Of a DNA stretch of 64,000 nucleotides, positions 1 to 64,000 are shown piece after piece. The stretch is from the IMG/VR virus record IMGVR_UViG_3300042303_000391. The stretch is one strand, 5' to 3'. This stretch comes from an uncultured virus (IMG/VR IMGVR_UViG_3300042303_000391) (Duplodnaviria; Heunggongvirae; Uroviricota; Caudoviricetes). A program made the position numbers and the translations under genes. Under the pieces are notes generated by a model. That model searched no databases, was not told the DNA's origin, and was given only the letters and a program-made list of their open reading frames with translations. The stretch's first letter is position 1. Each line of letters starts with the position of its first letter.

Positions 1-1
1 C

Positions 2-1339
2 AGTATCGTCTCCCATATTTTCGTGAGAAGTAGTGGCTTCTACTGACTTAATTGTTCCATCAGGAAGAGCGACTTGTTCTGCCTGTCCTTCAAATGTTTC
101 TGTCTGTACAGGAATACCTTCTGTCATGCTATTTAACATTCCGCCTTCTTGGTATATTCTGCCTCCCATAGCTTTCTTCCATCCTGCAGCGTTCTTTGCA
201 AAATTAGCCATTTTTACTACGTCAGCAGTATATTTACTTCTATTAGCCATTACTTTATTGGCAGCTTCTTGAACAGTCATTCCTCGTTTAGCAGCCCATT
301 CAGTAAACTTACCTTCATTGGCAGGGTTAATATTAATTCCACCACCCATAGCATACATAAAATCATCTTCTTCATAACCCATCATAGGTCCTGCTATCAT
401 GCCGCCTCCAGGATACATTGTAGGATAATTGTAATCTGCTTGATAATCAATCATATCGCTTCCTACCATACCTCCCCCAGGATAATAAGTTGGATATTCT
501 ACATATCCTCCCATATTATAAGGGGTTTGACCTGCTAACATTAATTGTTCTACTTCAGGAAGGATTCCCCCATCTGCCCAAGTGCCAAATCTTTTATGCC
601 AATATAATGGAGAAAAGGGGTCCTTTGCTTTTGCTGAATCTTTTCCGCCCATTCTTGACCAAAAGTTATCTCTTCTTTTTTCGGACTTATGTTGTTTAAA
701 ATCTTGCATTCCTCTCCATCCGCCTTGAACTACTTTATATTTATCGTCTTTTTTAGCTAAGACTTTCCATTTATGTTTTCCGTCACCTTGTTTCTTTTGT
801 CCCACTTTGGTGAATCCCATATTCTTATATCTCTGAGGGATTCCTCCCCCATCTGCATACTCCTCTACTTCACCGCCCATAGACATGTTAGAGATTATAT
901 TTTCTTGGACAGCTTTTGGCAAAGCTTTAAATCCTGGGTTGTTTATTCCTCCACCATCTGGGTAATTATCAACCATTCCTCCATACATCATTTCTTCTGC
1001 TTGGATTTTTTTAGCTTGCTCTAACATTTGTTTTGTAGGTTTTTTACCAGAACCTTTATTAGCTCTTATATTGTCCCACAACCCTATTTTAGAGTAAGAG
1101 CCATCTTTTCTCTTAATCATGCCACCCATTGCCATTTGTGCTACCATTTCTTCTTCGGTACCCATCATTTGCTCTTGAGAATTTTCTGGAGCATTAGCCA
1201 TCATTTCTTGTTGTTGGTATTGAGCAATAATTTCTTTGGCCTCTGGATGAGCCTTGAAAAAGCTTTTTTGGTCAGGAAACTTCTTGTAAAAGGCCACTTC
1301 TGTTTTAACTCCTGCTATCTTTAAAAGTAATTCTTTCAT
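2..1339 (-). CDS. Virion cargo/internal protein (partial, runs off window edge): small basic modules separated by xxxGG motifs
   Basis: Not in the ORF track because it has no stop in the window. Manual translation from ATG 1339 (MKELLLKIAGVKTEVAFYKKFP...) stays open to the edge and contains MAMGG, MMYGG, YPDGG, MSMGG, YADGG, WADGG, YNMGG, YAMGG, KAMGG and YQEGG. Confidence 0.8.
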   Translation of the reverse strand, partial: MKELLLKIAGVKTEVAFYKKFPDQKSFFKAHPEAKEIIAQYQQQEMMANAPENSQEQMMGTEEEMVAQMAMGGMIKRKDGSYSKIGLWDNIRANKGSGKKPTKQMLEQAKKIQAEEMMYGGMVDNYPDGGGINNPGFKALPKAVQENIISNMSMGGEVEEYADGGGIPQRYKNMGFTKVGQKKQGDGKHKWKVLAKKDDKYKVVQGGWRGMQDFKQHKSEKRRDNFWSRMGGKDSAKAKDPFSPLYWHKRFGTWADGGILPEVEQLMLAGQTPYNMGGYVEYPTYYPGGGMVGSDMIDYQADYNYPTMYPGGGMIAGPMMGYEEDDFMYAMGGGININPANEGKFTEWAAKRGMTVQEAANKVMANRSKYTADVVKMANFAKNAAGWKKAMGGRIYQEGGMLNSMTEGIPVQTETFEGQAEQVALPDGTIKSVEATTSHENMGDDT

Positions 1340-1349
1340 ATTAATTTTT

Positions 1350-3746
1350 TTATAGTTCATCTAGCCATCCACCGCTAGATTTTTTTTGTGATGATATGTA
1401 ACCAAAATATTTTCTTTGTTTATCAGTTAAAGGGTTTCCATGAACTGATTTGTCATGTAAAATTTCTCTAGCTTTTTTTGGAGTCAGTCCTCCTTTTTTG
1501 AATTTAGGTATCTCGAAATCTTCTGGCATTGAAACCATTCCACCTTCTTGGTAATCATTTAAATAACCACCATCTTGTAATCTTATTCCTGTAAGATTAC
1601 TTATAAGATTTGAGTAACCTTTCCTACCAGTTTGGCCTCCTTTCAAATTACCCATCATTCCTTTTAAGCCACCCATGTTTTTTAACATTCCTACGCCTCC
1701 CGAAACATTTCCATATAAACTAGAAGCAGTATCCATCATATTTCCAAAATCTTGGGAAGACTTAACCATTCTATTACCTGAAACATATCCTGATTTATCA
1801 TAATTAGATAATGCATCTTTAGCTTGAAAAGTTCCAACTGCTTCTCCTATTCCTTCTCCCAAATCTCCAATACCACTAGCAATTGCAGCAGGATTTAATG
1901 TGGCTATTTTAGCTGCAGCCGAACCTACATTTCCTAATGCTTTACCCACAGTATAACCACCTCTTCTTGTTAAAAATGAATCTCCTACAATATTTTCTGT
2001 AATATCTCCTACAACAGGTAATTCACTTAATAATCCCAGACCTCCTGCAACTATATCTTTAGACCAATCCATAAAACCCCAATCTACTTTATCATCTTCA
2101 AATGATTGTCTATCTTTTCTTACCTTTGTATTTAAGAAATCATTTGCATTTGCAGCCTCTAATGCACCTAAAGAAGCTCTGTTAGTATTAGCGTTAAATG
2201 CTCTTAAAGGTACTCTATTTTGATTTTGGTTTGTTAAATAATTAAAATATCCCTGCAAAGACATATCCCCTCCATTCTGATATTTATTTATTCTACCCCC
2301 ATTCATGTTTACTAAATCATTAAGATTAACTCCCATATCAAAAGGAGTGGTATCATCAGTAAAATGTACTCTAGGAACAGGATTATAATTTTCATGGAAT
2401 ACATTACTTTTATGAATATATTCTGGAGACCCTACAGGTAGCATATCCATTTCACCCCCATTTTGGTATTTTCTTAAATAACCCCCATTTTTATTTTTAG
2501 GTGCTATAAATGTAGGGGTTTTAGTGATCCAATTAATATCAGTATTAGAAGGAATACCTTGAATAATAGGAGCATTTCCCATAATTCCCGCAGCCCCTCC
2601 TTGAGTATCTTGAGTAAAGTTATTTGCTACACTTTGCTCTATAGGAATATAATTTAATGCCCCTGCTGTAGGTTGAGAAAATTGACTCATTAATCCTGTT
2701 ACTTGATTAACTCCTTGATTTACAGCACCTAATATATCATTAATTCCTGAAAATACACTTGGCTGATTAATCTGCTCTTCTATATTTTCAATATTATCAG
2801 GCATAATAGATCTAAAATAACTATTATCTTGGTATAATTGAGGTCCTACTCCGAAGCCCTTGAATCCTTCTTGGTAATCAAGGTATCCTCCAGCAGGATA
2901 TTTTTTAACTTTCTTTCTCATATCGTTATTTATTTTTCCACCATCTTCAAATTTTCTTAAAAGGGGGCGAGGTCCCCAAGTTTTTAACTCTATATCACTA
3001 TAAACAGGTACAGGATCTTTAGAATTATATGCAGCATTTAAATAGTTTACATATTCTGGGTTTTGATTTAATACATTATCTCTTAAATCCATCACTTGCT
3101 TTCCATACAAAGGATTTTTTTTCATATTTATTCCTTCCTTTGGTACAGGAACCCCATAAATTTTTTTCATTTTAAATCCATGATAATCTTTTTCTGTGTC
3201 TGGAGTTATTAGTTTTAGACCATTGTATACTTGCAATCTCTTTGCTTCATCTTTTATACCTAACCTATCTGCTTCCTTCATTTTAGTTATATAAGCATTA
3301 GTTAATGCTTCTAAATCACTTCTTGACTCTACGTTATCGAACACATGACCAAGATTTTCATCTGTTTTTCCAAACTTAGTTTCTTGAAAAGCTATTGCTG
3401 CTAAATTTTTAGCATCCTCTATGGATAATTTATTTCTTTTAGCAGACTCTATTATTCCGTTTAAAACATCTAAATCATATTCTCCAGAAGTTAAATCAAC
3501 ATTTGGTCTTATTGGCTGCCCACTTGTAGCTAAAACTTTTCTTTTATCTTCAATTTTAAATGTTTTAGGACTGCTTTTTGCAGGAGCAGATTTAGGTGCT
3601 GGTTTATTAGTTTTTTCTGTAAAAAACTCTTTTATGTTATCAATAATGCCCCCATTAGCATATTGACTAATAGACAATTCCTCAGAGTAGTCATCTAACC
3701 ACCCTGAAGAATTAGTTTTATTAAGTTTATTTTTACCTTTAGCCAT
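1350..3746 (-). CDS. Virion cargo/ejection-type protein with xxxGG motifs and a possible lysozyme/transglycosylase-like module
   Basis: 798 aa; YANGG, FEDGG, YPAGG, YQNGG (x2), LQDGG, YQEGG, FKKGG; LAAIAFQETKFG resembles an SLT catalytic-Glu helix; Gly/Ala-rich helical segment; lies downstream of tail genes as in crAss-like phages. Confidence 0.65.
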   Translation of the reverse strand: MAKGKNKLNKTNSSGWLDDYSEELSISQYANGGIIDNIKEFFTEKTNKPAPKSAPAKSSPKTFKIEDKRKVLATSGQPIRPNVDLTSGEYDLDVLNGIIESAKRNKLSIEDAKNLAAIAFQETKFGKTDENLGHVFDNVESRSDLEALTNAYITKMKEADRLGIKDEAKRLQVYNGLKLITPDTEKDYHGFKMKKIYGVPVPKEGINMKKNPLYGKQVMDLRDNVLNQNPEYVNYLNAAYNSKDPVPVYSDIELKTWGPRPLLRKFEDGGKINNDMRKKVKKYPAGGYLDYQEGFKGFGVGPQLYQDNSYFRSIMPDNIENIEEQINQPSVFSGINDILGAVNQGVNQVTGLMSQFSQPTAGALNYIPIEQSVANNFTQDTQGGAAGIMGNAPIIQGIPSNTDINWITKTPTFIAPKNKNGGYLRKYQNGGEMDMLPVGSPEYIHKSNVFHENYNPVPRVHFTDDTTPFDMGVNLNDLVNMNGGRINKYQNGGDMSLQGYFNYLTNQNQNRVPLRAFNANTNRASLGALEAANANDFLNTKVRKDRQSFEDDKVDWGFMDWSKDIVAGGLGLLSELPVVGDITENIVGDSFLTRRGGYTVGKALGNVGSAAAKIATLNPAAIASGIGDLGEGIGEAVGTFQAKDALSNYDKSGYVSGNRMVKSSQDFGNMMDTASSLYGNVSGGVGMLKNMGGLKGMMGNLKGGQTGRKGYSNLISNLTGIRLQDGGYLNDYQEGGMVSMPEDFEIPKFKKGGLTPKKAREILHDKSVHGNPLTDKQRKYFGYISSQKKSSGGWLDEL

Positions 3747-6700
3747 TAACGCATGGATATATTGTAATTAAGAACTGTAAATTTAAGTATAAATTTTAAA
3801 TTTTCTAAATCTTTGTTATCTATACTGATTCGATAGTTAAAGAAATTATTCTCAAGCCTATCTACTTGGGTCCAATCCTTAGAAAAACTTACATTGGCAT
3901 TAGGAACTGGAAAAATATCCCCATTCACAAAATTAATAGTGTCATCTAACACATAGTTAGCCAAGTTGTTACAATATACAACCCCATTTATTATATTGTG
4001 AAATTGATTATTTAATACAACATTCTCCATGTAATCAGCGTTAATAGGAGTTTTTAAGAAAACTTCCCCACTATGTTGTCTGCTAGTCCAAACCTGTAAA
4101 CTTGTAGGTACTTCATTGGTAATCAATAGCTGACCGTTAACATTTTTATATGCATCTATTTTCATACCAACATTATTAAGTGTTGTGTATACTAATGGAT
4201 GATAGGTAAATACTCCGTCAATTAAAGAAGGGTAGTTAACTCCATAGAATTTTCTATAAGAATTAAAGTTATCTTCATGTATATAAAGGTCATAATTATC
4301 AGCTTGAGTAAAGAAAGTATCTCTATTCTGAATATAGGCCATTGGAAGGTAAGAATGGAAAGAATAGAAGGACTTATCTTCTGGATAATAACTAATAGTG
4401 AAATCATTTGACTTGTCCGTTAGAAGAAGCCTTTTATGTCTATAGTCATACCCAAAATAAATCTCCACTGTGGATAAATCTGGGTTTGATTGAGATATAA
4501 TAGGTAAGTTAGTGTTTGTAGAAGCCCCATAAGAATTAAAGTATGTATTCCATTGGTTCTTAAAGAAGCTATTCATACCGTAAGTAGAAATAGCGTCTAA
4601 TTTACCCCCAGACATTAGATTTAATGTCTGATTTTTCAAGTCTACAAAGAAGTACCCAGTATTATTTTGGAATTTAAATCTTTTATCTTGTAATCCCATA
4701 TAACCTTCACTAGACGCAAACAACTCTAATTGCTGTGCACTTAGAAAATCATTTGTACCTAAATACACTAGATTATTATCTGCCTGTAATTTTGACTCAA
4801 GAGTCAATAGTCTCCAAATATTATCCGTAGTATGTGCATATAAAATTTGACTTTCTTTGAATAAGTTTGTTATCTTTCCTTCTTTATGGGGAAGAGTAAC
4901 AAAACTATTTTTTAGGAACTTACTATAATTTAATCTTCCAACTGATTGATTATCTGCAGTTGATATAGCAATTCTGTTGTCATATTCCGTATCACAATCA
5001 CAAGTTTTATAATTTTTATTTATAGGTTTAAAGAAATTGAATCTCATCCCATTCAACTCATTATAGTCATTGTTTAAGTTTATTATATTATCATGGAAAT
5101 TTCTATAAGCATCGTTATATTCTACAAATTCAGCAGCAGAAGTTGTACAATTATCTTGGTCGGTAGCACAAAATAGTTCATAAAAATAACTATTTAAAAA
5201 GCAATCTTCCGCAAAATCATTTTTTCTCCTAGAAAATAATTGATATTTTCCATTAGCTAATTTAGGGTAATATACTTCGTTAAAGTTAGGTCCTTCATAC
5301 CTTAAATCTAAATTTACATCAGACTCTGTAACTGTATTGATTAATGTTACATTGGCTTTTTGTGCTAAAAAAAGAGCTAATAAATAAGAATCAGGAGTTC
5401 TACCTATAATAGAGTTTATAGTATATTTCGGATCGCCCTTGTCTGCCCATGTTTGACTATTATCATCTATTATTGAATCCTCTAACATTCCTGTCACACC
5501 TGTTCTTAGAAAAGAAAAAGTATTAATATAACTATCTCCATAAAAGCCTGTTAAACTATTTTGACCTACACACCCCTTTAATCCTGTATCAATAAAAAAC
5601 ATATCATCAATGCTTCCATATTGTCTAGGTAAGTTATTTTTTATCGACCCATAGTAAATATAACCATTATTACAATCATTCAAAATATTTTTAGCAGTCT
5701 TATTATCTAAATAATTTTCAAAGAAATATGTTTCATCATTTCCTGGAGGAATTTGTGCTTTAAAGGAAACATTTGAAGCTGATCCCACACTTTGAAAAGA
5801 ATCAAAAACTGTTAGCCATCTTATTTGAGTGCTACTAACCACCATAAATACCATACCATTGGTAAAAGGAGCTCCAGGATTATTTGTTATAGTTAAGAGT
5901 GTTCCAACAGGAAATAAAGGGTTGGAATAATTTACAAGATTTCCTGCTGGAGGGGAAGCAACTGTAAAAGTTTGATTTATCCAAGTATCTGTTTCAAATT
6001 TAAAATTTAAACCATTTATAGGAAGAGGGGAGGGTACTGGAGTATAAAAATTTTGTGTTTTTTCTAATTGATTTAAACTAGTATTTAATTTATATTTATC
6101 TCCTACAAGAAAAGGAAAAGGGGGTGGGAGTATAGGTCCGACATCTGTTAAAGTAAATATTGTTCCGTTTGGATAATTAGTTATTGATGCAGGTAAATTT
6201 GTTAATATATCAGAAGTAAATGAAGCAGCAGATAAGGATAACCCAGTTGTACTAATTTCTGCTTCAATTATATTATCAAATAAAGTAGTGCAATTACATT
6301 TTTTAGAACTTGTATCTGAATTAAAAAAGTTTCTATTTGTACTAACAATATAATCAATTGTATTACAACTTTTTCCTACATCACTAACATTAAAAGGAGC
6401 CCCTATAACTTGTAATGTAGTGGCATTAACAACACTAAACTGTCTTCCAATAGGACCAAATATAAAGTTAGTACCGCAACTTCCTAAATTTGTAATAGTT
6501 ACTATTTCTCCAGGAGCAATAGAATTATTAGAAGGAATAGTTACTGTAGTGGTACTTGCTACTGTAAAATTAATATCATAAAAATCTTTATAATTTTTGT
6601 TAAAAGATAAATCTGTAGGCTTATTAAAATCTAAATAAAATCCCCCTTCTCTATAGAAATTAACTAAAGAATATTCAGAGTTTAATATTTTATTTAAGAT

Positions 6701-9034
6701 TACATTATCATTTACATAAGAATAATTATCTGTACAAATATTTTTAAATTGATAAATATCTTCTGTTCTATTAAAGAAACCCCTACTTCTATCTAGAGTT
6801 CCATTAGATTGCTGGTCATACCCATAATTATATAAGTTATAAATTTGTATTGCAGTAGATCTAAATCTGCCATCTTTATCTAAAAATGTAGAAGGGTCAT
6901 AAGTATCATCTCCAATGTCTTTACAAACTCTAAGAGAATTTTGATCTCTAATAGAATCTATATAATAACCCAAAGTAGTATATTGTTGTTCTATTTTAAC
7001 ATGATTAACATTAACTCCTTGTTGTGAGGACATAGTATTCCCCCCATAAAACATTATTCCACTATCATAGTGTTTTCCATAGCCGCAGTTTCTAACAAAA
7101 TCTTGTATAGGGCTAGAGGTTTCAATAGTCTTATCTCTTATATTAGAAAAATAATCCCATTTTGCACCTGAATTAACATTATGTTTAGGGTAAATATAAT
7201 CTGTATTATTAAAGTTATTTTTAAACATTTCTACAAACCATCCCTTATCTTGTATTGATTTGTTAAAGGCATCTCTTCTTACATATACAATTCTATACCC
7301 TGTAACTTTGACACCATCTGTCTCTTCTAATGTAGGAAACTGTATGTTTTCTAATTTTAATCCTAATGGATATATCTCTAAATCATCAAATTTATTATCA
7401 AATCTATTTTTATTTTGTTCAAAAGCATAATTATCTACTATATTGTTGTGGAAGGGTTCAATAGTAGAATCTGGCATTTTAAACAAAGTAATGTTTTTAG
7501 GCGTTACTATTTTAGTAATGGGATCAATATTAACGGGATACATGTAACCCTTCTCTTCTTCAGGATCACCTCCACATCTAAGTATTATAGGATATGTTTC
7601 TTCTGATTCAAAATAACCTAAATAACCTTCAGATCTTATATTATTAGAATCATTATTAAAGGTTCCAGAACAAAAGTCAGTTGTACTAAGGTCTCCCGCA
7701 AAATGATTATACATAGTTCTCTTAGCAGTATTAACTTCTTTCCAATACACTCTATCATCTGTACAACATAATTTTGTATCATCTGTGATAGGTCTATCTC
7801 CCTCAGGTCCTGTAAATTCAGGAAAAGGAGTATATTGTTTATTAATTAAAGGAAATACAGGAGATTCTGACATATCCTCAAATTCTAAAACAATTCCAAT
7901 CATATAGTTTTCATCTCTCATCCAAGACTTATGATGAATAATATGTTCAGGATTTTTATATCCCTTTGTTCTGCTTAAATTTATTCTTCCTGTTACATAT
8001 TTAACAGTAATGTCATTTGCATAGGGCTGGTAATCAATATTTTTAATCCCTCTTACTCCAGCAATTAATAGTTTATTATTATAAATTAATCCATGCTTTG
8101 CCGACACATAAAAAGCTCTTTTATTTAAAACTTCCGCTAAATCTATTCCTTGATTAAAGGTAGTATCACCCTCATAAGTAACTGTCAAATTTGACGCTAC
8201 AGGTTGTTGGGATTTAAAAATAAAAGAAGTAGAGACTCCCCCAACTGTTTTAATAAATCCAACATTAATAAAAGCATATTTAGTGTCTACATTTTCAAAT
8301 GTTAATACAATACTTTTATTTAAAATCTTAGATTCATTACCATCAAGGTATTCATAAGTGCCATTTATACTGTCTTCTATTAAAGGAATATTTTCATTTA
8401 TAATATAAAAGTTAGTAGTATTACCATCAATATCTTCATATTGAATAAAAGGTCTATAAACGCCCGCATCCACATTATAAGCAGCATTCTCAATAAATCC
8501 TACATCCCTTAAATTAATGCAAGTATCAGCAGTTTTAAACAATTCTAAATCTTCAACATTACCTGAACCCGCACCTTCTTTTAGATACTTAGTTACATTA
8601 ATATTTCTCACTCTATTTTTACCATCCCAAAAAATTAACACAATGTCTTCACATTCTGTTTTTGTAAAAGCAACTGACTCTAAGTAAATAGAAAAATCTA
8701 ATTCAGGGTCTGAATATAAAGTAGTGTAGGTATTTAAATTAGGGTCATATAAGCCTATTTGATTTGTGTGCAAGAATACTACAACTTGATTTAATTGCTT
8801 AATCAAATTAGAATGTAAAACTTTCCCAGGCAACTTGATTCTAAATGCATTAGAATATTCTGTGGTGAGAAAATTCTCATCTCCTTCAGAGGATTCTTTC
8901 ACCATATTCAAAGCAGCTCTGTAGGTATCTGCTGGCTGTGCTTCTGGAGAAGCGTCATCATTCATACCTTTAGTGAAGGTATAATTCTTTATATCTTGAA
9001 GACTTCTTGTTTTATTGTTATTTTGCTCTGCCAT
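3746..9034 (-). CDS. Tail stabilization/muzzle protein (P22 gp10-like, crAss-type)
   Basis: 1762 aa; N-terminal FTKGMNDD..P...YR.ALN and C-terminal TISY......SFHSY.P motifs typical of this family; adjacent to tail tubular gene. Confidence 0.8.
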   Translation of the reverse strand: MAEQNNNKTRSLQDIKNYTFTKGMNDDASPEAQPADTYRAALNMVKESSEGDENFLTTEYSNAFRIKLPGKVLHSNLIKQLNQVVVFLHTNQIGLYDPNLNTYTTLYSDPELDFSIYLESVAFTKTECEDIVLIFWDGKNRVRNINVTKYLKEGAGSGNVEDLELFKTADTCINLRDVGFIENAAYNVDAGVYRPFIQYEDIDGNTTNFYIINENIPLIEDSINGTYEYLDGNESKILNKSIVLTFENVDTKYAFINVGFIKTVGGVSTSFIFKSQQPVASNLTVTYEGDTTFNQGIDLAEVLNKRAFYVSAKHGLIYNNKLLIAGVRGIKNIDYQPYANDITVKYVTGRINLSRTKGYKNPEHIIHHKSWMRDENYMIGIVLEFEDMSESPVFPLINKQYTPFPEFTGPEGDRPITDDTKLCCTDDRVYWKEVNTAKRTMYNHFAGDLSTTDFCSGTFNNDSNNIRSEGYLGYFESEETYPIILRCGGDPEEEKGYMYPVNIDPITKIVTPKNITLFKMPDSTIEPFHNNIVDNYAFEQNKNRFDNKFDDLEIYPLGLKLENIQFPTLEETDGVKVTGYRIVYVRRDAFNKSIQDKGWFVEMFKNNFNNTDYIYPKHNVNSGAKWDYFSNIRDKTIETSSPIQDFVRNCGYGKHYDSGIMFYGGNTMSSQQGVNVNHVKIEQQYTTLGYYIDSIRDQNSLRVCKDIGDDTYDPSTFLDKDGRFRSTAIQIYNLYNYGYDQQSNGTLDRSRGFFNRTEDIYQFKNICTDNYSYVNDNVILNKILNSEYSLVNFYREGGFYLDFNKPTDLSFNKNYKDFYDINFTVASTTTVTIPSNNSIAPGEIVTITNLGSCGTNFIFGPIGRQFSVVNATTLQVIGAPFNVSDVGKSCNTIDYIVSTNRNFFNSDTSSKKCNCTTLFDNIIEAEISTTGLSLSAASFTSDILTNLPASITNYPNGTIFTLTDVGPILPPPFPFLVGDKYKLNTSLNQLEKTQNFYTPVPSPLPINGLNFKFETDTWINQTFTVASPPAGNLVNYSNPLFPVGTLLTITNNPGAPFTNGMVFMVVSSTQIRWLTVFDSFQSVGSASNVSFKAQIPPGNDETYFFENYLDNKTAKNILNDCNNGYIYYGSIKNNLPRQYGSIDDMFFIDTGLKGCVGQNSLTGFYGDSYINTFSFLRTGVTGMLEDSIIDDNSQTWADKGDPKYTINSIIGRTPDSYLLALFLAQKANVTLINTVTESDVNLDLRYEGPNFNEVYYPKLANGKYQLFSRRKNDFAEDCFLNSYFYELFCATDQDNCTTSAAEFVEYNDAYRNFHDNIINLNNDYNELNGMRFNFFKPINKNYKTCDCDTEYDNRIAISTADNQSVGRLNYSKFLKNSFVTLPHKEGKITNLFKESQILYAHTTDNIWRLLTLESKLQADNNLVYLGTNDFLSAQQLELFASSEGYMGLQDKRFKFQNNTGYFFVDLKNQTLNLMSGGKLDAISTYGMNSFFKNQWNTYFNSYGASTNTNLPIISQSNPDLSTVEIYFGYDYRHKRLLLTDKSNDFTISYYPEDKSFYSFHSYLPMAYIQNRDTFFTQADNYDLYIHEDNFNSYRKFYGVNYPSLIDGVFTYHPLVYTTLNNVGMKIDAYKNVNGQLLITNEVPTSLQVWTSRQHSGEVFLKTPINADYMENVVLNNQFHNIINGVVYCNNLANYVLDDTINFVNGDIFPVPNANVSFSKDWTQVDRLENNFFNYRISIDNKDLENLKFILKFTVLNYNISMR

Positions 9035-9045
9035 ACATTAACTTA

Positions 9046-9996
9046 TTAATATCTTGTAAACCCGTTATTTATTTTTTGTGATTTTCTCTGGTCTAAACCA
9101 TGATATTCGTTAGGAACCAAAAACTGATTTGTGGCTTCTCCCATAGCCCACATTTCTTCAAATGTCTGAGCATTCATGTCTTCTCTCGCTTTAACTTTCC
9201 ATTTTGAATATTCTCTATCAGATAGTTGGAAAAAGTTTAAATCAGCATTGCTTCTGCTCTTTCTATATTGTATATAAGCAAACTTTCTTTCTAACGCAGC
9301 AATTAAAGCATTTGTATAACTTCCCATATTTGGAACTAATGGAAGACCATCTTCCCCAATTGGTATTCCCAAATATCCAATTAATAAATCAGCCTCTTTA
9401 AAGTCTGTTATAATGTACCCATTATCTATATTAAAAAAGTGTGAAGGATGTAACTGAATGCCTAATTCTCTATAATTTAAAAGGGACACCTCATTTTTTT
9501 GAGGTTGCAATACCACCCATTTTCTTGGGTTTGTAGCGTACCATTGTGTAAAATCTTGTACTGTTGCAAACTTGAAACCCCTTGCTTTTTCTAGATTATT
9601 GATAAATAAATATCCTGCGGTTTCTATATAGTTTTGCTCACAATGACAAGATGTATTTTCAGGGCATTTACAAACTCTTTTATACTCCCATGTACAGTTT
9701 TCATTACCAGGTTCCTGTCTAATGTACTCTGTCAAGAAAAAAGCTTCTTCTTGAGGTCGTATAGGCTGTGCCAATACATATAAAGACTGTCTAAACCCAC
9801 AAGGAAGCTGTGCTCTGTAATTTCTTACTTTAAGCCTCTGTACTCTTTCTTTATATTGCTTATAAGTTCCAATGTCGTTATAAGCATCTAAAATCCACTC
9901 AGTGAGTAGATCTTCGTTAAAGTTTAATTCTGATACCGCAATTTGTTTCCAGTTTTCAATTACAGTGCTTATAGGTACTAATTCTATATTAATCAT
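9046..9996 (-). CDS. Tail tubular/ring protein (crAss-type)
   Basis: 316 aa; YRAQLPC and GYLGIPIGEDGLPLVP motifs; position next to muzzle gene. Confidence 0.7.
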   Translation of the reverse strand: MINIELVPISTVIENWKQIAVSELNFNEDLLTEWILDAYNDIGTYKQYKERVQRLKVRNYRAQLPCGFRQSLYVLAQPIRPQEEAFFLTEYIRQEPGNENCTWEYKRVCKCPENTSCHCEQNYIETAGYLFINNLEKARGFKFATVQDFTQWYATNPRKWVVLQPQKNEVSLLNYRELGIQLHPSHFFNIDNGYIITDFKEADLLIGYLGIPIGEDGLPLVPNMGSYTNALIAALERKFAYIQYRKSRSNADLNFFQLSDREYSKWKVKAREDMNAQTFEEMWAMGEATNQFLVPNEYHGLDQRKSQKINNGFTRY

Positions 9997-10372
9997 CGTT
10001 TATTATTTTTTTAGCTAATTCTCTATTTAAAAATCTATATGGTTTAAAAATATAATACTTTGTTCTTATACTTTTTCCCCAAGATATTCTATATCTAACT
10101 CTATTTGAATGAAAATTTGTATAGTAAACAGTTTTACCTAATTTTTTTGTCATTCCAAAATCTACTATTTTCTTATCAGATTTATAAGCAGTTAAATAAA
10201 ATGCACCTAATCCAGGAAGATTCACTCTATTTTTATATATAAGTCTTTGACCAGCAACTTTAAATATTTCTTCTACAACTCTTTTATAGAGTTGTTTATC
10301 CTCAAATTTGCTATCCTTTGCCGCTTTAGTTAAAGAATAAAAAGATTTTGGTTTATTACTTACCCTTCGCAT
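9989..10372 (-). CDS. IHF/HU-like DNA-binding protein
   Basis: Basic 127 aa; VNLPGLGAFYL and FKPYRFLNRELAK; usual crAss-like position between ring genes. Confidence 0.7.
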   Translation of the reverse strand: MRRVSNKPKSFYSLTKAAKDSKFEDKQLYKRVVEEIFKVAGQRLIYKNRVNLPGLGAFYLTAYKSDKKIVDFGMTKKLGKTVYYTNFHSNRVRYRISWGKSIRTKYYIFKPYRFLNRELAKKIINDD

Positions 10373-11027
10373 TATTTAAAGTATCGTCAGTTGTACTATC
10401 ATTTGTAACATCTTTCTTAAAGAAAGGATATACTTTCATTATCATTTCATTCATAATAGAATACATAGTTGTAACCAATCTGCTATCTAAAGGAAACTCT
10501 GTATCTAATAAATCACACACTGGTCCACATGTAGCTTTAATTACTTCGTCATCATAAAATAAGCCTTCAATTTTTACCCATTGAGGGCTATCTAAATCTG
10601 GTACAAATAAGTAGCTGTTTTTAATCAAATATTTAAAATCACTTTCTTCTATAAAAGAATATCTTTTAAATGAATTGGAAGACTCTGATAGTATTCTATT
10701 GTAAGTGTCTCCCCTATCATTATACACTTTGTTAATCATGTTATTGATAGTTTCAGGTATAGGGTTTTTTGATTTCAACCATTTGCATCCTGAAGGAAGC
10801 TTTTCACAACATTCGTTAGTATCTGCTAATTGTAGCTCCACACATTCTAAAGTTTGTAGAGCTAAATTATAATTAAACCTAGGGTCATTTAATCTATCAT
10901 ATAATAACTTAGCTCTAGCTAACTTCATTAAGTGATAGATATATTTTGTAGGAAAATCTGTGTCATCTGAAGGAAGACCATGGTCTATAGGTACCCTATA
11001 TCCACTTATAATTTCTCTTATTGTCAT
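10356..11027 (-). CDS. Structural ring protein (crAss-type)
   Basis: 223 aa; QTLECVEL...C motif, YLFV, EFPLD; gene order. Confidence 0.6.
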   Translation of the reverse strand: MTIREIISGYRVPIDHGLPSDDTDFPTKYIYHLMKLARAKLLYDRLNDPRFNYNLALQTLECVELQLADTNECCEKLPSGCKWLKSKNPIPETINNMINKVYNDRGDTYNRILSESSNSFKRYSFIEESDFKYLIKNSYLFVPDLDSPQWVKIEGLFYDDEVIKATCGPVCDLLDTEFPLDSRLVTTMYSIMNEMIMKVYPFFKKDVTNDSTTDDTLNNAKGK

Positions 11028-11039
11028 AATGTTTTATTT

Positions 11040-11234
11040 TTAATTATACTTAGCTTCTAACCAATTTTTATAACTTGTTGCAAAAATTTGATAAGGCATA
11101 TTTCTAAATTGGCATAAAGGATGGGAAATAAAGTATCTATAAATTGATATTAGATTTATATTTTTTCCTTCCCCATCATTATTGATTTGGTTGTTATTTA
11201 TAGTTTCGCCTGTAGAATAAAAAAAAGTTCTCAT
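11040..11234 (-). CDS. Hypothetical protein
   Basis: 64 aa ORF filling the gap on the operon strand. Confidence 0.4.
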   Translation of the reverse strand: MRTFFYSTGETINNNQINNDGEGKNINLISIYRYFISHPLCQFRNMPYQIFATSYKNWLEAKYN

Positions 11235-11238
11235 ACTA

Positions 11239-12456
11239 TTATATAAATATGTGAGTTAACCTTGCCACTTGTCCAAACTCTTTATGGTGAATAAAGCCTT
11301 CTATCGCCTTTGGTACTCCTGTATACCCATTTCGATGGTGCCAGCTATCTGAAGCACTAGGGCTTCTTAAACTTTCAATTGTAACTCCTATATGGTCCTT
11401 CGCTGTCTTGTGGTGCACATGGTGCGTATAAATATACCTATGCTTACAATCGCTCCAATCTTTACTTTCATGTGCCATTAATAATGGCAAATCTGCTTGT
11501 CTAGCTCCATCTCCATGAGTTGTTCCTATTAAGTTGTTATAATACTTATAATACTTTCTGTGTGCAATAGAACAATCAAATGTTATATTTTTGCAATCTT
11601 TAAAGTATGTTTTAATAACATCCGCTAAAAAGAAGCCATTAGTGTAGTCATGGTTCGATGGGTTAAATGTGAAATGAACATCTGCCACTGGCATTAACAT
11701 CATTAATACATCTACATACAACTGCTTGGCTACCAAGAAATTAGAATACCACATTCCATCTGTATCTTGAGGAGTACCAGAAGTAGTCATTCTTTTTGGA
11801 GTATCAATATGTAAAATATCATTACCGCCTACAAAAAGAATTTGGTCAATATTAAATCCTGATGTCTTGTCTAAAATACCTTGTACTCCTTTTAAAACTC
11901 TTTCTACTGCAATTTTAGTGTTATATTCATCTCCTGTTTCAAAAGCCATAGCTAATTTGCCCACATGTATATCCGCAGGGTCAATAATTAGTAAATGGCC
12001 CTCACTACTAGGTGTTCTTTTTATGACAGGAAAAGAAGGAGAAAAACTTTGTAAATCTTCTATTAGTTCATTATAGAAGCCATCCTCTTCTTTTTTCTTA
12101 TATAAAGGATTAGTGAAGAACATTGAGGCATCTTGTGTTTTTAACCACCCATGCTTTACGTCTTCCACATCTAATCCTAGTTTTTTACTTTCTTGGTAGA
12201 TGGCATTGAGTTCTTTAACTGTATCTACCATTTCCGAAGGAACCCATACATTAGTCCCTTCATTTATTTTTTCTTTTACAAAAGAATTTTTTCCTGATTG
12301 TTTGAGTAAAAAATTTAATTCTTCTGGACAAAGGCTAAACCCTTCTCTGTTAAGTCTTTTAAGTAAAGTTTTTTTACTCGGTCTTCCAAATTGTAGATAA
12401 TTTTGATTATTTTCTCTCCAACTTAAAAATCTATTTATTGTTTTTTGTGCTACCAT
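11239..12456 (-). CDS. Calcineurin-like metallophosphoesterase
   Basis: DIHVG, GGNDILH, PSNHD, HGD, HHVHH motifs. Confidence 0.85.
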   Translation of the reverse strand: MVAQKTINRFLSWRENNQNYLQFGRPSKKTLLKRLNREGFSLCPEELNFLLKQSGKNSFVKEKINEGTNVWVPSEMVDTVKELNAIYQESKKLGLDVEDVKHGWLKTQDASMFFTNPLYKKKEEDGFYNELIEDLQSFSPSFPVIKRTPSSEGHLLIIDPADIHVGKLAMAFETGDEYNTKIAVERVLKGVQGILDKTSGFNIDQILFVGGNDILHIDTPKRMTTSGTPQDTDGMWYSNFLVAKQLYVDVLMMLMPVADVHFTFNPSNHDYTNGFFLADVIKTYFKDCKNITFDCSIAHRKYYKYYNNLIGTTHGDGARQADLPLLMAHESKDWSDCKHRYIYTHHVHHKTAKDHIGVTIESLRSPSASDSWHHRNGYTGVPKAIEGFIHHKEFGQVARLTHIFI

Positions 12457-12472
12457 TATTATATTTTTTATG

Positions 12473-12480
12473 CAAAAGTA
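12473..12480 (-). promoter_or_regulatory. Bacteroidota -7 promoter element (TACTTTTG)
   Basis: Matches TAnnTTTG, 17 nt upstream of the phosphoesterase start; second copy at 12514-12521. Confidence 0.6.
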
Positions 12481-12551
12481 ATGCTTTTTTTATTTATTGC
12501 ACATAATTTTTCACAAAAGTAAAAAAAAATTATGATTTTATTAGTTTTTAT

Positions 12552-12592
12552 AAAAAAATACCCCTTGCTCAAAGGGAATCAGCAAGGGGTAT
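12552..12592 (-). terminator. Intrinsic terminator
   Basis: ATACCCCTTGCT-loop-AGCAAGGGGTAT followed by a T run on the minus strand. Confidence 0.75.
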
Positions 12593-12628
12593 CCGATAGA
12601 ATTGCTCTATCTTTATATTTATCTCACG

Positions 12629-12636
12629 CAAAGATA
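12629..12636 (-). promoter_or_regulatory. Bacteroidota -7 promoter element (TATCTTTG)
   Basis: Consensus match ~40 nt upstream of the terminator. Confidence 0.55.
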
Positions 12637-12885
12637 CTTCTTTTTTTTTAATTCAAAGAAAAAAATGTATTTTTTGTGATTTTTTTTGGGCATAGTTAGA
12701 GCATATTAATAGTACTAAAGATTATAGTATATTATTTAAAGAAATAGAGGGTTCTCCCAAGAAAAAAAATCTAGGCAATTTGAATATTTTTTTAAAAAAC
12801 GCATCTATCTTGTTTCTATTGGTAAGTTCGTTCATAAATTTCCATATACATTTCTGTACTTAGGAATATTTACTATCGTGTATTT

Positions 12886-13073
12886 TAATAGGAAACTGGG
12901 AAGCCCAGTTCTTACGTCATTGATCCTATTTTTTCCTCTCCTATCCCTGAAGGTATCTGAATTGTTAATCCTCGGAGGTCCTTACTTATTTAAAACTATC
13001 TAGTGAAATCTTATGAACCAGGGTTTCCCCTCAAACGTCAGGCACTAGAAATTTGTCTCAGTGAGATAAATTT
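12886..13073 (-). ncRNA. Candidate structured non-coding RNA
   Basis: No ORF; follows promoter TATATTTG (13078-13085); stems TCTAGTG/CACTAGA, AGGG-GAAA-CCCT, AACTGGG-CTT-CCCAGTT, ATAGGA/TCCTAT. Confidence 0.45.
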
Positions 13074-13112
13074 GGCACAAATATACAACATTTATTTTAT
13101 TTGTCAATAGCT

Positions 13113-13574
13113 TTATTTTATCTTTAGCCCAAAAGCAATACCAACACCAGGTTGTATTCCTTGTGGAGTAAAGGATAGGGTTGGGCCAGCTATTAAAGAA
13201 AATTTATTTCTTGCCTGTAAATATTGTATATGTTTCACTCTAACTGTGTCTCTCACAAGAAGGGTTTTGATTAAAGTATCTGATTTAACTATTACTTTAT
13301 CACAGTTTGTAAGAGATGTTTTTAGGGCTACTACTAAGCTATCACAAACAGAATCTTTGCCTGCAATGTATCTTTCGTCTATCTTATATACAATCTCTTT
13401 AGATTTAATGTAATGGTCTTTTACCACATCTCTTTCTACTATCAAGGTGTCTACTTTTCTAGACAAACTGTCTTCTAGTCTTTGTATAATAGCTTCGTTT
13501 TGAACAAACTTATCGTGTGATAGCCACATATATACTCCTAGTAAAATAATAAGAATTATAAATATGTATTTCAT
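13113..13574 (-). CDS. Putative spanin/Rz-like membrane protein
   Basis: N-terminal TM, coiled coil, C-terminal beta hairpin (GPTLSF...GVGIAFG); immediately after endolysin. Confidence 0.55.
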   Translation of the reverse strand: MKYIFIILIILLGVYMWLSHDKFVQNEAIIQRLEDSLSRKVDTLIVERDVVKDHYIKSKEIVYKIDERYIAGKDSVCDSLVVALKTSLTNCDKVIVKSDTLIKTLLVRDTVRVKHIQYLQARNKFSLIAGPTLSFTPQGIQPGVGIAFGLKIK

Positions 13575-14185
13575 TATTTAACGTATGTATAGTATTTAAA
13601 TGTTTTTTCTTCTCTATCGGTTATTCCGTGGGTACCGCCATTGATTCTTTTAGTTAGAGCTAAAATAGTTTCTTTAGTTACACCTTTATCACATATGTCC
13701 CAAAGTTTGTTTTTATCAAAAAAGAATTTAGCAGACTCAAAAGAAAGCTCACCTGCAACTAAGTCAGGATTAGTCATAATATCAGGGTTATTCAAATAAT
13801 CTGAAAATGCTTGATAGTTTGATTTACCTGTTAATTGTAAAGCTCCCCTACCTCTAAATTTCCAGCCATCTCCTGAAGCTTCGTCACCATTGCCCATTCT
13901 AGAAGAATAAACTTTGTTAGCAATTTTTTCAGGGGTTCTAGCATACTTAGGGGCAGTGGCAGCTGTAAAGTATTTGCCAAAGATTTTTACCAATCCGTCA
14001 GCAGAATAGTTTAAGTTTTCAGAGAACGCTTTAAAGTTTCCAGACTCATGTGCTGTTTGTGCAAAAAAGTGTGCAGCTCTCTCAGGGGTAAAACCGTAAA
14101 AAGCCATAGCAGCTTTCATTGTTCCAGGGCCAAACGCTCCATCAGCTGTTACCCCAATTTTTTCTTGTAATTTACTCAGACTCAT
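13574..14185 (-). CDS. Endolysin, glycoside hydrolase family 19, with short N-terminal PG-binding segment
   Basis: FAQTAHESGNF, ENLNYS, RGRGALQLTGKSNY, INGGTHG; LQEKIG..ADG.FGPGT at N-terminus; likely start is ATG 14185 (MSLSKLQ), not 14245. Confidence 0.9.
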   Translation of the reverse strand: MSLSKLQEKIGVTADGAFGPGTMKAAMAFYGFTPERAAHFFAQTAHESGNFKAFSENLNYSADGLVKIFGKYFTAATAPKYARTPEKIANKVYSSRMGNGDEASGDGWKFRGRGALQLTGKSNYQAFSDYLNNPDIMTNPDLVAGELSFESAKFFFDKNKLWDICDKGVTKETILALTKRINGGTHGITDREEKTFKYYTYVK

Positions 14186-14432
14186 TTTCTTCGTTTTTTT
14201 TATTATTAATAATGTTAGTAATTTTTTCTGTTGCAGCAATTCCAAATGACCCTAATACAAGCACTTCAAATGCTGTAAATATAAATTCATTTACAATCAG
14301 CTCTTTGCCTAAATATCCCGTTACAATATCTACCATTGCAAATAAGCACATCATGATAAAGGCTAAAAATCCTATTACAGATTTTTCATTAATGGAATTG
14401 TCATCGCAAAACATTTCTTTTAAGAATTTCAT
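14172..14432 (-). CDS. Putative holin
   Basis: 86 aa, two TM segments, charged C-terminus, overlaps endolysin start. Confidence 0.6.
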   Translation of the reverse strand: MKFLKEMFCDDNSINEKSVIGFLAFIMMCLFAMVDIVTGYLGKELIVNEFIFTAFEVLVLGSFGIAATEKITNIINNKKNEENESE

Positions 14433-14462
14433 AATTTTAGTTTTTTTAATTTGTTATTTATT

Positions 14463-14684
14463 TTATTCAGTAATTGTAAACATTATAGTTGGCTTTGGAT
14501 TAAATTGTATTTGTGGTAAATCTTTTATCCATTCAAATTCTTTATTAGTGCATTGACTAATTTCTTCTTCACTTATTATCCAATTATCTTCAATATCTTG
14601 AATTGGATTAAAATATGAATCTTCATCAAACAATTGATCTATTAATAATTCTTTCTGTGTTTCAGTTAATAAATATACTATCAT
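14463..14684 (-). CDS. Small fibre-associated protein; paralog of 18206-18421
   Basis: MIVYLLTE...SYFNPIQDI.DNWIIS.EE shared with paralog. Confidence 0.6.
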   Translation of the reverse strand: MIVYLLTETQKELLIDQLFDEDSYFNPIQDIEDNWIISEEEISQCTNKEFEWIKDLPQIQFNPKPTIMFTITE

Positions 14685-15466
14685 ACTTGTCTACTTAATG
14701 AAGTTTGGAAAGTTTGTATTGTTGTTCTTATATTTGATTCATCTGCATCTGTTAAACCATCTCCTATTGTTGCAAAAGCCAAATTTGCTAAGGAATACTC
14801 TGGCACCCCACCATTGCTACTTGCTAATAAAAAATTTATAGAATTTATTGCTGTACCATTAGCAGCACTAACAGTTATAGCACTTGTAGCTGGTCTATAG
14901 TATTTAAATTGACCACTAGTTGTTTTTGACATTAAAACCTGACCAAGTTTTGAACCAGCTAAAGCTCTACTTTGTTGGGACACTCCTAAAGTAGAGTAAT
15001 CTAAACCTGAAAATTCTGGGTAAAATCTATTTGAAGTTCCTGGACTTGTTATTGTTCCCATTGGTGAACCTACTGTAAGTGCATTTCTAATATACATAGA
15101 TAAATGTTTACTATTAATATTCAAAGTATTATCATTTAAAAATGTAGTTGCATAAGCATTTGATCCATTCCCAGTTATTCCATTTGAGGTATGGTTTACT
15201 CCCCCAAGAAATTGTAACCTAAATGCAGCATTTAAGTCTCTAGGATCTTTTAAGTTAAATTTATGAGTAGTGGCAGTTCCCCCTACCAAAGGATATATTG
15301 CTCTCATTTTAGTCCATACTCCAGCAGATTTAAAGCTGAGAACTAAAGTATTTATAGCTGATGTAATTGTAGGACTAGTTATTCCTGCTGCAGTCAAAAA
15401 TGCACTTGCATCTGGATCAATTGCAGGTGTTTTTGGCATTAAAGAAATTAAACTATAATAACTCAT
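14681..15466 (-). CDS. Tail-associated beta-rich protein; paralog of 18418-19197
   Basis: DPDA.AFLTAAGIT, KM.AIYPLVGGT, HK.NLK.P, SNRFYPEF, ANLAFA shared with paralog. Confidence 0.65.
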   Translation of the reverse strand: MSYYSLISLMPKTPAIDPDASAFLTAAGITSPTITSAINTLVLSFKSAGVWTKMRAIYPLVGGTATTHKFNLKDPRDLNAAFRLQFLGGVNHTSNGITGNGSNAYATTFLNDNTLNINSKHLSMYIRNALTVGSPMGTITSPGTSNRFYPEFSGLDYSTLGVSQQSRALAGSKLGQVLMSKTTSGQFKYYRPATSAITVSAANGTAINSINFLLASSNGGVPEYSLANLAFATIGDGLTDADESNIRTTIQTFQTSLSRQV

Positions 15467-15470
15467 ATTT

Positions 15471-17711
15471 TTATGCTTCTGTTGCTACTCCTATTGCATC
15501 CCATCTACTATCAGTAGAATTATATATTAAACCTACATAAGTTGTTTTATTAATTACAGTAGTTGTTGGTAATGTTACTCCAATTGCTCTATAACCTCCA
15601 GTACCTGTTGTCCATGTTATTGCTCTAGCAGTACCATTGTCTTTTATTCTAATCATTAATGCTTGTCCTTGAACAGGTGTTCCTGTTGGTATAGCCATTG
15701 TTAGTGCAGCAGCTTGAGCTGTTATAACTACTATATTATTATCACTTGTTGGAGTTACTGTAGCAGAACTTGCTACTGATTGAACAGATAATGAGACATT
15801 TGGAGAGGCCCAACTACCATCAGCTCTTAAAAATTGAGTTGTATTATTGGCTAACTTAGGAGCAAATCCATGTTTAGTTGTACTTACATTATTAGTAGTA
15901 ATATCACTAGTTGATAAGTTAGCATCTGTAACTGTAAATGTGCTATCAGCTGATAAGTTTGAAATAGTGCCATTAACTGTTATATTTCTACTTGTTGGCA
16001 CTCCTCCTAAACCTGATAATGTTTGGTCCCCTGTATTTACCCCACTTGTGTTATTTATTACTAGTAAATTAGCATCAGTTACATATCTTTTATCAAACCC
16101 ATCTGCAATATCGTCTGTAGTTGCATCTGTACTACTTGTAATTAATCCTTGAGAATCATAGGTTATTTTAGTTTTTGTATCTCCTGTAATACTTGCATTT
16201 GCAGTTACTTTTGAATCTACAGCACTTTTTACTAGGTTATTTGTAGGATATTTTATAGTGCTTGTATCTAAAATTGTATTTTCTTTATTAGCTTCATTTT
16301 CAGGAGTATAACCTAAAGAACCTATTACACTTGTTATAAATCCTTGACTATTAACCCATGATTGAGTAGCATATCCCACTAAAGCTGTTGTAATTTGTGT
16401 AGCCACTGCACTTGTAGTTGTAAAAACAATTGTAGCCCAATCATATACAGATTTAACACTTGGATATTTTGTATCACTAGCTTGGTCAGTATTTACATTA
16501 GTAGATTTATTAGCTAAATTTTCAGGAGTAAATCCTAGTACATCTTGTTTTGAAGCGGCCAATCCACTATACTGACTGTTTGTAGCATTATCGCCAGTGT
16601 TTGTCCCACTCGTATTGCCTAAAACTGTTAGTTGTGCATCTGTAATATAACGCTTATTTAAAGTATCTGCTATGTCTGCTGTTGTAGCATCTTCACCATT
16701 TGTTACAAGGCCTTTTGCATCGTATGTAATCTTTGTCTTAGTAGCTCCTACAATAGCAGTATTTTTTACAACCAATCCAGTTAAGTCTTGGTCACCAGTA
16801 TTTATACCACTTGTATTCCCAATCACACTTAATTGAGAATCAGTTACATATCTTTTATTAGTTGAATCTGTAATATCAGCAGTTGTTGCATCTGCTCCAT
16901 TTGTAACTAAGCCTTTTGTATCATAAGTAATTTTAGTTTTAGTTGCAGCGGTAATGTCATTATTTTTTACAACTAATCCACTCAAATCTTGATCTCCTGT
17001 ATTACTACCACTTAAAGTTGTAATACCTAATATTGTTTTGATTCTTGAAATATCAAAATAAGATACTATAGCACTCCAAACAGGGAACTTAGTTGTACTG
17101 GCACTATCTGTAGTGGAGGTGGACTTATTAGAGGAGTCTTCTTTTAAGCCTATTGCAGTAGCTTGTAAAGTAGAGATAGGTTTATTTGCATCACTTGTAT
17201 TGTCAACATTATTTAAACCTATTGCATTTTTATCTAAAGTTTGAAATGTTTTATCTCCTCTCCAATATTCAGAGGAAGTACCACTTGTTATAGCAGGTTC
17301 TTTGGTCAATAATCCCGCATTAACTGCATCCACAGTAGGATACTTTATAGAGCTAGGCGTTAAGTCATTTTGTTTATTTGCAAGATCTTCAGGAGTATAT
17401 CCTAAAGCATCAGTTACATCTGAACTTAATAAATATACATCTCCCTGTCTGTTATTAAAAGAGTTTACTCCTGTTGAGGTATTAATAACTTTGTTAATCC
17501 ATGTTTTAGAAACACTATCATAAGACAATACATCCCCTTCTTGTAAATTTTCAAAACTTAAACCTAATAAGTCATCTATATTTGGTGTAGATAAATTATA
17601 AAATCTATTATTTTGTGCATCCCAACCATAATATTTGCCATCTGTTTTAAGATAATAAATATAATAAGAATATCCAAAATCAGGAAGACTGTTTAAGAAA
17701 TAAACCTGCAT
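15471..17711 (-). CDS. Tail fibre protein with internal repeats
   Basis: Thr/Ser-rich; three TKTKITYD.KGL...DATT.DI.D...KRY.TD repeats, NTGDQ repeats, LG[YF]TPE..ANK repeats; ATG at 17711 (track start 17717 is TTG). Confidence 0.75.
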   Translation of the reverse strand: MQVYFLNSLPDFGYSYYIYYLKTDGKYYGWDAQNNRFYNLSTPNIDDLLGLSFENLQEGDVLSYDSVSKTWINKVINTSTGVNSFNNRQGDVYLLSSDVTDALGYTPEDLANKQNDLTPSSIKYPTVDAVNAGLLTKEPAITSGTSSEYWRGDKTFQTLDKNAIGLNNVDNTSDANKPISTLQATAIGLKEDSSNKSTSTTDSASTTKFPVWSAIVSYFDISRIKTILGITTLSGSNTGDQDLSGLVVKNNDITAATKTKITYDTKGLVTNGADATTADITDSTNKRYVTDSQLSVIGNTSGINTGDQDLTGLVVKNTAIVGATKTKITYDAKGLVTNGEDATTADIADTLNKRYITDAQLTVLGNTSGTNTGDNATNSQYSGLAASKQDVLGFTPENLANKSTNVNTDQASDTKYPSVKSVYDWATIVFTTTSAVATQITTALVGYATQSWVNSQGFITSVIGSLGYTPENEANKENTILDTSTIKYPTNNLVKSAVDSKVTANASITGDTKTKITYDSQGLITSSTDATTDDIADGFDKRYVTDANLLVINNTSGVNTGDQTLSGLGGVPTSRNITVNGTISNLSADSTFTVTDANLSTSDITTNNVSTTKHGFAPKLANNTTQFLRADGSWASPNVSLSVQSVASSATVTPTSDNNIVVITAQAAALTMAIPTGTPVQGQALMIRIKDNGTARAITWTTGTGGYRAIGVTLPTTTVINKTTYVGLIYNSTDSRWDAIGVATEA

Positions 17712-17720
17712 GGTCAAATT

Positions 17721-18170
17721 TTATTTTTTGGGAGTTTTTTTTATCGCTTGTGTTCTTATTAAAACTTCTTTCAAATTTGTCCAAATAGAGAATCCAAAGA
17801 TAGATTTTATATTTTCATCTATACTCTTTGCTTCTACAAAGCATAAAGATATAGTTATCAATTTAGTTAATAAGTAATTATTTTGATAATGTAATTTTGC
17901 AAACTCGTTTATTAAGTTATAATCTATTATAAAAAATGTTAATACAGTTAATTGATAGAGTAAAAATTTGCTTATAATTACACTTGCTTTCCTGGATGTA
18001 ATAGACTCCCACCCATCTAGTTTAATTGACTTGATAATTCCTAATATAGTATCCAAAAAAATCATGGCACCTACAGCTAATAATAATCCATATATAGGGG
18101 AAAAAAAGGCAACTATAGAAATTAATAATGTTTTTAACATCATTACTACATTAAATTCAGGTATTTTCAT
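17721..18170 (-). CDS. Holin-like membrane protein (phage holin 4-like)
   Basis: TM helices; FLDTILG, ITSRK, E..SIDENI motifs. Confidence 0.7.
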   Translation of the reverse strand: MKIPEFNVVMMLKTLLISIVAFFSPIYGLLLAVGAMIFLDTILGIIKSIKLDGWESITSRKASVIISKFLLYQLTVLTFFIIDYNLINEFAKLHYQNNYLLTKLITISLCFVEAKSIDENIKSIFGFSIWTNLKEVLIRTQAIKKTPKK

Positions 18171-18205
18171 TATTTATAATTTTGCCTTTAATACTAAAGT
18201 GTTAT

Positions 18206-18421
18206 TTAATTAAAATTTATTATTGGTGGTTTAGCAATATATTCAATAGTAGCTAAATCTTTTACCCACAATACATCTTCATATGTTGCATTTAAAACTT
18301 CTTCTTGGGATATAATCCAATTGTCATTAATATCTTGAATAGGATTAAAATAAGAATTACTAAAATAACGCTTTCCTATCAGTAAATTTTTTTGCTGCTC
18401 TGTTAGTAAATGTACTATCAT
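18206..18421 (-). CDS. Small fibre-associated protein; paralog of 14463-14684
   Basis: Sequence similarity to paralog. Confidence 0.6.
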   Translation of the reverse strand: MIVHLLTEQQKNLLIGKRYFSNSYFNPIQDINDNWIISQEEVLNATYEDVLWVKDLATIEYIAKPPIINFN

Positions 18422-19197
18422 ACGTTTCTGCTTAATGTAGTTTCAAATATTTGTATAGCTGCTCTAAAATTAGCTTCTTCACTATCACTAAGTGCTTCTT
18501 GTATACTAGCAAACGCCAAATTTGCTTCAGAAAATTCCGCTCCAACTGTATTATTTGATGCTAATAAATAATAAGTGCCAAAGAAATTAGGTTCATCTGC
18601 TGAAGAAACCGTTATAGAAGAAGTTCCTGGTCTGTAATATTTAAAACTACCAGCAGCACTTTTGCTCATTGTAAAAAATCCCATTTGATTTCCTGCAATA
18701 CTTCTACCAGATTGAGCAAGACCTAAAGTAGAATAGTCACTACCTGCAAACTCAGGATAAAATCTATTAGAAACTTGACCAAAGGCATCGATTAATCCCA
18801 TTGGTGAGCCTATAGTTAAAACATTTCTTATATACATTGAAATAGATTTGTTATCACTTGCTAAATCAACTATATCATTTAGGTATGTTTCTGCATATCC
18901 ATTGACTCCATTGCTTGTTATACCATTTGCATCATGAGTTATTCCCCCATTGAACGTTAATCTAAATGCAGGGTCTGAGTCTGTAGGATTTTTTAAATTC
19001 CATTTGTGAGTATTATCAGTGCCTCCAACTAATGGGTAGATAGCCTTCATTTTACTCCATATATTGTCAGCTTTCATTTGAACTACTAAAGTGTCAATAG
19101 CTCCTGAAATAGTAGCATCTGTAATTCCAGCAGCAGTTAAGAAAGCTTGTGCATCTGGGTCTAAAGATGGTCCAAAAAAATATGGATTAATTATCAT
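18418..19197 (-). CDS. Tail-associated protein; paralog of 14681-15466
   Basis: Sequence similarity to paralog; MIINPY N-terminus. Confidence 0.65.
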   Translation of the reverse strand: MIINPYFFGPSLDPDAQAFLTAAGITDATISGAIDTLVVQMKADNIWSKMKAIYPLVGGTDNTHKWNLKNPTDSDPAFRLTFNGGITHDANGITSNGVNGYAETYLNDIVDLASDNKSISMYIRNVLTIGSPMGLIDAFGQVSNRFYPEFAGSDYSTLGLAQSGRSIAGNQMGFFTMSKSAAGSFKYYRPGTSSITVSSADEPNFFGTYYLLASNNTVGAEFSEANLAFASIQEALSDSEEANFRAAIQIFETTLSRNV

Positions 19198-20135
19198 CTA
19201 GTTCCTATTAAAGTTATTTTTAAACCTGTAGCAGTTCCATCTCCTATCTGGTCAATGTCTATTGTAATTTCAGCATCGTCAGTTAGGGAAGATGTTGCAA
19301 TTGTAGCAGGTACTGAAGCTGTAGTACTTGTTTTTTGTGTATTATTCATAGTTAATAGTGTCCCTAAAATAGAAGTTCCATTTTGGTTTATATCAACTGT
19401 AAAGTCAAGTCCAGAAGATTGAGCAGTTGTTAAACTTGCTCTTACTTCAGTAAGTGTAAAAGCTGTTGGAAGTCTAAAAGTAACTTTTGATGTTCCAGGA
19501 GTTAAAGGAGTAAACTCATCACTTGCTGCAACCTGAATTTCAATTGGTATAGTTACTGTTTGTAAAACCCAAATAGCTGCTCCAGTAGCTGCACTAGTAC
19601 ATGTATAAGTACTATTATCATCCAATGTCCATAATGAACCTACACCATATCCTTTTGTATTATCATCATTAACTGTTGGAGTAACATTAAAATTATATAA
19701 TGATTGTCTAATTCCAGTACCATTTCCATCCATTACATAAAGCCTTCCTGCTTCCCACTTTAACTCATAGCCAACTGCACAAATTTGAGCAATACCCTTA
19801 GTTCCCCCAAGTCCTGCATCTATAGTGCCCTCTCTTAGTCTTGAAGTGTTTGCAAAATACAATCCTTGTAATGTATCAAAATTTATATCATTAGCTCCAG
19901 ATGCATTGCCTATTCCTAAAACACTTGATAAGTTTTGACTACCTCCACCACCTGCAGTAATCCAATCTCCCTGTTGATTTAAAACTAAATTTGCATCGCC
20001 TCCACTAGAAATACCTAAACAATTTTTAATTAGGCAACATAGATTTGCACAACTACTGTATAATATATTGTATAGTTTAGTACCTGCTGTGTAACCAAAC
20101 ATGGTTAAAATATCTGCTCTACTTAATCTGTTCAT
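19194..20135 (-). CDS. Fibre/spike-like structural protein
   Basis: N-terminal ~60 aa shared with 20149-20850; PTVNDD..GY.VGSLW motif; C-terminal beta domain (ITIDIDQIG...GLKITLIG). Confidence 0.6.
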   Translation of the reverse strand: MNRLSRADILTMFGYTAGTKLYNILYSSCANLCCLIKNCLGISSGGDANLVLNQQGDWITAGGGGSQNLSSVLGIGNASGANDINFDTLQGLYFANTSRLREGTIDAGLGGTKGIAQICAVGYELKWEAGRLYVMDGNGTGIRQSLYNFNVTPTVNDDNTKGYGVGSLWTLDDNSTYTCTSAATGAAIWVLQTVTIPIEIQVAASDEFTPLTPGTSKVTFRLPTAFTLTEVRASLTTAQSSGLDFTVDINQNGTSILGTLLTMNNTQKTSTTASVPATIATSSLTDDAEITIDIDQIGDGTATGLKITLIGTR

Positions 20136-20148
20136 TTATTTAACTTTT

Positions 20149-20850
20149 TTAATATGTTTTATTTAATATAAAAATATCACTATATATTGAGTTCCCCGCA
20201 TTATTACTTCCCCATTGTACAGTGACATCTAAAGTGCTAGGTATTGTAGTATCAAATGTAGTACTATTAACAACATTAAATGCGAATCCTTGAGTTGCTG
20301 CATTGGAAGTTTTAATATAATGAAACGAACCCAATGAAACAATAGAGGCTACAGTTGCACCACCTATTTGTCTAATAGTAAAATCAATATTTAAACTCCA
20401 TACATCATTGATAATTGAATTTGTTAAAGTTTGCACTCCGCTATCTAATAATACAACACCATTTGTTCTAGACCTTATTCTAATAGTTTGATTATTTGCT
20501 GCATTCATAACTCCGCCAAACACAGCCCTAAAACTATCTCCTACTTGAAATCCATTTGCAGGTACTGTTAAAGTTCCTACACCTCCGTTAATCAATGTAG
20601 TTTCAACTGTAGTTCCTGTAATTGGAGTACTATTTCCTGTTTGAGCAAATAATCCAAATAAACCTTGAGGTCCTGAGTGAGTTACCCAATCTCCTTGTTG
20701 GTTTAATAATAAATTAGGATTACCTGAAGGACTAATTCCTAAGCAATCTTTAACTATACAACAAAAATTAGCACAGCTACTATATAATAAGTTATATAAC
20801 TTTCTTCCTGCTTTATAACCAAAAAGATCTATAATTTTTTGTTTAGTCAT
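20149..20850 (-). CDS. Fibre/spike-like structural protein
   Basis: Shared Cys-containing N-terminal cap, different beta-rich C-terminus. Confidence 0.55.
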   Translation of the reverse strand: MTKQKIIDLFGYKAGRKLYNLLYSSCANFCCIVKDCLGISPSGNPNLLLNQQGDWVTHSGPQGLFGLFAQTGNSTPITGTTVETTLINGGVGTLTVPANGFQVGDSFRAVFGGVMNAANNQTIRIRSRTNGVVLLDSGVQTLTNSIINDVWSLNIDFTIRQIGGATVASIVSLGSFHYIKTSNAATQGFAFNVVNSTTFDTTIPSTLDVTVQWGSNNAGNSIYSDIFILNKTY

Positions 20851-20865
20851 TAGTTATTATTTATT

Positions 20866-21885
20866 TTAACACCCAACCCATTGAATAGGAATAGCTTGTA
20901 TATGTTGTGGTACAACACTGAAACTTTGAAGATCATTATTTATAGTACTTCCTGTAAAAGAACCTGTACCACTACCTGTAAAAGGATGAGAGTGTATTCC
21001 TGAAGCCCCAAAAATAGCTCGTGCACCACAATCTCTCCCTCCATCAGTAGTTATACCTTCCCCTTGACATTGTAAAGGATCATTACCATCTATACCACTG
21101 TAAGCCCCACAACTATCAGGACAAGCATTACTAGCATTATACTCATAAAAGGCTTTATGTGTATGTAAACCTGCAGGATCAGTAGTTCCTGTAACATTAA
21201 AAGTAGCATTAGTGGTAAAAGATACTGGAGGAATATTACTATCATCTAAAGTTACTGAATTATTTCCTGAAGGAGTAGTAATTGCACTAGGGCCATATTT
21301 TATAAAGTTTCCTAAAACAGCAGGAACGGTCCCTATAACATTTATAGTACCATTATTACCGTTAGCAATAGCCCATCCTGCTACAGGTCCTGGAATTAAA
21401 CCTAACCCTGTTACATCAAAATCTGTTTGTAATCCAAAATAAGGAAGGATTGTTTTTGGGGGAATTAGTCCATTTACTTTAAAAGTTTTGGAATTAGTAG
21501 TCTCAGTTAAAGTAACTCTAGTTGAATCACAGGCAGTTACAGTAACAGGTTTAGTTAAATTTAAATTATTTACTTGATTTTGTAAAGCAGTTAATTGAGT
21601 ATTTAATGTTTGTAGCTGAGTACAATAAGCAGACTCAGTATCTAAAATACTTTGTAATACTGTTAATAAAGAAGTTTTAGTTAAATTAATACAAGGACTA
21701 TTTTCTACTAAAGTTGACATATCTAATTGACTTTGGAGTAAGCCAATACAATTATCAAATTTAGCAATTACAGATGTAAGTAATTCTCCATTAGTAATGG
21801 TATTACCATTACATATAATTAAATCAGGACCAGAGTACTGAATTAATCCAGTATTGGTTTCTAAAGGGTTACAGTCTACACACAT
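20866..21885 (-). CDS. Tail fibre/collar-like protein
   Basis: Coiled coil, GWAIANGNNGT collar-like motif, H-x-H motifs (HTH, HSH). Confidence 0.6.
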   Translation of the reverse strand: MCVDCNPLETNTGLIQYSGPDLIICNGNTITNGELLTSVIAKFDNCIGLLQSQLDMSTLVENSPCINLTKTSLLTVLQSILDTESAYCTQLQTLNTQLTALQNQVNNLNLTKPVTVTACDSTRVTLTETTNSKTFKVNGLIPPKTILPYFGLQTDFDVTGLGLIPGPVAGWAIANGNNGTINVIGTVPAVLGNFIKYGPSAITTPSGNNSVTLDDSNIPPVSFTTNATFNVTGTTDPAGLHTHKAFYEYNASNACPDSCGAYSGIDGNDPLQCQGEGITTDGGRDCGARAIFGASGIHSHPFTGSGTGSFTGSTINNDLQSFSVVPQHIQAIPIQWVGC

Positions 21886-21902
21886 ATTTTTTGTTTAATT
21901 AA

Positions 21903-22994
21903 TTAAAAAGTACAGAAAGTAGTATTGTTAAAATTACTTAGAGCCAAATTAGTAACAGTAATTGTACTTGTTTTTATAGAGTTGTCAAAAGCGTCATTTG
22001 GGTCTACTTTACAAGGGGTATTGGCTTCCAATACCACTATCTCTAAATCAACTGTTGAATCAATAGTTGGATTAGCCACTGTTTTATCGTGATAAGTTCC
22101 TCCAGGATTTTTATCTACATTTATATACCATAATCCTTGGGAACCATTATAAGTAGCCCAAACACTATTTGGAGTATTTGAACCCCAAGTTAAAGGCTCA
22201 TTTGAACCAACTACAGTTATAGATTGGATTGTCTTTAATGCTTGCCATCTAATATTAGAACCTCCTTGAGTAGCAATACAGCTATCTGAAAAAACTACAG
22301 GTGTTGCAAAGTATGTAGTTAAATCTTTGTAGCATCCTACATATCCTGTTCCAACACTTCCATTTAAAAATGTTTGTCCTCCAGTATTTTGAGCACCTTG
22401 CCATAAATAAATTTGAGCAGTTGCCCCACTTGTATTATTACAACCTACTGAATTACTATATCTTCTAAAATTATCTGCAAAAAAATACTCAGTATATAAC
22501 GAGAAAGAAAAAGGTGTACTATCTGAACATTTTTGAACCTCTATGTTAACTCCACCTAGTCCAGAAGATTTAGCTTGTAAAACATTTGTAGGGTCTTTAT
22601 CTACAACCATTGCCCAGCCATTTAATGTTTGGCTATAAGTATTTCCTCCAAAATTAGAAGGGTATGCATTTGAAAAAGTAGCGTTGTTTAAATATACAAA
22701 AGATACATTAGCAGTATTTGTTCCTACAACTTTTACAGAATGTATTTTAGAATAATATTCTGTTTTAGTTGACCCTCCTCCAGGATTGTAAACTTCATTA
22801 CATCCGCAATGAAATTTAATTGGGATTACCCACTGAGTAGTGGAAAAACTTAACATATCTTCTGGTCCAACCTCATAAGAAATATAAGGATCTGAACTTG
22901 GATAATAAGAAGTAACCTCTGAAGGGCAACCACAACAAGTTTTATCAAATTCTGTAAGAGCTTCTAAACCCTTATTTATACATTTTTCTGCCAT
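21903..22994 (-). CDS. Cys-containing putative structural protein
   Basis: 363 aa beta-rich with internal duplication (IHSVKVVG/IQSITVVG; VDKDP/VDKNP). Confidence 0.5.
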   Translation of the reverse strand: MAEKCINKGLEALTEFDKTCCGCPSEVTSYYPSSDPYISYEVGPEDMLSFSTTQWVIPIKFHCGCNEVYNPGGGSTKTEYYSKIHSVKVVGTNTANVSFVYLNNATFSNAYPSNFGGNTYSQTLNGWAMVVDKDPTNVLQAKSSGLGGVNIEVQKCSDSTPFSFSLYTEYFFADNFRRYSNSVGCNNTSGATAQIYLWQGAQNTGGQTFLNGSVGTGYVGCYKDLTTYFATPVVFSDSCIATQGGSNIRWQALKTIQSITVVGSNEPLTWGSNTPNSVWATYNGSQGLWYINVDKNPGGTYHDKTVANPTIDSTVDLEIVVLEANTPCKVDPNDAFDNSIKTSTITVTNLALSNFNNTTFCTF

Positions 22995-23005
22995 TTTTTT
23001 TATTT

Positions 23006-25633
23006 TTAGTCACAGTCGTTCCAACAGATTCTTAAATTTATAGTTGAATTAGGGTTAATGTCCGCACAGGTTTTATCTACAGTAAGGTACCAAATTCCAT
23101 CTCTAACTACGGTAGTATAAGTACAACCCGTAGATGATAGTACTGTTATAGAACTAACTTTTAATATTTTACCTGCACAAGTGAACACATTTGGAATAAC
23201 TGCTTCATACTTACTTAATGAAGGATTAGTTTCAGACCAACATAAATCATTTATATTTATGTTATAATTAGCTTCATTAGGATTGTCACAATCAACACAT
23301 GGTCCGCATTCTGGAAGGTCACAAGGGATTGTTAATGTACTATAAAACAAAGTTGGGTCTCCATTGCAATCATCTATGTTTGAAGTTAATTGTAGTTCAA
23401 TTCCACAAATTTCTGAAATGTCATTAGTTGAAAATTCTATTCTGTATCCTGCTCCATAAGTAGTTATTGTTCCTATTTGAACTCCATTTTTTATTACAGA
23501 TGCTACAACTCCGATAGTATTTGTCCAACCTGGACAATTTATTGTATAGTCAGCTAGTATGGTAATACCCTCTAGGATTTCATAACAATCTGCTATTGTT
23601 ACAGTAAAAGCATTTTCTTCTGGACAATCTGCACAACACTCATTTATGTCATTTTTTCCAAAAGTTCCTGAATAATTTTTAGAAACTCCGCAAACTGTAT
23701 ACCCAAATATTACACTAATCATGCCTACTGGCCAAGAACTTTCAGATGAAAGAATATGCCACTTATTGTTTATTTTTACAAATTTTAGTATATTTGAGGT
23801 ACCCAATGTATTATCAGTGACTACTGCTCCTTCAAAATCAATATTATTTACATTTACACAACCATTAGATGTAATAGTAACTTCTACTGCACCACCAACG
23901 ATTCCTTCATCAGAATAAGGAATATAGCAATCTGCAAATGTTATATTTAAGTCTAGTTCGCAATCTTCACAACATACAGGAATATCACAAGGAAAATCTT
24001 CAGTTAATTCTATAGTTTTTACTACTCCACATTCGTTATAGTCTACAGTATAGTTTATTTGTAGATTTTCAGAAGGTGAAGGAGGTATTTGAGCCATTCC
24101 AGAAATCTGATCTAGAGGTGCTGCAGGAGGCACTGTTCCTCTAATATTTATATTAGTTATATTTTTATTGTAAAGATAATTAAACGTCACCGCATCATAT
24201 ACTAAAACATTTCCATACTCTTCAGCAACATATATCTTTCCATCTAATACTGCTATTCCTGGAGGTGATATAGAATTTACAGAAAGTGATAGTGGTGAAC
24301 TTGAGGCTACAAGTGCCTTTGTAATATAATTAAACTTTCTTATTATAAATACAGGAGTACTAGTAAAATTGCCCTGTAACATGTAAACATGTGTACCATC
24401 AAATGCAATATCATTTACACAACTATTTACCCCATAAAGAGCACTTATATCTGAAAATATAGTGTAAGTTAAAGTAGAGAAATTGTATTCTCTAATCTCA
24501 TATTCTGTTGCAGGAAGAAGACCTCCAGGTTGCATTCCTTGAACCCAATCTACTAATACTAAATTATCACTTACTGCTTCTAAAGAAACATAAAATCCAT
24601 CTTCATAGTCTGCACCAGAAGGCTCTGCTATCATTGTAAAGTTAGATAAAACTAATGTATTCCAATCAATATCATATCTACCTACAAATGAATAATCAAT
24701 AGGAAATGTTCCTGTGGGGTCTGGTGCTGTAAACCAATTAATCAAAAATATTTTATTGGCAGTTACTGCTATATCGCCATCTCCTGTATTTAAAGGCACT
24801 GTAATGCTTCCGTCAACAGGGTGGTTATAAACTACTGTTGGAGGGAAAGTAAGCTTAAAAGTAGCATCTCCTGTATTTACATTATATTCATATATTTCTC
24901 TGGCAAATGACTTTCCAAAATATATCCTTCCATCATTTCCACAATTTAAAGCTTTAAAAGCATTTATATCTTTTACTTTTAAATTCCAATCATTGTTAGT
25001 GTCTTTTACTATAGAAATATCTGGACTAGAAACGTAAATATTAGTTAAGTAATCATTGTAATTAGGAAGTCCTGTACAAGAAAATTCAGGGGTTATTTTT
25101 AATAAATAATCATCATTACCTATGTAAGACCAACAAGGACCGTAATCCATAGACAAAGTTGGTTCCAAACATGGTTCACAATAACTTATTTCCTTGTCTA
25201 TTTCGTAATTACAACCCTTTGCGTCTACTATTTTTAAACTAACCTCAAAGTCTGTAACAATGTTTCCATTAATCCAATCAAGAAATAACACAGGATCTGT
25301 TACAGTTTTACCACTAGGCAAAGTAAATTTTGTAGGATCAAAAGTCCAATTATATGTAATAGTACCAAAACTATTAAATATAACTGGAGTTATTTTAATT
25401 CCAGTAGGAGTTGACTCTATAGTAAGAGCATTAATGAATAATTTACATAAAGTCTCAATAGTGTCTTCACATATAGTATCGTATTTTGACACACAAATTA
25501 TCTCTTTAGTATTACAATTTAAACTATTTATATAGTTTTGTATAATAACAGACTCTAATTCTTGAGAGTCAGGTCCAATATGGTCAATAAAATTAATTAC
25601 CAGTTGTGGTAATGAGCACTTAATTACATCCAC
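23006..25633 (-). CDS. Large Cys-rich structural protein with probable beta-propeller
   Basis: 875 aa; CEPC/CCEDC/CCADC/CVDC linkers; DIAFDG, GIAVLDG propeller-like blades. Confidence 0.55.
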   Translation of the reverse strand: MDVIKCSLPQLVINFIDHIGPDSQELESVIIQNYINSLNCNTKEIICVSKYDTICEDTIETLCKLFINALTIESTPTGIKITPVIFNSFGTITYNWTFDPTKFTLPSGKTVTDPVLFLDWINGNIVTDFEVSLKIVDAKGCNYEIDKEISYCEPCLEPTLSMDYGPCWSYIGNDDYLLKITPEFSCTGLPNYNDYLTNIYVSSPDISIVKDTNNDWNLKVKDINAFKALNCGNDGRIYFGKSFAREIYEYNVNTGDATFKLTFPPTVVYNHPVDGSITVPLNTGDGDIAVTANKIFLINWFTAPDPTGTFPIDYSFVGRYDIDWNTLVLSNFTMIAEPSGADYEDGFYVSLEAVSDNLVLVDWVQGMQPGGLLPATEYEIREYNFSTLTYTIFSDISALYGVNSCVNDIAFDGTHVYMLQGNFTSTPVFIIRKFNYITKALVASSSPLSLSVNSISPPGIAVLDGKIYVAEEYGNVLVYDAVTFNYLYNKNITNINIRGTVPPAAPLDQISGMAQIPPSPSENLQINYTVDYNECGVVKTIELTEDFPCDIPVCCEDCELDLNITFADCYIPYSDEGIVGGAVEVTITSNGCVNVNNIDFEGAVVTDNTLGTSNILKFVKINNKWHILSSESSWPVGMISVIFGYTVCGVSKNYSGTFGKNDINECCADCPEENAFTVTIADCYEILEGITILADYTINCPGWTNTIGVVASVIKNGVQIGTITTYGAGYRIEFSTNDISEICGIELQLTSNIDDCNGDPTLFYSTLTIPCDLPECGPCVDCDNPNEANYNININDLCWSETNPSLSKYEAVIPNVFTCAGKILKVSSITVLSSTGCTYTTVVRDGIWYLTVDKTCADINPNSTINLRICWNDCD

Positions 25634-26486
25634 TGCAACAAGATTTAGAATTTAATTTATCTATTATAATAGGGTTATTTAAATATGCAACTATTCTTTC
25701 GTATAATTCACACATTTCTGCACAATTACAACCTCCGCAATTTCCAGAAGTAGTTAGTGCTAAATAATATAGATACATGTTTTTATTTAATGTATCATCT
25801 TCTAAGGCATCTTCTAATAATGAGGCTATTTTACATTTAATAGTACAATCAGCAAAAAAACACTGAGTTTCTTCTATAGTTGAGCCATCTAGTAATGTGT
25901 ATATAAGTTTAATTTTATAAACTCCATCTATAAAGTTTACAAGATTAAAAGATGCTGGTCGTAAGTATAAATAATCTAACCCATAAAACCAATTTCCTTG
26001 ACTATTAAAGTTGAATAAAAATATCTCAACAGTTGTAGACATATTAAAACTAATAGGAACTATACCTGTTGGTAATCCTGTTATTCTAAGTTCATTACCT
26101 ACAAGTACGACACTTAACCCAACAGTACTTAAACCATTGTCTATCAACAAATCAGTTATTGCAGTTAAGTAATCTCCTACTGTAGCAGTAGCCATGTCTA
26201 TGTTTAAGTTATCTATAGAAAATTCTTGACCAGTTATTATATGTTTAAAAATAATTTCATCTAAAATATCATTTTTAGCAATATTCTGAGATAAATCTAT
26301 TGACCAATAATCAAAATGAGTATATTGCAACTCTTTTTTAATTGGGGTTTCTCCACAATTAATATTATACTCTAATTCTACTTTTGTAAACTCAGAAGTC
26401 TCTAATAACAAATTTTCCTTTAATTTCTGAATTGTAGGAGAATCTAATTTAAGGTACTGGCAATTATAATTTTCTACTGTTAACAT
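25620..26486 (-). CDS. Cys-rich putative structural protein
   Basis: DGVYKI and CFFADC..KC motifs parallel EGYYTI and CYYNTC..DC in 27154-27720; SCCSGCN end. Confidence 0.55.
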   Translation of the reverse strand: MLTVENYNCQYLKLDSPTIQKLKENLLLETSEFTKVELEYNINCGETPIKKELQYTHFDYWSIDLSQNIAKNDILDEIIFKHIITGQEFSIDNLNIDMATATVGDYLTAITDLLIDNGLSTVGLSVVLVGNELRITGLPTGIVPISFNMSTTVEIFLFNFNSQGNWFYGLDYLYLRPASFNLVNFIDGVYKIKLIYTLLDGSTIEETQCFFADCTIKCKIASLLEDALEDDTLNKNMYLYYLALTTSGNCGGCNCAEMCELYERIVAYLNNPIIIDKLNSKSCCSGCN

Positions 26487-26548
26487 TTTTATATTTTTTT
26501 ATACCTCCAATAAATTCTATTGGAAAGTGGTTTATATGTTTAATAATA

Positions 26549-27145
26549 TCAAATATTTTCTATTAGTTTTTTTAGTTTTAATTCATCTAAACACTGTAGA
26601 CAATATTTATCTATTTCTTGATATTCAGTGCATTCTTCTATTTCTTCTGCAAGATATTTAGAAGAAAGTATTTGCTTTTTACTGTAATCAACTGCAAATG
26701 CAAAGAAAGAAAATAATTTTTTATTTTCTAAATATATTTTTACATTTTCTATATCAGCAAGAGTATTAACAGGTACTGGTACAAAAAAAGACCCTACCCA
26801 AACTCCATTTGGTTGTGGAAGTGGGGGAAAATCCCACACAAAACTTTTATCAGTTTTAATAATTTTTTTTATTTTCTTTACAAGTATTTCAGCTTTAGTT
26901 CCTATTATTCTAATTAAAGTCTTTGTAATCGTATAATCTTCAGTCTCTTCTAAACAATAAAAGTTTTTATCTAATCTTACTCTAATGAAATTATTTTCTA
27001 AGAGTTGTTTAGTATAGATTAATTTTTGCAACTTATCCTTACAAGTCTTATATCCATAAGTTTCTGATCTACAAAAAGATTGTACTAACTTTGAAATTTC
27101 AGCATCTAATTTACACAATAAATCTTTATAAGTATTTAAAGTCAT
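26549..27145 (-). CDS. Hypothetical structural-cluster protein
   Basis: 198 aa ORF in operon. Confidence 0.5.
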   Translation of the reverse strand: MTLNTYKDLLCKLDAEISKLVQSFCRSETYGYKTCKDKLQKLIYTKQLLENNFIRVRLDKNFYCLEETEDYTITKTLIRIIGTKAEILVKKIKKIIKTDKSFVWDFPPLPQPNGVWVGSFFVPVPVNTLADIENVKIYLENKKLFSFFAFAVDYSKKQILSSKYLAEEIEECTEYQEIDKYCLQCLDELKLKKLIENI

Positions 27146-27153
27146 ATTTTTAG

Positions 27154-27720
27154 TTATTTACAACCACAATCAATATTTAATACTCCTAATTTATACTGAA
27201 GACATTCGTGTATTTCAGTAGCAGTTTCTTTTTTACAAAGGCTTGCAGAAGACTTCAGTCCTTCTCTATATAACTTTAAAGTTTCAATATCCTTTGTCTC
27301 TTGTCTTAATTTACCTGTGCAATCATTATCATTGCAACATTTGTTTTGTAAATATTCCAAAGTTTTCTTATCAATAGTACAATCTAATTGACAAGTATTA
27401 TAATAACAAAAAGTTTCACTGCTAGTAACTATAGGACTGCTAATATTTAGTTGCTGTGTTACCACTAATTCAATAGTATAATATCCTTCTAATATATCCT
27501 GTAAAAGTGCGTTTAAATCAGTTTGTTGGCCTAAATTTTTAGCATTTAAAGTAAGTTGCCCTTCAAAAGGAATTGATAGTTGTATAGTTTCAGTTTGACC
27601 TGGACTTAATACTTTAATATAAGTTGTTTTAACTGCACCCAATGTTAAATCATACTCAGAAGTATTATTAACATAAATATATTTGCAACTATGTTGACTA
27701 AATTCTAAATTTAAATTCAT
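27154..27720 (-). CDS. Cys-rich ring-like structural protein
   Basis: LNAKNLG, EGYYTI, C-terminal DCGCK. Confidence 0.55.
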   Translation of the reverse strand: MNLNLEFSQHSCKYIYVNNTSEYDLTLGAVKTTYIKVLSPGQTETIQLSIPFEGQLTLNAKNLGQQTDLNALLQDILEGYYTIELVVTQQLNISSPIVTSSETFCYYNTCQLDCTIDKKTLEYLQNKCCNDNDCTGKLRQETKDIETLKLYREGLKSSASLCKKETATEIHECLQYKLGVLNIDCGCK

Positions 27721-27721
27721 T

Positions 27722-28390
27722 TTATTGTGCTTTAAAGCTTTCGTATAAGTTTAATATTTCTTCTACAATAGGGTCTCTATGGTTAGTTTTTAAAACAATT
27801 TTAGTGTAATTTTTCAATTCTTTTTCTTGTAAAAAATCTAAAAATTTTATTCCTGAAGTAATTCCTCTACCTAAATCTATTTGGTTAATATCTCCACATA
27901 GCATCATCTTACTTCCTTTACCTAATCTTTCCAGAACCATTTTTACCTGACTTTCAGTAGTATTTTGTACTTCATCCACTATAATTACAGCTTCACAAAA
28001 TGTACTACCTCTCATATAAGCAAAAGGTTTTATCTGTATAGACCCTTCTTTTATCATATTATCTATCTTGTCTTTCTTATATAAAGAATAGAAATTCTGA
28101 TAGATGGCTTGTACATAAGGGTCAAGTTTTTCTTCCATACCCCCAGGTAAAAAGCCTAGTTTTTCTCCTGCTTCTACAGCAGGTCTTGTTATTATAATAT
28201 GCTTTACTTGCTTTTTAAAAAACAAATCTAAAGCTACTTGGCAAGATACCAGTGTTTTTCCTGAACCCGCCTTTCCTGCAATATACGTTACACTATTTTG
28301 AAGTATAACTGATTTTGCTTGTTTTTGTTCCTCATTTAAAGTAATTTGGAATTTTATATTTTTTTCTCTTTCATTTGCAAATTCTGGCAT
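27722..28390 (-). CDS. phoH: PhoH family ATPase
   Basis: G.AGSGKT, TRPAVEAGEKLGFLPG, AYMRGSTF, DEVQN, GD..QIDL. Confidence 0.95.
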   Translation of the reverse strand: MPEFANEREKNIKFQITLNEEQKQAKSVILQNSVTYIAGKAGSGKTLVSCQVALDLFFKKQVKHIIITRPAVEAGEKLGFLPGGMEEKLDPYVQAIYQNFYSLYKKDKIDNMIKEGSIQIKPFAYMRGSTFCEAVIIVDEVQNTTESQVKMVLERLGKGSKMMLCGDINQIDLGRGITSGIKFLDFLQEKELKNYTKIVLKTNHRDPIVEEILNLYESFKAQ

Positions 28391-28464
28391 AAATTATTTT
28401 TAGTAAGATTTATTGCAAATATGAGAATTAATTTTGAGTTTATAAATTAAAGTTTAATTATATT

Positions 28465-29718
28465 TTAAGGAACTATTGTACAATTTTTAGATAGCAAAAT
28501 AGTCTCTAAGTTTGTTCCTGTAATTGAATTAATATTACTTGCAAAATTTACAGTATTAAGCCCGATAAAAATAGTTTGAGCATTTGCCCAAGGTTCACTA
28601 GATGTATATCCTGCAATAGTCATTTGGTTATTTGCTAAATTTAATTGAGTTAAAGAAATAGGCAGTTCATTAGATGGATTAAATATTACTATTTGATTAC
28701 CAGATAAATCTAACTCAATTAAACTACTAGGTAAAGATAAAGTAGGGTCAAAAGTAACTATTTGATTACTTTGCAGTTGTAATTGAGTTAAACTACTTGG
28801 TAACGCAATAGTTGGATTAAATGTTACAATTTGATTAAGATCTAAAGTTAAGCTAGTTAAACTATTTGGTAAGGCAATACTAGGGTTAAATGTAACTATT
28901 TGATTAAAAGATAAACTTAACGTAGTTAAACTACTTGGTAACGCAATAGTTGGATTAAATGTTACAATTTGATTACCATTTAATTGTAATATCCCTAAAC
29001 TACTTGGTAAAGGAATACTAGGGTTAAAAGTAACTATTTGATTACCATTTAATCCTAGTATTAATAAACTACTGTCAAATCCTCCAATCTTATTTACTAA
29101 AGTAACATTTTTACTAGCTAAATTAAGAGTTACTACTCCAGCTACTGTTATATCAGCTTGTAATCTATTTCCAGTTAAATCAAAAGAACTTATTACTACA
29201 GACGTAGCACCTAAATCATTAGTTAGCCAATCTTCAAAAGTAGCTTGGTTAGTTACAGGTACTGTTCCTACTAAACTCCAATCTGCTGTTATATCAAAAT
29301 TATAAGAAAGAGGACATCCACATTCAGTTATTCCACAACAGTTTAATACTTTATCTATAATAGTGGTAAAATTAATAGTTTCAATAGTTTTAGCTGGCCT
29401 AATCACATCTGTTGTAATCCACCATTGTGCACTTCTTGAGCCTGGACATAAAGTTGTTTTTTTGCAACAATTATATACGTCTAAGACTAATTTGTTTAGA
29501 GATTGCCAATTAGCACCTGGTTTTTTTCTACCATAAATTAAAGCAGATTTTCTTATAAAGTAATCTGATTTGCTAGCAAGTAACCCATTACAACAAGTTA
29601 TTCCAAAACAAGAGAATATGTCTCCCACTAAGTCTGACATATTAATAAAGGCACCTTGATTAACAAGTTTATGTTGCCCTTTGTAAATTGTCTCTGAAAT
29701 AATATTTATTCTTTTCAT
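28465..29718 (-). CDS. Leucine-rich repeat protein with Cys-rich N-terminal domain
   Basis: Six to seven 24-aa repeats LPSSLTxLxLxxNQIVTFNPxIx; N-terminus shared with 29818-30234. Confidence 0.8.
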   Translation of the reverse strand: MKRINIISETIYKGQHKLVNQGAFINMSDLVGDIFSCFGITCCNGLLASKSDYFIRKSALIYGRKKPGANWQSLNKLVLDVYNCCKKTTLCPGSRSAQWWITTDVIRPAKTIETINFTTIIDKVLNCCGITECGCPLSYNFDITADWSLVGTVPVTNQATFEDWLTNDLGATSVVISSFDLTGNRLQADITVAGVVTLNLASKNVTLVNKIGGFDSSLLILGLNGNQIVTFNPSIPLPSSLGILQLNGNQIVTFNPTIALPSSLTTLSLSFNQIVTFNPSIALPNSLTSLTLDLNQIVTFNPTIALPSSLTQLQLQSNQIVTFDPTLSLPSSLIELDLSGNQIVIFNPSNELPISLTQLNLANNQMTIAGYTSSEPWANAQTIFIGLNTVNFASNINSITGTNLETILLSKNCTIVP

Positions 29719-29753
29719 TTTTTTATTGAATTTTTTATTTTAATTATTTAATA

Positions 29754-29819
29754 TTAAGGAGTTACTGTACAATTTTTTGTAAGTAAAATAGCTCGTAAAT
29801 TAGTTCCTACAACAGAATT
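29754..29819 (-). pseudogene. Orphan C-terminal fragment homologous to the LRR protein end
   Basis: Translates NSVVGTNLRAILLTKNCTVTP* versus NSITGTNLETILLSKNCTIVP* in 28465-29718. Confidence 0.7.
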
Positions 29820-30234
29820 AAGGAGAAATAGGAGGCACTACAGGTCCACAACAATCTAATAGTTCACAACAAGTGAGAACTTTAATTATTATATTTGTAA
29901 AGTTGATAGTTTCAATAGTTTGTTTTGGCCTGATTACATCAGTAGTAATCCACCACTGTTCTTGGGTACTAGAACACAAAGTTGTATTTGCACAACAATT
30001 ATAAACATCTAAAATTAACTTATTTAAAGACCTCCAATTGGGTCCAGGTTTTTTCCTTCCTCTTAGTAAATAAGTTTTTCTAATAAAAAAATCTGCCTTT
30101 TTTTCACAACAAGGAATACCAAAACAAGTAAAAATGTCATTGACAATGTTTGTTAAATTTACAAAGGAACCTTGATTGACTTGTTTTATTTGACCTTTAT
30201 AAATTGCCTCTGAAAGAATATTTATTTTTTTCAT
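29818..30234 (-). CDS. Cys-rich protein, paralog of the LRR protein N-terminal domain
   Basis: MK.INI.SE.IYKGQ...DIF.CFGI.CC...WWITTDVIRP..TIETINFT shared. Confidence 0.7.
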   Translation of the reverse strand: MKKINILSEAIYKGQIKQVNQGSFVNLTNIVNDIFTCFGIPCCEKKADFFIRKTYLLRGRKKPGPNWRSLNKLILDVYNCCANTTLCSSTQEQWWITTDVIRPKQTIETINFTNIIIKVLTCCELLDCCGPVVPPISP

Positions 30235-30302
30235 GTATATTTATATAATATTTAACAAAAATAAGTATTAATTTTTATATTATAAAAATTATGTTATATG
30301 TA

Positions 30303-30340
30303 TAAAAAAAATAGGCGGCAAAGTTTCCTCTACCACCTAC
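30303..30340 (-). terminator. Intrinsic terminator
   Basis: GTAGGTGGTAGAG-GAAA-CTTTGCCGCCTAT followed by a T run. Confidence 0.8.
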
Positions 30341-30383
30341 TCCACACACAAAACAATATATTAATTAATTTTACTTAATAATA

Positions 30384-31562
30384 TTAATCTATACACTCAA
30401 GTTCAATTGTCTTACCACAAGGTCCTGTAGTAACAAACGCATTCAAAGTAGCTTCCACTGCTGTTTGAGTAGTGCTATGAGCTTCTGGTACTAAGATAGT
30501 TGTGATAAAATTAGGGTGCCAGTACATTCCATTTGCATTTTCATTTGGAGAAACTGTATGGTATCCTAACACATATTGGCAATATGTTTCATTACAATCT
30601 ACTAGCAAGTTTTTAGTTCTTGATACGTTCAATTGAGCATAGTAAGGAGCTCCTGTAGTTTCAACTTCGCTGTTCAAACCATCGAAACCTGTACCACCTG
30701 GCATTTCATGATACTCTTCCCATTGCAACTTAGCACCATGACCTTCTGGCAATTGCATTCCTGTATTGTCTACAGAAACACTTGTAGAATTTGGAGCCCA
30801 AGCTGAATCTAAGATAACTTGAATAGAACCGATAGTATATCTATCAATGATAGCCTCTGATGGAGGGAAACATACACACTCTGCAGTGTTTACTTTGAAA
30901 GTAATTTCGATTGCACAAGAGAAACCTGCTGCTGGAGTTATTGGACTAACTGGGTCTGCAGAAGTTCTTACTGTATCTACATATTTAGACAATAACTCGT
31001 TTGCTTCAATTTCTGCTTTCAATTTCAATGCAACTTCTTCACAATCATGAGTGTAGTCACAATCACCATCGCAAGAAGGACATTCTTCTGATTGAACAGA
31101 AATCAATTCTACATGGTATCTGTTTTCTGGGTAGAAAAAGTTCAATGTAGGATCGTTAATTCTGATTCCAATAGAATAGTTTTGTGAACAATCTGTACAA
31201 GAGAAGTTAAACTTAGCTTTGTTAGACTCACCCTCTTGAGGAGCTTTTACACTTGCATCATCAATTGAACAAGATGTAATAGTCTCACCTGAAGCTAATC
31301 TTACACTGTCTGAAGTTAATTTAGATGCAGTTTTATCTACACCAATTGCAATAAAAATAGATTTTACTCCTACGATAGTAGTAGCATCTACTGCTGTGTT
31401 GGTCTCGGCATTATAAAATCCGATTTGACCTGGTTTTAGTAAGTATTGTTTAGTGGTAGCATTATAAAACGCTGTACCAGTTGGAACAATACCGTATCCT
31501 GTTGCACTACCTGCTACTGCGGCAGTTGGAAGGAAAATTTGTTTTTGAATTCTTGATCTCAT
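30384..31562 (-). CDS. Auxiliary capsid/structural protein (crAss-type)
   Basis: 392 aa; biased codon usage like MCP; third gene after MCP; own terminator. Confidence 0.6.
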   Translation of the reverse strand: MRSRIQKQIFLPTAAVAGSATGYGIVPTGTAFYNATTKQYLLKPGQIGFYNAETNTAVDATTIVGVKSIFIAIGVDKTASKLTSDSVRLASGETITSCSIDDASVKAPQEGESNKAKFNFSCTDCSQNYSIGIRINDPTLNFFYPENRYHVELISVQSEECPSCDGDCDYTHDCEEVALKLKAEIEANELLSKYVDTVRTSADPVSPITPAAGFSCAIEITFKVNTAECVCFPPSEAIIDRYTIGSIQVILDSAWAPNSTSVSVDNTGMQLPEGHGAKLQWEEYHEMPGGTGFDGLNSEVETTGAPYYAQLNVSRTKNLLVDCNETYCQYVLGYHTVSPNENANGMYWHPNFITTILVPEAHSTTQTAVEATLNAFVTTGPCGKTIELECID

Positions 31563-31584
31563 TTTGAAATTTATTTAAGGTTTA

Positions 31585-32289
31585 TTAAATTTTTGATATG
31601 TTTAAAATTTTATTTAATTGTGATTCAAAATCTATAGTATTGCCTACATCTCTCATTGCTATTAATACTGCAATATCTATAATTTTGTTTGCTTGGAAAG
31701 TTGAGTTGATTTCTATATCTCTTTGAACTGCTGGAGTTCCATTAGGTAAGTTATAAGTTCCACCTCCATTTAAAAAGTCTTGTGGGTTACCTGGTCTTAA
31801 AGGTTTTCTAATATAAGAAAGAAAAACTTTGTCTATATCAAATCCTTCGTAATATAAGTATAACTTATTGCCAGACATGTCCATGTTTACTCTTTCAAAA
31901 ACATAGGAAGAATTAAACATAGGATCATTTGTATAAATATCATCCTTTTGTATGAAAAAATTCTTAATAGTTTTATTTGGACATTTATCTGTAAAACATA
32001 CAGAATAAGACTCTAAATATCTATAGTAATCTGCTGGTAAATCTGCGGTGTAATAGTCGTCATTAATCTTAGTGACTGGGAGTAGAAAATTTTTGATTTC
32101 TAGCTCCCTTATGTCATCTCTTCTTTTTTGATTTATTTCTAGTTGTTCGCAAATATTTTCAATATAAATTATATATGCTTCAAAAATATATTCATCTATC
32201 TGAGGTATAAGAAAGTTAGCGTTTCTTAGTCCATCTACCTTGTTAGCATGTTGTTTAAATTTATAATGGGCTTCTTTTATTGAAAACAT
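31585..32289 (-). CDS. Head-tail ring/adaptor protein (crAss-type)
   Basis: NKVD, LPADY, YIRKP, IIDIAV motifs; gene order. Confidence 0.65.
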   Translation of the reverse strand: MFSIKEAHYKFKQHANKVDGLRNANFLIPQIDEYIFEAYIIYIENICEQLEINQKRRDDIRELEIKNFLLPVTKINDDYYTADLPADYYRYLESYSVCFTDKCPNKTIKNFFIQKDDIYTNDPMFNSSYVFERVNMDMSGNKLYLYYEGFDIDKVFLSYIRKPLRPGNPQDFLNGGGTYNLPNGTPAVQRDIEINSTFQANKIIDIAVLIAMRDVGNTIDFESQLNKILNISKI

Positions 32290-33200
32290 TATTTCATCTT
32301 AGCTTTTAAAGCCTCTTCTAGGCTTAAATATAATGAAGAATTTTCTGGTTTTTGTAAGAAATCAATAATATTTATAGTATCTGTTTGAAGTTGTTCTCCG
32401 TTAAAGAATACTTTTATATTTTCTTTTCTTAACACTGCATATTGGTACATTTTCTCAACATTGATAGTAACTTCCAATTTTGCTTTATTTTTAGAATCTG
32501 ATAGCTCAATAAATAAATCTTGTATAGCTGTCAAAGTTTCTTTATTACTGTTTTCTGTAATTTTAGAATACAACAAGTCTTCTATAATCACTTCTTTCTC
32601 ATCTCCTGTCAATTTAATACCTAAAGCGGTACTCATGTCTCTCTTTTGAGATAGTGTGAGTTTATTGTATCTTTCGTGTAATTTACTTGTTTTTTCACGC
32701 TTAGACTCTCTCACAGTAGCATCTGCTATTTCATCTTCAATAATCCACTCTGCGGCTGGGTGTTTAGATAGAGAAGTCTCTCCCACCACTGTCATTGAAT
32801 CTGCCGACATGATTGCATAAATCAATTCTTCTGTCGGTTTATTTAGGTCAAGAGTTTGAATATCTCTTCCTAATTTAGCTCTACACTTACTATGTGTAAA
32901 GAAAGGATCTTTTCTATTAGAAGGATCTGCTGAAGTTATTTTTTGATTAGTATACTCATCATTTAATGCAAGTTTTTTTACTAATTCATTTATTTGTTCA
33001 TCAGTGTATCTATCATTGATAGGACCTAGATTGTATCTGTAAGCATTCTCATCAAATTGAGGTCTAATGGTATTAGCGTTAGCTAAAAATGCATAGCTTT
33101 CAGAAGCTTGTCTATAAGCAGGGTCAATATTTACTTGCCAATGCTTATTTTTTTTAATGTTAGGGTAAATTTTTACCTTCTTGTTTAATAATGTACTCAT
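32289..33200 (-). CDS. Conserved crAss-like capsid-module protein
   Basis: 303 aa directly after MCP; LDLNKP.E motif. Confidence 0.55.
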   Translation of the reverse strand: MSTLLNKKVKIYPNIKKNKHWQVNIDPAYRQASESYAFLANANTIRPQFDENAYRYNLGPINDRYTDEQINELVKKLALNDEYTNQKITSADPSNRKDPFFTHSKCRAKLGRDIQTLDLNKPTEELIYAIMSADSMTVVGETSLSKHPAAEWIIEDEIADATVRESKREKTSKLHERYNKLTLSQKRDMSTALGIKLTGDEKEVIIEDLLYSKITENSNKETLTAIQDLFIELSDSKNKAKLEVTINVEKMYQYAVLRKENIKVFFNGEQLQTDTINIIDFLQKPENSSLYLSLEEALKAKMK

Positions 33201-33231
33201 TGTTTTGTTGTTTGTGTGGTTTAAAAAAAAA

Positions 33232-33305
33232 TAGTAGCAACGACTCAGACTCGAACTGGTTAAACTGGTTTATGAGACCAGAGAGATCCATACCTCCCTC
33301 CTGCT
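33232..33305 (-). tRNA. tRNA-Met(CAT)-like, degenerate
   Basis: Anticodon arm CTGGT-CTCATAA-ACCAG; T loop TTCGAGT; acceptor AGCAG/TTGCT with mismatches; ends CTA rather than CCA. Confidence 0.65.
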
Positions 33306-33324
33306 ATCCTCTATCAAATGATAG

Positions 33325-33358
33325 AAAAAAAAGGGTATGATTAGAGGGCTCATACCCT
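33325..33358 (-). terminator. Intrinsic terminator after MCP
   Basis: AGGGTATGA-loop-TCATACCCT followed by a T run. Confidence 0.8.
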
Positions 33359-33374
33359 AAAGCCTATTGAAGTT

Positions 33375-34952
33375 TTATTTTCCTCTTAATGCTGCTGGAA
33401 TCAACTCACCGCATTTTGTAACATCTTTTACCAAGATACCTGCGTATTCCATTCTATGTACTGTCCAGAAGTCACCTGAGTGAGACATCAATCCTCCTTG
33501 GTTATTACCATAAGGACTTGACAATCCACCTTCGTAACCGTAAGCTACATCTCTCTTAGATTTCAAGTAGGAAATGTTTTTACCAAAACCATCACCTAAT
33601 CCGTAGTTAACGAATGTAAATCTTGAAGACTCTGCTGGATAACCATTCTCATCTAGGATAGTGTTGAAAGTTACATCATCATAAGCTTTCATGTGCATAA
33701 CTGTCAATGAACCACCAAATTTCAATTTGTATTGAGTATATGGAGTTTCAGTGTAAGACAATCCTGTTGGTCCACCTGGTACCAATGAAGCACCATCTGT
33801 TTTGATGAAATAATCTTTCATATCTTTGAAGAAACCTTGAGTTATTTGGTTGATAGCCTCATCAAATAATCTTAGTCCTATTTCACCTGTCCACATTACA
33901 ACATTTCTTTGATCGTAAGCAACTCTACCGAAGAATATATCTTGTAGGAAGTCTTTGATAAGACCAATAGAGAAAGTGTTATAGAATTCTCTATATCCAT
34001 CTTCCAAAATCTCTTGAAGACCTGGACCTTGGTTTACAAAGTATCCTGTAGACTCGTCAATAACTGTAGAAGTACTTCTTTGATACATCAAGTGAAGTTC
34101 TTTTTCCATTTCAAATTCTTTGTTGAATTTAACCTCAGCAACGGAAGTGATATACATGTTACCTGTATTTTTCTTGCTCAATGCGTTAGCAATTCTTGTT
34201 TGGAAAGCTTGTTGGCTCTCACCTGCTTTTCTTCCTGCTAAGATTAACAAATCTGCCTCAGACAAGTTACCGTTCAATTTTCTTTGAGCAGCATCTCCTG
34301 TCATTGCATATTGTTTTCTAAATCTTGTCAATCCAGAACGGAATTTAATTTTACCGATAGCATCAACACTCATTGAACCACCTTTTACAGATGCCTCAGA
34401 ATAAGTGGAGTGCATTTTCATCACTCTTGTTCCTGGAGTGAACAAACTATTGTCAACAAACAAGCTTGGGCTGTCAGTCATCAATTTAACTGTGTAAACT
34501 GTAAAAGATCCTTCTTTAACAGGAGCTTTACTTACACGCATGTTGAATTTTTTGCTGTCAGTGAATACCAATGTATCACCTTCTACAAATGTTCCAATGT
34601 CAAGTTTAATTTTAAACTCTCTTTGAGCAATACCTTTTGTAAGGTTTCCTGCTTCAACGTCTTCAACGATAAGAGCTGGTCTGTATCCTGAAACCATGAA
34701 TTCCCATTCTACTTTGTCACCTTCAACAGTGATAGTGTCAGAACCTTGTGCAAGTTCCAATAGTGGTGCAGTACCGTCAAACAATGTTTTCATAGAGGCT
34801 AATTGACCCATACCACCTAATGCGTCTGTGTCTGTTTTAATCAAACCTGCAGCATATAGATTGTTTAAGTTGGTATAGTTCATACCCCAGTTACGATCGC
34901 CTGTAATCGTAGGGGCCTTTATAATACCGAATTTACTTTGTGATAATTTCAT
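33375..34952 (-). CDS. Major capsid protein (crAss-type)
   Basis: 525 aa; FRKQY.MTG, GPGLQE, TGEIG...FD, G.LVKD.TKCGELIP; terminase-portal-scaffold-MCP order. Confidence 0.9.
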   Translation of the reverse strand: MKLSQSKFGIIKAPTITGDRNWGMNYTNLNNLYAAGLIKTDTDALGGMGQLASMKTLFDGTAPLLELAQGSDTITVEGDKVEWEFMVSGYRPALIVEDVEAGNLTKGIAQREFKIKLDIGTFVEGDTLVFTDSKKFNMRVSKAPVKEGSFTVYTVKLMTDSPSLFVDNSLFTPGTRVMKMHSTYSEASVKGGSMSVDAIGKIKFRSGLTRFRKQYAMTGDAAQRKLNGNLSEADLLILAGRKAGESQQAFQTRIANALSKKNTGNMYITSVAEVKFNKEFEMEKELHLMYQRSTSTVIDESTGYFVNQGPGLQEILEDGYREFYNTFSIGLIKDFLQDIFFGRVAYDQRNVVMWTGEIGLRLFDEAINQITQGFFKDMKDYFIKTDGASLVPGGPTGLSYTETPYTQYKLKFGGSLTVMHMKAYDDVTFNTILDENGYPAESSRFTFVNYGLGDGFGKNISYLKSKRDVAYGYEGGLSSPYGNNQGGLMSHSGDFWTVHRMEYAGILVKDVTKCGELIPAALRGK

Positions 34953-34977
34953 GTTAATTTAATTTAATTTTTTATAT

Positions 34978-36117
34978 TTAATTTATGAATTCTAATTTAA
35001 TTGTATTTGGCTTTGTTTTTCCAGAAGCTCTTCTTAAACTTTCTGCCAACTTACTTTTTTCTTTACTTGCCACTTCAACTTTATCTGACTTATCTGATAA
35101 TCCTTCAAATATTTTGTAAGCTAATGCTACCATTTTTTCAGGATCAGAAAGATACTCATTTAATTTTTGTTTGAAGCCTGTAGCTCTTCCTACAACTTCT
35201 CCCCTATCGTTTCTTATCTCTTGAGGTGAAAAAATAAAATCTTCAAAATTACTTTTTTGGTTTTTAGCAATAACTACATTATTACTTTTGCCGCTTTGAA
35301 TAGTTTCTCTTATTTTATTTACACTCTTAATATACTCTTCTCTTTGTATACGAGCATATTCTTGTTGAGATTTTATAAGATCTTCTTCTTGTTTTTCTCT
35401 GAAAACTTTTAAATCAGCTTGAATTTTACTAGCTTGATTAAATAGCTTTCCTTTTTCTTTATACCCCTCCAATAACGATTCTGCCTCTTCTTCTTCTAAA
35501 TTTTTAACCGAAGTTAAATATGTTTTTACAAGAGCTGTAGCATTATCTTCATCTTCAATGTCTACATCCACCCAATTTGTTTCTGCGTGTAAATTGACAT
35601 AATCATCAATATTTCCCCCATTCTTTAAAAAATTAAGAACACCGTCTACTCTAGGGTCATTTATTTTATAAGAACTCTTTACTAAATTTAAAGCCCTTTC
35701 ATCTAAAGTGGCTTCATAAGCTTCAAATAAAGCTTCTTCTGATCCATCCCAATCTTCTGGAAGATTTAAAAGGTTTTTTTCCTGTAATTCTGAAGCAAAT
35801 ATTTTTAAAGGATCTACTTCTGAATTTTCTTCTTCATCTTCTGAAGACTCTTCTTCTTCTTCTTTTTGAGAAGAGGAGCTTTCTTTCTTCTTATTTAATA
35901 TTGCTTCCTTTTCTTCGTCATTAAGGTCAAGGTCATCAATATTGTCTTCATCTACTAAATCAGCATTAACTAAAGAAGAATCATTATCCTCATCTTCTTC
36001 TTCCTCCTCTGTTTGTTCCGTTTCGTTTATAGATTCTATTTTATCTGATAAATTATTATCGTTTAAAAGATCTTCATTGAATTCTATAATTTCAAAATCT
36101 AAATTGTTCTCTTGCAT
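34978..36117 (-). CDS. Acidic scaffold-like protein
   Basis: Very acidic N-terminus, between portal and MCP; likely start MQENN at 36117. Confidence 0.65.
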   Translation of the reverse strand: MQENNLDFEIIEFNEDLLNDNNLSDKIESINETEQTEEEEEDEDNDSSLVNADLVDEDNIDDLDLNDEEKEAILNKKKESSSSQKEEEEESSEDEEENSEVDPLKIFASELQEKNLLNLPEDWDGSEEALFEAYEATLDERALNLVKSSYKINDPRVDGVLNFLKNGGNIDDYVNLHAETNWVDVDIEDEDNATALVKTYLTSVKNLEEEEAESLLEGYKEKGKLFNQASKIQADLKVFREKQEEDLIKSQQEYARIQREEYIKSVNKIRETIQSGKSNNVVIAKNQKSNFEDFIFSPQEIRNDRGEVVGRATGFKQKLNEYLSDPEKMVALAYKIFEGLSDKSDKVEVASKEKSKLAESLRRASGKTKPNTIKLEFIN

Positions 36118-36245
36118 GTTTGTTTGTTTATGTGTGTGTGAAATAATTGTTTTGTACTGCAAAATTGAAAAAAAATTATTTTTTTATAAATTATTTTTTT
36201 CTTAGAATAAAAAAATTCATTAATGAGCCCAGTGTTTATAAGGGT

Positions 36246-38756
36246 TTACTCCTTTTTACCCTTTTTTTTCATTAGTTGAATTTCAGTTTCAATTTTTTTA
36301 TTCTGAAGTTGTATCTGTGCTATCTTGGCATCATTGAGCTCTACGTTTGACTCATTTTCATTTTTTTCCATCTGCAATTGAATCAAGTCGTTTGTTCCAT
36401 CTTGGTCAATATCGTTAGCTCTTTGTAATCTCTGAGCATTCAACTCCGCAGACTTTAATGTTACAGCGTTTCTATCATCAGCTATTTGTTTCTGCATTTT
36501 CATTTCTTCTTGTTTAGCTTGAATCTGCATTTGTTGCATTTGCATTTGTTGCTCTTGTTGAGATTTTTGCATTTGCTCTTCTTTAGCTTCTTTTTGCTCC
36601 TGAATTCTAGCAATGATGTTTTTAACTTCTGTAGCATTCTCTGTAGTGAGAATTTCTGTAGCCACTCTTAAATCTCCTCCACTATTTTGGATAATAGGTT
36701 GAATTAAGTTTTTCAATTGACTAATAATCTCTGTATCTCTTAATGTATTAGTAATAAATACTTTATAGTTATAATTTGCGAAATCTGCCACCTCTGTATT
36801 CAATGTAGCTATACTTAAATCTGAAAGAATATAAGAAGCCTTTAATGGGTTTTCCTTATAGATTACTTTGCATATTTCAATATAGTTCTCAACGGTTCTT
36901 TCTTTTACATAATTATGCATGTAGAACCATTTCTCCGTTTGATTAGAGGATTGTATAATACTTTGTTGGTTATTGCCTATAGACTCATAAGGAGATTGCT
37001 GTCCTAGTCTACCAGGGTTATAGCTCATAGACTGTGCCATTTTTTTCTCAATATATTCTAATAGTTGTATTTTTTGATTTATTTCTTGTGCGTGAGATAG
37101 GTTGATAGATTTCCAATAATTAGGATCTACCCCCATATTTCTTAAATCTCCTTCTTTAGAAGCACTAATTAAAGCCACCTTGAATTTCTTAATATAAGTC
37201 ATCCACTGTGTAGGAGTCATTTCCTTTGGAATTTGTTCTTGCAATCCTAGCAATACATTACCTATATCTGTCTTCATCAATTCAATAATTTGATTGATAA
37301 CTACATTGTACAAGAACTGCCAAGGTTTTCCTAAGTCAGCAATTGCTATAGGGGCGGAGTTTCTTGCCGAATAAACAGAGCCTGTATAAGGCCCTCTAAT
37401 TTGAAAAGGGTTGTCAACGTCTCTATATTGATTAGGAATAGGTTCAACTTTTATATAAATCTTTGGATTGGTGAATATTTTATATCCATGCCAGAATTCA
37501 GGTATCCATAGAATTTCTTGCTTAACGTCTGTTTCTTTGTTAAAAACATAAGTTTCATCAGCAATAGTTTTTTCTAGGGTGCCATTTTCATTTAACCTAA
37601 AGATATATTTAATTTTTTTCAAAGACTTCCAAACAACATGCGTTACTCTAAGTCTTCTAATTTTAAAATTATCACTGTAATTATCTTCCCAAGGGTCTAC
37701 CCAGCTAGGAGTAGCTTCGGAATCTGTAGGATTCATAATAGCATTAGGAATAATTTCCCACACCTTAGAATCTGAAGGAGAGTTTAATGTAGACTCATAT
37801 TTGTCAAAAACTTCTCTCTCTTCTTCGGTAATTATATTACCAAATTTTTGATATATCTCGTAAATAGATAGATACTCGTCATAAGTACACCAGTCTGCTT
37901 CATCCAAGAAGTCAACATCTTTTGACTTAGCATAGTTGAAATACAAAGGATTACAAGCTCTGATAGTAGGTCTACCATTTAACTCTCCTGTCCAATATAC
38001 TTCTTCTCCTGTTATAATTACATCTTTCCAGCCTTTATCAAAAACTAATTTAATTCTATCTGTACGGATATGATATTGTAATAGCTCATCGGTAAGCTTT
38101 TCTTCAGGCAGTTTAAATCCTTTAGCCATGTAAGTTTCTACCTCCACTGGAGTCATTTTATTAATGGTTTCCTCAAGCTGTGCATCTAGATTAGCAGTAA
38201 TTTCTTGTAGCTTTTCTAAATACTGAGGGTCCATTGAAGGGTCCATCTGGGCTTTTATTTCTTCTAGTCTTTTTTGATTAACTGCCTTTGCTTTTAAAAG
38301 CAATTCTTGTCTTACAATCTTAGAAGTATTCTCAATTAAAAGTTCTCTACGCTTTCTTTGTCTAATTGACTCACTTGTAGAGTTTGTACTAACCACTCTA
38401 ATATTGAAAGGTCTTTTGATTTCCTCTCCTTCTAGGTCGTGTAATACGTTTTGTAATATAGGGAAATGTATAAAATCACTTTGGTTAATCTCAATTTCTG
38501 GAATATCCATTCCTAATTCATTCTCAATTATATTCCCTGTATTTATATAACTGGTAAAATCCATTCTACCGTTATATAGTTCGTAGTTTATCTTGAATTT
38601 TTCTTTTCTCTCGTTATAATAGTTGTATTGATTGCATAGGTAATCCATTCTTTGCCTTGCCCAGGCATAGTTATCAGCTATTTTTTTCTTATAACTTAGC
38701 CTATCACTTCCAGGCATGTTTAAGAATTGTGCGGTTAAACTATCGTTTATTACCAT
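36246..38756 (-). CDS. Portal protein
   Basis: 836 aa; NYELYNG, L.GEEIKRPF, W.PEFW.GYKI, KPWQFLYN, Gln-rich C-terminus. Confidence 0.9.
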   Translation of the reverse strand: MVINDSLTAQFLNMPGSDRLSYKKKIADNYAWARQRMDYLCNQYNYYNERKEKFKINYELYNGRMDFTSYINTGNIIENELGMDIPEIEINQSDFIHFPILQNVLHDLEGEEIKRPFNIRVVSTNSTSESIRQRKRRELLIENTSKIVRQELLLKAKAVNQKRLEEIKAQMDPSMDPQYLEKLQEITANLDAQLEETINKMTPVEVETYMAKGFKLPEEKLTDELLQYHIRTDRIKLVFDKGWKDVIITGEEVYWTGELNGRPTIRACNPLYFNYAKSKDVDFLDEADWCTYDEYLSIYEIYQKFGNIITEEEREVFDKYESTLNSPSDSKVWEIIPNAIMNPTDSEATPSWVDPWEDNYSDNFKIRRLRVTHVVWKSLKKIKYIFRLNENGTLEKTIADETYVFNKETDVKQEILWIPEFWHGYKIFTNPKIYIKVEPIPNQYRDVDNPFQIRGPYTGSVYSARNSAPIAIADLGKPWQFLYNVVINQIIELMKTDIGNVLLGLQEQIPKEMTPTQWMTYIKKFKVALISASKEGDLRNMGVDPNYWKSINLSHAQEINQKIQLLEYIEKKMAQSMSYNPGRLGQQSPYESIGNNQQSIIQSSNQTEKWFYMHNYVKERTVENYIEICKVIYKENPLKASYILSDLSIATLNTEVADFANYNYKVFITNTLRDTEIISQLKNLIQPIIQNSGGDLRVATEILTTENATEVKNIIARIQEQKEAKEEQMQKSQQEQQMQMQQMQIQAKQEEMKMQKQIADDRNAVTLKSAELNAQRLQRANDIDQDGTNDLIQLQMEKNENESNVELNDAKIAQIQLQNKKIETEIQLMKKKGKKE

Positions 38757-38814
38757 TTTTAGTTTATTTAAAAAAACAAAATTAATTAAAAATTATTTTT
38801 TTATAAAATTTATT

Positions 38815-41118
38815 TTAATATTTCAGTAAATTAGTATTTTTTAACTGGTTATTATATAAGTCTTTATAAAAATCATTTGACGTTTTTTTCACTATGTCTT
38901 CAGACTCTTTTATAACCATTTCTTTGTCTTGCTCTAGCCAAAGCATTAATAAAAGGAAAGCAGACACACGGTCAAAGTTTCCTTTATCATTGAATTGTAC
39001 AAGTTCTTCTAATAGCAAATCATCTTTTATAGTGTTTAAGTTTCTCACCACTATTTCTCTCTTAGTCCCATCCTCTAGCTCTTCTGCATATTTTTTCTTC
39101 TCCTCCAACAACCATTGTTGTGCCAATCTTAAAGCATATTGCTTCAAGGGGTTTGTCATTGGAATTCCCACATCATACTTTAATGTGGGGTCTTTTATAG
39201 CTTTCTCAATTATTTGTTTTGGGGTGGGGGCAAGTATATGGTAGTTTCCTGTACGCATACAATAATTCTTAAAGTCAATAATGTTATTCTCAAACATTAC
39301 CTGTGCATTAAAGTATTTAGCAGCCAACACACAATTTAAATGTATTTCTTCAGGCATATCATATCTTCCTACCCACCAAGCCACAATTTCATTACCGTTA
39401 TTGTCTAAGGTATTATTAGATTTGTAAACATAAATGGCTGCTAATGAGGTACCTCCGCCTTCATCTCTAATAGGGTCATATACAATTTTAAATAAATTAG
39501 GGGGTATAATTCCCACTGGAGGGTGCTCATAAAATTCCCAAGCACTTTTTAAATCTGACTTAGAATCATGCGGAAATCTATCTATAGGTCTTAAATCAAA
39601 GTTAGGCTTAAATTTAACCCCTGTAATAAAATCAGGATCTTCAACAAGGTTTCCCAATGTTCTTAAATGTTTTTTAAACTGGTATCTATCATTGGAAGCT
39701 TGTTGTTCTCTTAGCATAACGATTGGGAATTTATTACCTGTTTTTGAGAGAAACATTTCAGAAGGCTTAATTGGCCTAGACATGATGTACTCATCATAAG
39801 CAGAAGTATTATTAGCTTGCTTCTTTTCTTCACGTCTTTCCATCTCAAATTTAAGAGAGGTGTCTACATCCGTATTACCATTTTCATCTTTATATGCTAA
39901 ATTGGTGTAAATAGCTGGAAGAAAGAAGCCTATAGTTCCTCTTCCTTCATAAATATCTTTAAATCCTAGAAAATCATAAGCCTCAGGGTCTCTGAATATA
40001 ATCTCAGACTCAATAACTTTATCCATATCCCCACCTGTTCCTAAATATAAGGAAGATCCAAACTTACCTGCCCCCATATCTTGCGTAGACTCATTAGCCC
40101 CATGTACGGTGAGAATCTTATCTTCCAATCCCACCTCTTCTACCACTAGGACATTATAACGACCTCCAACGGCCGCTTGCTTATTGTCTTTATACGTTTC
40201 ATGTATCAACAAGGACCCTGTACCTTCTTTTACTAGAGAATTTCCTATCTTTTTCTCATACTCAAACCTGTAAGGATTTTTTGAATTACCTACCTTCAAT
40301 GTTCCTGAAAAAGTCCTACTAAAAGGAGAAGGAAAATAATCTCTGTCAAAATACTCCCCAGGAAGATTCTTTAAAGAGTTTGAGAATTTATCTAAAAGCT
40401 GGGAAGATTTTCCTGAACTAGCTGACCCGCAAAATATTTCCACTTTATTCCTACCTGATAGATAATCCTCCACGGTCTTTGCCCCGTCTGACAACCATTC
40501 ATGCTCCATTAACGCTGATGCCATAAAGCTTTTTCCTCCAGACCTAGATCCTAACACAAAGAGGTTCAATGCGTTGTTCTCATATAAAGGATTACCAAGA
40601 GGTTTTTCATGGGTACCATTAAGATATTCTAAAGGGTCTACATAAGTCTTTAAAGTGCCATCTTTCTTATAACAATTATCAGTGAGGTTATTTAAAAATT
40701 TAAGAGGAATATCAGGAAGACTATTGTTTAACAATTTATCTTGCTTTAACTTTGCAGTCCAATTACAGGTGTATTCATCATCCTCATCAAACCCACTAAA
40801 GCCTCTACAAATAAACCAACAATTTAAAATTGTCCAGTTTATATCCAATAGGCTAGGTCTAGATTTAATACGTTGCTTACCATCTTGGATAGTGATGGTG
40901 TGATAGTTGGCAAAGTAGTTTAATTGAGGGTTCATGTACCTCCAACGCAGTCCTTCAGGAGTTTGCTCCTCTCTCCACATCCCTAAAATAAATTCCTCAA
41001 GTTCTTTAGTCCAATATTCAGAATAAGCTGTACTATGAGGGTGTAAAACAGGGTGGTTTTTAATAAAAGGAGTATTGTCATATATTTTTGGAAAAATATA
41101 AGAAGTATCTATAATCAT
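38815..41118 (-). CDS. terL: Terminase large subunit
   Basis: Walker A SRSGGKSF, Walker B VVEEVG, GTGGD, nuclease YDP, FENN, GNFDRVSA. Confidence 0.92.
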   Translation of the reverse strand: MIIDTSYIFPKIYDNTPFIKNHPVLHPHSTAYSEYWTKELEEFILGMWREEQTPEGLRWRYMNPQLNYFANYHTITIQDGKQRIKSRPSLLDINWTILNCWFICRGFSGFDEDDEYTCNWTAKLKQDKLLNNSLPDIPLKFLNNLTDNCYKKDGTLKTYVDPLEYLNGTHEKPLGNPLYENNALNLFVLGSRSGGKSFMASALMEHEWLSDGAKTVEDYLSGRNKVEIFCGSASSGKSSQLLDKFSNSLKNLPGEYFDRDYFPSPFSRTFSGTLKVGNSKNPYRFEYEKKIGNSLVKEGTGSLLIHETYKDNKQAAVGGRYNVLVVEEVGLEDKILTVHGANESTQDMGAGKFGSSLYLGTGGDMDKVIESEIIFRDPEAYDFLGFKDIYEGRGTIGFFLPAIYTNLAYKDENGNTDVDTSLKFEMERREEKKQANNTSAYDEYIMSRPIKPSEMFLSKTGNKFPIVMLREQQASNDRYQFKKHLRTLGNLVEDPDFITGVKFKPNFDLRPIDRFPHDSKSDLKSAWEFYEHPPVGIIPPNLFKIVYDPIRDEGGGTSLAAIYVYKSNNTLDNNGNEIVAWWVGRYDMPEEIHLNCVLAAKYFNAQVMFENNIIDFKNYCMRTGNYHILAPTPKQIIEKAIKDPTLKYDVGIPMTNPLKQYALRLAQQWLLEEKKKYAEELEDGTKREIVVRNLNTIKDDLLLEELVQFNDKGNFDRVSAFLLLMLWLEQDKEMVIKESEDIVKKTSNDFYKDLYNNQLKNTNLLKY

Positions 41119-41372
41119 TGTTTTGGCGGACCAGGTTTTATGTCTAAACTATTTTTTTTGTCACCAGATAGATTAGTAAAATTTTTAAAAAAATTATTCA
41201 TTATAAAATCTGTATTTATAGGAATAATTTTAATTTCTATAGAGGGAGTTATAATGTGCTCAAAATCATCAAAATTTTTTAGAGTTTCTCTAATAAGTTT
41301 TTTTGTTTCTTTTGCGTTATCAACACCTTCTACTTCAATTACTTTATCTTCCGTATCAATTAATATTATCAT
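41115..41372 (-). CDS. Hypothetical protein
   Basis: 85 aa, coupled to terL start. Confidence 0.5.
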   Translation of the reverse strand: MIILIDTEDKVIEVEGVDNAKETKKLIRETLKNFDDFEHIITPSIEIKIIPINTDFIMNNFFKNFTNLSGDKKNSLDIKPGPPKQ

Positions 41373-41550
41373 CTGTTGTTTGAGGGTCTTGCTTGGTTTT
41401 TTCTTCCATTTCTTTCTGCCAAGCAGCTTGTTGGGCTTTATTATACGTTTTCATAATACTTGAATACCAAAAATATCTCCCTTCTTTTAAAGAAAATCTT
41501 TCTCCTGGTTTTGGCTGATTATAAATATTTGGTTTATTTACTGGGTACAT
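41356..41550 (-). CDS. Hypothetical protein
   Basis: 64 aa in operon. Confidence 0.5.
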   Translation of the reverse strand: MYPVNKPNIYNQPKPGERFSLKEGRYFWYSSIMKTYNKAQQAAWQKEMEEKTKQDPQTTDDNIN

Positions 41551-41589
41551 ACTTTTTAGTTTTATAAATTATTGTTTTGTGTGTGTTAT

Positions 41590-42141
41590 TTATTTTTTGC
41601 TTGCTTTGCTTACTAATTTCTCAGTGAAAGATTCTTCTCTTCCACCTCTAGCCCTAGTTTCAATGTTCTCATCTTGGTATTCCTTGTAAACCTTTCCAAA
41701 AGATTCCCAGATAAGCTTGGAGTCTTTCATCATCTTATCAAGGGCTTCAAAGGTATCTAAGCTATAAGAAAGGGTTTCTAGGAACTTATTTCTCTCCTCT
41801 ATCTTATCCTGCCATACCTTCAACTCTCTTTGTATCTTTGTCATCACTACCTTTGGGTAGGCATCTATCAAGTGTTCATAATGTTCAAAATCAAAAGAAT
41901 CTTCTTTTAAAAAGTATTTTTTAATGTCTTCTGCTCTCTCGTCTTTTCTAAGTCTAATCTTTGGAGACTTTATATCACAAAAAAGATATATGGCCCACAT
42001 TACTTCTGAAGTGTAGTCCTTGTTCTCTGAAGAATTATAAAAATTATCAAAAGGTTCTGTAAATTTAAATTCAGGATTCACTTCCCAAAATAAATTTCTA
42101 TTAACCTCATAATCAAAATTCTGCATTAAATAATAATCCAT
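41590..42141 (-). CDS. Conserved crAss-like protein (possible terminase small subunit)
   Basis: Helical 183 aa; D.KSP and C-terminal RARGG.EES; upstream of terL. Confidence 0.45.
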   Translation of the reverse strand: MDYYLMQNFDYEVNRNLFWEVNPEFKFTEPFDNFYNSSENKDYTSEVMWAIYLFCDIKSPKIRLRKDERAEDIKKYFLKEDSFDFEHYEHLIDAYPKVVMTKIQRELKVWQDKIEERNKFLETLSYSLDTFEALDKMMKDSKLIWESFGKVYKEYQDENIETRARGGREESFTEKLVSKASKK

Positions 42142-42526
42142 CGTCTGTGTTTTTATTATTAAATAAATAGAGATTCTTTGTGTTTACCTTTTCTCCTGTT
42201 TCCTTATCTGTAAACTCTTTTACAATAATTTCCTCAGTTTCGTAATAGTTTCTCTTTATCTCATCTCCTTCTCTTATTTTCCTAATAGCCACTAAAGAAT
42301 GTCCTTCTACTCTTACGTTGGGGTCAAAGGAATGCTTAATGTATTTTACAATAGGGTCTAGCACATGGTAATTTACGTCTAATTGTATTGTGTGTTGAGT
42401 AGGTGTTTTTAATTCTTCGCAACATATAAATAGAACAGTTTCGCCAGTAAAGAAATCCCTTGTAGAATGGACTTGTTTTAGTCTTTTACTTTTTCTAATT
42501 TCAAAATGATTATTATGGTTACTCAT
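42113..42526 (-). CDS. SET-domain protein
   Basis: YIKHSFDPN and VAIRKIREGDEIKRNY match SET motifs NHSxxPN and A.RDI..GEEL..DY. Confidence 0.8.
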   Translation of the reverse strand: MSNHNNHFEIRKSKRLKQVHSTRDFFTGETVLFICCEELKTPTQHTIQLDVNYHVLDPIVKYIKHSFDPNVRVEGHSLVAIRKIREGDEIKRNYYETEEIIVKEFTDKETGEKVNTKNLYLFNNKNTDDGLLFNAEF

Positions 42527-43031
42527 GTATTATTCTATCTTTAAAAATCTCTAAATAATCATTATAATATAGGGTTATGTCTTCTCCTTTTAATAGTTTT
42601 TTTAGTTGTTTTTGCTCTAATGGTAATTTTAACAAAAGGTCTTTAAATTTATCATTTGCTGATCTAAGTTTTAATTCTTTCCTATCATAAATAGGAGTTT
42701 CATTAAGATCCACTAAACAATCTATTCTTGGAAAATGAACAATACTCCTCATTGATTTATCTAAAAAACAAATTGGAGCGGTAGTGTTCATTAATAAGAA
42801 AAACCCTGAACTTGAGCATTCCTCAATAGGGTAGAGAACTATATCCTCATAATCCTCAATGGCTTTAGATAAAGGATGTACAAAACTTGTATAACCTCCA
42901 GGAGTGGTAATGAAAAAATTAATAGGTAAATCATTATTATTTAAAAATGTTAAGGCATCATTGATTGCTGATAACTCAAAATCATTATGAAAAATATAAG
43001 TTAATCTTTTATTATCTACAATTAGTTCCAT
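42519..43031 (-). CDS. ClpP-like serine protease
   Basis: ITTPGG (cf. INSPGG), CSSSG (catalytic Ser), SIVHFP (catalytic His, cf. IMIHQP). Confidence 0.7.
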   Translation of the reverse strand: MELIVDNKRLTYIFHNDFELSAINDALTFLNNNDLPINFFITTPGGYTSFVHPLSKAIEDYEDIVLYPIEECSSSGFFLLMNTTAPICFLDKSMRSIVHFPRIDCLVDLNETPIYDRKELKLRSANDKFKDLLLKLPLEQKQLKKLLKGEDITLYYNDYLEIFKDRIIHE

Positions 43032-43040
43032 AATAAAAGT

Positions 43041-43370
43041 TTAAGAAATAATGTTTTTTGTGATTCTAAGGGATATTGCGGTGGCATTACCATGAACATA
43101 AATGAATTTATCTGAAGGAGTGCCTAGTTGAATAGTAAAATCAAGTTCTTTGCTTTCTCCTGGCTCTATAATAGTTCCTGTATTAATTCCTGAAGGAGTG
43201 GTACACCCACAGCTTTTAGACACACTTTGGCATACAAAGGTTTCATTCCCTATGTTTTTTACTAATGCTTTGCCGCTTACAGTTTGATTTCTGCTACCTG
43301 TAACCACCACTACTTCTGGTTCAAATACCACTGTGGTGAGCTTTAAGTTTGGGTTGATATTATCTGTCAT
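43041..43370 (-). CDS. DUF1573-like Ig-fold protein
   Basis: KN.G, V.KSCGCT.P, I.PGES signature. Confidence 0.75.
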   Translation of the reverse strand: MTDNINPNLKLTTVVFEPEVVVVTGSRNQTVSGKALVKNIGNETFVCQSVSKSCGCTTPSGINTGTIIEPGESKELDFTIQLGTPSDKFIYVHGNATAISLRITKNIIS

Positions 43371-43374
43371 TTTA

Positions 43375-43680
43375 TTAAAAATTTATATTGTTTTCTAATT
43401 TAAATTTCTCCCACTCCTCTTCTCCCATCATATCAGGGAAGCAAGGGGTTTCCTTTCTTTTACACCCATCTGTACCATAATACAGATCAGGGGTTTCACA
43501 CCCACATTCTAAGCAGCTACCATTTACAGTGCATTCTTTAGCCACTTCTGCTCTCCAGAGCACTTGTTCTTTTTCACATTCAGGCAAAAAACCTGCCTCT
43601 CTAACTTGTGCAGAGAGGAAGTTTTTTACATTCTTAAAATTAATCTTTGCAGGATTAGCTGCATTTGGATTGGCAAACAT
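43375..43680 (-). CDS. Cys-rich, possibly Zn-binding protein
   Basis: C...G.C..CGC...C.....C.FP.MM pattern. Confidence 0.6.
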   Translation of the reverse strand: MFANPNAANPAKINFKNVKNFLSAQVREAGFLPECEKEQVLWRAEVAKECTVNGSCLECGCETPDLYYGTDGCKRKETPCFPDMMGEEEWEKFKLENNINF

Positions 43681-43690
43681 ATTAAATTTT

Positions 43691-44014
43691 TTATAGGCTT
43701 AAAACGTCCCAATTTTCTTTAAATTCCCCACCTTCCATTTTGTCATCATACTCTTCTTCTTTACTGTCGTCTTCTGACTCCATTTCTAAAGGGTTTGTTT
43801 CAAAATACTTTTTAACACAAGAATATTCCCCTTCTCCATTGAAAGGATATTTATCCACTGTTAAAAGCCATCCGTTGCTGATTTTTTCCAAAGTTTTTGT
43901 AACTTCTTCTTTATCAGTTCTTTTTTTCAAGATAAAAGTTTCATCTCCTTCATTCATTTCTTTGGTCATAGAAACAATTTTCTTTTTAACGACCATAATT
44001 GGTAATGTTTTCAT
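43691..44014 (-). CDS. Hypothetical protein
   Basis: 107 aa in operon. Confidence 0.55.
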   Translation of the reverse strand: MKTLPIMVVKKKIVSMTKEMNEGDETFILKKRTDKEEVTKTLEKISNGWLLTVDKYPFNGEGEYSCVKKYFETNPLEMESEDDSKEEEYDDKMEGGEFKENWDVLSL

Positions 44015-44018
44015 TTTT

Positions 44019-44273
44019 TTATTTATAGGTTAGTAATAGTTTTATAAAATTTACAATTTTGTCTCGTAAAGACTCCGTAAATGACTTTATTCCAAGAATA
44101 TCTGAAGAAGGAACAGTGCATTTTGGGGTATTATAAACAATTGGAGTTTCATTTATAATGCTATCCTCTATCTTATTGCTCTCTAACAAAGATGTCTCTT
44201 CTTTTTTAGTTACTCTAGACGATCTCTTCTTAGGAGAAGCTGGTGTTTTTTTCTTATTGATATTTTTTTCCAT
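44019..44273 (-). CDS. Hypothetical protein
   Basis: 84 aa in operon. Confidence 0.5.
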   Translation of the reverse strand: MEKNINKKKTPASPKKRSSRVTKKEETSLLESNKIEDSIINETPIVYNTPKCTVPSSDILGIKSFTESLRDKIVNFIKLLLTYK

Positions 44274-44274
44274 T

Positions 44275-44703
44275 TTATATATTATGTTTTACGGTGACAA
44301 GATCCTCTGGTATTAAAAATGTAAGCTCTAAAGCATCGTCTGCGTCTTCTAACTTATTACAGAAGAATGCAAATGGCATTAGTCCTTGTAGATAGGACCC
44401 GAATACTGGTCTAGCTTCTCCATCAGGATCTCCTCCTACAGGCGGCTTATAGCTTACAATTGGTTTATCCACCATATTATCTCCAAGAGAAATAATATCT
44501 CCTTCTTTAAAGGTTTTAGAACCATTAGCCATCAATACTTTAAAAGCATTTTTAATTTCAGTGGTTTTACGGTTGTCCATGCCCACTAGCTGAGAAGCCA
44601 ATGCACTTTTTTTAGCGTAACATTGTACTAAAATGTGATTTTCTCTTTTGATTTCAAACCCGAAATCTGGAATTGGTTGTTCTTTGAATTCTTTAATTGT
44701 CAT
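44275..44703 (-). CDS. GroES/Cpn10-like co-chaperonin
   Basis: NHILVQ, KVL.A.G..FKEGDII, LIPEDLV resemble the Cpn10 pattern; follows promoter TATATTTG at 44738-44745. Confidence 0.45.
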   Translation of the reverse strand: MTIKEFKEQPIPDFGFEIKRENHILVQCYAKKSALASQLVGMDNRKTTEIKNAFKVLMANGSKTFKEGDIISLGDNMVDKPIVSYKPPVGGDPDGEARPVFGSYLQGLMPFAFFCNKLEDADDALELTFLIPEDLVTVKHNI

Positions 44704-44757
44704 AATTTTGATTGTTTTGTGTGTTTTAAAATTTTTACAAATATACGAAAATAATTT

Positions 44758-45045
44758 TTATTTTCTTTTATTTTTATTATTTCTTAATGATCTAATTGTG
44801 TTTATCATTTTTTGTGTTTTTTCTACATGCCTCAACTTAAAGAACATCCTAAGCCTTTTCTTTATCTTAATAATGCTTGGAACTATTTTACCAAACTTAG
44901 GCAAATACATTTCCCTATCTGGAGACTTTGACATTTCCTTTGAAAGCGTTTTTACATAATCTTTATAAATGATTTCCACCATTTCGGGGGAAACATCCCC
45001 AAGATTACTAGAAACTTCCTCAAATATACTATTGGACATTTGCAA
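44758..45045 (-). CDS. HU/IHF-like basic protein
   Basis: Helical N-terminus and MYLPKFGKI. Confidence 0.5.
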   Translation of the reverse strand: MQMSNSIFEEVSSNLGDVSPEMVEIIYKDYVKTLSKEMSKSPDREMYLPKFGKIVPSIIKIKKRLRMFFKLRHVEKTQKMINTIRSLRNNKNKRK

Positions 45046-45226
45046 TCACTAAGGTGGATATTAAACAAAATAGCACCACTATAATTAAAAAGTCTCTGGC
45101 TATTCTTTTAATCATTATATTAAAATCACAGTCTTCTTCTACCTTAAAAAATATATTTAAAGCTGCCATGGTGAGCAGAAAAGTTAAGATTAAAAGTAAT
45201 TTTACAGCCAATATCATCATCATCAT
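45029..45226 (-). CDS. Small membrane protein
   Basis: Two hydrophobic segments; overlaps neighbours. Confidence 0.5.
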   Translation of the reverse strand: MMMMILAVKLLLILTFLLTMAALNIFFKVEEDCDFNIMIKRIARDFLIIVVLFCLISTLVIANVQ

Positions 45227-45414
45227 ACTAACATTAATTTTAAGTTATTGTCTAAGCTTATAGCTATGGTGAGGTTTTTATACTTTACTAGCTCCTCATA
45301 GTATTCCATACCTAGTTCTCTTTTAAGCATGTCATAGGTGGCATTATCCATTATCATAAGCTTTCTATATGGAGAGTTCATTTCTTTTATTATCTGTACA
45401 ATGCTCTTATTCAT
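45223..45414 (-). CDS. Hypothetical protein
   Basis: 63 aa, coupled. Confidence 0.5.
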   Translation of the reverse strand: MNKSIVQIIKEMNSPYRKLMIMDNATYDMLKRELGMEYYEELVKYKNLTIAISLDNNLKLMLV

Positions 45415-45823
45415 ATATAAAATTTATATCTAATTTAAATTCTTTATCTTTATACATTTTTTCTAGCCATTGAGGTATTTCATAATCCAATACCCTAGGT
45501 TTAGAGAATCTATCTGCTGGTATTGAAACCGTCTTCTTTAAAATCTTAAAAGGAATGATTCTATCATTTATATAAGCCCCAATATAAGAAGAAAATACTT
45601 GCATGTGCTTTGCAATCACTACATGCATTTGATTCATATTCTTAAATTTATTTACATTATTAGCATCTAATGCAGGGTAGTCTATTTTATAATACAATAC
45701 CCAATATAAAACCTCTAGGGTCTTGTCAGAAAGTAATAGCCCTCTAGTGGCTAGTAATACTCTAGCCCTTTCTATAAAGCACTCTTTCTTGCCTTTTTTT
45801 ATACTTTGTTTATATACTCCCAT
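45407..45823 (-). CDS. Hypothetical protein
   Basis: 138 aa in operon. Confidence 0.55.
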   Translation of the reverse strand: MGVYKQSIKKGKKECFIERARVLLATRGLLLSDKTLEVLYWVLYYKIDYPALDANNVNKFKNMNQMHVVIAKHMQVFSSYIGAYINDRIIPFKILKKTVSIPADRFSKPRVLDYEIPQWLEKMYKDKEFKLDINFIYE

Positions 45824-45870
45824 TTTGTATGTGTTTTTTATTTAACAATTATTATTTTAAAAAAGTTCCA

Positions 45871-46059
45871 TCACTCCTTAAAAACAGTTTTTTCATTTAA
45901 AAAGTTAGAGAAAGACACTAAATCTTGAATCTTTCTAATAAAAGTTTCCCTAGAGATGACATCTGTGGTTTTATACTCCTCCGCCTCTATATTAAATTTT
46001 TCAGGAAGAGATATAGTTTGTTTATTTCCTTGTAAGTCTGTAATAATTATTTCTGCCAT
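45871..46059 (-). CDS. Hypothetical protein
   Basis: 62 aa. Confidence 0.5.
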   Translation of the reverse strand: MAEIIITDLQGNKQTISLPEKFNIEAEEYKTTDVISRETFIRKIQDLVSFSNFLNEKTVFKE

Positions 46060-46085
46060 TTTTTTATATTTTAATTTTAGTGTGA

Positions 46086-46313
46086 TTAAACCTTGTCATC
46101 TAAGAATATAGTGGGAGGGTTGAAAGAAACTATTGCAGAATAATACACGCCTAAACAGTGATTTACTTTTGCTAAAAGCATTTCTAATTCCTCTAAGTCT
46201 TTTATTTCTATCTTAATAGCGTCAAAATCATCATATCTATCCACCCAAGCACCTAATCTATCAATTAGAAATCTATCATTATTGTGTCTATTGAAATCTA
46301 TCTCAAACTCCAT
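46086..46313 (-). CDS. Hypothetical protein
   Basis: 75 aa. Confidence 0.55.
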   Translation of the reverse strand: MEFEIDFNRHNNDRFLIDRLGAWVDRYDDFDAIKIEIKDLEELEMLLAKVNHCLGVYYSAIVSFNPPTIFLDDKV

Positions 46314-46317
46314 GTCT

Positions 46318-46497
46318 TTATGAATTAAAAAATTCTTTTAATATTTCCATTACATTAATAACTCCCACAACAACAATTATAGAAACTATTTCTATCCAAA
46401 AAGGAAACGTACACCACCACCAAGACAAATCTTGTATATATCCTAATGCCTTCAATATAATGAGAATACCCCCTATACAATATGCTATGTTATTCAT
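46318..46497 (-). CDS. Small membrane protein (LK.LG.I..SWWW..PFW type)
   Basis: 59 aa, below the track cutoff; manual translation MNNIAYCIGGILIILKALGYIQDLSWWWCTFPFWIEIV... Confidence 0.65.
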   Translation of the reverse strand: MNNIAYCIGGILIILKALGYIQDLSWWWCTFPFWIEIVSIIVVVGVINVMEILKEFFNS

Positions 46498-46813
46498 TTT
46501 CTATTATTTCAAATTCTTCTTGTTCAATTAATTCCTTTATCTCAATATCATTTAACTCTGTGCAATTTTTAGCAAGTTCTATAAATTCCTCTAAATCATC
46601 CTGATGTATGGCAAATCTTTTAGCATCAAATACTCCATAAGGAGCACAGGATTCGTCAAGATCTATTTCTTCCAGGGTGTATGCCATTGTTTTAGAGGGG
46701 ATGGAATAGAATATCATTAGAATATGATAGAGTTCTTGTTCTTTCACCCATTTACTTGCAGGGATTACGCTTGGCTTATTCTTTTCGTCAATACAGATAA
46801 CTCTTACACTCAT
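46490..46813 (-). CDS. Hypothetical protein
   Basis: 107 aa; VICID...FDAKRF. Confidence 0.6.
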   Translation of the reverse strand: MSVRVICIDEKNKPSVIPASKWVKEQELYHILMIFYSIPSKTMAYTLEEIDLDESCAPYGVFDAKRFAIHQDDLEEFIELAKNCTELNDIEIKELIEQEEFEIIENE

Positions 46814-46829
46814 TGTTATGTTAATTTAT

Positions 46830-47351
46830 TTATAAAATAGGGGATAATGCCGCATAGTGCGTATTATTAAATAAACTTTGTACGTCTTTTTTAATTATTT
46901 TTCCATTAAAAGACAAATAAGGGTTGAATACCCAGTAGTTATGATGATTTTCAAACCTATCATACACCTGGAACTTTCCTATCACCCCTAATTTAAATAA
47001 TTTTTCAATTATATTCTGTATTTTTCTCCTATCAACATTGAAAAACTCCGAAAGTTCCTTCATTGTACTCTCTGGTCTTAATGGTTCTAAGCTATTTGTA
47101 TAGGCATGAGCCATCATAGACATTTTATAAGCCACTTTAAACTCTGTATCAGTAGTTTGAGTCTCTAATAATTGCCAAGCCTTTGTAAAAAACCTAGAAT
47201 AACTCTCAGTACTGATAAAGAAATTCATAGAAGGGTCCTTTGGCTGCTTTTTTTCCCTATTGTGTACCGCCACTTCTGCCACTTCTCCAGTGTCTAAGTC
47301 TATCTTAGCAGCCCTTTCGTTATGTTTTAATTTAATTACCTTCTCGTACAT
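46830..47351 (-). CDS. RepL-like wHTH replication/DNA-binding protein
   Basis: IDLDTGEV, HTH (MKELSEFFNVDRRKIQNIIEKLFKLGVI), YWVFNPYL. Confidence 0.7.
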   Translation of the reverse strand: MYEKVIKLKHNERAAKIDLDTGEVAEVAVHNREKKQPKDPSMNFFISTESYSRFFTKAWQLLETQTTDTEFKVAYKMSMMAHAYTNSLEPLRPESTMKELSEFFNVDRRKIQNIIEKLFKLGVIGKFQVYDRFENHHNYWVFNPYLSFNGKIIKKDVQSLFNNTHYAALSPIL

Positions 47352-47420
47352 ACAATATATTTATTATCTATCCTCCTAATACATCTATCTCCACTATATC
47401 AACCGCCATAACTAATTGTT

Positions 47421-47849
47421 TTATATTTGTTTATTCATTTTATCTAAAAACCATCCTGGAACTTCTTTGCTAAAATATGTCCAACCAGTACTATCTGCCA
47501 TAGTATATTTGTACGTGGAAGAACTATCAATGCCTATTAGCTTAGAATAGAATACAAAATCTTTAGTCTCATAATGCCAGAAATACCCCAAATCCCCCAC
47601 TTTAGGTTTACCCCACTCACTTATATCAGTGAAGCCCCCGTTCTCTAAAGAATATTCTGTAAGAGATAATAGAGGAGATGAATCCCCCATACTATGTACC
47701 CCACTTAGAGTGTATGTACTTATTCCCTTTCCATCAAACCTAACAATAATAGGATAGGAAATTTCATTAAAATCTTCCCTATACTCAACAATTGCTCCCC
47801 ACCCCCATCTAATATCAAATACTCTAGTTCCTATTTCTAATTTTTTCAT
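47421..47849 (-). CDS. Hypothetical protein
   Basis: 142 aa; G.RVFD..WGWG, YPI.V.F. Confidence 0.6.
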   Translation of the reverse strand: MKKLEIGTRVFDIRWGWGAIVEYREDFNEISYPIIVRFDGKGISTYTLSGVHSMGDSSPLLSLTEYSLENGGFTDISEWGKPKVGDLGYFWHYETKDFVFYSKLIGIDSSSTYKYTMADSTGWTYFSKEVPGWFLDKMNKQI

Positions 47850-47863
47850 TCCACTATTATTCT

Positions 47864-48139
47864 TTAATTGTTATCTGCAGCTAAAGCACCTGCTTTAAAT
47901 CCTCTATTATACCCGTCTCTATATCTATCTTGCCCTAATCTAGGAATTGGACAAAGAGGAGTTATAGGACAAATAGCAAATTGTCCTTTGACATCTTTCC
48001 ACCCCTCACAATATCCGTCTCTCCATCCATCACAATACTCAGAATACAATCTCTCTTTTGTCACTTCTTTAATAATACTGTGTGAAGATATTAATAATCC
48101 CCCACTCATAATCCCTAATAATAATACTATCTTTTTCAT
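47864..48139 (-). CDS. Putative secreted/membrane protein
   Basis: Signal-like N-terminus; repeated G[WY]..G[YF] and CPI.P.CP. Confidence 0.55.
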   Translation of the reverse strand: MKKIVLLLGIMSGGLLISSHSIIKEVTKERLYSEYCDGWRDGYCEGWKDVKGQFAICPITPLCPIPRLGQDRYRDGYNRGFKAGALAADNN

Positions 48140-48182
48140 TTCTTTATAATTTTATGCAAAATTAATACATTTATCTTTAATG

Positions 48183-48368
48183 TCAAGAATTTTTTTTATA
48201 ATCTAAATAAAATCCTATAGCCACAATTATATTCATCCCACAAGAAGCAACTATCTCATGAACATCCTCATACACATTCAAACTTAAATGAACATGACCT
48301 ATAGTCCAAAAAGGAATGGATAGGTTCTGTGACACCCAAATAATAAAATATTTTATAAACTCCTTCAT
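48183..48368 (-). CDS. Small membrane protein
   Basis: Likely start MKEFIKY after promoter 48399-48406. Confidence 0.5.
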   Translation of the reverse strand: MKEFIKYFIIWVSQNLSIPFWTIGHVHLSLNVYEDVHEIVASCGMNIIVAIGFYLDYKKNS

Positions 48369-48398
48369 ATTTTTAATTCCTAAAAAAAATAATCTCCG

Positions 48399-48406
48399 CA
48401 AAGATA
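48399..48406 (-). promoter_or_regulatory. First leftward Bacteroidota-type promoter (TATCTTTG)
   Basis: Consensus match at start of the minus-strand block; similar sites at 48157, 44738, 38777, 30256, 13078. Confidence 0.6.
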
Positions 48407-49535
48407 CAAACTTTTATACAAATAGCAAGAATTATTTTTCTATTAGAAAGAATTTATTTTACACATTTATCACACCATTTTCCAAAAACCCCTCAACGAA
48501 GAAATGCGGGTTTCAGCGGGTCAAAAGTACAAAAATGTACACGAAAAGTACAAAAATGTACTTTCACCCTCTCGGAACCCTTGATTTTCCTAGGTACTTT
48601 TTTTAACGCTTCTTTAATTATTTATATGCAAGTTTTACCTATAACCAAACCCCCGAAAATCTCCCCCTAATTTTTTATTTTTTTTATCCACCCCCCACCC
48701 CTAAAATTTTTTTAGCCCTACCCAAAATCATCCCCCCTAGTAGAACAAAAAAACTATCCCCCCGTATGTTATGTGAGAATGAAAAGTGGGGTGTATCAAT
48801 AACATAGCCCGTATGCATGGCCCGTTTTTCAAATACCCTCCCCTAAAAACCAAAAACTGAGTTTTCCATTAGCGAGAAATAGTTTTGGGGGAATATCTCT
48901 AGGGCTAGGGCGTTGTGTCTAGTCTGTGGACTGGGGGCGGGTGGTGGTGATCTAGTTTCTAGTATCTAGTCTCTAGGGTTCCTCTCTCTGTCTGTCTAGT
49001 CTGTCTGTCTATCTACTAGTATACAGAATATCCATAGGCGGGTATATATAGGGCGGGGTTTATACATAGGGCGGAGGGGGGAGGGGAGTTCTAATAGAAT
49101 AATATATATAGGGGGAGGCTACATATACCCACCAAATACAGGGGCGGGAAAACGGGAGGGGTGCAACTAGTAGTAGGAAAAAAAGACAAATTTGTCCGAA
49201 TATATTTATACATTATCTCATTAGAGCCTCTCTAAACGATTATTTTCTGGTGGGTAAGGGTAAGTGACCTATTATACCCACTCTCGCCCATATCCGCCCA
49301 TTAAAGCCTATTTACATATCAATATCCTAGTGGCTTAGATATAGCAAAAATATTCTAGATCTCTGAAACTCTTAACAAAGTTTAACAAGATAATTGGGGG
49401 GTATTTAGTTTAGAATGTTATATGCGGGGTTTAGTTAAATTGAGTTAAGAAAGGGGCGATCTTTTAGTTTACATTTATTAGTATCTTTTTACAGTCTTTA
49501 ACGTGTCTAGGTATTGACAAGTTCTATATATGTAC
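48407..49535. other. Non-coding strand-switch region (origin or genome-end candidate)
   Basis: Divergent gene blocks; C tracts on the left, G tracts on the right; TCTAG and ATAGGGCGG repeats. Confidence 0.6.
48523..48561. repeat. Tandem direct repeat AAAAGTACAAAAATGTAC x2 (21 bp period)
   Basis: Seen directly in sequence. Confidence 0.85.
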
Positions 49536-49543
49536 TATCTTTG
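49514..49543 (+). promoter_or_regulatory. First rightward promoter (TTG ... TATCTTTG)
   Basis: -7 element TATCTTTG at 49536-49543 with upstream TTG; further + strand sites at 50339, 54774, 60981. Confidence 0.65.
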
Positions 49544-49575
49544 CACTATTATTTTAACCCACTAAATTTATAACA

Positions 49576-49866
49576 ATGACACAAATAACAGAAACCACAA
49601 CAAGGTACACAAAGAAACAAGGCACAAAAAACGGCTGGAAATTAGTAGACACAGAAACGGAAAACGTTACAGAGCAGCAGCACAGAAACGCAACTAGCGA
49701 TGATACGTGTAAGTGGTTTAGACGTTTAGGAGGCTCTGAATCCAAAACAATGGGATATACCTGTGATGGTTACAAGTGTACTAAATTAATAAGTACATCC
49801 CCCGACAAAGAACAAAAAACTATCCGTGAATATACATTTAAATGGGTGGAAACTCAAAACAATTAA
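49576..49866 (+). CDS. Early hypothetical protein
   Basis: 96 aa, first gene after promoter. Confidence 0.65.
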   Translation: MTQITETTTRYTKKQGTKNGWKLVDTETENVTEQQHRNATSDDTCKWFRRLGGSESKTMGYTCDGYKCTKLISTSPDKEQKTIREYTFKWVETQNN

Positions 49867-49898
49867 AAATATTTATCAATCTTTAAAAAAGTAACAAA

Positions 49899-50063
49899 AT
49901 GACAAAGGACACAATAAAAACAACACTCTTCATTTTATCGTTAGTTTTAATGATGTATCTATTTAAGCAAATAGAATATAGAAACGCTCTTGCATCTTGC
50001 AAAGATAAGCCGATAAAAAACTATATAGAATGTATAACGGATATTAAACAAATTTATAAATAA
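49899..50063 (+). CDS. Small early membrane protein
   Basis: 54 aa (MTKDTIKTTLFILSLVLMMYLF...), preceded by the repeated start motif. Confidence 0.55.
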   Translation: MTKDTIKTTLFILSLVLMMYLFKQIEYRNALASCKDKPIKNYIECITDIKQIYK

Positions 50064-50083
50064 TACCTTTAAAAAATTATAAA

Positions 50084-50287
50084 ATGATAGCTAAAATAAT
50101 ATTTTTTTTCTACCTATGGACAGGAACCATAGAACCACAAGGAGATAATGAGGGAAGACCCTTATATCAAGTACACACAGAGAGCGGCACTCCTTGCATA
50201 GAGGTCGCATATAGGGGGGAAATACTTAGATGGATAGAACAGGGAAAGCCGAACACATTTACATACAATGAAGAACTAGAAGATTAA
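50084..50287 (+). CDS. Early hypothetical protein
   Basis: 67 aa. Confidence 0.55.
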   Translation: MIAKIIFFFYLWTGTIEPQGDNEGRPLYQVHTESGTPCIEVAYRGEILRWIEQGKPNTFTYNEELED

Positions 50288-50380
50288 CCCCCTAAAAAAA
50301 ATTAAGTATTATTAACAGGGGCAAAAAATAAAAATAAATATCTTTGCCCTATTATTTAAAATCTTTAAAAAAGTAACAAT

Positions 50381-51226
50381 ATGAAAAAAGTAGTAAATAA
50401 GCAACAAGTAGCACACCTATGGGCAAATAAATTACAAACAGAAGCACGTACCCCAACCAATAATTTTTATTTTCTCAATGATACGATATACTCGTATGGT
50501 AGTCATTTCCCAATTGCTAAACATATAGGAAACGGAGAAAATAAAGCAATACTATTCACTTTAAGATCTTATAGCAACACAACATCCAAACATATTAGCA
50601 TAGTGAGGGGTGCAAGTAGTCATATCGACAAAATTTATTGTTATCATTTAACAGACCACGAGGAAAACTTTAAAACGTGGTTAAATGAAGCTAAAAATAT
50701 AGGAAGAAGCCTATTAAAAGCAAAAAAACCCGAAATTTATATAAGCCAGTTAAATAACATTAAGGCACTAGTAGAAAAATATGTACAATTTTTTGAAATT
50801 GAAACGCCTATCACCTTATTAGAAGCCATAAACGTACAAAATAAAAACGAGTTTTTAGAGTTTAGTGGTAAACTTGCCGAACTACAAAAAGCAGAGACTA
50901 AAAAGAAACTAGCGGAAGCAAAAAAATTACTTAAAAAAGACTTGACAAAGTGGTATAATTTCGAAACTAATTATTTATATAAAAGACTAGATAGAGACTT
51001 TTTGAGATATAACACAGAAAAAAATAGGTTTGAAACCACACAGAGAGTAGAGATCCCTTTCGCAATTGCTAAAAAGTTCTATGAATGTTTAGAAAAAAAT
51101 ATCTTAAAGGTAGGCGATAGTGTCCTAGACTACTCCATAAACTATATAGACAAAAAAATAGTGAAAATAGGCTGTCATACGTTTGAAATTGCATACCTTA
51201 ACCAATTAGCAAAAAAACATTTTTAA
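50381..51226 (+). CDS. Early hypothetical protein
   Basis: 281 aa; VAHLWA, IYSYGSHFPIA, YSNTTSKH, IGCH. Confidence 0.7.
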   Translation: MKKVVNKQQVAHLWANKLQTEARTPTNNFYFLNDTIYSYGSHFPIAKHIGNGENKAILFTLRSYSNTTSKHISIVRGASSHIDKIYCYHLTDHEENFKTWLNEAKNIGRSLLKAKKPEIYISQLNNIKALVEKYVQFFEIETPITLLEAINVQNKNEFLEFSGKLAELQKAETKKKLAEAKKLLKKDLTKWYNFETNYLYKRLDRDFLRYNTEKNRFETTQRVEIPFAIAKKFYECLEKNILKVGDSVLDYSINYIDKKIVKIGCHTFEIAYLNQLAKKHF

Positions 51227-51295
51227 TTAATTACAGAGGCTTCGGGCGTGCCTAAAAACGCCCTTTATATTAATACCTTTAAAAAATTAAACAAT

Positions 51296-51661
51296 ATGAA
51301 AAAATTTATCATTTCAAGTACACACGAAGTTTATAAAGATGACTACAACGAAGGCGAAACCGACTATGTAAACGGCTACTCCTTAAAAAGTAAAATAATC
51401 AATTCAGAAACTACAAAAGAAGCTATTCAAAAATATTTTGAAGATGAACTATACTATAAATTTAATGTTGATTATGCATATATAGACCACGAAGAAGATA
51501 TAGACGCTTCAAAAAATACCTTACACTATAGCGTACTAGTGGACAATGAAAATAGTGAAGCAAGTGAATACGAAATAGAACTATGGAAAAAAGGTGAATT
51601 AGAACTATATGCTAATAATATCTTTTTGACCATACACGAACTGACTGAGGCTACTATATAA
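51296..51661 (+). CDS. Early hypothetical acidic protein
   Basis: Likely ATG 51296 after the repeated start motif. Confidence 0.65.
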   Translation: MKKFIISSTHEVYKDDYNEGETDYVNGYSLKSKIINSETTKEAIQKYFEDELYYKFNVDYAYIDHEEDIDASKNTLHYSVLVDNENSEASEYEIELWKKGELELYANNIFLTIHELTEATI

Positions 51662-51694
51662 AAAATATTAACTAATCTTTAAAAAAGTAATAAA

Positions 51695-51919
51695 ATGAAA
51701 AAATATAGAATAATTTCGGGAGCGTTTGACCGAACAATAAACGCCTTGAATTCATACGAAGCTATAAAGCTATTTTCAGACTATGTATTCAAATGCAATG
51801 GAATAATAGATAAAAATACCTATCTGTATGAATTGGGGGAACATAACCCAAATATGGTATATCTAGTTGTAGATATAACGGAAAGCCTAAAATTAAATAA
51901 AGTTTCATCCCCTAAATAA
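51695..51919 (+). CDS. Early hypothetical protein
   Basis: 74 aa; repeated start motif. Confidence 0.55.
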   Translation: MKKYRIISGAFDRTINALNSYEAIKLFSDYVFKCNGIIDKNTYLYELGEHNPNMVYLVVDITESLKLNKVSSPK

Positions 51920-51926
51920 TAAAGCA

Positions 51927-52109
51927 ATGAAAAACGTAAAAGAATTAAACAAAAACGAATTAGATCAACTAAAATGGAACTACTTCTATGACGAAGATAT
52001 AGACCATAAATATCAATATGACTACCCGCACGAGATACCCGATGAAGTTATATTCACTCATTATGAAGCTATAAGTTTTGTGGAGGAAGACTTTTTTTGT
52101 AATATATAA
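51927..52109 (+). CDS. Early hypothetical acidic protein
   Basis: 60 aa; FVEEDFFC end. Confidence 0.6.
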   Translation: MKNVKELNKNELDQLKWNYFYDEDIDHKYQYDYPHEIPDEVIFTHYEAISFVEEDFFCNI

Positions 52110-52149
52110 AAAATTAAGCTAATTTATAACAATTTAAAAATCATAAAAA

Positions 52150-52377
52150 ATGACACATCAAATTAATGTAATCACTTTAGAAGAGTATGCCAATATAGTA
52201 GGATATAAAGGCGATATTCCAAAAACATTGGAACAAATACAAGAATATGCAGAAGACAATCTATACTGGACTATATGGGACTACCCTTTAGACGAGTTAG
52301 AATATTGTATAGAAGAAGACAGAAGCGTTGTAATAGTAAAGACTGACTTTGGACTGAGACTTTGCGAAATAAATTAA
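52150..52377 (+). CDS. Early hypothetical protein
   Basis: 75 aa; repeated start motif. Confidence 0.6.
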   Translation: MTHQINVITLEEYANIVGYKGDIPKTLEQIQEYAEDNLYWTIWDYPLDELEYCIEEDRSVVIVKTDFGLRLCEIN

Positions 52378-52423
52378 AATAAACCACATATTAAAATTAT
52401 TTAACAATTTAAAATCATAAAAA

Positions 52424-52678
52424 ATGACAGAGACCCAATATAGCGAACTATTTAATATTTACCAATCATCCACCTATGATGATAAAGATGAAGATGAATT
52501 ATTGTATAATTTAAAATCAGATTTAAGAGACTATTTAGATAAACACACTCCAGCAGATGACAAACTAGAACTACTAAAGGAAATACAGGAGTACTATTAT
52601 CGAAAAGAAAATCAAAGTGCTATGCCGCTATGGATGGCAGTAAGAATTGAAAAAGTAATTAATACCCCCACTAAATAA
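52424..52678 (+). CDS. Early hypothetical protein
   Basis: 84 aa; repeated start motif. Confidence 0.6.
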   Translation: MTETQYSELFNIYQSSTYDDKDEDELLYNLKSDLRDYLDKHTPADDKLELLKEIQEYYYRKENQSAMPLWMAVRIEKVINTPTK

Positions 52679-52686
52679 ATAATCAA

Positions 52687-52875
52687 ATGAAAGTAGGAAA
52701 AATCAAACCATTTGCCTATACAGAGGCAGAAAAAAAAGCTATTATAAAGGAGTATTGTAAATTTTCTAGTCATACGAGTAAAAAACTATTTTGTAGTATA
52801 TCGGAGGAGTGGAAGATTAAAGATCTATTAGCAGAAAAAAAAGGGTACATATATAGCAAATTTAAAAAATCTTAA
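52687..52875 (+). CDS. Early hypothetical protein
   Basis: 62 aa. Confidence 0.5.
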   Translation: MKVGKIKPFAYTEAEKKAIIKEYCKFSSHTSKKLFCSISEEWKIKDLLAEKKGYIYSKFKKS

Positions 52876-52949
52876 TTAAATAAGTAAAAAATTAAACAAT
52901 TAAAACTCATAAAAAATTAACTTTATTAACACTAAAAATTAACAAAAAA

Positions 52950-53543
52950 ATGGAAAATTTATTTAACAATTTACAAGCACCAACAGGAGACATTAAAGTA
53001 AGTACAGAAAAAGAATGGTTAACTCTTCATTTAGGGGGAAATATTGTACTACAAAAAGGAAATTTTTCTCAATCATTTACATATTGGGGAAATGTTAGTA
53101 AAATGAATTTTAATAACACTAACTATATAACAATGGAAGAGTGTGATTGGGATACACATACTACTATGCTAGGCAATCTTAAAATAGATAGTATATCTAA
53201 ACTTAGAACTACATTAGAAAATAGTGGGTTAAAAACACTTTCAGATAGTCTTGACTTTAGCACTGAAGAAATAAAAAAAGCTATATTTTCTATTGTTCCT
53301 AACTCAACCATCGTAAAAAATGTATTTGGAGAAAACTTTATATTATGGGAGTCATTAACAGATAATGAAAGAAAAATAATAAAAGTAAAAGATGCAATAG
53401 AAAATTACAATGATTACTTTGTCAACAATCCTTATAGATTAAAATATTTAATTGTAAAAGAAGATGGTAAATTAGATGGTGAAACAATACCAACAATAGA
53501 TCAACTAAATGAAAGATTAAATGACTTATTATTTAACAATTAA
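52950..53543 (+). CDS. Early hypothetical protein
   Basis: 197 aa. Confidence 0.65.
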   Translation: MENLFNNLQAPTGDIKVSTEKEWLTLHLGGNIVLQKGNFSQSFTYWGNVSKMNFNNTNYITMEECDWDTHTTMLGNLKIDSISKLRTTLENSGLKTLSDSLDFSTEEIKKAIFSIVPNSTIVKNVFGENFILWESLTDNERKIIKVKDAIENYNDYFVNNPYRLKYLIVKEDGKLDGETIPTIDQLNERLNDLLFNN

Positions 53544-53555
53544 AAATCATAAAAA

Positions 53556-53885
53556 ATGAACACAACAATTTTAAACAATCAATTAGACAATTTAGAAAAA
53601 GAAGTATCTTTGTATTTTAACCACTTACTTACACAAAAAGAAGAATTTATTATCTTTGATAAAAAAGATTTGGAAGATGATACTCCCGACAATTATTTAG
53701 AAATGCGTAACGACTTTACAGGAGATGTATATGATGTACAGGCTTTATCTGTAAATAAAAACGGAATAGAAGTTGTAGATACTTCGGGCAGTAATAATAT
53801 ATTCCTTATAAGATTACAAGATTTAGCCAGTACACAAAATAGAATTGCTTTGTGTGGACTAATGGAAGATGAAATAAACTATTAA
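53556..53885 (+). CDS. Early hypothetical protein
   Basis: 109 aa; repeated start motif. Confidence 0.6.
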   Translation: MNTTILNNQLDNLEKEVSLYFNHLLTQKEEFIIFDKKDLEDDTPDNYLEMRNDFTGDVYDVQALSVNKNGIEVVDTSGSNNIFLIRLQDLASTQNRIALCGLMEDEINY

Positions 53886-53905
53886 ACAATTAAAAATCAT
53901 AAAAA

Positions 53906-54127
53906 ATGAACACAATAGAAAGAAAAAAACAATTATTTGAAACAGACTATGTAATATGGGATAAAGCCAACGACAATTTAGTTCGTTTTGGTAGTAACGA
54001 TGATATAGTTATCTATGGTAGCAAAGAAGAAGCAGAAATTGATTGCTATGGTAATGAATACGTTACTAAATGTACCGATTTGCCCCTACATCATCAAGAA
54101 GAATTACTTAATCAGATAAATAAATAA
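53906..54127 (+). CDS. Early hypothetical protein
   Basis: 73 aa; repeated start motif. Confidence 0.6.
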   Translation: MNTIERKKQLFETDYVIWDKANDNLVRFGSNDDIVIYGSKEEAEIDCYGNEYVTKCTDLPLHHQEELLNQINK

Positions 54128-54130
54128 GAA

Positions 54131-54475
54131 ATGACAACAATAGAAAATAATAAGTTAATAGCAGAGTTTATGGGGGTGCGTCATACCGATGATAGCAAAT
54201 ACCTAGAAACCTTAAAAGAAATGAAGTCAGATGGATTATACTTTGAGCAAGGGTATATGACTAGCGAATTACACTACTATACCGATTGGCGGTGGCTTAT
54301 GGAGGTAGTGGATAAAATAAACAACCTTAATAACTTGGTGCAGATACATGATAATCATGTAAAAATAGTGAACAATACAAAAAGTGAAGTACTGGTAGAT
54401 GTTATTGAGGGAAGTATGTTTGAAGCGATTTATTCAGCAGTAGTAGAATTTATTAAAAATTATAAAAATAATTAA
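54131..54475 (+). CDS. Phage ABA-sandwich-like protein
   Basis: NKLIAEFMG and Y.TDW.WLM.VVDKI motifs. Confidence 0.55.
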   Translation: MTTIENNKLIAEFMGVRHTDDSKYLETLKEMKSDGLYFEQGYMTSELHYYTDWRWLMEVVDKINNLNNLVQIHDNHVKIVNNTKSEVLVDVIEGSMFEAIYSAVVEFIKNYKNN

Positions 54476-54486
54476 AAGCCATAAAA

Positions 54487-54717
54487 ATGACAAAAAAGAT
54501 CTTAACAGATGGAAACACAAATGTAATACAAATGGGAAACTATGTATTTATTCAGAGCAAGAAACAAGTGGTGCATTGCGAACCCCTCAAAACATTTAAC
54601 TTCAACGGATTTGTGGAGGTGCAAGGACTAGACACGGAAAGTTTTACAAATAAGTGCCAAGCATACCTATTGAAATTTCAAGAAGAGGGTATTTATAATG
54701 AATTATTCGTAAATTGA
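54487..54717 (+). CDS. Hypothetical protein
   Basis: 76 aa. Confidence 0.55.
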   Translation: MTKKILTDGNTNVIQMGNYVFIQSKKQVVHCEPLKTFNFNGFVEVQGLDTESFTNKCQAYLLKFQEEGIYNELFVN

Positions 54718-54814
54718 AACAAAAATTAAAGTAATTGCAACAAAATTGATAACACCCACCCCTTCAATAATCATATTTTTGCACCAAAATTAATAACAAA
54801 TAAAATAAAATAAA

Positions 54815-55054
54815 ATGGATAAAAGTAAATTGCAAATCGGAACAGAATTAGTAGCCATCAACCCTTGTTTAATGAGAAGCACTGGCGAAGAAGCACTCGT
54901 TGTAGGTAAAGAATACAAAATTAGTTATCTTGACACAGATGATGAAGATAATGATTGTATTGTAATAATAGATGAACAAAATGAAGAACATTGGTTTCTA
55001 ATAGATGAATTGTTCGCTTTCTTTGCATATAAAGGATTAAAAGCATCTAATTAG
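54815..55054 (+). CDS. Hypothetical SH3-like small protein
   Basis: L.VGKEY.I, IIDE...H.F. Confidence 0.55.
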   Translation: MDKSKLQIGTELVAINPCLMRSTGEEALVVGKEYKISYLDTDDEDNDCIVIIDEQNEEHWFLIDELFAFFAYKGLKASN

Positions 55055-55078
55055 TTTTATAAATTAAAAATAAACAAT

Positions 55079-55258
55079 ATGGACTTTAAAGAATTTTTTG
55101 AAGATTTAGACGAGATAATAAATGGAGGTATATTTAGTAATCTTGAAACTGAAAACATAGGAGCATTTATGTCGTTTTTAGATGATGGTAGTATACCCGA
55201 AACCCCATTTAGGGTAAGTGATAACAATATTTACCCTAATTCCTCCACTATAAATTAA
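55079..55258 (+). CDS. Hypothetical protein
   Basis: 59 aa, below track cutoff, manual translation. Confidence 0.45.
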   Translation: MDFKEFFEDLDEIINGGIFSNLETENIGAFMSFLDDGSIPETPFRVSDNNIYPNSSTIN

Positions 55259-55290
55259 AAAATAATTAATTAAATTAAAAAATAAAAGTT

Positions 55291-55482
55291 ATGACATTAG
55301 ATTACAAATTGATTAAAGACATAGAGTTTGATGGTATCAACCATAATGACTATCCCGATTATTGTGATGCTTATATTGTAAGAGCAGAATATAATGGAGA
55401 AGAAATGACTGAGAATCAACTTAACGAATTAAATAATGATATAGACTTTGTTTATGGAAAGTTAATGGATTATCTTAATTAA
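55291..55482 (+). CDS. Hypothetical acidic protein
   Basis: DGI...DYPDYCDAYI motif. Confidence 0.6.
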   Translation: MTLDYKLIKDIEFDGINHNDYPDYCDAYIVRAEYNGEEMTENQLNELNNDIDFVYGKLMDYLN

Positions 55483-55512
55483 ACTTATATTATTAACCTT
55501 AAAACTATAAAT

Positions 55513-55746
55513 ATGAAAGTAACAACTTTTGTGATAAGCACCGCTGCATTTTTAATTATAATTTTAGCTATTATGTTAGCTATGATTTTAGAAACTACAA
55601 TTCATTCTCATTCAGAGCCAACTGATTGTAGCTTTAGAATATATGTAGTAGATTCTTCTGTAGAAGTATTTGACAACAATACCTTTGTAGGAAGAGTAGA
55701 ATTGCAAGGACAATTAGACAGTCTAATGACTGATTACTTACAATAA
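55513..55746 (+). CDS. Small membrane protein
   Basis: N-terminal TM. Confidence 0.55.
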   Translation: MKVTTFVISTAAFLIIILAIMLAMILETTIHSHSEPTDCSFRIYVVDSSVEVFDNNTFVGRVELQGQLDSLMTDYLQ

Positions 55747-55788
55747 ATTTATAAAGACATTAAACTTAACTATAAACCCTTTAATTGA

Positions 55789-55830
55789 ATTACACCTAAT
55801 AGTATATAATATCTGTTAGGTGTAGTTTTT
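55789..55830 (+). terminator. Intrinsic terminator
   Basis: TACACCTAATAG-loop-CTGTTAGGTGTA followed by GTTTTT. Confidence 0.65.
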
Positions 55831-55872
55831 AAACTATTAACATTAAAATTATTAACCTTAAAAATTTTTAAA

Positions 55873-56079
55873 ATGAAAGATCCAATTTTAACAAACCCCA
55901 TTGACATTAAATTAGCTGCTTTAGTGGCTCGTAAAAAAGCTAAAAGCGTAGATAACAACCCTGTTGACCTAAATAAAATCTGGTCGAGTACATTGTCTCC
56001 CAATACTAGAAGTGCGTTTACAAGTAGAGGGGATAACTATTCTCATATAGTAAAAGTAGATAGAAACTATAATGGTTAA
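55873..56079 (+). CDS. Hypothetical protein
   Basis: 68 aa. Confidence 0.5.
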   Translation: MKDPILTNPIDIKLAALVARKKAKSVDNNPVDLNKIWSSTLSPNTRSAFTSRGDNYSHIVKVDRNYNG

Positions 56080-56149
56080 TTATAGTCTTTAAAAAAATTA
56101 ACTCGTTTAAAAAATAATTTTTAATTTTACACTTAAATTTAATAGATAT

Positions 56150-56335
56150 ATGTTACAAAAAATAATAAAAAAAGTATTTCCACAAACTCACACTAGAATT
56201 TTTGATGAAGGTTATCTAAAGGCAGAGAAAGATGCAAAGACCCTTGTACTCACTGATGAGCAGAAAAATTGGTATTATTGGGAACAAGAAAGACAAAGAG
56301 AAAGAGCCATCAGAGATACCACTAGAAATTATTAA
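56150..56335 (+). CDS. Hypothetical protein
   Basis: 61 aa. Confidence 0.5.
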   Translation: MLQKIIKKVFPQTHTRIFDEGYLKAEKDAKTLVLTDEQKNWYYWEQERQRERAIRDTTRNY

Positions 56336-56359
56336 ACCTGGCAAATAAAATCAAAAAAT

Positions 56360-56833
56360 ATGAATATATTCTATCTGTCTACAGATCCCAAAAAAGCCGC
56401 TGAGTATATGTATAACAAGCATGTAGTAAAGATGATACTAGAATCCGCACAATTACTATGTACCGCTCATATCATTTCTGATGGAGATAAGGCTAATGTA
56501 CCTTACAAAGTAACTCATAAAAACCACCCATCAGCGGTATGGGCAAGGGAGTCCATCTCTAATTACAAGTGGTTGTATAAACATATGATTGCACTAGGGG
56601 AAGAGTATACAAGACGTTATGGTAAACAACATTTAACTATATTAAAATGTAGTGATATGCTTAGGAATCCTCCTGTTAATGTAACCAAAACAGAATTAAC
56701 CCCTATGCCACAATGTATGCCCGATAAATACAAAGTTCCAGGTAATAGCGTGGAAGCCTATTGGAATTATTACGAAGCGGAAAAAGTTAGTGTAAAAAAT
56801 GCAAACGAATCTACAATAAAAAGACCTCAATAA
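56360..56833 (+). CDS. Pyrimidine-dimer DNA glycosylase (DenV/Pyr_excise-like)
   Basis: MNIFYL..DP..AA, KHVVKMILESAQLL, HKNHPSAVWARES, EY..RYGK.H, PQCMPD.YK. Confidence 0.8.
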   Translation: MNIFYLSTDPKKAAEYMYNKHVVKMILESAQLLCTAHIISDGDKANVPYKVTHKNHPSAVWARESISNYKWLYKHMIALGEEYTRRYGKQHLTILKCSDMLRNPPVNVTKTELTPMPQCMPDKYKVPGNSVEAYWNYYEAEKVSVKNANESTIKRPQ

Positions 56834-57034
56834 TATAGAACCAAACCAAATAAAAAAATTATAAATTATGATACATATAGTATTTAAACTTGAAAAAGAA
56901 GATTTATTTAGCAACGGAAAAACATACGAAGGTACTGTTTGCGAGGCTTACCAACAATGGGAAATAGAATACCCCAATGCAACATTTATGGGGTTGTATA
57001 TTCATTGTATGAATTAATAATAAAAAACTAATTT

Positions 57035-57673
57035 ATGAAATTATCATTAAATAAAACAAAATTGTACTATTATGATAGGGATTCACTCACCTTTAAAAAA
57101 GGCAAATGGATTAACGGACTATACCTATCTTTAATTTTAAATATGCTAATAATAGCAGGATTACTTTCTAATAATGTTTCAGTAAATATGAAATATACTA
57201 ATATGTTAAGCATATTGAAGCAAAAAGAAAAAACTATTAAGCATTTAGAAGTAAAAAGCCAAGATAGTGCTACTGAATATACTGATTTCAGAAGAAGTTT
57301 GCCCCTTAAATTAACTCTAAAAGAAGAAAAAAGATTGAATCATTTGTACTTTACCTATAAAAGTTTAATAGATAAGCATCATTGTCCTCATAACTTATTA
57401 TGGTATATTGCATTTAAAGAATCAAGATTAAACTTAAACGCTAAAAATTCTAGTTCTTCTGCTAAAGGTATGTTCCAATTTATAAATGGTACCTGGAATG
57501 CTATGTGTAAGAGAGGGGGGATGGATGTTTTAAATAGATATTCTGAAGAAAAACAAGTAAAGGTGGCTTGCATTTATCTTGATTTTTTATTTGAAAAATA
57601 TAAAGATTGGCAATTAGTACATAAAGAATATACAGGTGGAGTTATACATTATAGACTACCTTATTACAAATAA
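57035..57673 (+). CDS. Membrane-anchored lytic transglycosylase (SLT domain)
   Basis: IAFKESRLN.NAKN..SSAKGMFQF..GTW; TM segment near the N-terminus. Confidence 0.8.
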   Translation: MKLSLNKTKLYYYDRDSLTFKKGKWINGLYLSLILNMLIIAGLLSNNVSVNMKYTNMLSILKQKEKTIKHLEVKSQDSATEYTDFRRSLPLKLTLKEEKRLNHLYFTYKSLIDKHHCPHNLLWYIAFKESRLNLNAKNSSSSAKGMFQFINGTWNAMCKRGGMDVLNRYSEEKQVKVACIYLDFLFEKYKDWQLVHKEYTGGVIHYRLPYYK

Positions 57674-57703
57674 ATAAATTATCACCCTTAAAATTAAATT
57701 AAA

Positions 57704-57943
57704 ATGACAGAAAAAATAGATAATTGCCCAGAGGGCGGAGACGGCATAGTAATTATACCCAAGCCCTCCTACTTGCTTCCAAAAGACTATTCAAGATGTA
57801 TTTCTGTAGATTGCCCTGCTAGAGATTGTGCTAGGCTACAAAACTATCTTTATGATAGGCAAAGTGAAGAGCCTATATTAATGTCTGATTTTAGTCAAGA
57901 CAAAAAAATAGAGTCAAAAGAAGATTGTGAATTTTACCTATGA
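57704..57943 (+). CDS. Small Cys-rich protein
   Basis: D.SRC...CP...C.R ... CEFY. Confidence 0.55.
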   Translation: MTEKIDNCPEGGDGIVIIPKPSYLLPKDYSRCISVDCPARDCARLQNYLYDRQSEEPILMSDFSQDKKIESKEDCEFYL

Positions 57944-59001
57944 AAGCAGAAGTCCAGGAAAAAGCAGTGAACGCTTTCCTATCCTCTAAAGATAGAAGAT
58001 CCACTATTGCTCTAGCGGTAGGAATGGGAAAGACAAAGTGTGCTATTGATATTATTAAACACTATAGAAGTACTAACCCTTATTGTAAAATTTTATTTAG
58101 TGGTGCAAGACAAATTTATATTAAAAACTTTAAAGATGAATTAACTAAATGGGGTTGTTTGGAAAATAACATTACCTTTATATGCAATAAATCTTTGAAA
58201 AATTACAACGAAAAGTACGATTTGATTATTATAGATGAAATGCACAAGGAAAAAGATCTTATATTGGAAAATTGTTTGAGACTTATGAGAATAAACCCTG
58301 CGGTATCTATTCTAGGACTTACAGGTACGCCAAGCAATACCCATGAAATTCACAAATACTTTCCTATTTGTTATTCCTACCTTATCAATAATGCTATTGA
58401 TAATAATTTATTGAATAATTTTCAAATGGTTGTGGTTAAGTATAAGATGACTCCTGAAGAAAAAAGTGTTTATGATTATCATCACAAAAATTATTTAACA
58501 TCTCCATATAATGAATCCTACCCTCCTGAATTAGGCAAACTGAAGCAGTTCTTAAATACATTACCTAGCAAAGTGGCTCTAGCTAATAGACTAATTAATG
58601 AGAAATTTTCAGATAAAAAGCTACTAATCTATGCAGGAAGTATTGAGCAAGGTGCTAGTTTTGGGTTTTCTCAATTTAATTCTTCTATGGATAATAAAAC
58701 TAAGAAGAAAAACTATGATGAGTTCTATCACTCTGAATCAGGTAGACTAGTAAATGTAGGAATCCTAAAAGAATCCGTTAGTATACCAAATTTAAAGTAT
58801 GGATTTGTGCTAGGAATAGATAGTTCTCCTTCATCAAAAGAACAACTTATCGGAAGATTTTGCAGGATAGCAGTACATGAGAAAAGTTTTATATATTTCT
58901 TAGTAGCTGAGGGAACTTTAGAAGAAAAGTGGGTGTTGAATGGTATGGATAAATTTAAAGATAAGATAGCAGTAGTTAACCTTAGTAAAAATAAAAAATA
59001 A
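57940..59001 (+). CDS. Superfamily 2 helicase
   Basis: G.GKT, DEMH, GLTGTP, Q.IGR..R. Confidence 0.88.
   Translation: MKAEVQEKAVNAFLSSKDRRSTIALAVGMGKTKCAIDIIKHYRSTNPYCKILFSGARQIYIKNFKDELTKWGCLENNITFICNKSLKNYNEKYDLIIIDEMHKEKDLILENCLRLMRINPAVSILGLTGTPSNTHEIHKYFPICYSYLINNAIDNNLLNNFQMVVVKYKMTPEEKSVYDYHHKNYLTSPYNESYPPELGKLKQFLNTLPSKVALANRLINEKFSDKKLLIYAGSIEQGASFGFSQFNSSMDNKTKKKNYDEFYHSESGRLVNVGILKESVSIPNLKYGFVLGIDSSPSSKEQLIGRFCRIAVHEKSFIYFLVAEGTLEEKWVLNGMDKFKDKIAVVNLSKNKK
58972..58997 (+). repeat. 26 bp direct repeat, copy 1 (copy 2 at 59641-59666)
   Basis: GTAGTTAACCTT[A/G]GTAAAAATAAAAA, 25/26 identical. Confidence 0.85.
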
Positions 59002-59002
59002 T

Positions 59003-59317
59003 ATGAAAGAAGAAATGATTAAAAAAATGAATGAAGATATGATTTTAGCTGAATGGATCTCTACTCGTCTATACAATAGAGTAGTGTGTATTTTAGAAAA
59101 ACTTGATAGAAAAATTAATCTTCGTAATGAACAAAATGGATATAGAAACTTTTGTTTACAAGATTTGCTTTTAGTAAATTTAGATGAACTAAAAGCATTA
59201 AGAAATGTAGGAGAAGTTTCTATTAAAGAATTTGAATTTTGGCATTCAATAGCTTTAAAAACCAAAAAGCTAGAACGACTATGGCTTGGCGAAGGCGTGG
59301 CTACTACAAATGCTTAA
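59003..59317 (+). CDS. RNA polymerase alpha-CTD-like protein
   Basis: ISTRLYN and DLL.....EL..LRNVGEVSI.E match the alpha-CTD HhH pattern. Confidence 0.65.
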   Translation: MKEEMIKKMNEDMILAEWISTRLYNRVVCILEKLDRKINLRNEQNGYRNFCLQDLLLVNLDELKALRNVGEVSIKEFEFWHSIALKTKKLERLWLGEGVATTNA

Positions 59318-59363
59318 CCAAAGAACTAAATTTTATTAGCCACATTTTATAAATACCTTGTTA
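59273..59363 (+). repeat. attC-like site 0 (degenerate/chimeric)
   Basis: GAAC-6nt-GGCTTGGCGAAGG (as in site 2), inner stem GTGGCTA/TAGCCAC, ends TT-GTTA. Confidence 0.55.
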
Positions 59364-59372
59364 GGCAAAATT

Positions 59373-59624
59373 ATGATAAACGAAATAATAGAACAATACG
59401 AAGATGAAACATTCTTAAAGGCTGATGGGTTTGATGAAGCCATTATCGGAGTATGTGAGGACTTTAATGCTCCAGTTAGATTAATATATTCAGTTACAAA
59501 GTGTATAGAAATACTTATGAGAGATATGTCAGAAGAAGATGCAATGGAGCATTTTAATTTCAATGTAAGTGGCGGTTATGTGGGGGAGAAAACTCCGATA
59601 TGGTGTTGGGACAATTTCACCTAA
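59373..59624 (+). CDS. Cassette-borne hypothetical protein
   Basis: ADGFDEAIIG...YS..KC...A.E.F.FN..G.YVGE.TP; bounded by GTTAGGCAAAATT/AATTTCACCTAAC; stop lies in TAAC. Confidence 0.7.
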   Translation: MINEIIEQYEDETFLKADGFDEAIIGVCEDFNAPVRLIYSVTKCIEILMRDMSEEDAMEHFNFNVSGGYVGEKTPIWCWDNFT

Positions 59625-59753
59625 CGGTAGGCTACTTTGCGTAGTTAACCTTGGTAAAAATAAAAACAATGAATGATTTTGAATCTGCAAAAAATATAAA
59701 TGAATTATTTAAAAATTAATTTCCAATAAATTAACCAACTAAAAACTAAAAGA

Positions 59754-60020
59754 ATGAAAAAGCAATTAAATTCTACTTACTTAGTAGCAGAGTATCTAAA
59801 GGAAAACAAAAAAAGCTACATTCATGACATGAAAAAAAAATGTAAAGCAAACAACGTAGGAGCGAGGGTAATGGCACTAAGGCGTTCATTTGAATGGAAA
59901 ATAGATACTATTTTAGAGGGGTACAAAGATGGCGTTGCGATATGGTATTATAAGTTAGTAAAGGCAAAAAAAATGCCAGAGCAGTACAATTTAAAGCCAT
60001 TGAATAAAGCTAGTGCATAA
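59754..60020 (+). CDS. Winged-HTH DNA-binding protein
   Basis: VGARV.ALR...WKIDT...YYKL; stop lies in TAAC of site 1. Confidence 0.55.
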   Translation: MKKQLNSTYLVAEYLKENKKSYIHDMKKKCKANNVGARVMALRRSFEWKIDTILEGYKDGVAIWYYKLVKAKKMPEQYNLKPLNKASA

Positions 60021-60148
60021 CGTTCCGAGTATTGCCGCAGTAGCGGAATTAGAATTACAAAACTTAAAATTAAGAACAAATGTCAAATAGAAAAACAAAA
60101 GTTGAACATACCACAGAACCCGCTATTGTCGGCAATACTGTGTTAGCT
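60015..60148 (+). repeat. attC-like site 1
   Basis: GCATAAC-6nt-AGTATTGCCGCAGTAGCGG ... CCGCTATTGTCGGCAATACT-2nt-GTTAGCT. Confidence 0.75.
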
Positions 60149-60391
60149 GCCGTTAAAATCAAGGACTTACCAAAAGATACCAATTTGCAAGGCATAAAGG
60201 TTAAACTACCAAAACATATTTATACTTCTTCAAGTCTGCCGATGTATGGTATAAAAAATAAGCCTGTGTATTTGCAAGGATGGGTAATGGGTGATTTTTT
60301 TGTAAAAACAGACTTGAAAAGCAGTCAAATTTATCCTATGTTTTGGTCGTTTGTTCCGTCAGATTTTCAAGAATGGGAGGTTGTCAGTTAA
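60080..60391 (+). CDS. Cassette-borne hypothetical protein with N-terminus encoded inside site 1
   Basis: ATG lies in the hairpin loop and the ORF reads through GTG TTA into the cassette. Confidence 0.65.
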   Translation: MSNRKTKVEHTTEPAIVGNTVLAAVKIKDLPKDTNLQGIKVKLPKHIYTSSSLPMYGIKNKPVYLQGWVMGDFFVKTDLKSSQIYPMFWSFVPSDFQEWEVVS

Positions 60392-60395
60392 TGGC

Positions 60396-60488
60396 AGCTA
60401 ACGTTATAGGGCTTGGCGAAGGTGGGCTTGTAGGATGCTCAATTTTAGCAGAATGTGTCTGCCCACTTTTGCCAAGCCCGTGTTATAT
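60396..60488 (+). repeat. attC-like site 2
   Basis: AGCTAAC-6nt-GGGCTTGGCGAAGGTGGGC ... GCCCACTTTTGCCAAGCCC-2nt-GTTATAT. Confidence 0.75.
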
Positions 60489-60524
60489 GCCGTTTGAATT
60501 ATTAACCAATTAAATAAATATAAA

Positions 60525-60743
60525 ATGAATATCATTAAAGATAACAGAATTGTATCAGACAAAACATTTGCAACCCGGTTTGTAAGTTTCTTAAAAGACA
60601 TACAAGTTAATGACCCAATGAGCGAAGAAGAACTTGAATATCTGCGTAGGGTTGCACATTCTTTACTTCTTCATCAAGCTAATACTTGCACCGAAAAAGA
60701 AGAATTAAACTACTTAGATAGGTGTCACCCAAATGGCATATAA
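60525..60743 (+). CDS. Cassette-borne hypothetical protein
   Basis: 72 aa; bounded by GTTATATGCCGTTTG/CAAATGGCATATAAC; stop lies in TAAC. Confidence 0.65.
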   Translation: MNIIKDNRIVSDKTFATRFVSFLKDIQVNDPMSEEELEYLRRVAHSLLLHQANTCTEKEELNYLDRCHPNGI

Positions 60744-60785
60744 CTCGCTGCTTTACGAAATTTTTGTAACACAAATTAAACCTAA

Positions 60786-60968
60786 ATGCAGATAAATACT
60801 GAAATATTAAACATAAGGATAAGTAAAGAGCAAAAGCAAACCTTAGATAAATTAAAAGAGTATAATGTTAACGTAGCTCAATTTGTGCGAAATGCAATTA
60901 AGGAGAAGTTGCAACGAGAAAAAGCCGAAATAATAACTAACTATAAAAATTTAGAATGCCCATTTTGA
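60786..60968 (+). CDS. Ribbon-helix-helix DNA-binding protein
   Basis: LNIRIS (beta strand), KEQKQTLDKL (helix), NVAQFVRNAIKEKL (helix). Confidence 0.65.
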   Translation: MQINTEILNIRISKEQKQTLDKLKEYNVNVAQFVRNAIKEKLQREKAEIITNYKNLECPF

Positions 60969-61008
60969 AAAAAAAAATAATACATTTGCACCTAAAAAAA
61001 TAATAATT

Positions 61009-61884
61009 ATGTTTAATAAAGAAAAAGACAGATTAAGTTATAGTTCTCTCACTAGACTTATAAAAGAAGGAGTACAAGGATTTTTAAACCCTGTATACAA
61101 AAGAAATAATGCTTTAGAGAAAGGGTCTATTATAGATAAGATAGTTTTTGATGAGCCTATCACTGAAACTATTATAGATATTCCTATTCCAAAGCCTCAA
61201 ATTAAGGCTATTATTGAAAATATTTTTACAGAGGAGTATAACTACGACCTCTCTGCGGAAAACTTAGAAAAGGTTTGTGGTATATTAGATGTGAAATCTA
61301 AGAATTTTGAGAAAATAAAAGAATCCGTTCTGGAGTTTCCTGAATATATTGAATATGCAAAAAATCCAAAAGGTAAGTTTCTAAAACCTAATTTTGAATT
61401 AGGAACCTCTATTGCCAATAATGTGCTAAAAGATAGAGAAGCCGCCTATTTATTCAGTAATGGTAAGGCTCAGTTTGAGTGGAGTTTTCAATACAGAGGA
61501 TATAACTTTTTTATAAAGACAGATTATTTAAAAGTGGATCATGATAGACAAGAGATTATTATCACTGATTTGAAATCCAGCAGCTACCCTCCGAAATTTC
61601 CTGATAGTGTGCAAAAATATTTGTATCACTTACAGGGGGCTTTGTATACAAAAGGGGTGGAAGACTGGATGGAGAAAAATGATTTGAACCATTATGTACT
61701 AAAAACTTTTCATTGGGTGGTATGCAATTCTACCAAAGTAGATAGTGTGCTAGTATACCCCCTATCTTATAAAGACGAGATGGAAGGTAAACGTATTTTA
61801 GAGGAAACTTTGGATAAGATTGACAAGTACATTGAAAATGATTGGCAAGAAATCCCTGAAGAAGATACCTTAACTTTTTTCTAA
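61009..61884 (+). CDS. PD-(D/E)XK exonuclease (RecE/DUF3799-like)
   Basis: LSYSSL, K.D...I.DLKS, Y.YHLQ.ALY. Confidence 0.8.
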   Translation: MFNKEKDRLSYSSLTRLIKEGVQGFLNPVYKRNNALEKGSIIDKIVFDEPITETIIDIPIPKPQIKAIIENIFTEEYNYDLSAENLEKVCGILDVKSKNFEKIKESVLEFPEYIEYAKNPKGKFLKPNFELGTSIANNVLKDREAAYLFSNGKAQFEWSFQYRGYNFFIKTDYLKVDHDRQEIIITDLKSSSYPPKFPDSVQKYLYHLQGALYTKGVEDWMEKNDLNHYVLKTFHWVVCNSTKVDSVLVYPLSYKDEMEGKRILEETLDKIDKYIENDWQEIPEEDTLTFF

Positions 61885-63915
61885 ATGACAAACCACATAA
61901 TCACAAAAAACAAATCCTTTTTCCAAAAAATAGGGGAGTATAGTTACTGTAATCTTGAAGACATGGTGCTTCCTGAAATAATAGCGGTAGATACAGAGAC
62001 TACTTCCCTCTCTGCCTTTGAGGGGGAAATATTTGCCATTCAAATAGGAACAGGGACAAATAATTATCTAATTGATTTGCAGACACATAAAGAGAATATA
62101 ATTAATTTAGAGGAAGTTATGCCTTTTATATTGGATAAGGTTATGATATTTCATAATAGTGCCTTCGATTTGAGTTTCTTCTTTATCAAGAATTACTTCC
62201 CTAAAAAAGTGGGAGATACGATGTTGGCATCTATGATTCTACACAATGGAGAATTCGGAGTATCACATTCTTTTAAGAATTGTATGCAAAGAGAGCTAGG
62301 GGTTATATACGACAAAACAGAACAAGCTAATATTGCTAGAGTTCAGTTATCGCAGCCATCCACAATTCAATATTGCTTTAATGATGTTGATAGACTATTA
62401 GAGTTACACAATGATTTAGTGATTAAATTAAAAGATTATGAAGCCATAGATTCTTATAAATTGCATTGTAGACATATCAGGGCACTTACATATATGGAGT
62501 TATGCGGACTTCCAATATCAAAGGATAGGTGGAAAGCAAAAATGGATAAAGATTATTCCCAATACAAAAAATGTGAGAGAGAAATAATTGATTATATTTT
62601 TGACACCCTGCCTAAATATAGAGTTTTACAGATGGATATGTTTAGCAACGAAAGGAAAGTAAATTGCCTATTAAGTTCTCCTAAACAAATGATAGAAGTG
62701 TTTAAAGATTTAGGTATAAATGTCACTTATAAAGAAAAAGGAGAGATAAAAGAAAGTTTAGAAAAAGGAGTTATAGCTAAGTCAAATCATGAGTTTGTAA
62801 AAATGTGGCTTAAATATAAAGAAGTGGAGCATAATGTAACTACTTTTGGAGAGGGTATTTATTCTAAAATAAGGGATGGAAGAATATACACCCACTTCAA
62901 ACCGATAGTAGACACTGCTAGACTATCTTCAAGAAAGGGAGAGATAAACTTTTTAAATTTTCCCTCTAACAAAGAAACAAGAGAATGTTTCGTGGCAAAT
63001 GAAGGATTTGACATTATTGTAGCTGACTACGCAGGGCAAGAAACAGTTGTAGGGGCTGATATTACTGGAGACCAAGCCATGATTTCTTCTATAGTGGAAG
63101 GAAAGGACTTACACTGTGCCTTTGCTAGAGTTCTCTATCCTGAATTATTAGATCTTTCTGATGAAGAAATTATTAAAAATCATAAAGCAAAGCGAAATGC
63201 TTCTAAAGCACCTAGATTTTGTTTCCAATTTGGGGGTACTGGATTTACTTTAGCAGAGAATGAAGGATTATCTATAGAGGAAGGAGATCGTATTGAAAAA
63301 TTATTCAAAGAATTACATAATGGAGTGTACTCTTATGGGGAAAATAAGCTAAAGGAAGCTTTAGAGTTTGGTTATATTCAATATGCAATGGGATTTAAAT
63401 TAAAGCTACCAATGTTTGATATTTTCAAAGACCTTGATGAGAAGATTTCAAATATGGATAGAGATTTTTGGAATAAATATAGAGTGGGTAAGCAAGAAAA
63501 TCTGAAATTTGAGAAAGCTAAAGATAAAGGGAGTTCGTATGTAATATCAGATATGGGGGCATACAATTGCTTTAATGCAAATAAACTAATGATGAAGGAT
63601 TATTTCAGTTTAAAATCTCAGTATATGAGATTATGTTTAAATGCTCCCACACAAGGCACTGCTGCCCATCAAACTAAAATGGCTTCAGTGTTGTTATTTA
63701 ATCAAATTGAAAAAAACAATGACTATTGGAAAGCAAGGATAGCAAATGTAATACATGATGAGATAGTTTTGGAAACTGAGACTCACCTATCAGAAAAATA
63801 TGCTAGAATACTGGAAAAAAGTATGATAGAGGGTGGTAATATATTTCTCACCAACCCTACACTATTTATGAGTGCTGAAAGTAATATTGGAAAATCATGG
63901 TATGAAGCCAAATAA
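61885..63915 (+). CDS. polA: DNA polymerase family A with 3'-5' exonuclease
   Basis: AVDTET, HN..FD, TARLSS, ADYAGQE, DLH, R...K...F, QGTAA, VIHDEI. Confidence 0.95.
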   Translation: MTNHIITKNKSFFQKIGEYSYCNLEDMVLPEIIAVDTETTSLSAFEGEIFAIQIGTGTNNYLIDLQTHKENIINLEEVMPFILDKVMIFHNSAFDLSFFFIKNYFPKKVGDTMLASMILHNGEFGVSHSFKNCMQRELGVIYDKTEQANIARVQLSQPSTIQYCFNDVDRLLELHNDLVIKLKDYEAIDSYKLHCRHIRALTYMELCGLPISKDRWKAKMDKDYSQYKKCEREIIDYIFDTLPKYRVLQMDMFSNERKVNCLLSSPKQMIEVFKDLGINVTYKEKGEIKESLEKGVIAKSNHEFVKMWLKYKEVEHNVTTFGEGIYSKIRDGRIYTHFKPIVDTARLSSRKGEINFLNFPSNKETRECFVANEGFDIIVADYAGQETVVGADITGDQAMISSIVEGKDLHCAFARVLYPELLDLSDEEIIKNHKAKRNASKAPRFCFQFGGTGFTLAENEGLSIEEGDRIEKLFKELHNGVYSYGENKLKEALEFGYIQYAMGFKLKLPMFDIFKDLDEKISNMDRDFWNKYRVGKQENLKFEKAKDKGSSYVISDMGAYNCFNANKLMMKDYFSLKSQYMRLCLNAPTQGTAAHQTKMASVLLFNQIEKNNDYWKARIANVIHDEIVLETETHLSEKYARILEKSMIEGGNIFLTNPTLFMSAESNIGKSWYEAK

Positions 63916-63930
63916 ATTAAATTTAAAGTT

Positions 63931-64000
63931 ATGAGAAGAAAGACAGTAAAAAAATCCAACACCACAACTCCTAGGAAAAAGAAAAAGGTAGTTAATCCTA
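63931..64000 (+). CDS. Partial ORF at window edge
   Basis: ATG 63931 MRRKTVKKSNTTTPRKKKKVVNP..., open to the edge. Confidence 0.5.
   Translation, partial: MRRKTVKKSNTTTPRKKKKVVNP

What the first reader, a model, noticed from the sequence alone, without database searches (positions are those of the whole stretch)
59310..60497. Each att-like hairpin encodes a leader peptide in a fixed frame across the GTT core
Seen: every site has an ATG in its loop, and its frame crosses the core as xTG TTA. Site 1, ATG 60080: MSNRKTKVEHTTEPAIVGNTV-LAAV..., fused directly to a cassette ORF whose first in-frame ATG is far downstream. Site 2, ATG 60435: MLNFSRMCLPTFAKPV-LYAV* (TGA 60495), followed by the cassette's own ATG 60525. 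Site 0, ATG 59310: MLNQRTKFY*PHFINTL-LGKIM..., in frame with the cassette ORF but broken by TAG 59337. Inference: the site supplies translation initiation to whichever cassette lands downstream, so start-less cassettes can be expressed. Translation of the leader could also melt the hairpin to limit termination.
Basis: partly seen in the sequence, partly recalled or inferred. Interest (0 to 1): 0.8.

Follow-up and report, generated by a model that had tools for sequence, protein, structure and literature searches.

The report
Phage cassette hairpins that start genes
In this lake crAss-like phage, small swappable genes are separated by integron-like DNA hairpins; one of the three hairpins named holds the start codon and first 21 codons of the gene behind it, and the reading frame is fixed within a hairpin family but not across families.

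Summary
Only site 1 (ATG 60080) looks like a working gene start. ATG 59310 and ATG 60435 have non-start-like contexts, give 9- and 20-codon ORFs, and their cassettes have good ATGs of their own.

The region 59000-61000 is a hypervariable, integron-like cassette array between the helicase and exonuclease genes of a crAss-like phage. It is absent in 7 of 21 related loci and reshuffled in others.

In relatives, 10 of 20 hand-curated hairpins start a long ORF from a loop ATG, in frame xxG|TTA (2) or GTT|Axx (8). A further gene uses the third frame. So the frame is not universal.

Within a hairpin family the frame is fixed. The site 1 "head" precedes 6 different gene bodies (12 of 12 open). Another head precedes 30 bodies (45 of 46 open).

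ORF 60080's body lacks its native ATG. The head mostly travels with the gene it precedes.

No recombinase is encoded here. One unrelated phage has such an array directly before a Xer-like recombinase.

This scan noted the same phenomenon before on other DNA.

The parts
58972..58997 (+). 3' end of the helicase gene (57940-59001). This is copy 1 of a 26-nt direct repeat, GTAGTTAACCTTAGTAAAAATAAAAA, and marks the upstream edge of the variable array.
   Evidence: family D2, 96% identical to 59641-59666. (ResIII/Helicase_C). (relatives diverge from the window at 58998-59015).
59003..59317 (+). ORF A (104 aa, no family). It reads on into the site 0 hairpin because the left foot here is GAAC, not TAAC, so the foot gives no stop codon.
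   Evidence: Present only in L001, L002, L004 and the window's own contig.
59269..59372 (+). Site 0, a degenerate hairpin head. Left foot GAAC 59273-59276; arm motif GGCTTGGCGAAGG 59283-59295; weak stem 59297-59303 / 59336-59342; core GTT 59360-59362.
   Evidence: z -0.4. (arm motif shared with site 2). (59283-59335 is shared with L006/L012, where the right half is different and starts a Dcm gene).
59310..59339 (+). It is a 9-codon ORF closed by TAG 59337, with a poor start context.
   Evidence: 9 aa, does not reach the core. (score -11.1, 9th percentile).
59373..59624 (+). ORF B (83 aa, phrog_13182), with its own ATG 10 nt after the core. Its stop TAA lies inside CCTAAC (59620-59625).
   Evidence: (+2.2). 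(site 0 plus ORF B move together: behind ORF A in the window and L002, behind ORF C in L003).
59620..59666 (+). Junction made of CCTAAC, a short stem (GGCTAC...GTAG) and copy 2 of the helicase-end repeat (59641-59666). A remnant of the 3' end of another ORF follows (59670-59720).
   Evidence: D2. (fold not better than shuffles, z +0.2). (the same 3' end closes a full ORF in L003, L005, L006, L025).
59754..60020 (+). ORF C (88 aa). Its stop TAA lies inside the left foot GCATAAC (60015-60021).
   Evidence: (followed by different things in different loci: the site 1 head in the window, a site 0-type hairpin in L003 and L006, no hairpin in L005 and L031).
60015..60156 (+). Site 1, the 'h1' head. 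Left foot GCATAAC 60015-60021; arms 60028-60046 / 60120-60139 with one bulged base; loop with an A-rich start context and ATG 60080; core GTT 60142-60144; core-proximal repeat 60142-60156.
   Evidence: I14.. (5 of 9 stem pairs changed on both sides against the L037 head). (12 of 12 instances).
60080..60391 (+). ORF D (103 aa). The leader M1-V25 is encoded by loop, right arm, core and repeat. The conserved body starts at K26.
   Evidence: 56 homologs; 20 of 36 aligned start at the V25/K26 position. (+4.3).
60388..60496 (+). Site 2. The 3' terminal repeat of ORF D's cassette is TTAATGGCAGCTAAC (60388-60402); arms 60409-60427 / 60461-60479; 33-nt loop; core GTT 60482-60484; repeat 60482-60496.
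   Evidence: I4, I8, I14. (z -5.1). (contigs break at 60394-60403 and at 60481-60489).
60435..60497 (+). It is a 20-codon ORF (14 codons from ATG 60453) that ends 28 nt before the real ATG 60525. At most it is an upstream ORF.
   Evidence: (-11.3 for 60435, -4.6 for 60453).
60525..60743 (+). ORF E (72 aa, phrog_24038), with its own ATG. Its stop TAA lies inside GGCATATAAC.
   Evidence: (+7.1). (I8: 60479-60496 is complementary to 60730-60747).
60730..60785 (+). 3' terminal repeat of ORF E's cassette (ending TAAC at 60744), followed by the conserved terminal site TCGCTGCTTTACGAAATTTTTGTAACACAAATTAAAC. This site closes the arrays of L003, L005, L006, L011, L026, L030 and L031 behind various last cassettes.
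   Evidence: (no ATG between its feet).
60786..60968 (+). ORF F (60 aa, phrog_25647; weak ribbon-helix-helix-type matches). It lies behind the terminal site and is absent from the relatives that have no array.
   Evidence: all matches below the curated cut-offs..

Best explanation
The stretch is part of an integron-like, integrase-less cassette array in a crAss-like phage of lake Bacteroidota. Each cassette is bounded by GTTA...TAAC ends that are complementary to each other. In front of most cassettes lies a folded 'head': TAAC, left arm, loop, right arm, GTTA.

Genes run on the strand on which TAAC lies at the 5' foot of the hairpin. This is the mirror image of a classical integron cassette, so the hairpin sits in front of its gene.

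In full-size heads the loop carries an A-rich, Shine-Dalgarno-less start context and an ATG. Translation starts there, reads the 3' arm, the core and the terminal repeat as a leader of 16-25 codons, and runs into a body joined at or next to its original first codon.

In this window only site 1 / ORF 60080 works this way. Sites 0 and 2 are shortened or degenerate heads whose cassettes keep their own ATG.

Shown here: the anatomy, the variability between relatives, the covariation of the stems, and the fixed frame within head families. Inferred: that the loop ATG is used, that the hairpins are recombination sites on single-stranded DNA, and that a Xer-like tyrosine recombinase acts on them in trans.
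For: 1. Variable array. Of 21 related loci, 7 join helicase directly to exonuclease (L007-L010, L013, L028, L029). Others hold other cassettes or the same ones in another order.

2. Cassette ends. The start of a body is complementary to its own end with a perfect run of 8 or more in 15 of 23 bodies (mean 7.8). Across the hairpin this holds in 1 of 24. Permuted pairs give a mean of 4.6, and at most 5.74 in 2000 permutations. In 12 of 23 bodies the pattern is 10 matches, then G opposite T, then a match; this pairs only on the + strand.

3. Structure rather than sequence. The heads of the window and of L037 in front of the same body differ on both sides in 5 of 9 stem pairs, and the pairs are kept. 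Strong sites (10 of 10 pairs, GC-rich arms) occur only in this array in the window, in G001 and in G002.

4. Loop ATGs start genes. In 10 of 20 curated sites a loop ATG opens an ORF that runs 36-349 codons past the core. Their start-context scores are 3.5-7.0, the 95th-99th percentile, in 9 of those 10. Pfam domains begin at residue 28 (Dcm; core at codon 21) and at residue 24 (PAPS_reduct; core at codon 17). In ORF 60080, V25 stands where 20 of 36 homologs have their Met.

5. Re-use of heads. The h1 head occurs in 12 stretches with 6 bodies, all open for 49-115 codons past the core. The h8 head occurs in 46 stretches with 30 bodies; 45 are open for 30 or more codons. When the best-context ATG is chosen blind to frame, it is in the long ORF's frame in 33 of 36 distinct h8 sites and 9 of 10 distinct h1 sites. 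ATG-to-core distances in h8 include 57, 60, 63, 66 and 69 nt.

6. Breakpoints. 11 of 24 listed loose ends of lake-metagenome contigs lie within 8 nt of a foot of site 1, site 2 or the terminal site. Those windows make up about 4% of the stretch.

7. Enzyme lead. In G009 an array of at least 12 such sites ends at a TAAC about 125 nt before a 240-aa tyrosine recombinase gene on the same strand.
Against: - No experiment or expression data bear on which codon is used.
- GTG 60140, at the core, is an in-frame alternative start for ORF 60080 that the sequence cannot exclude.
- The loop-encoded part of the leaders is poorly conserved as protein. Frame conservation and in-frame length changes are therefore the only coding signals. 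The instances of one head family are related by descent and are not independent.
- Two loop ATGs of long ORFs have weak contexts: L005 8242 scores -3.7 and L037 2492 scores +0.7.
- The window's lineage encodes no tyrosine recombinase (0 of 4 records), and Pfam scans of 131 ORFs show no other recombinase.
- Only 2 of 8 other head-bearing records have a tyrosine recombinase. In one of those two, no hairpin lies within its 3.4-kb locus.
- The folding energies do not clearly favour the + strand: it is more stable in 9 of 18 curated sites, mean -0.6 kcal/mol.
- Heads h8 and h16 have unrelated DNA on both sides. A single crossover point does not explain everything.
- The 20 sites were curated by eye.
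Confidence: 0.7

Rival explanations
1. The hairpins are regulatory intergenic modules, as in the PeSLs of T4-type phages. Genes are shuffled by ordinary homologous or microhomology recombination between these conserved modules, not by a structure-specific recombinase. The loop ATG is simply each gene's start within a conserved 5' region.
For: Identity between loci is often confined to the head itself, with unrelated flanks on both sides. That is what a shared regulatory module would give. Hybrid heads exist that switch inside the loop (window 59283-59335 against L006; L044 and L067). The region also shows non-site-specific events, such as the 26-nt duplication of the helicase end. The phage has a RecE-like exonuclease next to the array and no site-specific recombinase.
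Against: Body-specific complementarity of cassette ends, 15 of 23 against 1 of 24 across the hairpin, has no role in that model. Stems covary while their sequence diverges. No terminator-like site is found, and promoter-like sites are not enriched: 5 found against 10.2 expected. An array of the same site type ends next to a tyrosine recombinase in G009.
Confidence: 0.15
2. Translation starts at or after the core (for example GTG 60140, or the GTT-ATG found at the start of several bodies). The open frame from the loop ATG is a by-product of a structured 5' untranslated region.
For: GTG 60140 is in frame and would add only 4 residues to the family's N-terminus. Several bodies begin GTT ATG (L025 S3, S4, hTi; L005 h13), so they have a start of their own at the core. 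The loop-coded residues are not conserved.
Against: The Dcm gene of L006/L012 has no ATG, GTG or TTG in frame between the core and its Pfam domain, which starts at residue 28 (sequence; domain). Best-context ATGs chosen blind to frame are in frame in 33 of 36 and 9 of 10 sites, and leader lengths differ by whole codons. The frame stays open in 45 of 46 and 12 of 12 instances. The 20 nt before GTG 60140 are the GC-rich right arm, unlike the A-rich context of real starts.
Confidence: 0.1
3. The conserved leaders are functional protein tags (for example for targeting, packaging or processing), and their conservation is at the protein level. The hairpin would be secondary.
For: The C-terminal part of the h8 leader (KLHISDV) also occurs without a recognisable left arm, inside longer ORFs (L052, L055, L058, L062, L070). 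The left arm matches at least 11 of 14 in only 31 of 46 instances.
Against: The conserved residues are exactly those encoded by the right arm and core. The left arm, which is non-coding, is complementary to them in 31 of 46 instances. Arms covary between heads. Other heads encode unrelated leaders. Short-loop heads have no leader at all (L025 S6, L034).
Confidence: 0.05
4. The three in-frame ATGs of the window are a chance pattern without meaning.
For: Two of the three are non-functional by context and by length. The a-priori chance of three equal frames is about 1 in 9.
Against: For site 1 the pattern recurs in 12 of 12 instances with 6 bodies, and it is explained by the homolog alignment.
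Confidence: 0.02

Closest known systems
Integron gene cassettes with attC sites, and clusters of attC sites lacking an integrase (CALINs) in virulent phages (Qi et al. 2023, PMC9892861; abstract and section 3.4 read, text searched, supplements not seen)
   Same: Imperfect hairpins with AAC...GTT feet lie between small, mostly unknown genes. The cassette ends are complementary to each other. Stop codons lie in the TAAC foot. Cargo includes DNA methyltransferases. The array differs between close relatives. No integrase lies nearby.
   Different: The genes lie on the other strand relative to the hairpin, so the site precedes its gene. Many genes start inside the loop. The stems are long and nearly perfect. 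The complementary cassette ends extend to 10-15 nt with a conserved G opposite T at position 11. The only linked enzyme seen (in G009) is a 240-aa Xer-like recombinase that is below the cut-off of the integron-integrase models. The text of Qi et al. contains neither 'start codon' nor 'crAss'.
ORF-11 / ORF-18 / ORF-17 in attI1, and short ORFs within attC sites, of class 1 integrons (review PMC8876359; passages read; it cites Hanau-Bercot et al. and Jacquier et al.)
   Same: A short ORF with its own start signals overlaps the recombination core. It helps cassettes that lack a translation-initiation region. In one frame the core GTTAG or GTTAA gives its stop codon. A short ORF inside attC is proposed to keep the stem-loop open. 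It fits the short ORFs of site 2 and of L011 s2 (stop TAG in the core).
   Different: There the short ORF acts by termination-reinitiation (translational coupling), and fusion proteins are the exception. Here the loop ATG is the start of the cargo protein itself, and the leader becomes its N-terminus.
PeSLs (promoter-early stem-loops) of T4-type phages (Arbiol et al. 2010, PMC2839356, abstract only; Comeau et al. 2014, PMC4122927, search listing only)
   Same: Small regulatory hairpin modules flank non-essential genes in hyperplastic regions of phage genomes and mediate modular shuffling. Mini-circles are reported there.
   Different: PeSLs are conserved in sequence and consist of a sigma-70-like promoter plus a terminator. 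Here the sequence varies while the structure is kept, no terminator-like site is present, the cassette ends are complementary, and the coding region begins inside the loop.
Homogeneous attC repeats of sedentary chromosomal integrons (Vibrio VCRs; described in PMC8876359, passage)
   Same: One repeat family is attached to many unrelated cargo genes, as with head h8 (30 bodies) and head h1 (6 bodies).
   Different: VCRs follow their genes and carry no start codon for them. The head families here are shared across phage contigs of 4.6 to 325 kb.
Folded single-stranded attP of CTX-phi used by host XerCD (recalled, no call)
   Same: A Xer-type tyrosine recombinase acts on a hairpin formed by single-stranded phage DNA.
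   Different: That system integrates a whole phage genome at dif. It has no cassette array and no coding role for the hairpin.

Membership tests
Integron (IntI + attI + attC cassette array) | An integron integrase (tyrosine recombinase with the IntI-specific extra domain) next to the array | tested here: not met
   PF00589 is found in 0 of 4 records of the window's lineage, G001-G004, two of them rated 100% complete. No recombinase appears in Pfam scans of 28 + 53 + 50 ORFs. The recombinase next to the G009 array scores 132 bits against a 265-bit cut-off for TIGR02249, and its best match is XerA-type at 165 bits against 220.
Integron (IntI + attI + attC cassette array) | attC: imperfect hairpin bounded by R'' (RYYYAAC) and R' (GTTRRRY) | tested here: inconclusive
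   TAAC...GTTA feet are present at all the curated hairpins. The four letters next to them follow RYYY/RRRY only in part (GCCTAAC/GTTAGGC fits; AGCTAAC, ATATAAC, GTTATAT, GTTACAG do not). A single bulged base is seen in site 1 only.
Integron (IntI + attI + attC cassette array) | Start of a cassette complementary to the R'' at its own 3' end, as expected from a circular intermediate | tested here: met
   A perfect run of 8 or more in 15 of 23 bodies, against 1 of 24 across the hairpin. The permutation maximum of the mean run is 5.74, against 7.8 observed. In the window: 60142-60156 against 60388-60402, and 60479-60496 against 60730-60747.
Integron (IntI + attI + attC cassette array) | attC lies 3' of its gene; cassettes are promoterless and read from Pc | tested here: not met
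   The head stays with the gene behind it. Head h1 or its derivative precedes the ORF 60080 body in 5 contexts, with 5 different junctions behind that body. Site 0 stays with ORF B in 2 contexts. Against the window, breakpoints fall at the left foot.
Integron (IntI + attI + attC cassette array) | Score with the attC covariance model (IntegronFinder / HattCI), and recombination by IntI1 | not testable with these tools
   Rfam holds no attC model. The region gave only two sub-threshold miRNA matches.
CALIN (cluster of at least 2 attC sites without an integrase) | Two or more attC sites in a row with no integrase nearby | tested here: inconclusive
   Two strong and two weak sites lie within 1.5 kb and there is no integrase. 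Whether the sites qualify as attC by the standard model could not be run.
PeSL (T4-type promoter-early stem-loop) | Sigma-70-like promoter plus an intrinsic-terminator stem-loop, conserved in sequence | tested here: not met
   No terminator-like site was found. There are 5 promoter-like sites against 10.2 expected from shuffles. The arms differ between sites.
attI1 ORF-11-type translational coupling | A short ORF with its own start signals that crosses the crossover point and ends at or shortly after the core, upstream of the cassette's start | tested here: inconclusive
   Site 2 fits in layout: an ORF of 20 or 14 codons crosses the core and ends 28 nt before ATG 60525. Its start contexts are poor, -11.3 and -4.6. 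L011 s2 stops at the TAG of the core.

The most novel reading that the evidence does not exclude
Phages of freshwater Bacteroidota, both crAss-like and jumbo-sized, share a gene-capture system built as a mirror image of the integron. Its folded recombination sites double as portable expression heads. A head family carries the start context, the ATG and about 20 codons in one fixed frame. Gene bodies cut at their first codon are joined behind it. Capture and expression of a start-less gene fragment would then be a single event, served in trans by compact Xer-like recombinases that most carrier phages, including this one, do not encode.
Probability: 0.45. Interest if true: 0.85.

Novelty: new variant of a known kind. 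Interest (0 to 1): 0.66.

Why it matters
How integron cassettes are made, and how promoter-less or start-less cassettes get expressed, are open questions.

Here the recombination site and the translation start are one physical module, and it is re-used on dozens of unrelated small phage genes. The junction lies at the cargo's first codon. This suggests a formatting step that could be looked for.

It also makes the question testable with simple reporters and with a candidate 240-aa recombinase.

For annotation, gene callers will give such genes variable, hairpin-encoded N-termini, so homologs appear to have unrelated starts.

For this particular finding the practical message is narrower. One of the three 'leaders' is real, and the frame rule does not generalise.

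Tried and rejected
- Megablast of 57000-64000 against cultured phages found no match. The nearest cultured relatives by capsid protein are Flavobacterium psychrophilum phages at 31.7% identity, too far to compare arrays.
- No whole genome is held for the window. I used G001 (the window's own contig) and G002 instead.
- A first site scan by constrained folding of every AAC...GTT pair was far too permissive and its output was cut. It was replaced by arm matching. The loose version of arm matching gives 8 clusters in the window against 5.0 on average in 20 block-shuffled copies, so only the 10-of-10, GC-rich sites stand out.
- Terminal-repeat search with 10-mers and up to 1 mismatch was not selective in this AT-rich genome: 37 pairs in the window.
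- Rfam gave nothing relevant.
- Strand preference from folding energies was weak.
- Sequencing runs: no RNA holder is listed, and all 24 runs are kept as contigs. They say nothing on expression, transcript ends or circular cassettes.
- The locus around the G012 recombinase holds no hairpin site.
- The scan of bacterial genomes for the ORF 60080 family gave only two loci, neither in a chromosomal integron.
- No structure prediction or complex prediction was run, because none of the claims rests on one.
- Literature: searches and the text search found no paper describing cassette genes that start inside attC-like loops in phages. Supplements of Qi et al. 2023 were not opened and may list related phages.
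Full report
**What the window is.** The 64-kb window is most of a crAss-like phage. Pfam finds Crass_capsid, CrAss_Ring_1 and CrAss_Ring_2, a P22-type portal and PhoH on the - strand. On the + strand lies a replication module with a helicase (57940-59001), a PD-(D/E)XK exonuclease (61009-61884) and a family A DNA polymerase (61885-63915).

The window equals positions 1-48635 of record G001 from its base 15366 onward. It is 85-97% identical to G002, a 119,980-base record rated complete. A T9SS sorting domain in G002, and Flavobacterium phages as the nearest cultured relatives by capsid protein (31.7% identity), point to a Bacteroidota host. All 24 public runs that hold the stretch are labelled freshwater, lake or similar metagenomes.

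**The observation.**
- ATG 60080 reads GTG 60140, TTA 60143 and on to 60391.
- ATG 60435 reads GTG 60480, TTA and stops at TGA 60495.
- ATG 59310 is in frame with TTG 59358, TTA but is closed by TAG 59337.

As single-stranded DNA, site 2 folds far better than shuffles (z -5.1), site 1 moderately (z -2.5) and site 0 not at all (z -0.4).

A start-context matrix built from 46 genes of the window separates the three ATGs.
- ATG 60080 scores +4.3, the 96th percentile of all 2080 ATGs.
- ATG 59310 scores -11.1 and ATG 60435 scores -11.3, the 9th and 8th percentiles.
- The cassettes' own ATGs score +2.2 (59373) and +7.1 (60525).

So one of the three 'leaders' is credible. One is a broken 9-codon ORF. 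One is at best a 20-codon upstream ORF.

**What the region is.** Proteins of the helicase and the exonuclease brought in 21 related loci.
- In 7 of them (L007-L010, L013, L028, L029) the helicase gene abuts the exonuclease gene: 59004 joins 60996.
- L002 lacks 60021-60974.
- L003 has ORF C before site 0 plus ORF B, and then a new hairpin with a methyltransferase-like gene.
- L006/L012, L011, L005, L025 and L031 hold other cassettes.

Against the window, the breakpoints fall at 59626, at 60020-60025 and at 60731-60741. Each is at a TAAC that forms the left foot of a hairpin.

The arrays of L003, L005, L006, L011, L026, L030 and L031 all end with the same terminal site behind TAAC, with various last cassettes in front of it.

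Strong sites (10 of 10 stem pairs, GC-rich arms, TAAC and GTTA feet) occur only in this one array in the window, in G001 and in G002.

**Cassette signature.** The first letters of a gene body, starting at the core GTTA, are complementary to the last letters of the same body, ending in TAAC.
- In the window, 60142-60156 pairs with 60388-60402, and 60479-60496 pairs with 60730-60747.
- Over 23 bodies of 8 loci, the perfect run is 8 or more in 15 (mean 7.8). Across the hairpin it is 8 or more in 1 of 24 (mean 4.3). Permuted pairs give 4.6, and never more than 5.74 in 2000 permutations.
- In 12 of 23 bodies the pattern is ten matches, then G opposite T, then a match. This pairs as a wobble only on the + strand.

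This is the logic of integron cassettes, whose ends meet in a circular intermediate. The stems keep their pairing while their sequence changes: 5 of 9 pairs differ on both sides between the window's site 1 and the head in front of the same gene family in L037.

**Where genes start.** I curated 20 site instances in 7 loci by eye, helped.
- 4 have no ATG between the feet.
- 6 have only short ORFs. Two stop before the core. Three are in frame xGT|TAx. Site 2 runs 4 codons past the core.
- 10 have a loop ATG whose ORF runs 36-349 codons past the core, up to the TAAC of the next foot.

A PAPS-reductase-like gene in L038 starts in a loop in the third frame, TGT|TAT.

One arm family (TTTTGCCAA...GTTA) is read in two frames...HFAKPLLGDV in L003 and ...PSFCQTPVTG in L006. 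A universal fixed frame is therefore refuted.

In 9 of the 10, the loop ATG of the long ORF has a start-like context (3.5-7.0). Where the cargo family is known, its conserved part begins just after the core.
- Dcm: Pfam domain from residue 28, core at codon 21.
- PAPS_reduct: from residue 24, core at codon 17.

**ORF 60080.** There are 56 homologs. Of the 36 that I aligned, 20 begin M-(K)-K-I-K-D-L-P at the position of V25/K26 of the window's protein. Others carry different N-terminal extensions that end in [VL]-L-A-A-V, which is the translation of the core and repeat xTG TTA GCT GCC GTT.

In the window the family's ATG is GTT. The next in-frame ATG (M55) lies inside the invariant part. So the gene cannot start inside the cassette at an ATG. 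GTG 60140 at the core remains a formal alternative.

**Heads are re-used, in a fixed frame per family.** The right arm plus core of site 1 occurs in 12 stretches of viral contigs. In all 12, an ATG lies 62 nt before the core in frame xxG|TTA, and the ORF stays open for 49-115 more codons. The 12 instances cover 6 different bodies.

Head 'h8' of L006/L025 occurs in 46 stretches, in contigs of 4.6 to 325 kb, in front of 30 different bodies.
- 45 of 46 are open for 30 or more codons past the core.
- 36 of 46 have a complementary end 104-263 nt downstream.
- In 25 of those 36 the stop codon is the TAA of TAAC.

When the best-context ATG is picked without regard to frame, it is in the long ORF's frame in 33 of 36 distinct h8 sites and in 9 of 10 distinct h1 sites. 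ATG-to-core distances in h8 include 57, 60, 63, 66 and 69 nt. These instances are related by descent, so the counts are not independent trials. Whole-codon length changes do speak for coding constraint.

**Who owns the head.** The body of ORF 60080 has head h1 in the window, L033 and L034 behind three different upstream cassettes. It has a truncated h1 in L036, where another upstream ATG is in frame, and a diverged homologous head in L037.

The junction behind that body differs in each case: site 2 in the window, other hairpins in L034, in L036 and in a contig of run X7, and none in L037. Site 0 stays with ORF B in two contexts.

So the head usually belongs to the cassette it precedes. The start is built in rather than lent by a resident site.

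Exchange at the right foot also happens.
- Heads h8 and h16 have unrelated DNA on both sides, with identity running exactly from TAAC to GTTA.
- The two bodies behind h8 share no protein similarity.
- Lake-metagenome contigs break at 60147, 60481, 60485 and 60489 as well as at 60017-60022, 60394-60403 and 60744.
- In all, 11 of 24 listed loose ends lie within 8 nt of a foot.

**Enzyme.** No Phage_integrase domain is found in G001-G004, and no other recombinase in Pfam scans of 131 ORFs.

Earlier notes of this scan suggested a Xer-type enzyme next to such arrays, so I searched 8 other records that carry h1 or h8 heads. Two have a tyrosine recombinase.

In G009 at least 12 sites of this type, including h1-like and site-2-like arms, form an array. 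Its last cassette ends at a TAAC about 125 nt before a 240-aa recombinase gene on the same strand. That enzyme is closest to XerA/XerD/XerC models and is below every curated cut-off, including those for integron integrases. In G012 no site lies within the 3.4-kb locus of the recombinase.

The window's array is thus an orphan, like a CALIN. Action in trans is an inference.

**Comparison with what is known.**
- CALINs in virulent phages, with methyltransferase cargo and recombination by IntI1, are in print (PMC9892861; abstract and section 3.4 read). That text mentions neither start codons nor crAss-like phages.
- The idea that a short ORF across the crossover point helps start-less cassettes, and that a short ORF inside attC relieves the stem-loop barrier, is known for class 1 integrons as ORF-11, ORF-18 and ORF-17 (PMC8876359; passages read).
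- Upstream translation shapes array expression (PMC11511950; abstract only).
- PeSLs of T4-type phages are the nearest phage analogue of mobile regulatory hairpins (PMC2839356; abstract only). They are promoter-terminator modules, and no terminator-like site is present here.

I found no paper on cassette genes that begin inside the loop of the recombination hairpin. This scan itself has noted the same phenomenon on other DNA several times. I re-tested the claims here rather than relying on those notes.

**Verdict.** Site 1 is a real hairpin-embedded gene start serving a body that lost its own ATG, and its head family keeps one frame on six different bodies. Sites 0 and 2 are not working leaders. 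The frame differs between head families and even within one arm family. The head is mostly part of the downstream cassette. Which codon is used, and which enzyme moves the cassettes, remain untested.

Noticed in passing
L025 2181-2266; L005 7505-7600: Inside the arrays of two relatives, ARAGORN calls a tRNA-like gene of 86-96 nt with a four-base anticodon (atga) and no assigned amino acid. It could be a tRNA with an 8-nt anticodon loop or one with an intervening sequence. It is absent from the window.
   Followed up: partly
window 58972-58997 and 59641-59666; 59670-59720: The last 26 nt of the helicase gene are repeated 669 nt downstream at 96% identity. The repeat is followed by the orphan 3' end of an ORF that is complete in L003, L005, L006 and L025. 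This suggests that ORF A, site 0 and ORF B came in by a non-site-specific event that deleted most of that ORF.
   Followed up: partly
window 59283-59303 against L002 7343-7363; run X8 differences at 59288-59298: The left arm of site 0 differs at six or more positions between otherwise ~99% identical genomes (GGCTTGGCGAAGGCGTGGC against GGCTTTGTGCAGGTGGGGC). This looks like local replacement of one arm rather than point mutation.
   Followed up: no
all cassette ends; for example window 60152 (G) opposite 60392 (T): Position 11 of the complementary cassette ends is a conserved G opposite T in 12 of 23 bodies, often as GTTA-N6-GTT against AAT-N6-TAAC. It may mark a second protein-binding box one helical turn from the core.
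   Followed up: partly
L100 3589-10037 (record G009): An unrelated phage contig holds at least 12 hairpin-headed cassettes followed on the same strand by a 240-aa Xer-like tyrosine recombinase. It is a candidate complete 'mirror integron' platform.
   Followed up: partly
L041-L086 (viral contigs of 4.6-325 kb): Head h8 is found in 46 places, up to three copies within 3 kb of one contig, including contigs of 266-325 kb. In L052, L055 and L070 its leader is fused to the end of a longer upstream ORF. In L044 and L067 its left half is replaced by that of another head family.
   Followed up: partly
L005 ~7890-7900, L031 ~2490-2500, L025 3661: One cassette (MNRNISENPEKW...) has GTT-ATG at its start in L025. 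In L005 and L031 it abuts the TAAC of ORF C directly, without hairpin or ATG. The only in-frame start there is the GTG of GTGCATAAC in the preceding cassette.
   Followed up: no
window 60204-60353: A 16-nt inverted repeat (AAACTACCAAAACATA / TATGTTTTGGTCGTTT, 94%) with AAC and GTT next to it lies wholly inside ORF 60080. It is probably chance or a relic.
   Followed up: no
G002 pieces L018 and L019: The part of the relative's genome beyond the window encodes a GIY-YIG/NUMOD3 homing-type endonuclease, an ART-PolyVal domain protein, ribonucleotide reductase, dUTPase, and proteins with C-type lectin, cohesin, dockerin and T9SS sorting domains.
   Followed up: no
L040 1957-11267: A short-form homolog of ORF 60080 in a MAG contig labelled Bacteroides sits in a cluster of 15 tRNA genes. 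This is probably another large phage.
   Followed up: no
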